DNA from: Octopus bimaculoides | Taxonomy: Eukaryota | Length of the DNA stretch: 40,600 bases | Direction of reading: 5' to 3' | NCBI RefSeq assembly: GCF_001194135.2 | Contig: NC_068986.1 | Location: 3,691,943-3,732,542 of the forward strand | Notes under the pieces: model-generated | Database searches by the model: none | Told to the model about the DNA's origin: nothing | What the model saw: only the letters and a program-made list of their open reading frames with translations | In this document: positions 1 to 40,600 of the stretch, in pieces | Numbering within the stretch: the first letter of the stretch is position 1 | Layout of the letters: each line of letters opens with the position of its first letter | Position numbers and translations under genes: made by a program

Positions 1-173
1 TACAAATATATATAACATACAGAAAATTGCACTACTGGGTACTGCACACATTCTACGCAAAACACTTTCAATACAGTAAACATAAGAGCACCACAGCAAA
101 CCACAGCACATACCCAAGGCGCACAGAGCTGCGCTCGGTAGTGAAGTGAAAGCACGTTATAAAAATAAAACTA

Positions 174-209
<36 letters not shown>
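1..209 (+). mobile_element. 3' end of R4/Dong-like non-LTR retrotransposon (copy A) with (AAT)11 tail
   Basis: Frame from base 1 reads TNIYNIQKIALLGTAHILRKTLSIQ*, the typical C-terminus of R4/Dong-type ORFs. A short 3' UTR follows, then (AAT)11 at 177-209. Confidence 0.8.
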
Positions 210-210
<1 letters not shown>

Positions 211-739
211 CCCCGATGCAGTACCAAGCAGTGACTCTCATGGCTTCTGATCTTAACTGATTGGAAGTGTTATCATGTACATTGTTTTGTCTTGGTATAA
301 AAGATGGGCTACAGCAAATATTCTGTTTAATACCACAGATTTGCTTGTCAGTTTCAATACCACGGATTTGCTTAACCAATTGAGCGTGTCCCTTAGTAGC
401 TGACGATATGTGCATCTTTGATCCCAAGCAGAAGTAGTGGGGGAGCATCATAGCCATGTGTTGAGAGGTATTCTTTGGGGTTTGGATAATTCACATTTGG
501 AAACATGTGTGTTTCGTTCAACATCCTTAAACAACCCTTATTCAAGGACCTTTTGAGCGGGATGGGCTACTCGACCTGAAGAAAATTCCAGCTGGACCCA
601 CCTGCAAGGTGATGCTGCGTACATATGGTTGTGATGCGTGTGCCTAGTGTACACTTATCAGACGGGTAATCATGATGGGTATACTGGATTTGTGTATTAT
701 CCCAGTATTACTTTGATGGCGTGCACTGCTCTCTCACTC
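210..739. mobile_element. ~530-bp non-coding element flanked by (AAT)n on both sides
   Basis: Bounded by (AAT)11 and (AAT)4 (740-751). No tRNA head or credible ORF. Contains an internal near-duplication aataccac(a/g)gatttgctt at ~328 and ~355. Confidence 0.55.
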
Positions 740-751
740 AATAATAATAAT

Positions 752-2175
752 AGAAGAAGCTGACAGGGCTCCATGAAAGGGTAGTACAACAGCTAGATGA
801 GTGCTTGCAGGAAGGCACAGTACCTAGCTGGAAGACAAAGGGAAAGACATTGTTATGTGTCAAGGATCCTGAAAAGGGAAATGTTGTATCCAACTTTAGA
901 CCAATAACATACCTTCCGCTAATGTGGAAACTAATGTCAAGCGCTTTGGCCGGTGAACTGTACAGATACATGGAAAAAAGTGGCCTGCTATCCATTGAAC
1001 AGAAAAGGGTACCGAAAAAGGAGTCGGGGAACGAAGGATCAACTCTCAATTGATAATTATATTGTCAAGAACTGAAAGAAAAGACATACAAACCTGAGCA
1101 TGGCATGAATAATAAGAACAATGGATAATAAGAACAATGGAAATGTATGGAATAGCAGAGAATATAAGAAGCCTTACAGAATTGACATCAGGGAAGCAAG
1201 TACTAGGAGAGGTGTGTCCCTAATGATATTTGTCTTGGGAATGATCCCCTTGTGTGAAATACCACAGAAAACAAAGTTGGGATATGATCTGGGAAGAGGT
1301 AAGGGGAAATTAAACCACTTGTTATTCATGGACGATCTAAAGCTTTTCACAAAAACTGAGGCAGAACTGGATAGCCTAGTCCAGTCTGTGCGGATTTTCT
1401 TCAATGATATTAAGATGGAGTTTGGACACTCAAAATGTGCTACGATGGTGATAAGACGAGGAAAGCTTGCCAGGACAGAAGGCATATGACTGCTAAATGA
1501 TGAAATGATAAAAGCAATTCAACCTCAATCCCATTATAAGTATCTGGGAATACTTGAGATAGAAGGACTCAAGCACCACGGCATGAAGGAAAACACAAAA
1601 AGAGAGTACCTGCGGCGAGTGAGAATAATATTGACTTCAAAGCTGAATCTCAGAAACATAACGTCGACAATAAATACGCGCAAGGTCGCTGTAGTTCGGT
1701 ATAGCGCTGGAATTCTGAAGTGAAAAGAGGAGGAGCTAAAAGAGATGGGCAGGAAGTCATGAAAGCTTCTAACGATGCATGGAGCCCATCATCTGTGTGC
1801 AGACACTGGTCGCCTATACATGAAGAGAGCAACTAGAGGAATGGGACTGATAAGTGTGGAAGACTGCGTGCGTGAACTCGAGAGCTTAATGAGATACCTA
1901 GCCCAAAGTAAAGAAACCTTGCAGGTGACAGTTAGGAACGATGGATTATTGAGAGCAGAAAAAAAGGGAAAGCAAAAGATGTACAAAAAAGACATGAAGA
2001 AGAATTACACAATCAATTTCATGTAGCCACAGCAGAAGTTGGTGGAAAAATTGGTGGAATTGGTGCACATCTTAAGGAAAGTATTATCTGTCTGCGGTCC
2101 TTGTTGTGACTTGACAGATGACTAAAGACTCCAGTGCATTTTTACCTACACCGTGTTACGAAGGAATAATAATAA
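752..2175 (+). mobile_element. 5'-truncated, internally deleted R4/Dong-like LINE (copy B), RT pseudogene
   Basis: RT motifs KTLLCVKDPEKGNVVSNFRPITYLPLMWKL, LNHLLFMDDLKLF, YKYLGI and RLYMKRATRGMGLISVEDC lie across several frames. C-terminal HILRKVL is at ~2070 and an (AAT)3 tail at 2165-2173. Has stops, frameshifts and a 16-bp tandem duplication near 1110-1140. Confidence 0.88.
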
Positions 2176-2331
2176 CAAAAAGAGTGAATAACTGGAAATA
2201 TCTTGTTCTTGATTATATCAAGATTTAATCAATCTAAATGCTGATTTCAAAAATTGATTACAACACTTCTCTCTCTCACAATATTCTCCAAATATAATTT
2301 TCAAAACTGCTGATACATCTGTTCTGTGAAT

Positions 2332-2336
<5 letters not shown>

Positions 2337-2362
<26 letters not shown>

Positions 2363-2530
2363 GATGTATGTATGTATGTATGTATGTATGTATGTATATA
2401 TAATATATATATACATGCATATATATATATGTATATATATATACATACATATATACATACACACACACACATATNNNNNNNNNNGTATATATATATACAT
2501 ACATATATACATACACACACACACATATGT

Positions 2531-2585
<55 letters not shown>
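2337..2585. repeat. Compound microsatellite (TACA/TA/CA)n then (GA)n, with a 10-N gap
   Basis: Seen directly; explains the ORF-track entries at 2218-2753. Confidence 0.95.
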
Positions 2586-3488
2586 AATGAAAGAAAGAGA
2601 CATTTTATAACTTTATATGGAGTGAAAGATCTGCCAAAATGGCCGACTATATATTATTCCCTCTTACAAAAAGAAACCTCTTCAGAGACAGTAGTCACAA
2701 AAGTATTGATAGAACAGGACATTTTCTCCTTCATCTTTTTTACAACAGCCTAAAATTCGCAGCTTGTCAAATCTAACATGCGACTTGGAACATCTCAGAA
2801 CGGAAATTAGCTGAAACGTTTGTGTCTCAATGTACATATGTCAACGACTCTGGATTCAACTTTGATCTGCAGATATTTTAGAAGTGAAAAGAATAATAAT
2901 AAAAAAATGTATGCAAATGAAAGCAGCAACCGAAATAGATTCATAAAGATTGTAAATTTGCACAAAACTCCCTTTTAAAGTGAAATGTAGACTGGATCAA
3001 TGTAAAATTGTAATTTTAAAGTTCTTCGTTAGATGAGATACATGTAAATACGCACAACTGTATTGAATATCTTTAAATAACGGGCGAACTCTTAAAAGGC
3101 TAAATCTGCAAATCGGTTTTGATTCCATCTAGAAACCAATTCCCTTTTAACGCTAACATCCGTGTAAAATCTATGACTGTTGTAGCTTCTATTTATCTCT
3201 ATTTTTTTTTAAATGCTGAAATTTTGTTCATAGAAAAATATATGCTTCCATCTACAGGTGGTAGACTTGTATAGTATGCATACATGTATACATACATAAA
3301 CACACAAGTACACACATATTTATGTAACCTTTAAACATATGGTGAATAATTAAGGAAACATTAAAATTCTATTTTTCTGTTTTTAAAGTAAAATAAAGGA
3401 CTTTATCATAAACTAACAATTTTTATGTGGAAAGAAGACGAAACGTGCGGTTACATAATAAAGAATATAATGTATGTTATACATTCTT

Positions 3489-3805
3489 TATTTTTTTTTC
3501 ATGTGCCCTTTTAAAACCTATCCAGGCTCATGGGCCCGGTTTCCCGGTTTCTATGGCGTATGTGTTCCACCCACCTGGACGGGACGCCAGTCCATCGCAG
3601 CGTTACTCAAGAAACGGGAAGAAAGAGTGAGAGAAAGTTGGGACGAAAGAGTACAACAGGGGTCGCCACCACCCCCTGCCGGAGCCTCGTGGAGCTTTAG
3701 GTGTTTTCGCTCAATAAATACACACAACGCCCGGTCTGGGAATCGAAACTGCGATCCTCCAACTGCGAGTCCGCTGCACTAACCACTGGGCCATTGCGCC
3801 TCCAC
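3489..3805 (-). mobile_element. tRNA-derived SINE, family-A head/body with family-B tail
   Basis: Minus strand reads GTGGAGGCGCAATGGCCCAGTGG (A box) ... GTTTCGATTCC (B box). Body matches 8385-8580; tail GCTGCGATGGACTGGCGTCCCGTCCAG ... is shared with 3806-4060. Confidence 0.9.
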
Positions 3806-4060
3806 AAATAAATGCGCCCTTTTAAAGCCTAGCCAGGCTCACGGGCCCGATTTCCCGGTTTCAATGGCGTATGTGTTCCCCAGCTGGACGGGACGCCAGT
3901 CCATCGCAGCATTACTCATTTTTGCCAGCTGAGTGGACTGGAGCAACGTGAAATGAAGTATTTTGCTCAAGAACACAACGCGTTGCCCGGTCCAGGAATC
4001 GAAACCACAATCTTACGATCATGATGCTGACACCCTAACCACTAAGCCACGCGCCTCCAC
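3806..4060 (-). mobile_element. tRNA-derived SINE family B (CORE/Meta-like central domain)
   Basis: Head GGCGCGTGGCTTAGTGGTTAG ... GTTTCGATTCC, then centre TTGTGTTCTTGAGCAAAATACTTCATTTCACGTTGCTCCAGTCCACTCAGCTG. The 12-bp direct repeat TTATACATTCTT at 3477-3488 and 4061-4072 flanks this copy together with its neighbour. Confidence 0.9.
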
Positions 4061-4549
4061 TTATACATTCTTACTGAAGTGTAATATTTTTGCAGAACTT
4101 TCAGAATTAATTATGGTAAGTGCTTATGCTATTTAGCCACTTTCTCGTAATACCATTATTTGAAATTACTTTAAGTGAGTTGTGTTCTTAAACATATAAC
4201 AGTAAATATTCTAAGATGTTCCGAATAGAACGTCAGGTATCTGTAAATGTATGGCTTTTACGGTCAAATAAATATTTATATAACCATATATTGCTGCTCC
4301 TTTTATTTGTGAACATTGTAAAGTAATTGGTAATATCACAACAGGTTGGGTTCAATTAACAGGTGAAGAGATGATTTGGTTTGACGACTAATACTATTTC
4401 AGTTGTTGCTCAACGTTAACATTCCAGAGTAAATCATCCATGTGTATCATTTCCTTTCTCTCTCCATAAAGTCTGGAATATTACGGCGAATCAGGAAATA
4501 TTATTTTCTCAAGAATTATTCAATTTCCTCTTTTCGTTATTGGTTTTGT

Positions 4550-4740
4550 TGTTTAGCTCAGATCACATTTCATTAAGCAGATCTATAATCAAAAGCTTTC
4601 TAGCTTTGATGTACCCATCTTATTTTCAGATTTAGTATATCATGGAATACACTAGCTAATGCGTCCTGCCATTTTAAGACTGTAGGGGTGATTGTGGAAG
4701 ATTCGGCTGATATTTCTAGCAGTCGAATGACTGACTATCT
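4550..4740 (+). repeat. Decayed copy of an unclassified dispersed repeat
   Basis: Motif gatt(c/t)ggctg..atttctagcag recurs at ~11090. Related pieces lie at ~18990-19070 and, on the minus strand, ~13240-13290. Confidence 0.45.
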
Positions 4741-5984
4741 GATTCCTTCTTTAATCAATGGCCTAAAAAAGAAAGCGTTGAAGAAATGTTTAGCAGCAAA
4801 ATTAGGTTTAAGTACGATAGTAGGTTTCTTCCGAGTATTTTGAAAACGTACACGTTTGTATATCTGAGAACCCTGAATACAATCGCTATTGTCTAGCGTT
4901 GCTGTGGACCCTCAACTTCTTGACAAAGTTATAGGTGCGCTATCTTGACATACATTGATCCTTATGTATTTTGAAACATGGCGGAGCCCTTCCTTCCCTC
5001 GGACCATTACAAATTTCTTCTTCAAAGACTCTTGTAGAAGATTGGTGGTACTTTATTTATCGTATGCATGGAGAAGTTGACCTCAGCAGAATTTGAAGTC
5101 TCTCTGAACATAAGAGTGCCTGACGATTGCTCCCAGTCGATCTATCGGACACTTTAACGGCTCTGCAAACTGGCCACCTATAAGAGTAGTCGGTATTAAT
5201 GGAACTATTGATCACGTGTGTCTGTTTTCTATTTCACGTCGAATTGTACTGTATATCTTCAAACTCCCAGTAGAGATCAAGCATCAATAAGAGAGAGGCT
5301 TTCAGCCTTAAAAGTCACCAGAGGTGGGCATCATTAGCAAAAGAATGCCAAATTACAGGAGACCATAGTAAATGATAGTTATAGTTAATATATATTTCAA
5401 TGGAAAGAGCCTTCCGCTTTCAATGTTTTGTGTTACTCGATGATATTGTCATATTTTTACATATACAATCAGGGAGCGTTACATAGGCTACCCGCGCCGG
5501 TGTCGATATCTAATTATAAATTGATCGAAAACTGCTTGATGCATACCATACAGGAACGCACATACCTATACATATGTAGAAAGAGGAGAGAGAGAGAGGG
5601 AGGAGAAGGAGGAGAGGGAGAGAGGGAGGAAGGTTGTTAGTGAGATAGATAGATAAATAAATAGATAGATAGAGAGAAAGGGAAAGAGAGGAATCTGCAA
5701 GTTTGGAGGAGTTCATTCTTATGTCGTGGTGAAAAAAAAAGGAACTCGATGTTTCGAGTTTATAGATGCCTTGTTATCTCGAAATGTTTACATCACTGTC
5801 AAGCTTTCCTTATTTAACAAAGAGCAACGTTTCTAAGGACATTCTAAGAAACTCCTTAGATTTTTATGTATATTATCCATGACATCATTCTAATATATCA
5901 CGTCAGCCAAATTTTTAAATTGTTGAATTATGGTACATGCCATCTCAATATAGCCTATGCCAAATGCTTTATAATCGTCGAAAG

Positions 5985-6160
5985 GTTGAGTGTGGTTGTA
6001 TAGCTTGGAATTTCGTTACGCAACCACTAGTTTCAGGTTCAATCTCACAGTGCGGTGCCTTGGAAAATTGTTTTTCGATCATAGTTTTATGTCGATAAAA
6101 GCCTGGTGATTAAAATTGATTAAACAGAAGCAGAATGAAGGCAGGTGAAAAGATAGTTTC
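5985..6160 (+). mobile_element. Highly decayed tRNA-derived SINE (same family as 29572-29740)
   Basis: Residual A/B boxes (tgtggttgtatagctt ... ggttcaatctcac), followed by gtgccttggaaaattgtttttc...atag...aaagcctggtga. Confidence 0.5.
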
Positions 6161-6315
6161 TTTTTTTTGTATGACAAACTCAACCCATCACCTGGTTTGT
6201 TACGAAGAGAATCTTTGAAGTATTCTTCCTCATGCGCTTTGAAAATTGTCTTGTGTACAACGTCGTATGATTATGCATGTGTTATGCATTGTGTGTTTCA
6301 ATATATGAATATATC

Positions 6316-6700
<385 letters not shown>

Positions 6701-7779
6701 AAATGCTTTAAATAGACAACTTGGAAAATTCCCGTGAGTAAACGTCTTGACCTGTGTTCCACGAACAAACATTAAAAATACCAAATTTTCCCTTTATATC
6801 AATGCATCGGAAACACTTCAGCCTAATTCAGATGAAATACGGAAAATATGTCTACTAAGAAATATCCATCACAACTAAATTCTCTAAATTAGATTGAAAA
6901 TCTCAATTTATTCACTGAAAACCGGACGCTCAGAAGAAAATGAAACAAACACTCAGCTGACTGAGACAAGTATCTTCTTCAGGGAATCAGCCAATCAAAA
7001 AGTTGGACGACCGTCAGACAAAGAGCAAGTTCTCAAAACCTTTGAAAACGAATGACCTACGCAGGAAATCAACTAACCAGAGTACGAGATTTCTACTTGT
7101 CAAAAAACAAGTAATCAAAACAGCCAATAAATAAATGACGTGATCAGGAAGTCAACCGACGAGAGCGCTGGACCAGAACATTCGAAATACAAGTGTCATA
7201 TTCAGGCAGTCAGCCAACCAAAATATTTGACTACAGATGGACAAAAACCAAAACTTGATGCTATAGCCTAAAAAACATATATATATACAAAAGAATTTTA
7301 ACTTAAAACAGTTCAAGTTCTTACCAGTAAAAACAGCAACGAAGCACCCTCTTTCATGCACAACGATAGAAACTGTTAAAAGAAAAATTTTGTATACTTT
7401 CTTTTCTTTATTTTTTAGTCTATCTCTATCAAGACTTCATCGAATCTAATTGTTAAGATAACTCGTTGCTTCTGAACTTTAATTCGTATGATTATTATGA
7501 AATCCATTGAACATTTGAACTTCGATTATTTTCTGTTTATGTCAATTTTTTTATTATTGGAATTTGATTTTTTAAGCAACCTCTCCTTCAATCTCTCCTA
7601 AACCTTTTCTACTTACCAGTATAAAACAGAACATTGATGAAACCTGTATGGTATTTTAATAAATTTGTTAAAATATTTAAAACTACTATTCGTTTTACAG
7701 CTCAGTTGCCTTTTCAAACTGCCAAACCAACTCTTATACATACATACATACATACATATAACATACATTTCAAATATAT

Positions 7780-8092
7780 CTGCAAGGGCGACAGAAAATC
7801 TCTTAATATGAACATTGAAGGACATTTAATGGTTACTCTCGCTGGAAACGGAAGCTAAACAATGGGTTGAAATGATGAGAGCAGAGGCTGGAGATCCTCT
7901 GATAAAAGGAAGCAAATTTGACAAAAACACACCACTTGCACAGGACTGGTGTACAGTGGTTTCAAGTGCAGTCACTGTAATAAGAACTACCGCACATATA
8001 TGAGTCTTTACTGTCACAGCAGATGCTGATCTGTCGACAAGGCAAAAACAATACTTTCTAAGTGCCACAAAAACAATACTTTCTAAGTGCCA
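7780..8092 (+). mobile_element. 3' fragment of RTE-clade LINE
   Basis: YSRWKRKLNNGLK followed by FKCSHCNKNYRTYMSLYCHSRC*, matching the C-terminal C-x2-C...H...C motif of RTE/BovB-type ORFs. Ends in a 25-bp tandem duplication caaaaacaatactttctaagtgcca. Confidence 0.7.
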
Positions 8093-8181
8093 GACTAATG
8101 GATAATTCTACGCACACACGCATACACACACAAACACACACACACACACACAGACACACACACATTTCTAACATTGGTATA

Positions 8182-8378
8182 CGATCTTAAATTTTTAGTG
8201 AGGGTAAATTAGATTAACTCGATCTCAGTATATTATTCACTAATAATTATTTTATCGACCTCGAAAAGATGAAAGAAAAGGACCTCGGCGGGATTTGAAC
8301 TCAGAGTCGAAAGGGAAGTAAATAAATACCACAAAATCTTTTAACTGTCGCTATAACGTTTCAGTCAATGTACTACCA
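8182..8378 (-). mobile_element. Decayed SINE family D copy
   Basis: ttatcgacctcgaaaagatgaaag...gacctcggcgggatttgaactcagag matches the cleaner copies at 10330-10541 and 17841-18033. Confidence 0.7.
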
Positions 8379-8384
8379 CACTCA

Positions 8385-8769
8385 GTGGAGGCGCAATGGC
8401 CCAGTGGTTAGGGCAGCGGACTCGCGGTCATAGGATTATGGTTTCGATTCCCAGACCAGGCGTTGTGAGTGTTTATTGAGCGAAAATACCTAAAGCTCCA
8501 CGAGGCTCCGGCAGGGGATGGTGTTGAACCCTGCTGTACTCTTTCACCACAACTTTCCCTCACTCTTACTTCCAGTTTCTGTTGTGCCTGTAATTCAAAG
8601 GGTCAGCCTTGTCACACTGTGTCACGCTGAATATCCCCGAGAACTACGTTAAGGGTACACGTGTCTGTGGAGTGCTCAGCCACTTGCACGTTAATTTCAC
8701 GAGCAGACTGTCCCGTTGATCGGATCAACTGGAACCCTCAACGTCGTAAGCGACGGAGTGCCAACAACA
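8385..8769 (+). mobile_element. Full-length tRNA(Arg-like)-derived SINE family A with (CAA)n tail and 13-bp TSD
   Basis: A and B boxes present, with an anticodon-like GGACTCGCGG. Perfect TSD ACTACCACACTCA at 8372-8384 and 8770-8782. Confidence 0.92.
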
Positions 8770-9030
8770 ACTACCACACTCAAACTGACACGCATGCGAG
8801 CACCCACTCCACTGATGGTTTGCATCTCTTTTAACCCATACATAATTATGTATGATAATTTGTTATAATAGGTAATTGGGTGGACACTGGCGACTTTGTA
8901 CAACATTTGCATTCATTTGAATATTTATATATCGGGGGCTTTTGTGCAGCTTCTATGAGCAGGGGTGGAATTTGGGGAATTTACTGATAACAGCGAAAGC
9001 CTCCTAGGAGTTTACTCATATATTCGTATA

Positions 9031-9274
9031 CAGTAATCCCTCGACTATCGCGAGTGTTACGTTCCAAGACCCCCCCCCGTGGTAGATGAAAATCCTCGAA
9101 GTAGGGACAGTACTGTACTGTATATTTAAAACAAATTTTTTTATAGTTTGTATATATTTATTTTATTATAATTGCAAAACAACACCACGGTGGAATCTTA
9201 ATAATAAACCGCAATAGGTGAACCACGATAGGTGAACCGCAATAGGTGAACCGCGATATGGTGAAGGATTACTG
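9031..9274. mobile_element. Tc1/mariner (Tigger/pogo-like) MITE
   Basis: TA-CAGTAATCCCTCGACTATCGCG ... CGCGATATGGTGAAGGATTACTG-TA: imperfect TIRs with TA TSDs. Four ~14-bp subterminal repeats aacc(g/a)c(a/g)ataggtg. Confidence 0.85.
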
Positions 9275-10329
9275 TAGTGGAATTTAATCCTGAAACTGCT
9301 TGTCAAATAACCAGAATTAAGAACTCTACGTGAATTTCATTTTGTGTAGTGTAATTTTATCCCTTGATTTTAACTGTGAGTTCGAGTGTTCCACTAAGTA
9401 TATTTAGAACAGAAAACAAAAGATGAGAGGATAGTTTTTAAGATGTTTAATTGCAACATCTTACACAAGTTTCATTAGCATAAGGTGATTACTGGTTACG
9501 TAATGCAAAATTACTTACTACGCAAACCACATTGGCTGTTAAATCGTGCGAGACGTTCAATTACTAAACGTAATAGTGCTGGAGAGAACATGTGACAGGA
9601 GTAGTAACCTTCGGTGAGATGGCTCACAACTTTTCACAGGACAGACCATGGTAAAGCAGAAATGACAAAGTGCGTTATACTCATGACTTTGAAATAGATG
9701 TGGTAGTTTTCTTAGCGACTGTTACATTGTTTCTTCCTCACGGTTGTTTTCCTATGAGGCACGTTAAAGTGAGACCACCATAAAATTTGGCTTTGTCGGT
9801 TACAAGTTGTCAGTTTAACAATGTGTAATAGAGATATCTACTCCAACAGATGTAAACGTACACATATGACATACATATACACATATTTACACAAAGACTT
9901 CCACACAGGCAGACTGGCTCCCCCTCTCTCCCTTTCTCTTTCCCCTTTCTCTCTCTCTCTCTCTCACACACAAACACACACAAACAAACACATGTCCATG
10001 AGAACAACAGTTAGGATGAAATAATGAAACCGTCGCTTAGAAAACGACCACATCTATTTCTAAAGATGTGTTGATAAACACTCTTACCCATTTCTGCTTC
10101 ACCATGTCCTATCCTGATAGCAAAATAACAACCTTTCACTATCTTTTCACTGCAGTCGCGGGCCATCTCTGACATGAAGCTCCAATTGTTATGATTTTTA
10201 TTCTTGTTACTTAACACTCTGTTAACCATAAACGAACATACTTATGAAGGAAAGTATTCCATCCATGCTGATATCGTCTATAATGGAACCAAGATTGCCA
10301 GTTAATCCGTGGGGTGTGTATATATATCG

Positions 10330-10541
10330 ATTTCAAATTTTGGCACAAAATCAGAAGTTTTAGGGGAGGAGGCAAGTCGATGACGTCGACCAAGTGCTTA
10401 GCTGGTACTTACTTTATCGACCCTGAAAGATGAAAAGCAAAGTCGACCTCATCGGAACTTGAACTCAGAACGTAACGACGGATGGATGCCGCTAAGCATT
10501 TTTGCCCGACATTGCTAACGATTCTGCTAGCTCACCACCTT
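10330..10541 (-). mobile_element. SINE family D copy, 63 bp downstream of the Ly6-like stop codon
   Basis: Minus strand reads AAGGTGGTGAGCTAGCAGAATCGTTAGC ... GTTCTGAGTTCAAGTTCC ... GTCGACTTTGCTTTTCATC ... GTGCCAAAATTTGAAATC. Confidence 0.88.
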
Positions 10542-10603
10542 CTGTAGTGTATATATTAAATGCAAGACACGTGACAGACAACTGTGAACAACGATAGTAT
10601 TGT

Positions 10604-10821
10604 TTAAGCATTTATTAAAATTATAGTTAAGAAAATCAAGACAAACGATGCGCAGTGCTGTGATGAACCACCTCGTAGTTTTAATCCTTCTCCATTGCAG
10701 CCATCCACGTCACAGGTTCGAATGCAAGATGTTTTTTTACGGCTAGCAGTCACATTTTTCACAATGCATTTTTCTTCCACGTACATCGAAATACAATCTC
10801 TTGCAAAACGAAGCTGCATAC
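10604..10821 (-). CDS. Terminal coding exon of a GPI-anchored Ly6/uPAR (three-finger; quiver/sleepless-like) protein
   Basis: Acceptor tgctttatttcttttcaAG|GT (phase 1). The exon encodes (G)MQLRFARDCISMYVEEKCIVKNVTASRKKTSCIRTCDVDGCNGEGLKLRGGSSQHCASFVLIFLTIILINA*: R-x-C, C, C-x3-C-x4-CN, an N-V-T sequon, a small-residue spacer and a hydrophobic C-terminal tail. AATAAA lies on the minus strand at ~10202-10197. Confidence 0.78.
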
Positions 10822-11256
10822 CTTGAAAAGAAATAAAGCAACACTTAATTAAATGAATAATACTTTAAACATGTTTAACTCTAGCATGAATCTTCAGTTG
10901 CTGTGATTGTTATGACTATCAACTATAAAACAACAAACGAAACTGTTCCAGCGAGGCCCATCCCATCACCTTTTTTCTTTTTTTTGCAAACGATATTATC
11001 CAATGTCTCCTTTTATTTAAAAGCACTTACTAAATTTATAGCCACAAAATCAAGATAAAAGTTGCGTGGTGCTGTCATTCGAAGGAGAATGATTTGGCTG
11101 TTAATTCTAGCAGAGTAAGAGACCATAGAGAGGTCCTGTCATTGGCTCAACTTTAAAAATGGTGTGGGAATTAAATCACATGACTGATTATAAATTGCTA
11201 AAAAGCGAATCGAAATTGGTTGAAGAAATCAGGTCACAGGAAATTTGTTTCAAGTG

Positions 11257-11318
11257 TATTAATTAAAGAATATTAATTAAAGAATATTAATTAAAGAATA
11301 TTAATTAAAGAATATTAA
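11257..11318. repeat. Perfect 14-bp tandem repeat TATTAATTAAAGAA x4.4
   Basis: Seen directly. Confidence 0.95.
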
Positions 11319-11399
11319 GTTATACTTGCCAAGGCACGTGAATTATGTTTTTAGGGGAGAAAAGAATGGAGTGTTGCACTATTCATGTTTTTTTTTTTA

Positions 11400-11490
11400 C
11401 TTGGAAATTGCACCAGTTGAATATTGAGGTAGGTGCAATCGACTTACCCCTTGCCCCGAACTTACTGACTTTGTGCCAAAATTTGAAATT
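11400..11490 (+). mobile_element. 3' fragment of SINE family D
   Basis: accagttgaatattgaggtaggtgcaatcgacttacccc...gtgccaaaatttgaaatt matches the family tail. Confidence 0.7.
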
Positions 11491-11790
11491 AATATTTGAA
11501 GGCACTGACCGAATAAACAATCTGTCATCGGTTCGTATTGTGTCCGGTGTTGTGCTCTGTCCATCAATGGTCAAGATTGATAGATCTAAATGCAGTATAG
11601 AATTTTGCCTAACACAATCACAATTCAAATTGTCTACATTCTTAAACGATATCATGGTTAATATATTATTAAATTGTATTATTTTGATTCTTATCTTTAA
11701 AGAATATTTTAAAAATAGATTAGCACAATAAACAAATTTGTGTTGCCGGAAACAAAATAAAACAATGGTATCCATTCTTAGAAGGTTATA

Positions 11791-11988
11791 TAAGGCAGTG
11801 AATTGGCAGAAACGTTGGCACGCCGGACAAAATGTTTAGCGGCGTTTCACTCGTCGCCAGGGCCGATTTGCCTTCCAGCCTTTCATGGTCGATGAAGTAA
11901 GTACCATTTGAGTATTGGGATCGATGTGATCGATTAGCCCCATTCCCCCAAATTTCAGGCCTTGTGCCTATAGTAGAAGGGATTATTA
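11791..11988 (+). mobile_element. SINE family D copy (internally deleted)
   Basis: aaggcagtgaattggcagaaacgttggcacgccgg ... ggccttgtgcctatagtagaagggattatt. Confidence 0.85.
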
Positions 11989-12004
11989 AAAGGTTATCAG
12001 TATC

Positions 12005-12213
12005 AAGCTGGTAGAATCGTAAGTACACCGACCAAAATGCTTAACGGCATTTTTTCCGGCTCTTTACGTGTTGAATTAAAATTCCGCCGAGGTCGACTTT
12101 TCCTTTTATCCTTTCGGGGTCGATAAAATAAGTATCGGTTGAGCACTGGGATCGATGTAATCGGCTTACTCCTCCCTTACAATTGCTAGCCTTGTACCGA
12201 AATTTGAAACAAT
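12005..12213 (+). mobile_element. SINE family D copy
   Basis: agctggtagaatcgtaag ... aaattccgccgaggtcgac ... ccttgtaccgaaatttgaaac. Confidence 0.85.
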
Positions 12214-12465
12214 TAGAAAATTCTACGCGAAATATATAAAAATGTTAGTTAATTAAAAAAAATAAAAAGATTATGATAATTTAAAGACTTTATCTCTAGA
12301 AATTCAATAATTTAAAATATTCTACCGGCAGACTGAGAGTGAACGAAAAAAGTTATGCTGTTCAACAGCCTGCTAGTTGAGGAACCATATCTCTATCTAT
12401 ACCCTGTGATTAAGCTATATCTCCCATACAACCCATTTCTCTCTGCAATGTACTTCTCTCTACAA

Positions 12466-12984
12466 CAGGGGTGGAGAACCCCCCCCGCTTGCAGGCGCAA
12501 TTGCTTCCGTGAGCCCATTTTATTGCACCCGCAGGCTGGTATACTTGCATGTACAAATGTAGTAAATTTTTCAATTATAAAATTTATACAATATTCGTAT
12601 GTCTATTTGCGACAATAGGTAGCAAAACGGCTATACTCGAACAGAAAATCGTCCGGTAATTGCCATTGGAACGGAAATTTTGTTCTTACTATAAAACACA
12701 TATTTCTAGGTTTGTATCACCTCCTTGAGACCCAACTGCTCTTTAGCTGAAAAATATGGAATACTTCATAAGTAATATAAACATCCTAAATTCAGTGGCG
12801 GCGTTAATGAGAATATTACACATTAATTTAATGTCTTATACTTATCTTTATAAATATGTCTCGAATTACACATCGATATATACAAGATTCACACAGATAT
12901 AAGAGTTAGAACTTGTAATCCGCTCGCGGACCTTTTTCTTTGGAAATTTTTGCCCGCCGCACTAAAAAAGTTTCCTCACCCCTG
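12466..12984. mobile_element. hAT-superfamily MITE (519 bp)
   Basis: Termini CAGGGGTGGAGAAC ... AAGTTTCCTCACCCCTG. The 8-bp TSD is CTCTACAA (12458-65) / CTCCACAA (12985-92), one mismatch. No ORF. Confidence 0.85.
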
Positions 12985-13350
12985 CTCCACAACATAGCTC
13001 TTACTATAATTTATATAGAAGCCATACCTCGCTAGTAAAAAGGTATATTTCCATTTACAAAATACCCTTAATTACAATGTTCTGGTATAGATGAATACTT
13101 CCTCTCTACAATCAGCCTGTATAAAAGATGTCGATCGACATACTAGCTAGTACTCCAGTCTCTCTCAACTCAAATCTAACCACCTGAGAAAAGCACATAT
13201 TGCATAACTTAATTCTGGATTCCCTAAACATAAGAAAAAGATGGGATGGCCGCGGATGGAATGCCTTTAAATCATAATTTTTGCTTCATCAGAACAACAA
13301 CTGCAGAAATAATAATAATAATAACAATAGCAACAATGACAACAACCTAC

Positions 13351-13444
13351 TGGTATAACATATACACCTCTTCCCAATAAAAGGTCTGTTAGTGTTTTCT
13401 GTAAGCTGTGCGTTTGTGTATGCACACACTTGTATTACAGCGAG
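13351..13444 (-). CDS. Candidate upstream exon of the Ly6-like gene (unconfirmed)
   Basis: Strong acceptor ttcttttttttcttttacAG and possible donor A|GTAGGT. The 94-nt phase 0 to 1 reading is LAVIQVCAYTNAQLTENTNRPFIGKRCICYT, but its Cys pattern is not canonical LU. Confidence 0.3.
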
Positions 13445-14967
13445 CTGTAAAAGAAAAAAAGAATATGCGCACACAAGGTTTTCAAGATGAAATCAGATTG
13501 TTTTGTAACTGAAGATGATTACGCAAATAATTTGCAAAGAAAGGCAAAATTTGTACAAAGAAGTTTTCTACGCACATTCACAGTAAAAAGTTAGAGAAAA
13601 CATTGCTGAAATTGTAGAGATTAATAGCTCAGCGACGTCATCTACACAAAGTAGCAACAATTAAATTGATGTTAACATATTTAATGTAACAAGTTTCAAT
13701 AAACTCATTGGAACTAATTATGCAGTGAAGAAAACACAACACTAACCCAGTAATTAATATTTTAATCACTTCAGCAAGTACAGCAGACAACATCGGACAT
13801 GTTTCGGTATTAGTAGACATCTTCAGTGAACTATAGTTTTTGCTGTACCTCTCAAATTGTGTTAATGTTATATTAACACTATTATCAGTAAATATATGAC
13901 ATGTTTTGAGAGGCTCCACTCTGTTTAAAGTATTCAGGTCAGGTCTCCAGTTTGCAAATAATTTTCTCTCTTTTTCTCTGCAATCTTAGAAATCCTGAAA
14001 AAGGTCATTGATGATGCAGCCATTCCTTTTCTGTCTATATCAGTAAAGAAACTCTAACGAAATACATTAAAAAGAAAATAATGAATATTTATTGTAAAAT
14101 ATTCCAAACAATCTAACAAACAGTTCGAATATAGGGATAATAACAACCAAAACAGCGACACCTGTAGAGATTCATGCACTTAAATCGTTCATAGTGGCTG
14201 TATTAAAATTAACCCTGTCTCGATTTTAACGCAAACAAAATAAACAAAATAATTAGAATGAACACAATACCAAGAATAAAAAGAAAGCGGGAGAATTCTC
14301 TGAAATTAGACGTTGCTTATTTGCTGCAGAATATAATCCATAAGAGATAGAATAATATATATATCTGATTAGAATTACCTTTAAGACAGCAACTACGGTA
14401 AATACTTCCAACCAAGGAACGAAAATCCTCTCAGCCAAGGGAAGAAAAGTTATGGCACTATTTGCTGTTGTTTTAAAATCGAAAACTCAATCAAAACTCA
14501 GGCTGAGTTTAAACTTGTGTTCCAGTACATGGAGTAAAAAAATACTAGGCTGACCATAAGGGGCTTTGGAAACGATGTGGATGCTTGGCTGGACGTTACT
14601 TTTGTATCATAGTAGGATGAGTGGTTAAAGTAGAGCTAATGAAATATGACATATAATCAAAGCCGTACCAGAACTGTATCCAGTAAAAAGGGCGCTGAAA
14701 CGAAAGGCATTAGATTGATGGTACAGGGCAAAAAATCTAGTTGCTACTTATGTCATTGTAAGATCCTTTTATTTTGCAGAACTTGAAAGAATCTTTTACT
14801 TGAAGAATTTTAATGAACGTTACCCAAGAAAATGAGTAAAGAAAGTATAGAAGACCATCCAAGTGCAACAAGAACAACAAACTCCAGTTTCCAGAACATC
14901 ATCAAATCAAAATTCTGGGAATGAAGGGAAATTGCATTATGCCAGTTCGAGAAACAAGAATGATATT

Positions 14968-15179
14968 GGTTTCAAATTTTGGCCCTATGCCAGCAAATTC
15001 AGAGAAGGTAAGTCGATTAAATCGATCCCAGTGCACAACTGGTACTTAGTTTTACCGATCTCGAAATGATGAAAAGCAGAGTCGACCCTAGCAGAATTTG
15101 AACTCAGGACGTAAGGACGGACAATATTACGCTAAACATCTTGCCCGGCGTGTTTATGATTCTGCCAGCTCGCCACCAT
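14968..15179 (-). mobile_element. SINE family D copy
   Basis: Minus strand reads atggtggcgagctggcagaatc ... gtcctgagttcaaattctgc ... gcatagggccaaaatttgaaacc. Confidence 0.85.
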
Positions 15180-15773
15180 TAACACCACTGTAATGTTGTG
15201 TGACTAGAAATTTGTAGCAGTTGCAAAGGAAATGCTCAAACACTCGAGGAAACACAAAAGCGGGAAACACATTCCCTCTTAAATTATAAGTCAACTTAAA
15301 GTTGATTAAACGAAGAGAAAGAAAAATCTCTTCCAAACAACAACGGTGCTGCTCGCTAGAAAATTAAAGAAGAAAATAAAGAGAAAGACGAAGAACTGAC
15401 TTTCACTGTCCTTTGAAAAATTAAGACCGATAACTAAGAGATAAATCACATACACAACACCAATCAGATCACACACCCTAATACGAACAAAAGGATATTA
15501 ACTACCCAATCACAAACACAAGCATTAAAGAACTAATAGATCACATACACCAACATACAAGTATCACACACAATAACTAACTACATGACATTAACTAATG
15601 GCATTCCATTACACATAAAAGTCATCTAGATATCACAGCATACATACAACGTTTTTAAGAGAGACAAAATAAAAATGCTACTGAAAGCACCCACATCCAA
15701 CCAGAAGAACGAAATACATGTCCTTCAATAGGAATAAGGCAAGTGACCCTTTTTAATCTTTCTCCTGTTCAAC

Positions 15774-17645
15774 ATGGCCTTAGTCAGAATAGGCAGTATA
15801 AATGCACATAGCTTGGATTCACATTGGAAGCAAGGCCGCCTGCTCGACTACCTCAAGTCACTCGGTATATATGTGTGGTGACCTGCGAGACCAAAGATTC
15901 CGATCCACAAGACTTCATGCCCATTTCTGGTGTATACGAAGTTTAATTATCTCCAAGTCGACCAGTAATCATTCAGTATCATGCATTCGGTCAGTCAAGG
16001 CTGTCCCATCTCTTCTGTATGTATTGACTCCTGAACCATGATAGCAGAAGTTAGAGACGTTGAGAAGCATCTCGCAGGAACCTAGGATATGGAAGAACCG
16101 TGTCGGCATACGCGGAAGATGTCACTGTAAAGTGTCGGACACCAGGCATATCAAAGTAATCAGTGCTGCTCTAAGGGACTATGTGGCGGTGACAGGAGCA
16201 AAAACCAATCAAGAAAAGTGGGCGTGCAGTCCATGCTGTTCAACAGCGTTGTGGTTTGCTAGACGGACGGACCGTTTAAATTAATTGGGGTATGGTTTGG
16301 TCAAGACCTTTATGTGGAGAAAAATTGGGATGAAATGACTATCAGAGAGGCTTATCTCACCCAGAAGAAAAGCTATCGCCGAGAGGTCGGACAGAGGTGG
16401 CAAACGCTTACATCACCTCCGTCATATATTATTGTCTGACCGTCGTGCCTTTCTCATTAGACTAGAACGCCCATTCTTCCGATTTATTTGATAGGGACAC
16501 ATTCCGCTGATAAGGCGCTGTATTTGCTGTTAACACTCATTGAGTGGGTGATTAGGCATGTCGTAACTGATGATGCACAAACATGCGCCAAGGTTGCCAT
16601 ATCTCCATCGTTTCCTTGGCGGTGGTCATGTGTGGCCACCGTTTGTTAGACTTGCTTTTCTACCTCTCGTCTCTTTGATAGAGCTGCAGTCCTGGATCAA
16701 ATGTTGATTGGGACAGGACGCTTGGCACCTATAGTGTCGTTAGGTGTCCATAGCCCTCTACCAGTCGGGCAATGCGGTCGGTGAAAGTTTTGTTTTAGAT
16801 TTCTATTGCGGGTTAGTGGCAAGCAAGAGCAACAACGTTCTCGGGGAGTCTCTGGTTGTCGACTAGTATCAACTGGCTAGTGTGTTTTAGAGGACTTTCG
16901 GGACGGAGTTCTTGTATAATTTCCAGCAATCCCTATCCTGACAGTACTATCGGTTGTTGGGGTGCATTGCCAATTCGAGATAAACTCTATAGGCATGGAA
17001 GTACTGTTAAACGGACCTACCTGAGATGTGCGCAGAGCGACTAAGCTCTTTTACATGCAATCGTTCAATGCCTGAGCATTGCTGACTTATGAAGTTATTT
17101 TAAACACCAGTAGTCGCGTATAGGACGACCTGTCTTTATCTATCTGATGGTCTTAACAAAAGAGGTTGTGTGATGGAGTGGACTGAAAGGGCTGAAGGCA
17201 AATATCTTTAGCTAAGCCCTTATCACCTTTTTCAAATTTCATAGGAAGTCATTTAGCCAAGCCTTTACCATCTTTTTCGAGATTCATAGGAAACAGAAAT
17301 CGAGGGTGAAGAGAGAAGTGTTGCCTTCAAGTAATTTTGCTGAACTGTGGATAAGAGTGGCAAGGATGGTCCGACTGAAGGAGCTTGCACTTAGCATGGA
17401 CCTGTAGATTAGGAGAAGAGGGTAGGCAGAGGGTACTTGCCCTACTGGTCAGGAACACCGTGGTTTTGTGGGGTTTCCACGAGCAGCTCCGGAAGTCTTC
17501 CCTCTTCTGGCGGAAATAGTTCTTTGATTTTTTGGTTTCTGTTATTTTACTGTTTACATCCATTTATATAACTCTAATATGTATTGTATCGTACTGTACT
17601 GTCCTCGATCGTTTTGTAAACTCTTAGTGGTTAATGAGAAAAACA
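15774..17645 (+). mobile_element. Decayed, internally deleted L1/Tx1-clade LINE ORF2 plus 3' UTR
   Basis: MALVRIGSINAHSL (APE start), QGCP..LLYVL..EP, VSAYAEDVTV (YADD-like), GAKTNQEK, GVWFGQDLYVEKNW and KLSPRGRTEVANAYITSVIYY. Most of the endonuclease and N-terminal RT are missing. The 3' boundary is approximate. Confidence 0.82.
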
Positions 17646-17647
17646 TT

Positions 17648-17681
<34 letters not shown>

Positions 17682-17694
17682 TCATCATCATCAT
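17648..17694. repeat. (GTC)n(ATC)n microsatellite
   Basis: Seen directly; adjoins the N gap at 17704-17768. Confidence 0.95.
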
Positions 17695-17696
17695 TA

Positions 17697-18033
17697 AGGC
17701 AGCNNNNNNNNNNNNNNNNNNNNNNNNNNNNNNNNNNNNNNNNNNNNNNNNNNNNNNNNNNNNNNNNNTTTGCCTTCATCCTTTCCGAGTCGACAAAATA
17801 AGTTCTAGCTTACCCCCTCCCTCGAAATTGCTGGCACAAGGCCAGCAATTTCGAGGGAGTGAGGTAAGTCGATTACATCGACCCCAATACTCAGCTGGAA
17901 CTTATTTTATCGACCCGGAAAGGATGAAAGGCAAAGTCGACCTCGGCAGCATTTGAACTAAGAACGTAAAGACGGACGAAATACCGCTAAGCTTTCGGCC
18001 CGGCGTGCAAACGATTCTACCAGATCACCGCCT
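17697..18033. mobile_element. Tail-to-tail fused inverted pair of SINE family D copies
   Basis: A plus copy (gap inside) runs to 17835 and a minus copy spans 17841-18033. The junction forms a perfect 19-bp stem with a 5-nt loop. Confidence 0.85.
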
Positions 18034-19562
18034 TAATTGACTAAAGCAATATTGAAGAAGAGTTTGTAAATAAGTGAAGTTTCTTACTCCTTAAATAATT
18101 TCTTAAGTTGAAGACGTAAGTAAAAGATGAAGTAAAAGTTTTGATTTGAGTTTCCTTATCTAATCGCTACCAAAACGAAATTGTAGCATATAAATAACAA
18201 TATAAAAATACAAACTTGGTTCGGTAGTTATAGCTTAAGATTTAAGCGTCAAATTTGATATTAAAACATAGCTTAACATATTCAGTTTTTCATTTCGCAG
18301 CTAGAGAAAACCAGCCGAATGAAAATGCGAGGTTAATTTACTAATAATTATCTGAAGAAGTTTGAAACGCATAGCAGGTTAAAATGCTAATATAGAACAA
18401 AATCAAATTCTCAAGTCACAGACTATTAACGGCATATTTATTATAATGACTATCTCATAGCAAAAGTCATAACAGTAAGTTTTATTAGTTTTTAAAACCT
18501 TCGTGAGTGTAAATTAGCAAATTCCCTTGCTTTGTCCACCAGAAAAAGACATCTCTACTCTCTGTAACATATTAATGTCCAGCAGCTTTGAACATGACAT
18601 TCAATTTTATAGTTAATAGCATGGTCATGTTCTCTTCGACTTTCTCAGTTTCATTGCCCTTTTCAATGGGAAACATTCCGTTTAATTATGCCGCAGCTTC
18701 TGATCAATACAGCTGTGTCATCTCTTGATTAGAAACATTGATTCCGAGTAACTGTTGAATTGCATCGGTAGATTTACGATATGCATTAATTTTGTCTAAT
18801 CTGACAACAGATTTATCACATAGTATCTGTGTAATATGTACACTGCATGCGTTAAGTAACAAGGTTATATCAAGAGACAAGAACAGAGTTGGGCTACTCT
18901 TCGAAAACAATCCCGAAATCAAACTAAAAGAACACATATACCCTACAAATTCGCTCGTGTTTATTGTGGTTTATCTCCGGTTCGGCTTGGGATTGATCAG
19001 ACCTATGATCATCGGCATTCTTCCTTTTTAAGACAGTAAAGTGTGGTTTGAAATAAATTTAGCTGTTTTTTTTTATAAACTTGTATGTCTCTCTAGATGC
19101 GAACATGTCCTACACTACTACATCGTTTACTGGTTGCTGAGATTTGCGCAACTGATTGAGCTATGCTATTTACTATTCAACTTGATTATCACATTGCTAA
19201 TTCATGTATCAAATGTATACTATACTGCCATAGTAACACTGAGAAAACATATTAACATACCCCATTTCTGGGTTTTCATCAATGTTCGTAATGAATATAT
19301 AAATGTTACTACGAAACAATAACATCGGATATAAACCCGACAAGAGATTCTTGATCTTATTAAATAATTGGGAGTGAAACATAAATAAAGCGTTATAAAC
19401 TCTTGACTTTGTTTTCATAATCTTAATTAATTCAACAAATATATTCAACGCAATTAAACCCAACACACATCCTGTTTAACTATTGAGATGTAGTCTCGTC
19501 TTCTCTTTCCTCCCTTGTTACTCAAATAAAATTCATAGCGACTACACTTCTATGACATTTAG

Positions 19563-20011
19563 ACACACACACACACACACANNNNNNNNNNNNNNNNNNN
19601 NNNNNNNNNNNNNNNNNNNNNNNNNNNNNNNNNNNNNNNNNNNNNNNNNNNNNNNNNNNNNNNNNNNNNNNNNNNNNNNNNNNNNNNNNNNNNNNNNNNN
19701 NNNNNNNNNNNNNNNNNNNNNNNNNNNNNNNNNNNNNNNNNNNNNNNNNNNNNNNNNNNNNNNNNNNNNNNNNNNNNNNNNNNNNNNNNNNNNNNNNNNN
19801 NNNNNNNNNNNNNNNNNNNNNNNNNNNNNNNNNNNNNNNNNNNNNNNNNNNNNNNNNNNNNNNNNNNNNNNNNNNNNNNNNNNNNNNNNNNNNNNNNNNN
19901 NNNNNNNNNNNNNNNNNNNNNNNNNNNNNNNNNNNNNNNNNNNNNNNNNNNNNNNNNNNNNNNNNNNNNNNNNNNNNNNNNNNNNNNNNNNNNNNNNNNN
20001 NNNNNNNNNNN

Positions 20012-20048
<37 letters not shown>

Positions 20049-20066
20049 CATACATACACACACACA
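19563..20066. repeat. (CA)n flanking a 430-N assembly gap
   Basis: Seen directly. Confidence 0.95.
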
Positions 20067-20096
20067 TGCGTGTTTATGCATGTTTGTATTTATGCA

Positions 20097-20530
20097 TGAT
20101 TAGAGGTCTTCCGTGTGGTCTCTTCCGCTCACGCGAGTAACACTGGACAACTTCACGGGTCCACCGATCGTCTGTGAACCTGGCAACCTCCTAACCAGCC
20201 CATCGTAGCTTCGCGTGGTGGTATTCTGTGACACGTCATTCACTCCAGTTCTGTCTCTGATCTTCTCGTTCTGAATTTGATCCCTTAGCGAGATTCCCAA
20301 CATCGAACTTTCTATGGTTCTCTACGCCGCAAGCAGATGTTGTTTTTCTACATTCATCAAGGCCCAGGTCTCACATGCGTACAGCATTGCAGGCAAGACA
20401 GTACTATTGAAGGTGGGAAGATGATTTAAGAAGAATGTTAGGGAGCAACGCGAAGGAGAATGGCGAGAAAACGAGGGAAATGGAGTGAATGCTGTGACTA
20501 GCGGAGCCGACTCGGCACCAGACAGCCTGG
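20097..20530 (+). mobile_element. RTE-clade LINE 3' fragment with inverted 5' part
   Basis: The minus segment 20410-20097 reads FNSTVLPAMLYACETWAL...MLGISLRDQI...RKRPHGRPLI. The plus segment from 20411 reads RWEDDLRRMLG... and ends in (GATCCAGGT)2. Confidence 0.85.
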
Positions 20531-20766
20531 CCGATCCAGGTGATCCAGGTACTTATGTACGTGTGCGCTTATGTATGTGTCTATTTATGTACGTGTGTGT
20601 GTATTTATGTATGTGTGTGATTATGTATGTGTGGATTTATGCGTGCGTTTTCATGTGTAGTACAAGTGAGACAGGTTTACAGTGCATTGGAAACAACTTC
20701 GAAATTATATTATTTTAACGTCAGATTTGAAATAACTTCTTAATACCGCGGTCAATGTGTTTATGA

Positions 20767-20990
20767 ATGTGCGTATGTATGTATGTATGTACGTATGTAT
20801 GTATGTATGTATGTATGTGTGTGTGTTTGTATGTATGTATGCGTGTATGTATGCGTGTATGTATGTATGTATGTATGTATGTATGTATGTATGTATGTAT
20901 GTATGTATGTGTGTGTGTATGTATGTGTATATATGTGTGTATATGTGTGTATGTTTGTGTGTGAATGTGTGTATGTGTGCATGTATGTGT
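20767..20990. repeat. (TATG)/(TG)n microsatellite
   Basis: Seen directly. Confidence 0.95.
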
Positions 20991-21254
20991 ATATTTAGGG
21001 AATGTGAAATTGGAAAATGGTAAAATTGGAATTTGAATGGAAACAAAGTTAAACTACATTGAGTAGTGAGGTAAAAAAAAAAGGTAGCAGAAAACCGTTA
21101 CTTCTGATTCTGGCCTTAAATTTTAGCGGTAACTGTCACATTTTGATGCCACTAACCAATAGTTTAATTTCGTTTCCTATTATTATTTTCCTTATCCCTG
21201 CAAATTTCAGTTTTTCTATTTTTTAATTTAACATTCCCTAAGTACATACGTACT

Positions 21255-21465
21255 TACACATACATGGACGCACACACGAGCATCCACACACACACATGCA
21301 CACACACGCACGCTCACACACAAACACACACACACAGACGTACACACTGGCATTCACACACACAGGAACCTACTCTCACACATGCACAAACACAAATACT
21401 GCCAACCCCGACCACCACCACCACCACAACCACCACTGCCACCACCACTACCACTACAAACAACA
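21255..21465. repeat. Degenerate (CA)n and (ACC)n microsatellites
   Basis: Seen directly. Confidence 0.9.
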
Positions 21466-22297
21466 ACAAGCGATTGTTATTTTCTTTAGATCACTGGAAG
21501 AATGGATAGAATAGTCGATGTCGGTGGTATCTAATCTGGAAACTAGGCTGTCCCATAATAATTATTTCTTATAGAGGAAGACATCTATATCTACTTTGAA
21601 CAACAAAAAACAACAACAAAAACAACATTGGGATTATGTGATATTATGTATTTGCCAAAGTTATTAGTGAAGTAAGTGAAAATAAGCTGTAATCTTTGTC
21701 TGAGAATATATTTTACCAATGCTAAGCACAGGTAAATTCAGATCAAAATCTTGTTTACGCTTCTGTAAGATGCTCTAGTTTCTTTCAGAAACTTAGAAGA
21801 CATAAATAAGCGATCCCTGATGAGTAGTTAATGAAAGACGAAACTTGTCAGTGTGAAGTATCATATTAAACTGGCTAAATTGGCAATAATTTTTATCTCA
21901 GGGTGAAATTTCGTAGTGAGATATGTTTAACATAGTTTTCATTGTTGTGCCCCAGAGGAGAGGGCAGTACTAACAGGCTTTGCAGGCACTATCACTGCGT
22001 ATCGACGTGATTAATGTTGCGAGTTGACTGTTGCAGAGGGAGAATATGTTCAGTGAAAGAATTTCGGAAAACCGACTTTCTATGGAGGAAGAATTGAACG
22101 AAGTGGATCTAGGAATGGATGGGTGCATGAGTAAGTGTCTTTGTGGGTACATTACGGACAAAGAGAAAGGGAGAAACGAGTCGAAGTGCCTGAGTGCAGA
22201 GGGTATACATAATTATTCATAAGTCACGTTGTATTTGTACTGATAGTTATTCAGCTATTTATAGATTGTTCGAATGTTTGTATGAGTAAGTCTTTCT

Positions 22298-22426
22298 ACT
22301 ATTGGCACAGGGCATGAAGTTTGGGGGAAGGGGGTTTGTCAATTACATCGAACTTCAGTGCTCAACTGGTACTTATATCATCACCCCCGAAAGGATGAAG
22401 GGCAGAGTCGACCTTAACGGCATTTG
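22298..22426 (-). mobile_element. 3' half of SINE family D
   Basis: gattacatcga-like segment, gtgctcaactggtactta ... cccgaaaggatgaagggcagagtcgacc. Confidence 0.75.
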
Positions 22427-22459
22427 TATTTGCGTTCGTATTTATAGGGACGAGGATGA

Positions 22460-23648
22460 TCAGGTTGAGTCAAAATTTCTTTCGTATTTCAAACTTTAAT
22501 TAATAGTTCTAGCAAATTACACACGAAAAGCATTTATTCATCAAAATATATCCCATCATATTCTATTGTCTATTGCTATCGTTGTAGCTGTAACTCAGTT
22601 CCACCCTTATACTATCTGGCTGGTTTAGGTTTAGAGGCAAACATCTTGCACCCGTTTTCAACCTCATCCTCATTCTTAAACCTCATTCTTGAGCCTACTG
22701 TTACTTCACCCTGCCTACTGTTCAGACCTTGCACCAGCAAGCTCTTGACATTAGGCAGGGAGGGGTAACACTTTCAGTCCCTCAAGTCCCTCAAGTCCTT
22801 CAAGTTTGCACTTGGTCACATTGGCAGTATGGGCTGATGCACGATAGTTGTTGAACGTAAAGGTTAGCGTTCATAGCATGACTATCTGGGACAAGCTCAA
22901 AGCGCTATACCCCATCAAAATTCAACAAAACACACAACATGGCCTCCTGCTTAAACCGACTTTGCTTCGCAACTGATTCTGAAGCATAATAGGAACGAAA
23001 CCAATGGTTTCTCTTAGAAGGATTACGAAAATAGATCCATTTTCATCCTCAGATACAAGTTGACGCCAAAAACGGGCATCTCAAGGATTTGCCGGCAGTT
23101 ATTTGCAAATGTTCACATGTTGCTGAACCTTGTCATTGGTTCACTTCTCGACAGTATCTATTCACAAAGTTGAACTTATGGAGGTGTCAATCGAGGATGC
23201 TTTGTGAAGGACCAAACTCTGCCGACTATGTGCGAATGATTGTGCTTAGCTGTTGTTCACCTATTGTAAGCAGGGCCTTGTGTTCCGCAGCAGGTCTCCC
23301 TGACCTTGGTTTGTCTTCGAGGAAACGTCTGAACTAGCTTTGTACCACACGTTTGTTGACAGTTCCTGGGCTCTCCCCATTATTAATTCCTTTTGTCGCT
23401 ACCCTTGCACTCAGCCCTTTTTACCATAGGGAGTGTAAAATGACTTTAATAGCAATCTTTTCACCACTCATTATCAAAGCTTAAAAGTAAAGACGAAACA
23501 ATAAATGTTTATATGCTATATATTAAAATATTGAATAAAGAATTCAGCAACGATTGGACAAGCTGTATCAAATTAAGGATATTACATGGGGATACAACTT
23601 GCCAAAAGTCATAAATGAAAATCCGAAAAAACTTTTGACTCAACCTGG
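22460..23648 (-). mobile_element. Near-full-length decayed mariner transposon
   Basis: TIRs (T)CAGGTTGAGTCAAAATTTCTTTCGTATTTC and its reverse match ending 23648, followed by TA. The transposase pseudogene starts at ATG 23471: HTH region, EDKPRSGRP, DE.WIYF, AMLCV..NFDGV, AHTANVTK..L..LKVLPLPA, IEYDGIYF. Many stops. Confidence 0.9.
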
Positions 23649-24454
23649 TAGAATGTCTGAAGTTCACATCTTTTTCTCGTAATTCAAACGTATCTCAAAT
23701 AAATTGTTTTTAGCATTCCGGAATCGTAACTGGAAAATAAATCTCGAAGGAAGCTTAATTTGCAGCGAACTTAACCATATTCCACGGAATTTTCCACTCT
23801 ACTTTTGGTAATAAAAATATATCAAATTAGGTGAAAATATCGCAAACGTTAGCACCAAATACACACTTTATTGTATACAAAGGAATCTCTCATTATTTAA
23901 TTTACATGTCAAAGTGTCATTTACTTTTGTTGCCGTTCCACTATGCCCTCAACTGAAAAATATGTCACCTAAAAAACACAATATACGAAGGTTATTTTCC
24001 TATTCTTGCTGATCAGAGTTTTTCAGCATCTTCCTGAAGAAAATTCTTTTTCTCGATTTCTTCTCTTTTAAAACAATTTTATGAAATATAAAAATTTTAA
24101 AGTAATAAAAATAAGACTTCTTTCAAAGAAATTTTGGGAAAAAAACCTTAGTCATTCATTAAAAAAGTTCACTAAGAGTGTATAAACTAAAAACCTAAAC
24201 AAAATCCTCATTGCTCTAATAAATCTATTCAATTTATAAATTATTTGATTTAAAGCGAAAAAGTCCATTTTTAAATCTATATTGTCAACTGAATAAATAA
24301 ATAAAATAAGGTTTCTATTCTATAGATTGCATAAGATGTACGCAGTTTTAAATTTGACATTTATTTTCAACAATTATCTAAAAGCTCTCAATATAAGTGA
24401 CATTTTAAGACGGAATAACGTATTTAACGTAAATATATTTTATACATGCTTGCG

Positions 24455-24695
24455 TTCATACATACACAAACACATACATATATATATACATACATACATA
24501 CATACATCCATACACACACACATACAAATATATGCATATATATTATGCACATATAGATAAATATATATAAATATGTGTGTGTGTATGCATATATAGATAT
24601 ATAATATATAACGTATATCCATCCGCCCACCCATCCATTCATCCATGCATACATACATGCATGCATACATACATGCATGCATACATACATGCATG

Positions 24696-24731
<36 letters not shown>

Positions 24732-24792
24732 CACGTGCGCGCGCGTTATCTGTGTGCGTGCCTGCGCGCGCGCGCGCGCGTGTGTGTGTGTA
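24455..24792. repeat. Compound TACA/TA/CATC/CATG microsatellite ending in (GC)8G(TG)5
   Basis: Seen directly. Confidence 0.95.
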
Positions 24793-24971
24793 TTGCTGTT
24801 AATGTATACTCAACGTTGAGTGTTTACAAGTAATTTTTCTTGTTTATATAGGTTCAGGCATGACTGCCGTTAAAATGTTCGCTTCGCAACTACGAGATTC
24901 ACTCACACTTACACGGCATCTTGAGCAAATGCTTTCTACAATAGCTCTGGGACAGCCAGTGCCATATAAGT

Positions 24972-25017
24972 GAATTGAGTGGAGAAAGAATTGAGTGGAG
25001 AAAGAATTGAGCGGAAG
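24972..25017. repeat. 16-bp tandem repeat AATTGAGTGGAGAAAG x~2.8
   Basis: Seen directly. Confidence 0.9.
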
Positions 25018-25074
25018 CGACGAGAATTTCAATCATTAAAGTATCTATCTTGAATGGCATTTCAGAAAATAGTT

Positions 25075-25358
25075 CACTTTACGAGGATCCACTTTACGAG
25101 ACCCCGGTTTACGAGTTTTATTTCATAAGAAATATGAGGTTAGACAAATATCTTGTGTGAGGCAACGTTGCAACATGTGACAACACTGATTCTGACGCGT
25201 CTACACAGCTACATATAGCGACAGAGTAAAATGATGGCATAAAATTTCATCGCTACTATGGGAAATCATTGTGCTGCTTTACGAGTTTTCGCCTTACGAG
25301 TTTTCGCATTACGAGAGATGTTCAGGATCAAATTAACTCGTATATCGAGACATTACTG
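25075..25358. mobile_element. Tigger-like MITE remnant, left TIR eroded
   Basis: Right end CTCGTATATCGAGACATTACTG-TA; six TTACGAG subterminal motifs in two clusters. Confidence 0.6.
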
Positions 25359-25495
25359 TACCCTTATTCGTTTTTGTTGTTCAAATACATGCCAATGACC
25401 ACTCTGAGTTATAACTCTCAGTTCACATTTCATTTAATTCATACAAATAACTGGACCATAAATGTGCTCTTTTCTGTTTTGCATACATCTAAAGA

Positions 25496-25821
25496 GTAAA
25501 GACCCACTTCGTTCATGAATGACCATGGGATTGCACCGAGAAAGTTCTCCTCCGAAACACAGGTCCGTGCAAGGTTGTTTATGGAAGACCAGTAGTAGCC
25601 CATGCCTTCTCTACGCCACCGATGTTGTCCAAAGGAAAAGCAAAGGCCGATATAGCTTGGCACCAGTGAAGTCGCAACTCATTTCTACAGCTGAGTGAAC
25701 TGGAACAAAGTGAAAATGAGGTGTCTTGCTTAAGAACACAACACACAACCCGGTTCTGGAATCGGACTGAATACCTCATGATTGTGAGCCCGACGCTCTA
25801 ACCACTGAGCCATGCGCCTTC
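25496..25821 (-). mobile_element. tRNA-derived SINE family C (CORE/Meta-like centre, third tail type)
   Basis: Head GGCGCATGGCTCAGTGGTTAGAGCG, centre TTGTGTTCTTAAGCAAGACACCTCATTTTCAC...CACTCAGCTG, tail ...GCAATCCCATGGTCATTCATGAACGAAGTGGGTCTTTACTCTTTAG. Confidence 0.85.
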
Positions 25822-26020
25822 CACATATATGTCTAAATATCTCGTCAGATGAAAATAAAATGGAACAATTACTATACTGCTGATAATTCCTATTCAAGCA
25901 GAAAAGCATGTCGTCATCAACCCCCTTGTCTTATCACAATCAGGCTTTTCCTAATGGCATGGGAATTTCGGAGAATTCTTGATTCTTGACTTTATCTCCC
26001 CTTCATATTTGAAATTGGTA

Positions 26021-26276
26021 AGAAAATCTCTATAAGAGATGAAAGTAGTGACTATACTGAGAAGTAATGTTTATCGCCACTTCAACATGGCTGTTCTGTA
26101 GGAGCAGTGACTGGTTGTCACTGCTTGCAATATACATGGGGTGCAGATTACATCGAGGCGTCCTTCTGGGGTTAAAATAGTAGTAATATCAGTTCTTACG
26201 GAACAGCCATGTTGAAGTGGCGATAAACATTACTTCTCAGTATAGTTACTACTTTCATCTCTTATAGAGATTTTCT
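26021..26276. repeat. Long inverted repeat: 83-bp arms (26021-26103, 26194-26276), 3 mismatches, 90-bp spacer
   Basis: Arms were aligned base by base. Confidence 0.95.
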
Positions 26277-26484
26277 AACTAGCTAATTTGCTTGTTGCAA
26301 GACCAGTGACTGGTTGTCACTTATTTTCTATATATTGCGAGGTGGAGTGAACTACTACGATCTCTAGCGGACAGGTTTTTGTTGTTTTTTGAAGAATACT
26401 AAGCGGAATTTTTTGTGCGAAGAAAAGATGTTACGCAGAAGCTACTGAAGGTCAAGATACGATAGACCCACGTGTGCTGAAACC

Positions 26485-27513
26485 GAAGGAATTAGTGAGT
26501 GTAGATAGACAGACTGGTTTTGCTAAAATGAAGCTAAACACAGGTGAAACTGTCATCTATTCTGGCAGGGTAGACGAAATACACCGCAGTGGAGTAGCTT
26601 TTATGATGTCCAAAGATGCTGAATCGACACTCATGGAACGAAAACCAGTGAGTGAGAGAATCAGCACAGCCAGATTTTATTCTAAATTCATTAAACTAAC
26701 AGTTAGCGACGTGTATGCACCTACAACGGATGCAGAAGATGAGGTGAAAGACACCTTCTATGAACAGCTGCAAACTGTCGTTGAGAATGTGCACAAACTT
26801 GATATGGTTATAGTAACTGGAGATATGAATGCCAAGGCTGGAGCAAATAATAAGGGGAATGAGAGAATAATGGGTAAACATGGAACAGGAATCATCAATA
26901 GTAATGGCGAAAGGTTTATAGAATTCTGTGGGATAAATGACCTCGTCATTACTGGAACTGTATTCCCACACAAGGACATTCACAAAAAACACCTGGACCT
27001 CTCCAGATAAAAGAACAACAAAACAACAAATCAAATTGATTACACACTCGTCAAATGTAAATACCGCTCATCAATAAAAGACATCCAGGTCATGAGAGGC
27101 ACTGATGTTGCAAGTGATCATCAGCTTGTAAGGTCACAAGTGAAGTTGAAACTTCGAAAACACCTGTACAAGACAAAGACAGACCCAAGAACAAAATATG
27201 ACACTTGCAAACTACAAAATCAAATAATTAAAAGGAAGTTCATTATGGAATTGAAGAATAAATTTGCTTTGCTTGAGGCGATTCCAGAAGATATTGACAT
27301 AGAAAGGAAATGGAAAAATTTCGATAAAGCATTCAACCAGATAACCGAAGAAGTACACGGTGTAAAGAAAGAGAATAAAAAACCGTGGATAAGACCAGGC
27401 ACTTGGGAAAAGGTTGAAGAGAGAAAACACCTCAAAATTAAAATTGAAAATGCCTGGTCCATCAGAATTAAACAACAGATGCAAATGGAATACAAAGCAA
27501 AAGACAGAGGTTA
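26485..27513 (+). mobile_element. RTE-clade LINE fragment: APE endonuclease and linker
   Basis: GISECR, YSG...SGVAFMM, VSERISTARF, VYAPT, TGDMNAKAG, NSNGERF..FC, TNQIDY and ASDHQLV; one frameshift near 26995. Confidence 0.92.
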
Positions 27514-28760
27514 GCAACCTGGATGCTTTGTAGAGAGTGTGTTATCAAAGAAGCTGAATCATCTTTATACCATTCTGGCCATTATACCATTGTTAAATGA
27601 TCTTATTACACTGATCATCTTTTGGGGACACCCAAACGTATGCAGGACTTTGCAAAGGCGTCACGGTTTATCGTATCAAAAACTTCTATTAAATCAATAA
27701 AGATCGTACACAGGTCCTGGTTATGCTCTCTAGCCTTCTCCTCGACCTGACGAGAAGCGAATATCATATCAATTGTCCCTCGACCACGGCAGAAACTGTA
27801 TTGTGATTCAGGATACATAGTGTCCATCAGGTGAAGAATGATCCTGTTGAGCAAGGATTTGGTGAGTATTTTACAGTTAATTGTTGCGGTAACAGTACTT
27901 TTTGCCTTTTCGTATGTATAGACGAACTAATGAGACACCTTTGTAATTCTGTGAGACAACACTCTGGTTTCATATGTTCTGGTAAAGCTTGGTGAGTTTT
28001 TCAACCAGGTGGGTTCCACCATGCTTGTAGACTTCACTTGATGTGCCGTCAGAATCTGGTGACTTCCTGGAGAACAAGATATCGTGTTGTGAGAAGAAAT
28101 TAACTTTGAACTTTGTTGAAGTGCTCTGCCCAGTGCGAGAGAAAGTCATTCTTGTTCGCAAGCAGCTGAGTGTCATCTGATGTTAGAACTGGTGCGGTGT
28201 ATCTGGTCTTGGGGGTCTTAGATTGCCTTGAGTCCCTCATAGAAGATTTCTCAGTAGCTGTTTGTAGTTCAGATTCTTTGTTCTCCCCATGAATCCAGTC
28301 TGGTCTGCAGGGTGTACTGTGCCTGATGGCATGTAACCTTAGTTCCTGCTGATGACTTGGCGAGATGCGTTCCTTATCAGCAGAGTGTATTATTTCAATC
28401 ACTTCTGCAACAGTCTGAACTGGTACTCATCAAACCAGTTCTGATATTTGCGCTTTGCAAAACCGAGGATATCAGAGGCTGTCTCATATAAAAGTTATTT
28501 AAAATTATTCCAGTACTGTCGTCTGACGTGCTGATCAGAACTTTGTCCATGGTCAATCCCAGTTCTATACATTTTCCCTTTAACTTCAGTGCAGATAAGT
28601 AGATCCTGTTTAGAGTTGACGCTGTGTCCAGGTTCTTTGGTTGTAAAGTTTAAGGACATTGTGACCCTCACGTCCGTGTTCTGACTAGGAAACTATTGTC
28701 TCTGAGTGATCTGGTGGTAATGTAAACGTCCTTTTGGTCCCTGCTACAGAGCAATCACAT
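27514..28760 (-). mobile_element. Decayed RTE/BovB-like LINE fragment (linker plus N-terminal RT)
   Basis: HWAEHFN, GGTHLVEKLTKLYQNI, PESQYSFCRGRGTIDMIFASRQVEEKAREHNQDL..FIDL.EVFDTINR, GCPQKMISVIRSF. Confidence 0.88.
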
Positions 28761-28835
28761 TGTCAAAAGCCAATCTTTTGATCTGAGATGCATATAGGTT
28801 GTCTTTGAAATAACTTTAATTTAAGACTGAATCTA

Positions 28836-28875
28836 TGTATATACATACATACGTATGTATGTATATATGTATACA

Positions 28876-28909
<34 letters not shown>

Positions 28910-29206
28910 CATACATATACACACATATACATACATATATACATACATATATACATACATATATACATACATATATATATACACATATATATATACATAC
29001 ATATATATACAAACATATACATACATATATATACGTACATATATATATAAACATACATATATATATATACATACATATAAACATATACACATACATATAT
29101 ACATATATATACACATACATACATACATACATACATACATACACACACACACATATATATATGCGTACATACATACGTACATACATACATCCATACATAC
29201 ATACAT
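28836..29206. repeat. (TACA)/(TA)n compound microsatellite, ~370 bp
   Basis: Seen directly. Confidence 0.95.
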
Positions 29207-29362
29207 TTAAATTGGGGAAGGTAACCGAGCACGTCTTCTCAGAGAAGCATTAAAAAATATTACAAAATAAAAATGGTTCTTCAGGAGGGTTTTTTTCTGT
29301 CTCGTACATCAAAAGCACAAAAAGAATGTGTTTACATTCTCATTTCAGCCACAGTCAGGCTC

Positions 29363-29548
29363 TGTAATAACTTAATTGCATGGGGTAATCAGGAGAGAAC
29401 GTTCGCCGTTTCGGGGCTTGCCTCTCGACGGCATCAATGCGCGCCGGCTCCGCTCCCTCACTGATATAAGGCTCCGCTTGCCAGATCAACTGGTTATCAA
29501 ATAAAGCTCAATATTCTTCTAGCTATCACCCATCGTCTCTTTTATATA
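29363..29548 (+). mobile_element. Possible short solo LTR
   Basis: Starts TGTAATAAC; GC-rich middle, then TATAAG at ~29465 and AATAAA at ~29500 in LTR order. No clear terminal CA or TSD. Confidence 0.35.
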
Positions 29549-29571
29549 TGTATTTATATTCTTTTATATTT

Positions 29572-29740
29572 TTATTTGTTTCAGTCATTTGACTTCAGCC
29601 ATGCTGGAGCTTGGCCTTTAGTTGACGGGCTTCTTTCAGTTTCCGTAAACCAAATCCACTCACAAGGCTTTGGTCGCCCCGAGGCTATAGTAGAAGACAA
29701 TTGCCCAGGGTGCCATGTAGTTGGGAAGCAAACTTCTTAC
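29572..29740 (-). mobile_element. SINE fragment with CR1/L2-type LINE tail
   Basis: Minus strand reads ggcaccctgggcaattgtcttctactatagcctcggggcgaccaaagccttgtgagtggatttgg...gaagcccgtc...ccagcatggctgaagtcaaatgactgaaacaaat. Confidence 0.75.
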
Positions 29741-29756
29741 TGTGTATATATTTGAA

Positions 29757-30105
29757 TGAACACTCACTCACTCACTCACTCACGTACACCTACGCACGCA
29801 CGCACATACATACGCACGCATACACATACGCACGCATACACATACGCACACACATATGCACGCACGCACACACGCACACACACACGTATTCACGCACGCA
29901 CGCACACACACACGCACACACACACACACACACACAAAGAGAGGAATGGAAAAGACAGAAAGGAATAGAGAAATATAAAAGATTTGCTTGTATTTAAATT
30001 AGTTTCCTTTATCAACATCATTAACGTTATACCGAGCACAAACATCAACATGATCACCACCACCACCACCACCACCGTCATCATCTTCATCATCATCATC
30101 ATCGC
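29757..30105. repeat. (CACT/CACG/CA)n and (CAC)/(CAT)n microsatellites
   Basis: Seen directly. Confidence 0.9.
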
Positions 30106-30981
30106 CATCTTTAGGGAGGTATTTATCGCATCATTTGCCTTAACCCGAGGCAGATACTAAATAGCTGATTAATTAAAAACAAGAAATTTGTACGATACAT
30201 CATCAGCTTTCCAAAAATACATCTCATTAAGTCGAAGTTTTCGCTATTGATTTTGAAAAGTAATCCAATTTTCACATCTAGATCTTCGAAACAAGTCATT
30301 AGCCTGTGTGGGAATTATTTTTACCTATAATGACCGTATATATTGAGGGTTGTGAAAGTGTTAATAGTGAAGACATATGTTATTTTATATTCACACGTTA
30401 CAGATTGTGGTTATACATTACATTGATACTGTAATATTGCAGTTAGCATCCGTTTCTTGAGTAACATTTACATGATTTTCTAAGATTATCCCTACAGAAG
30501 AAAGATATATTATTTTCACCATCGCATGTGCAAGATGGAAAAATTCTTTTAGCTGAATGGCAAAAGTATCATTCCTACACGCCTACACCAGCTCAAGTTT
30601 ACCATATTTTTGTAAATATGATGTCTGTATGGAGAATGTATGCGTAGAAACGCACACAGACAAAGACACACACAACACGGCGCACATGTATACATATGTA
30701 TATATACAAATATGCATATATAAATATCCGTATATGTATATACATATACCTATATACCTGCATACACATACGTACGCACATGTTTATAGAGTTTGATATT
30801 GCTTTTTGACAACAAATCATACCACGGAAACTACAAAGAGAACTCGATGTAATTTAGCGAAGTAATACGGTTTTGCAATTTATTAAATTGAAGATTTTCA
30901 AGCAGAAATATCTGTCTGAAAATCTGCCAACTGAATGAAACGAGTATATATCTGGTCGCAGTGAGCAATTCAGTAATTTTC

Positions 30982-31130
<149 letters not shown>

Positions 31131-31730
31131 CACAATCATTACAGTTTATGAAATAATTCATTTTTGGAATTTGCTCTCGAAGTACACATAAACCTATAAA
31201 TAATAGCATGCTTTATATGTACTTCGAGTTATATGTACTACATATATGTACTTTATATGTCGAAAATAGCTTTATGTATATATAAGTTTTGAATGGAAAG
31301 TGGTCGCTCTTTCACAGAGATATATTTTATTCAAGCGTAGAGGGGTTTTAGCTCCATATCGATTAATATTCTTTGGATTTCCTTAATTTGTGTTAGTGTT
31401 AGTGTTAACACTTATGACGTTCCAGTTGTCGTTGTAGATGTTTTCATCCATTCGATACAGGAGAACAGAATTTTAAGCGACCCTCCATCTATTAGGATGT
31501 GAACGAATATTTGTCAACATTTGCCCTGAAGAGATTTTTACCTTTTAAATTCATAATACAATCTTAATTGCAAAATATGAATGAAGGTAAGAAATTAAAA
31601 CGAACGTAGGCGATATGAAATTGACTATTATATAAATAAATTGATTTTTCTGTGTTCAAACTCTCCATTGTACTTATATTATACACACACGGGCACGCGT
31701 ACGCACACAGGCACAGACACAGACACAGAT

Positions 31731-31763
<33 letters not shown>

Positions 31764-32101
31764 CACATACACATACACTGAACTGCTACTAAACGTTTCT
31801 GGTTACCAGCGTTTCTTCAGACCCGAGGCCCTCTGCTGCTCTATAACTTAGAGTGTGCTTCTTTTTCGGATTTATGATTCACCNNNNNNNNNNNNNNNNN
31901 NNNNNNNNNNNNNNNNNNNNNNNNNNNNNNNNNNNNNNNNNNNNNNNNNNNNNNNNNNNNNNNNNNNNNNNNNNNNNNNNNNNNNNNNNNNNNNNNNNNN
32001 NNNNNNNNNNNNNNNNNNNNNNNNNNNNNNNNNNNNNNNNNNNNNNNNNNNNNNNNNNNNNNNNNNNNNNNNNNNNNNNNNNNNNNNNNNNNNNNNNNNN
32101 N

Positions 32102-32136
<35 letters not shown>

Positions 32137-32905
32137 AAACGCTGTGCAACGATTGTATGGACCTGTAGGCCAGTACCAAGTGCGGCGTTTACAAACGGTC
32201 TATAGGTCTAAATAATTGCCTGCCACTTTTTAAAGAACAAATATAAAAGTCTACACTTGAATAATGTATTGAGTTCTGATCTGAAAGTAATCAACTTCGA
32301 TTGAGACATTTTCAACTGCAATGATATAGAATACATACATACATACATACATACATACATACGTACAATTGGAGCTGAACCGCAACACATCATCAGGAAA
32401 ACACTTCCACATTGCAGGTATGTATACATGTATGTATGCACGTACTCGATCTGTTTGTGCTAATAGTAACATGTAATACAGTGAAACCTGATATTTGACC
32501 GATACTTGGTGGTTAAAACTGCCTTTCCGTGAGGGGTGTAGCTATCTTGGTGAGGAGAGTTGGTAGGAATCAAACAGAACCAAAACAAAACTTGTCAAAA
32601 GGATGGATGCAGCCAGTAAAGGCTCAATGGCTATGTAGTAATAATGCGCGGCGATAGGGGATGGATGTCTTAAAAACTGTGTGCCGGTGTTCAGCATTTT
32701 GTAAGACAACTGTTTGCTGTGAAGCACCCCGTAACCTTCGTTCAAGTCCGTTGACTCCTTGGTTCCGACAACGAGAGTGGTTTGCAGTTTGGTATAAAAT
32801 ATGTTTTCGACTTAAAATATTATATGAGCATTGTTGACAATGCTTGAAGTTTTCTAGTGGTTATATTCGATTATGAATGGACAATTACCGTCCTCCCAAG
32901 CAAAT

Positions 32906-33074
32906 GCGCGCGCGTGTACACACACACAACATACACACCTACACCTACACACACGCACGCACACACACACAACACACACACACCTACACCTACACACACA
33001 CATACACACAACACACAACACACACACCTACACCCCCCCCCACACACATACACTCACACGCACACACTCACACA
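32906..33074. repeat. Degenerate (CA)n microsatellite
   Basis: Seen directly. Confidence 0.9.
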
Positions 33075-33677
33075 CTGTTTAACTGTTTCTAGGTGAATTC
33101 GACGTGAAACATGTGAACATGTGTTAAATGTCGATATGCATTTGTAACTTAATTTGAGAGAGGAAAGTCATATTTTGTTATCTTTTGTCTTTATATCACC
33201 CAGACTGGATTAATATGTGTATACAGAGCGGGAGGGAAACGCCTACGAATAAAGAATGAAGGTACACGTGGCCAGCTTGTAAGTATCCGTGTAGTGCCTT
33301 GTATTGATCTGCCTCTATTGATGTATACACTTTCAGTATTGATGTTTTGTGCAATGGCGACAATCTTCCAATACAAGCAACTTAAAATCACTAATCCTAA
33401 ACGTTTAAACTCTTGCTAGCTTACACAGAATTGAATGGGAAATGTTTTATCAACACAGTGTCTTAGAACTGTTGGAATATCACAGGGTAACGCGCATTAT
33501 ATCTTAAGGTCACCTTGAAACTGCAGATATTTCTCTGCCGACACATTGACAATGCTTAGCACCAGAAGAAATATATACACATAGCTTGTATTTTACTGCT
33601 ATAGAGGTAGGATTTCTACTCATGATACGGACAAAACTTAACCACTAAGTTACGCGCCTTCACAAGGAATAGTTGAT

Positions 33678-34135
33678 TGTTATCGACCCCGAAAGGATGA
33701 AAAGCAAAGTCAACCTCAGCAGCTGTTTGAGCAAGGACCTTGGTTTTCTTGATGTTTACTGTAGGGCCAAAGTGATGGTAAACCATAGCAAAGTTGGTCA
33801 TAGATTGTTGGAGTTATTTTGAATGAAAGAGGGCAGCATTGTCATCAACGTTCTGAAATGTGTTGCATATGCGTTAGCTGTTTAGATCGAAGTCCACTAA
33901 GATTGAAAAAATCTTCCATCATATCGATATCTGATGTCAACTACTGGATTGTCTGGAGGAACTTCGTGAAGCATTACAACCAGATACAAAGAGAATCGCG
34001 TAGGTGCTAAGGTGCATCCTTGCTTTAGTCCGCCTGTGATTGCTGGCAGCATATTTTGGTGGAATACACGTCCAGACATATTGCCATGTATTGCTTGAAC
34101 CAGAGAGATGAAGTGATCAGGACATCCAAAACGAT
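33678..34135 (-). mobile_element. RTE/BovB-like RT fragment fused to a SINE D fragment
   Basis: FGCPDHFISLVQAIHGNMSGRV..ITGGLKQGCTLAPT, IRYRYDG and FG.TVNIKKTKVL. The sequence then switches into gaggttgactttgcttttcatcctttcggggtcgataa at ~33722. Confidence 0.85.
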
Positions 34136-34758
34136 GGTGATAAACCTAACACTGCGATATTCCGATTAAATCGTAAAAGAAAAATGGGCGGGAAGAGGAT
34201 AATTCCATCACTGCGATATTTTTGAGACAAATGTGGAGAAATATTCAAAAGCAGAAATGGGAAATTGAGTAAAAATAATTATTCCACAAAATAACACAAC
34301 AGAATAATTATAAAATGTTGATCAGATAAATAAAGGAATTTCAGTGCCTTCATTTTAAAGACAAAATCAATTGAAATTATCACTTTACCATGTTATTGGG
34401 AAACGGTCTTCGCACCAGTTTTCGTAGAACACGACCATAATTTAAAGAAATACATCTTGCCATGCATAAAATACAATTACGAAACAGGTATCTAAATTTT
34501 AATGCGAATATCAATTTGATAAAGATTCTCACTCAAACTAAAAAATAGAATAATGGAAATTAATAATTTTCATTTGAAATAATTTTCTTAAATATGCAAG
34601 ACGAATTAAAAAATGCTAAACAAATTATATTTTATTGAAAGTTGAGCAAATGTGAGTTTCTAGTCGAATTTATTCGTTCTCAGGTTCTCCTGCGATACCG
34701 AAGGATATAAATTCCAGCTCATAAGTGTGCTTTGTGAAATAACACACACACACACGCG

Positions 34759-34789
<31 letters not shown>

Positions 34790-35389
34790 GCACACGATTT
34801 CGCACGCACAAATTTACCATGTATATGTCTATATGCTTGTATGAGTAAAGGGTGCATATTACTGCAATAATTACGAAATCATGATATACCGTTTAGTCTG
34901 TTTTTAGGAGGTTAGCTTTGAGAGATGCATTCCCTCGCGTTCGGTAAATATGTGTTTATTATGGTAGTTCAACTTTAGATTCCCTCTTAGTGTGAGGCAT
35001 TTATGTACAGTAATGCCCTTATATATNNNNNNNNNNNNNNNNNNNNNNNNNNNNNNNNNNNNNNNNNNNNNNNNNNNNNNNNNNNNNNNNNNNNNNNNNN
35101 NNNNNNNNNNNNNNNNNNNTATATATATATATATATATATATGTAGACCTGTTGCTTGTTTACATTCAGAGGATTTACGGTAGCGAACTTGCTATGAAAT
35201 GTTTTCTGTCTATCACTATAGTTTTTCATTCAACCTTTTCTTACAGCGACCTTCTCATTTTACATTCTATTTGAAAGATTTACGGTAGCGAATTCATTAG
35301 GAATCCCCTTTCTTTTCAGTATCGTTGTTTTTCCTTTTATCGTTTTTTCGCAGCGCCCGGCTAGATTTATACCTTTTGTTTTTCTCTTT

Positions 35390-35960
35390 TCTTCATATCT
35401 TCGTTACCAGCTCTCCCTGTCTCTTTCATACCTACCTCTTCCTCTCTCCTCTTTCCTTCCCCTTATATATCTCACTCCCTCTCCTGCTTCACCCTCCCTC
35501 CCTTTATCTTTCTTTACACCTGCCTCTCTCCCTCGATCTTTCATATCTCCCTCTTTTCCCCATTTCTCTCCCTTATTCTGTCTCTCCCTCCCTTTCATAT
35601 CTTACTGCTTTTCTGACTTCTCTTCCCTTCCTTTGTCTCTCTCTACATCTACCTCTCCCCCTGTCACCTCACCCTCTCCCTCATATATTTCTCATTTTCC
35701 CTCCTCTCCTCACTCCGTCTCCCCGTTTCCCTCACATCCTTCATTCTCTCCTCTCTCTCACACACTGTCTCCCTTTCTCTTCTATCCTCTCCCCCCTCTG
35801 TCTCGCTATCACCCCACATCCCCTTTCTCTTTCTTCACATCACCCTCTCTCTTTCCTTCATATCTCCCTCTCTCTTTCCCTGTCCCTCCCATTGTCTTTC
35901 TTCTTCTCTACCTCCCTCTGTCTCTCTCACTTCCTCTCTATCTTTTCCTCCCCCTCTGGG
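35390..35960 (+). repeat. ~570-nt polypyrimidine (C/T) low-complexity tract
   Basis: Seen directly; TTCATATCT recurs four times. Confidence 0.9.
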
Positions 35961-35974
35961 CTCAGAAAACAAAG

Positions 35975-36963
35975 ATGGCACCTAAGTGGGAGAGCAAAGA
36001 ATTGAATCTGCTGTTTCGAGTATGGGCAGTTGCTAGCGGCGACCCGCCAAATATCATCACTACTGCACTGAAGAACAATGGCTTCTGTAGAACCATTGGT
36101 CAGATAGAGCAGAAGAAGAATGAATTCATCCGATCCTATGCCCTTATCAGACCACACACTGACACTCTTGATATCATCACGGAAAGCTACTGTGGCAAGG
36201 CTTATAAGGATAGGGAAAACAAAACGAAAAAACAGAAGTCTCTTTGATCCAGTGGTTCCTAAAAAAAAATGAATCCCCCACACCTGTGAACGACCAGGTT
36301 GATAAGGATAGGGAAGCCAAGGAAGCAGCAACCAGAAGCCCCTCTGTGACAGTGGTTCTACAAAGGAACGGAGTCCTCACCCCATTGGACAACCAGAGGT
36401 ATACAAATGCTACCATAAGAAAAGGAAGGAAAGAATACGAGCACAAACATGAAGAAGTAAGGGGAGAAAAAGTAAAAGAAAAAATGAAATAACTAACACC
36501 GAAACCCCAAACCACCAAACAGAAAGCTCAAACATGGAGCTCCAATGAAATCCGAAACCCTAGAGGAGAAAAGAAATTTGGATTGCACTCAAGGACCTGC
36601 AAATTTTATCTGCAAGGCAAATGTTGGCATGGGGATGACAGTATAAACTGCCGGTTTGCTAACCCGAGATCCTGCCAAAACTATAGGGGCCCTAAGGAGA
36701 AATACTTCTCTGAGGAAAGGCACCAATCGTCCCCAATGAAAAAGTATCCAAAAGTAGGTCACTCTTCAGATATTATGCGTAACGCAGCAGCTGAGCAAGA
36801 GTCATTTTTGTGCATGGCGCAAAAGATTGTGCAGCAGCTGACATGGCTACATCAAGCGCAAACAAGGAACCTTGCCCACCACTGCGCAAGTCCACCACAA
36901 TCAACAGACACAGGATGGTTTCCCCTAACACCTGCACAGTCGTCATGCCAATATTTTTACTAA
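35975..36963 (+). pseudogene. LINE ORF1: Myb/SANT(trihelix)-like N-terminus plus CCCH-type zinc finger
   Basis: MAPKWESKELNLLFRVW...LKNNGFCRTIGQIEQKKNEFIRSY, then TCKFYLQGKCWHGDDSINCRFANP. Broken by a frameshift at ~36245-36270 and a stop at 36490. Confidence 0.7.
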
Positions 36964-39906
36964 ATATTGGGGGCCCTGTTGCATCATAACAACAAAAGCA
37001 AAATTTTTTTCCTGAGAGACCTTACTGTATGCAATCAAGCCCTATGCATAGCACTCGCGGAAACTCAGCTGAGCACTGATATAGAGGATGCAGAAGTACA
37101 CGTACTAAAATATACCATACTGCGAACAAACACAAGGGAAAGGAGCCATGGTGGAGTTGCTGTATACATATGTGATGACCTCACACTCACAATCTTACTT
37201 CACATTCAAATTCAGTGTGTGACACTCTAATTGTATACATGAGACAACGCAATATAGTCATATGCAATACATATCGCCCACCAGATGCTCCAAACCACAT
37301 AGGCAAGTTTGAAGATTACCTCACAAAAATGAAAGAAATTCTCATGAAACTTCCCCAATGTCAAATGGCCCGAAGGTCTCATACTCTCAGGAATGGCTCA
37401 TTGCAAACAAGCACAGGTGGAGTCCCTGCTCAATCTGACCAATGCCCTATTCATGGAGGAAATTGTACTCAGACCAACTAGGGTGGATAACATTTTGGAT
37501 CTCTGCTTCACTAACAATACAGACATCGTTCATGATGTGAAAGTGACGCCGACATTAGTTTCGGATCACAGCATACTAGATCTGTCTATGTATGGGCTAA
37601 AAGTAGCCAGAGACATACAGCCTAAAGGAAGCACCCAAAATCTCTCCAATCTGAACTTCCACAAAGAAGACTGGAAATCGATCCAAAAAGAGATCCTCAA
37701 ACAGAACTGGCTGAAATGTCTCTCCACACCAGACGTCGGCATGAAACTAGAATATTTCATGTCTGTTATGCAAACCAGAAATATGTCCCAGAGCACAAAG
37801 CCAACACAAACAGGAACAAGATTCCAAGGGAGAGGAAGATCCTCATGAGACGACGGACGAAGGTTGCAAATCGCCTCAACCAACATTCCAAATGTAGCGA
37901 AAGGTCCCGCCTAAAAACAACACTGATGGAGATTGAAAAAAACCCGTAACAATCCTATGTCAGGGAGAGAGCAGACAAAAAAGCCTGGGTTATAAAAAAC
38001 ATTAAGTCAGACCCAAAGGCCTTCTTTCATTATACGAAAGAAATCGCCTCAGTACGCTGCAAGATAAAATCCCTCTTCCAAAAGGATGGCTCCCTCACAG
38101 ATAGTCCAACCAGGATCAGTGAGATACTGAATGACCAGTTCAAAAGTGTTTTTACCACCCCGTTGGAACACAGAGAAGTGAACGAATCAGTGGATTTTTT
38201 GCTACCTCACCTATAACCAGCGAGGCAGTTACGATAGATTACATCGACATTAGCGAAGAAAATATACCACTAGCCACAGATGAGGTGGACGCAAACTCAA
38301 CTGCTGGTCCTAATGGTTTCCCAAGCAATCCTCTTCAAATCGTGTAAGCGTGCCCTGGCGAAACCTCTACAGATTCTCTTCCAGAGCTTTCTTTCAAATG
38401 GCTGGCTGCCAAGCAAACTGAAGGAGGGAATAATATGCCCAATCCATAAAGGGAGAAGCGGAGCAGATGCCAAAAACTATTGGCCTATCTCTCTGACTTC
38501 ACATATCAGCAAAATCATGGAATGGATAGTCAGAGGGAAACTAATCGCATTTCTTGAAGAAAAGAACTTGCTTAATGATACCCAGCATGGCTTTCTACCA
38601 GGTAAGAGATGCCTGACATAGCTCTTACAACACTATGACTGGGTGTTGAGGCAGTTACCCAACAACTGAAGTGTGGACGTAATATACCTTGAATTTGCAA
38701 AAGCTTTTGATAAAGTGGATCATAGTATGATATACCACAAACTGCGTGATCTCAGCATAGCTGGAAAACTTGGAGAGTGGTTACATGACTTTATGAAAGA
38801 TAAAAGTCAGGCAGGAGTGACCAATGGAGCCACCTCAATGAAAACACAAATAGTGAGTGGTGTTCCACAGGGCGCTGTCTTGGGACCACTGCTTTTCATA
38901 GTGGCCCTTTCAGATATACCCTCAACTGTCTAGATAGTCACCCTTGCTAGCTACGCAGACGATATTACAGTATCTCAGAAAATACAGAACCCCAGCAATG
39001 TTACACACCTGCAGCAGGAGTTGGAATCAGTTTACAGATGGGCTGAGGATAATAATATGCAGTTTAATTGTGGAAAAATTGTCCAAGCCCTGTGCTACCA
39101 GCGTCCAAAGCTGAATATGAAACTTACAGGGTACACATGACCACAGGGGATTACAATTCCAGAGCCTAAATCAGTTAGGGATCTGGACATCGACAGGAGT
39201 GATGATACCTGTTTCCAAGTGCAGATTACCAGGATGGCGACAAGGTGCAGACGACTGGCTGGCTGGATCCTGAGTACGTTCAGAATCAGAGAGAAGGAAA
39301 CCATAATGGTCCTCTGGAGGACATTCGTCCTCAACCGCCTGGATTACTGCTCCCGGCTATGGTCACCCAACAGTGTAAAATTACCAGTTGAACTTGAAGC
39401 AATCCAGCGAAGTTTCACAACAGCTCAGCCACTAGGAAAGGCTGAAACAGCTAAGACTCTATTCCCTGGAACGAAGGCGGGAGAGGTAAGCAGTAATATA
39501 CATCTGGAAGACCCTGGAAGGAATTGTGCCAAATTTTGGCGTTGAAAGCTACACTAATGCCAAAACGGGTCTACAGTGTACAGTGTCAAAGATCCCAGCA
39601 ATACCATCGCGCTTCAGGACCAATTACTGCAACAGCCTGAGTTTCAGGGGCCTGCAGCTTTTTAATATTCTCCCAAAGAGCCTGAGGGAACTACACAAAG
39701 TGGATGTAGGTGTTTTCAAATCAAAACTGGACCTCTTCCTGTTGACAGTTCCAGCTGAATCTACCTCACGGCAAGAGGTGCAAATGAAGGTAGCGGCATC
39801 AGACTCCATTCTTCACATATTCCACATATTAGAGGAGGCTCTCAGTAATATAAGTGTTGCAAAACGGCAGTGCCCCAGCATAGCCACAGCTCTGAGCTGA
39901 AACTAT

Positions 39907-39908
<2 letters not shown>
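35975..39908 (+). mobile_element. Near-full-length, disrupted CR1/L2-group LINE (ORF1 + APE-RT ORF2)
   Basis: ORF1 spans 35975-36963. ORF2 starts at ATG 36945 with LLNIGG, LAETQL, SHGGVAVYI, YRPPD, NILDLCFTN, NYWPISLTSHISKIME, QHGF, AKAFDKVDH, SGVPQGAVLGPLLF, YADD and LDYCSRLWSP. Multiple stops and frameshifts. The 3' end runs into (TA)n. Confidence 0.92.
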
Positions 39909-39909
<1 letters not shown>

Positions 39910-39954
<45 letters not shown>

Positions 39955-39992
39955 NNNNNNNNNNNNNNNNNNNNNNNNNNNNNNNNNNNNNN

Positions 39993-40039
<47 letters not shown>

Positions 40040-40209
40040 TAAATATATATATAACTATATATATATACATATATAAATATATATATACATATATATATAT
40101 GCATACAAAAACATATATATATATATACATATAAATATGTATATATATATATAAATATATATATATAATACAAATATACATATACATACGTATACACAAA
40201 TATATAAAT
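39910..40209. repeat. (TA)n-rich tract with 38-N gap
   Basis: Seen directly. Confidence 0.95.
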
Positions 40210-40600
40210 ATGTCTTCTCTATGGAAGACATTTGTCCTGAGCCGCCTAGACTATTGCTCTCAGTTGTGGTCACCACACAGTGTCAAACGGACAGCAGAAC
40301 TCGAGACAATTCAGCGGCACTATACAAAAAAAATCGCCACAGTCCAGCAGATGAACTACAGGGAGCGACTGCAGGCACTAGGTCTCTACTCCCTGGAACG
40401 CAGGCGGGAGAGATATGTAATAATATACATATGGAAAATACTGGAAGGACTGGTGCCGAACTTTGGCATCAAGTACTACAGGAATGCCCGCACGGGTCGC
40501 CACTGCATGGTGCCAAAGGTGCCGTCCACTGCATCTCACATAAGAACAAGATACTGCAGCAGCCTCGGTTTCAGAGGACCTCGGCTCTTCAATGCCCTGC
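40210..40600 (+). mobile_element. 5'-truncated second CR1/L2-group LINE copy, frame intact to window end
   Basis: About 130 uninterrupted codons: [39 protein letters not shown]...NYRERLQALGLYSLERRRERY...GFRGPRLFNAL. Homologous to 39310-39670. Absent from the ORF track because it has no stop in the window. Confidence 0.92.

What the first reader, a model, noticed from the sequence alone, without database searches (positions are those of the whole stretch)
35975..36963. LINE ORF1 carrying a Myb/SANT (trihelix)-like domain plus a CCCH zinc finger
Seen: the ORF upstream of the APE-RT has W-x3-E-x3-L-x3-W, then G-F-x-R-T-x2-Q-x3-K-x3-F-x3-Y. Further on it has C-x7-C-x8-C-x3-N, where AAC is one change from His CAC. 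The ATG is in strong context (AAGATGG), and the ORF1 stop (36961-63) overlaps the ORF2 ATG (36945) by 19 nt in the -1 frame. Established: the first pattern is the register of the Myb_DNA-bind_4/trihelix family typical of PIF/Harbinger accessory proteins and MSANTD factors. Commonly catalogued LINE ORF1 domains are RRM, CCHC knuckles, PHD, SGNH esterase and coiled coil. Inference: this LINE lineage captured a DNA-binding domain in place of the usual module, possibly for target choice or self-regulation. I do not know of a description but cannot exclude one.
Basis: partly seen in the sequence, partly recalled or inferred. Interest (0 to 1): 0.78.

Follow-up and report, generated by a model that had tools for sequence, protein, structure and literature searches.

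The report
Octopus LINE with Myb-like ORF1
This stretch is a dead copy of an octopus jumping gene (a LINE) whose first protein carries a Myb/SANT-like three-helix domain and a CCCH zinc finger, a combination I did not find in published surveys of LINE proteins.

Summary
However, 35975-36963 is not one ORF: this copy has a frameshift near 36236-36270 and an in-frame TAA at 36490-36492, and its ORF2 is broken too. It is a decayed LINE copy spanning about 35439-39954.

Relatives recover the intact design. A majority consensus of three copies gives an open ORF1 of about 319 aa. It has an N-terminal three-helix domain, a charged linker, one C-x7-C-x8-C-x3-H finger (the window's Asn is a mutated His), and a long C-terminal helix. 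ORF2 (APE + RT) overlaps it in the -1 frame.

The order N-domain, CCCH, APE, RT holds in 7 of 8 loci examined, from Octopus vulgaris, O. sinensis and this window, across at least three subfamilies.

The N-domain is the most constrained part of ORF1 (dN/dS 0.09). Its only recurrent Pfam match is Myb_DNA-bind_4. That match is below threshold for this family (17-18 bits against a cut-off of 27), but one relative passes at 29.3 bits. An AlphaFold model (pLDDT 86) superposes best on the GT-1 trihelix and SANT domains.

A survey of 448 Jockey-superfamily ORF1s lists neither domain. DNA binding and target choice remain inference. Verdict: real, a new variant of a known kind, of moderate interest.

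The parts
35439..35974 (+). 5' UTR of the LINE: a strongly C+T-rich stretch of about 540 nt with internal 54-nt and 23-nt tandem units. The 5' boundary is approximate.
   Evidence: Homology to the O. vulgaris copy L001 begins at window 35439. The same C+T-rich leader precedes ORF1 in L001, L002 and the diverged L003.
35975..36202 (+). ORF1 N-terminal Myb/SANT-like (trihelix-type) three-helix domain plus its conserved RPH..LD extension (codons 1-76). The ATG is in the context AAGATGG.
   Evidence: alignment A2; Pfam Myb_DNA-bind_4; AF2 and Foldseek; dN/dS 0.086.
36203..36597 (+). Charged, variable K/E-rich linker. It is broken in this copy by a 5-nt deletion plus a 1-nt insertion near 36236-36270, a stop in the ATG frame at 36245-36247, and an in-frame TAA at 36490-36492.
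   Evidence: three-copy DNA alignment; A3; dN/dS 0.40.
36598..36663 (+). Single CCCH-type zinc finger, C-x7-C-x8-C-x3-(H). The fourth ligand is mutated to Asn here (AAC at 36661-36663).
   Evidence: Relatives have His. Pfam zf-CCCH, zf-CCCH_4 and zf-CCCH_PARP12 all match below threshold. dN/dS is 0.12.
36763..36870 (+). Long amphipathic C-terminal helix of ORF1 (SSDIMRNAAAEQESFLCMAQKIVQQLTWLHQAQTRN). It is a candidate multimerisation helix.
   Evidence: AF2 gives a helix with pLDDT 91-96. It is conserved in P0014 and P0001. dN/dS is 0.20.
36961..36963 (+). ORF1 stop codon (TAA).
36915..39848 (+). ORF2 in the -1 frame relative to ORF1, overlapping it by 49 nt. The APE endonuclease lies at about 36967-37537 and the reverse transcriptase at about 38195-39043. 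Several frameshifts and stops break it in this copy.
   Evidence: (Pfam Exo_endo_phos_2, RVT_1).
39849..39954 (+). 3' UTR ending in ...GAGCTGAAACTATAAC, followed by a (TA)n tail from 39910 that runs into an assembly gap at 39955-39992.
   Evidence: The tail is (TA)n in L001 but A-rich in L002.

Best explanation
Window 35439-39954 is a decayed copy of an octopod LINE of the CR1/L2 group of the Jockey superfamily.

In the active ancestors, ORF1 encoded a protein of about 320 aa with four parts:
1. An N-terminal Myb/SANT-like three-helix domain of the trihelix (Myb_DNA-bind_4) type. Its third helix is basic and continues into a conserved RPH..LD extension.
2. A disordered, charged linker.
3. One CCCH-type zinc finger (C-x7-C-x8-C-x3-H).
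4. A long amphipathic helix followed by a Pro/Gln-rich tail.
ORF2 (APE + RT) starts 49 nt before the ORF1 stop, in the -1 frame.

Shown here: the architecture, its linkage to the LINE in several loci, species and subfamilies, and purifying selection that is strongest on the N-domain.

Inferred: the CCCH finger and the basic linker bind the element's RNA, in the role that CCHC knuckles or RRMs play in other ORF1 proteins. The C-terminal helix multimerises the protein. The Myb-like domain gives the ribonucleoprotein a contact with double-stranded DNA or chromatin, at the target site or at the element's own DNA. The precedent is R2, whose N-terminal zinc finger and Myb domain position the enzyme on its target.
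For: Element and decay:
- Broken frames in the window.
- Full-length alignment at about 80% nt identity to two O. vulgaris loci.
- The majority consensus of three copies gives an open ORF1 of about 319 aa with an overlapping ORF2.
- ORF2 carries APE and RT.

Linkage:
- The order N-domain, CCCH/C-term, APE, RT holds in 7 of 8 loci.
- These include a subfamily with only about 32% ORF1 identity (L003) and an O. sinensis copy (L007).
- P0014 and P0025 keep N-domain plus CCCH at 28-33% identity to the consensus ORF1.

Selection (window against the O. vulgaris subfamily):
- N-domain dN/dS 0.086 (pS 0.66, pN 0.12).
- CCCH part 0.12.
- C-terminal helix 0.20.
- Linker 0.40.

Myb assignment:
- Myb_DNA-bind_4 is the only Pfam hit for the family consensus.
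- 9 of 22 relatives hit it at E <= 1, and no other family recurs.
- P0023 scores 29.3 bits against a cut-off of 27. It matches a leave-one-out family HMM at 43 bits, including the RPHIKSLD extension.
- The AF2 model has pLDDT 86 and helices at 7-20, 25-35 and 42-74.
- The best superpositions are the GT-1 trihelix 2jmw (prob 0.75, TM 0.57, rmsd 2.9), the DMAP1 SANT domain 3hm5 (TM 0.60, rmsd 2.0) and the PHR1 MYB domain 6j5b.
- The most conserved residues are R40, K48, K49 and Y56, at the start of and within helix 3.

CCCH finger: the ligands are conserved in diverged members, and four CCCH Pfam families give sub-threshold hits.

Precedent: the R2 N-terminal zinc finger and Myb domain bind target DNA (PMC10499050).
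Against: - The window's own 90 aa has no Pfam hit at E <= 10.
- The family consensus is 9 bits below Pfam's cut-off.
- No Foldseek match has E <= 0.001, and many unrelated helical proteins are listed.
- Sequence and profile searches of the PDB found nothing relevant.
- The third canonical Trp of Myb repeats is replaced by Phe/Tyr.
- The CCCH spacing (x8 between Cys2 and Cys3) is not canonical, and all CCCH hits are below threshold.
- AF2 gave low confidence for the finger, from a 5-sequence alignment.
- No copy examined is intact.
- Nothing here tests nucleic-acid binding.
- No target-site preference could be seen with this few copies.
Confidence: 0.72

Rival explanations
1. The N-terminal domain is a helical module unrelated to Myb/SANT. 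It would serve protein-protein contacts or ORF1p assembly, and the Myb-like register would be convergent.
For: - The family stays below Pfam's threshold at 17-18 bits.
- Foldseek E-values are all above 1.
- PDB sequence searches found nothing.
- Helix 3 is unusually long, spanning residues 42-74.
Against: - Myb_DNA-bind_4 is the only family that recurs, in 9 of 22 members.
- The match covers all three helices, profile positions 2-67 of 89.
- One clear relative passes the curated cut-off.
- The closest superpositions by rmsd and TM-score are trihelix, SANT and Myb domains.
Confidence: 0.15
2. The Myb-like domain is genuine but binds the element's own RNA, or acts in regulation of the element itself (for example on its C+T-rich 5' leader), rather than the genomic target. 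ORF1p would then be a purely cis-acting RNA packaging protein.
For: - ORF1 proteins of other LINEs are RNA-binding chaperones (established knowledge; Khazina and Weichenrieder types as summarised in PMC4120745).
- A conserved, very asymmetric C+T-rich 5' UTR accompanies this ORF1 in all subfamilies seen.
- No insertion-site preference was detected.
Against: - Characterised Myb/SANT/trihelix domains bind dsDNA or histone tails (established knowledge). R2's Myb domain binds target DNA.
- The protein already has a CCCH finger and a basic linker that could bind RNA.
Confidence: 0.25
3. Chance juxtaposition: a fragment of a host gene or of a PIF/Harbinger Myb-like gene happens to lie upstream of a LINE at this locus.
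For: The window is full of transposon fragments.
Against: - The same order of parts appears in 7 of 8 loci on different chromosomes and in another species.
- Homology between copies runs uninterrupted from the 5' UTR through ORF1 into ORF2.
- Purifying selection acts on the domain across LINE subfamilies.
- No transposase or terminal inverted repeats are nearby.
Confidence: 0.01

Closest known systems
CR1/L2-lineage LINEs of the Jockey superfamily with modular ORF1s (Metcalfe and Casane 2014, PMC4120745)
   Same: - Two ORFs, with APE + RT in ORF2 (Pfam Exo_endo_phos_2 and RVT_1).
- A short 3' UTR with a simple-repeat or A-rich tail.
- An ORF1 built from shuffled modules, which that paper describes as the rule in the CR1 and L2 lineages.
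   Different: The modules catalogued there are PHD, RRM, CCHC, Tnp22 (coiled coil-RRM-CTD), esterase, and leucine zipper/zinc finger. Neither a Myb/SANT-like domain nor a CCCH finger is listed. Pfam finds none of the catalogued modules in this ORF1.
R2 elements: N-terminal C2H2 zinc finger plus Myb domain (PMC10499050)
   Same: A non-LTR retrotransposon protein that pairs a zinc finger with a three-helix Myb domain at its N-terminus. In R2 these bind target DNA upstream of the cleavage site and are required for nicking.
   Different: - R2 has a single ORF with a restriction-like endonuclease, and its Myb domain is fused to the RT protein.
- Here the domain sits in a separate ORF1 of an APE-type LINE.
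- The finger is CCCH (typically RNA-binding), not C2H2.
- The Myb-like domain is of the trihelix/Myb_DNA-bind_4 type.
- No site specificity is evident.
Myb-like accessory proteins of PIF/Harbinger DNA transposons, and MSANTD or plant trihelix (GT) factors (Pfam PF13837)
   Same: The sequence register of the N-domain is the same, and PF13837 is the only Pfam family matched. The fold is closest to the GT-1 trihelix domain.
   Different: - The context is a LINE, not a DDE transposon or a host gene.
- Scores are below Pfam's cut-off for all but one relative.
- No close non-LINE relative was found among 1.84 billion representative proteins, so no donor can be named.
Myb-like domain in ORF2 of telomere-specific R1-clade LINEs (TRAS/SART; recalled from the literature, not verified here)
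   Same: An APE-type LINE that carries a Myb-like module thought to help target recognition.
   Different: That module lies in ORF2 between the endonuclease and the RT, and those elements are strictly site-specific. This one lies in ORF1 of a dispersed element.

Membership tests
Pfam PF13837 Myb_DNA-bind_4 (Myb/SANT-like, trihelix type) | Profile score at or above the curated gathering cut-off (27 bits) | tested here: not met
   - Window 90 aa: no hit at E <= 10.
- Three-copy consensus: 17.4 bits.
- HMM consensus of 22 relatives: 18.3 bits.
- Only relative P0023 passes, at 29.3 bits.
PF13837 is nevertheless the only family hit, and 9 of 22 members match it at E <= 1.
Pfam PF13837 Myb_DNA-bind_4 (Myb/SANT-like, trihelix type) | Three-helix bundle with a basic third (recognition) helix | tested here: met
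   The AF2 model has pLDDT 86 and helices at 7-20, 25-35 and 42-74. The nearly invariant residues R40, K48 and K49 lie at the start of and within helix 3.
Pfam PF13837 Myb_DNA-bind_4 (Myb/SANT-like, trihelix type) | Statistically significant structural match to a solved trihelix, SANT or Myb domain | tested here: inconclusive
   The best superpositions are 2jmw GT-1 (prob 0.75, TM 0.57, rmsd 2.9), 3hm5 SANT (TM 0.60, rmsd 2.0) and 6j5b MYB. All Foldseek E-values are above 1, as expected for an 80-residue helical query.
Pfam PF13837 Myb_DNA-bind_4 (Myb/SANT-like, trihelix type) | Regularly spaced aromatic core residues (W ... W ... W/F/Y) | tested here: met
   W5 and W17 are conserved. The third position is F51/Y55 rather than Trp, and Y56 is invariant in alignment A2 numbering.
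Pfam PF13837 Myb_DNA-bind_4 (Myb/SANT-like, trihelix type) | Binds double-stranded DNA | not testable with these tools
   This needs purified protein and gel-shift or SELEX assays.
CCCH zinc finger (Pfam PF00642, PF18044) | Three Cys and one His with spacing C-x7-8-C-x4-5-C-x3-H | tested here: not met
   The window has C-x7-C-x8-C-x3-N, so the fourth ligand is lost. Relatives have C-x7-C-x8-C-x3-H: the ligands are present, but the middle spacing is x8 rather than x4-5.
CCCH zinc finger (Pfam PF00642, PF18044) | Profile score at or above the gathering cut-off | tested here: not met
   zf-CCCH scores 17.6 against 20.5 bits, zf-CCCH_4 scores 16.7 against 24.6, and zf-CCCH_PARP12 scores 16.1 against 27. 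Several CCCH families converge on the same 25 residues.
CCCH zinc finger (Pfam PF00642, PF18044) | Metal ligands conserved among diverged relatives | tested here: met
   C49 is invariant. The other ligands are each kept in 4 of the 5 sequences in A4 (by inspection of the sequences). W41, H42, G43, R50, F51 and P54 are invariant.
APE-type LINE, Jockey superfamily (CR1/L2 group) | ORF2 with an N-terminal AP endonuclease and a reverse transcriptase, preceded by a separate ORF1 | tested here: met
   Pfam finds Exo_endo_phos, Exo_endo_phos_2 and RVT_1. The order of parts is shown and the ORF1/ORF2 overlap.
APE-type LINE, Jockey superfamily (CR1/L2 group) | Placement in a named clade by RT phylogeny (RTclass1 or Repbase references) | not tested
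   No reference RT set was available. The CR1/L2 assignment rests on my reading of RT and C-terminal motifs (FRPGRSC, YADD, SLERRRERY) and on the Pfam Exo_endo_phos_2 match.
Catalogued LINE ORF1 types I-IV (RRM+CCHC; coiled coil-RRM-CTD; PHD; esterase) | Presence of an RRM, CCHC knuckle, Transposase_22, PHD or SGNH esterase module | tested here: not met
   Pfam finds none of them at E <= 10 on the consensus ORF1. AF2 of the C-terminal half shows one long helix and no RRM-like sheet. By that scheme this ORF1 falls in the unclassified type V.
PIF/Harbinger Myb-like accessory gene | Encoded next to a DDE (PIF/Harbinger) transposase between terminal inverted repeats | tested here: not met
   In seven loci the domain is followed by CCCH, APE and RT of a LINE. 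No transposase was seen.

The most novel reading that the evidence does not exclude
ORF1p of this octopod LINE lineage is a sequence-specific DNA-binding protein. Its Myb-like domain would steer the ribonucleoprotein to particular genomic sequences or chromatin states. That would be target selection by ORF1 rather than by the ORF2 endonuclease, a division of labour not described for APE-type LINEs.
Probability: 0.15. Interest if true: 0.7.

Novelty: new variant of a known kind. Interest (0 to 1): 0.45.

Why it matters
ORF1 proteins are the least understood part of LINE biology. The catalogued modules (RRM, CCHC, coiled coil-CTD, PHD, esterase) all point to RNA handling, membrane or chromatin reading.

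A LINE lineage that has kept a Myb/SANT-like domain plus a CCCH finger under strong purifying selection adds a new module pair to that catalogue. It also raises a testable possibility: that an ORF1 protein contacts DNA directly, as the N-terminus of R2 does.

There is a practical point for annotation. The octopus proteins found here, named 'hypothetical' or 'uncharacterized', are fragments of this ORF1. Its Myb-like domain could be mistaken for a host transcription-factor domain.

Tried and rejected
1. Pfam on the window's own N-terminal 90 aa gave no hit. The assignment needed the family consensus and relatives.
2. Sequence and profile searches of the PDB with the N-domain, the A2 profile and P0023 gave only chance-level hits.
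3. Foldseek against the PDB gave no significant E-value. I used it only for the ranking of close superpositions.
4. I considered that the element targets (TA)n microsatellites, with the Myb-like domain as the targeting module. The window and L001 have (TA)n at the 3' end and some upstream. However, L002 ends in an A-rich tail without (TA)n, the upstream (TA)n runs are 40-290 bp from the 5' ends, and (TA)n is very common in these loci. I rejected the idea as unsupported.
5. The 3' UTR does not fold better than shuffled sequence (z = -0.41).
6. AF2 of the CCCH/C-terminal half gave mean pLDDT 56. Only the long helix is trustworthy, and the finger itself was not modelled with confidence.
7. I could not make a profile-profile comparison with a genuine Myb_DNA-bind_4 alignment, because no such sequences could be obtained.
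8. I looked for an intact copy. All eight loci have frameshifts or stops. Only P0014, from an unnamed 1.8-kb ENA contig, is an apparently complete ORF1.
9. Literature searches for a prior description found none. Repbase and Dfam were not available.

Full report
**1. What is in the window**

- The ATG at 35975 (context AAGATGG) opens a frame reading MAPKWESKELNLLFRVWAVASGDPPNIITTALKNNGFCRTIGQIEQKKNEFIRSY.... This contains W5-x3-E-x3-L-x3-W17 and G36-F-x-R-T-x2-Q-x3-K-x3-F-x3-Y55.
- CKFYLQGKCWHGDDSINCRFAN (C-x7-C-x8-C-x3-N) lies at 36598-36663.
- The TAA is at 36961-36963.
- An ATG lies at 36945 in the -1 frame.

However, 35975-36963 is not one ORF.
- The ATG frame ends at a stop at 36245-36247 after 90 codons.
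- The zinc finger is in another frame.
- That frame has a TAA at 36490-36492.
- The downstream APE-RT region is also split by many stops and frameshifts.

So the window holds a dead copy.

**2. Relatives and the intact design**

The conceptual ORF1 found only Octopus vulgaris proteins. Their loci L001 and L002 align with the window at about 80% nt identity over the whole element:
- 35905-39954.
- Back to 35439, through a C+T-rich leader.

Each copy has different lesions. The majority consensus of the three copies is an open ORF1 of about 319 aa.
- At the window's Asn codon (AAC) the relatives read CAC.
- The window's frame break comes from a 5-nt deletion plus a 1-nt insertion in an A-run near 36236-36270.
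- The ORF2 ATG conserved in all copies is at 36915, in the same frame as 36945, giving a 49-nt overlap. The ATG at 36945 is private to this copy.
- ORF2 carries the AP endonuclease and the reverse transcriptase (Pfam).

**3. Linkage**

I ran tblastn with the four parts against all loci fetched. The order N-domain, CCCH/C-term, APE, RT holds in seven of eight:
- The window.
- L001, L002, L003, L004 and L006 from O. vulgaris, on different chromosomes.
- L007 from O. sinensis.
- The eighth locus, L005, is an internally deleted copy.

L003 belongs to a diverged subfamily: ORF1 about 32% identical, APE about 48-59%, RT about 70-75%. It has the same leader and the same architecture. P0014 (371 aa, an unnamed ENA contig) is an apparently complete, diverged ORF1 with all four parts. 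None of the eight genomic copies is intact.

**4. Selection**

Between the window copy and the O. vulgaris subfamily, most differences in the N-domain are synonymous: 31.2 synonymous against 21.8 non-synonymous differences, pS 0.66, pN 0.12.

| Part of ORF1 | dN/dS |
|---|---|
| N-domain | 0.086 |
| CCCH segment | 0.12 |
| C-terminal helix | 0.20 |
| Linker | 0.40 |

Neutral decay after insertion pushes these ratios towards 1, so the constraint during the active life of the lineage was at least this strong. The N-domain is the most constrained part of ORF1. That excludes a chance neighbour or a passenger.

**5. Is the N-domain Myb/SANT-like?**

- The window's own 90 aa has no Pfam hit at E <= 10.
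- The three-copy consensus hits only Myb_DNA-bind_4 (E=0.0058, 17.4 bits, profile positions 2-66 of 89).
- An exhaustive HMMER search of 1.84 billion representatives with residues 1-80 found 21 proteins at E <= 1e-3. Every one I looked up that carries a name is from O. vulgaris or O. sinensis.
- In the alignment of 22 domains (A2), 9 hit Myb_DNA-bind_4 at E <= 1 and no other family recurs.
- The HMM consensus again hits only that family, at 18.3 bits.
- One relative, P0023, passes Pfam's curated cut-off (29.3 against 27 bits, E=1.2e-6). It matches a leave-one-out family HMM at 43 bits, including the family-specific RPHIKSLD extension.
- AlphaFold2 on A2 gives a confident three-helix model: pLDDT 86, helices at 7-20, 25-35 and 42-74.
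- Foldseek against the PDB gives no significant E-value. The hits that superpose well are the Arabidopsis GT-1 trihelix domain (2jmw: prob 0.75, TM 0.57, rmsd 2.9 A), the DMAP1 SANT domain (3hm5: TM 0.60, rmsd 2.0 A), a plant MYB domain (6j5b) and a homeodomain.
- The most conserved residues are R40, K48, K49 and Y56, at the start of and within helix 3, the recognition helix in this fold.

My reading is that this is a diverged member of the Myb/SANT-like trihelix group. The evidence is convergent but formally below threshold for this family.

**6. The rest of ORF1**

- Four CCCH Pfam families converge below threshold on the finger.
- Its ligands and the WHG and CRFAHP motifs are conserved in diverged members.
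- The middle spacing (x8) is not canonical.
- AF2 of the C-terminal half is poor overall (pLDDT 56). The exception is one long helix, window 36763-36870, at pLDDT 91-96. My inspection of its sequence finds a 3-4 hydrophobic spacing, which suggests a coiled coil.
- No RRM, CCHC, PHD, Transposase_22 or esterase module is detected.

**7. Mechanism**

Shown: a LINE lineage whose ORF1 has kept a Myb/SANT-like domain, a CCCH finger and a helix under purifying selection.

Inferred:
- The CCCH finger and the basic linker bind the LINE RNA.
- The helix multimerises the protein.
- The Myb-like domain contacts dsDNA or chromatin.

The closest mechanistic precedent is R2. Its N-terminal zinc finger and Myb domain bind DNA upstream of the nick site and are required for nicking (PMC10499050).

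With so few copies I could not detect any target preference. The idea of (TA)n targeting was dropped because L002 has an A-rich tail and the upstream (TA)n runs are not adjacent to the 5' ends. RNA binding or self-regulation on the conserved C+T-rich leader remain open.

**8. Comparison with what is known, and novelty**

The largest ORF1 survey of the Jockey superfamily covers 448 elements (PMC4120745). It lists PHD, RRM, CCHC, Tnp22, esterase and leucine zipper/zinc finger, and stresses domain shuffling in the CR1 and L2 lineages. Neither Myb nor CCCH appears. The octopus LINE study describes RTE and Dong elements, not this one. Full-text searches found no description. Repbase and Dfam could not be searched, and the clade was not placed by phylogeny.

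I rate this a new variant of a known kind: an ordinary APE-type LINE with an ORF1 module pair that I did not find catalogued. Interest is moderate. ORF1 modularity is expected, the copy here is dead, and function is untested. But an ORF1 with a probable DNA-binding domain is a clean, testable case.

Noticed in passing
window 35439-35974; also L001 7463-8000, L002 about 7470-7830, L003 about 6500-6960: The LINE's 5' leader is a 350-540-nt stretch made almost only of C and T on the sense strand, with internal 54-nt and 23-nt tandem units. It is kept in diverged subfamilies. It may be an unusual internal promoter or a binding platform.
   Followed up: partly
window 40219-40593 (+): Just beyond the (TA)n tail lies a fragment of a related LINE's ORF2 3' region. 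It is 68% identical to window 39312-39666 and 71% identical to L001 11285-11658. It looks like a second, 5'-truncated copy in tandem orientation that runs off the window end.
   Followed up: partly
L003 10961-12945: In O. vulgaris a second, 5'-truncated copy of the same LINE family (APE and RT) starts right after the first copy's tail and an assembly gap. This is the same head-to-tail arrangement as in the window.
   Followed up: no
window 26474-27514 (+): Two consecutive ORFs of 178 and 140 aa come from another LINE. The first has a weak endonuclease match (Exo_endo_phos_2, E=7e-4). It is unrelated to the element studied.
   Followed up: partly
window 1121-1489 (+): A 122-aa ORF has a reverse-transcriptase fragment (RVT_1, E=5e-6, just below the cut-off) from yet another retroelement.
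   Followed up: partly
window 2475-2484, 17704-17768, 19582-20011, 31884-32101, 35027-35119, 39955-39992: Runs of N (assembly gaps) mostly sit inside or next to dinucleotide or other short simple repeats such as (TA)n and (CA)n. The assembly broke at simple repeats, so the tail length of the LINE copy is unknown.
   Followed up: no
P0023 (unnamed 965-nt NCBI contig): The one relative that passes Pfam's Myb_DNA-bind_4 cut-off comes from an unidentified source. Its C-terminal third reads like a translated C+T-rich repeat. Its species, and whether it belongs to a LINE, are unknown. It could mark an intermediate between the octopod ORF1 domain and ordinary Myb_DNA-bind_4 proteins.
   Followed up: partly
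O. vulgaris and O. sinensis annotations (P0001-P0006, P0008, P0010, P0019, P0025, P0028, P0029): These proteins, annotated as 'hypothetical', '---NA---' or 'uncharacterized', match this LINE's ORF1. Those I aligned or traced to their loci are fragments or frameshifted read-throughs of it, i.e. transposon pseudogenes called as genes. P0028 and P0029 were not inspected individually.
   Followed up: partly
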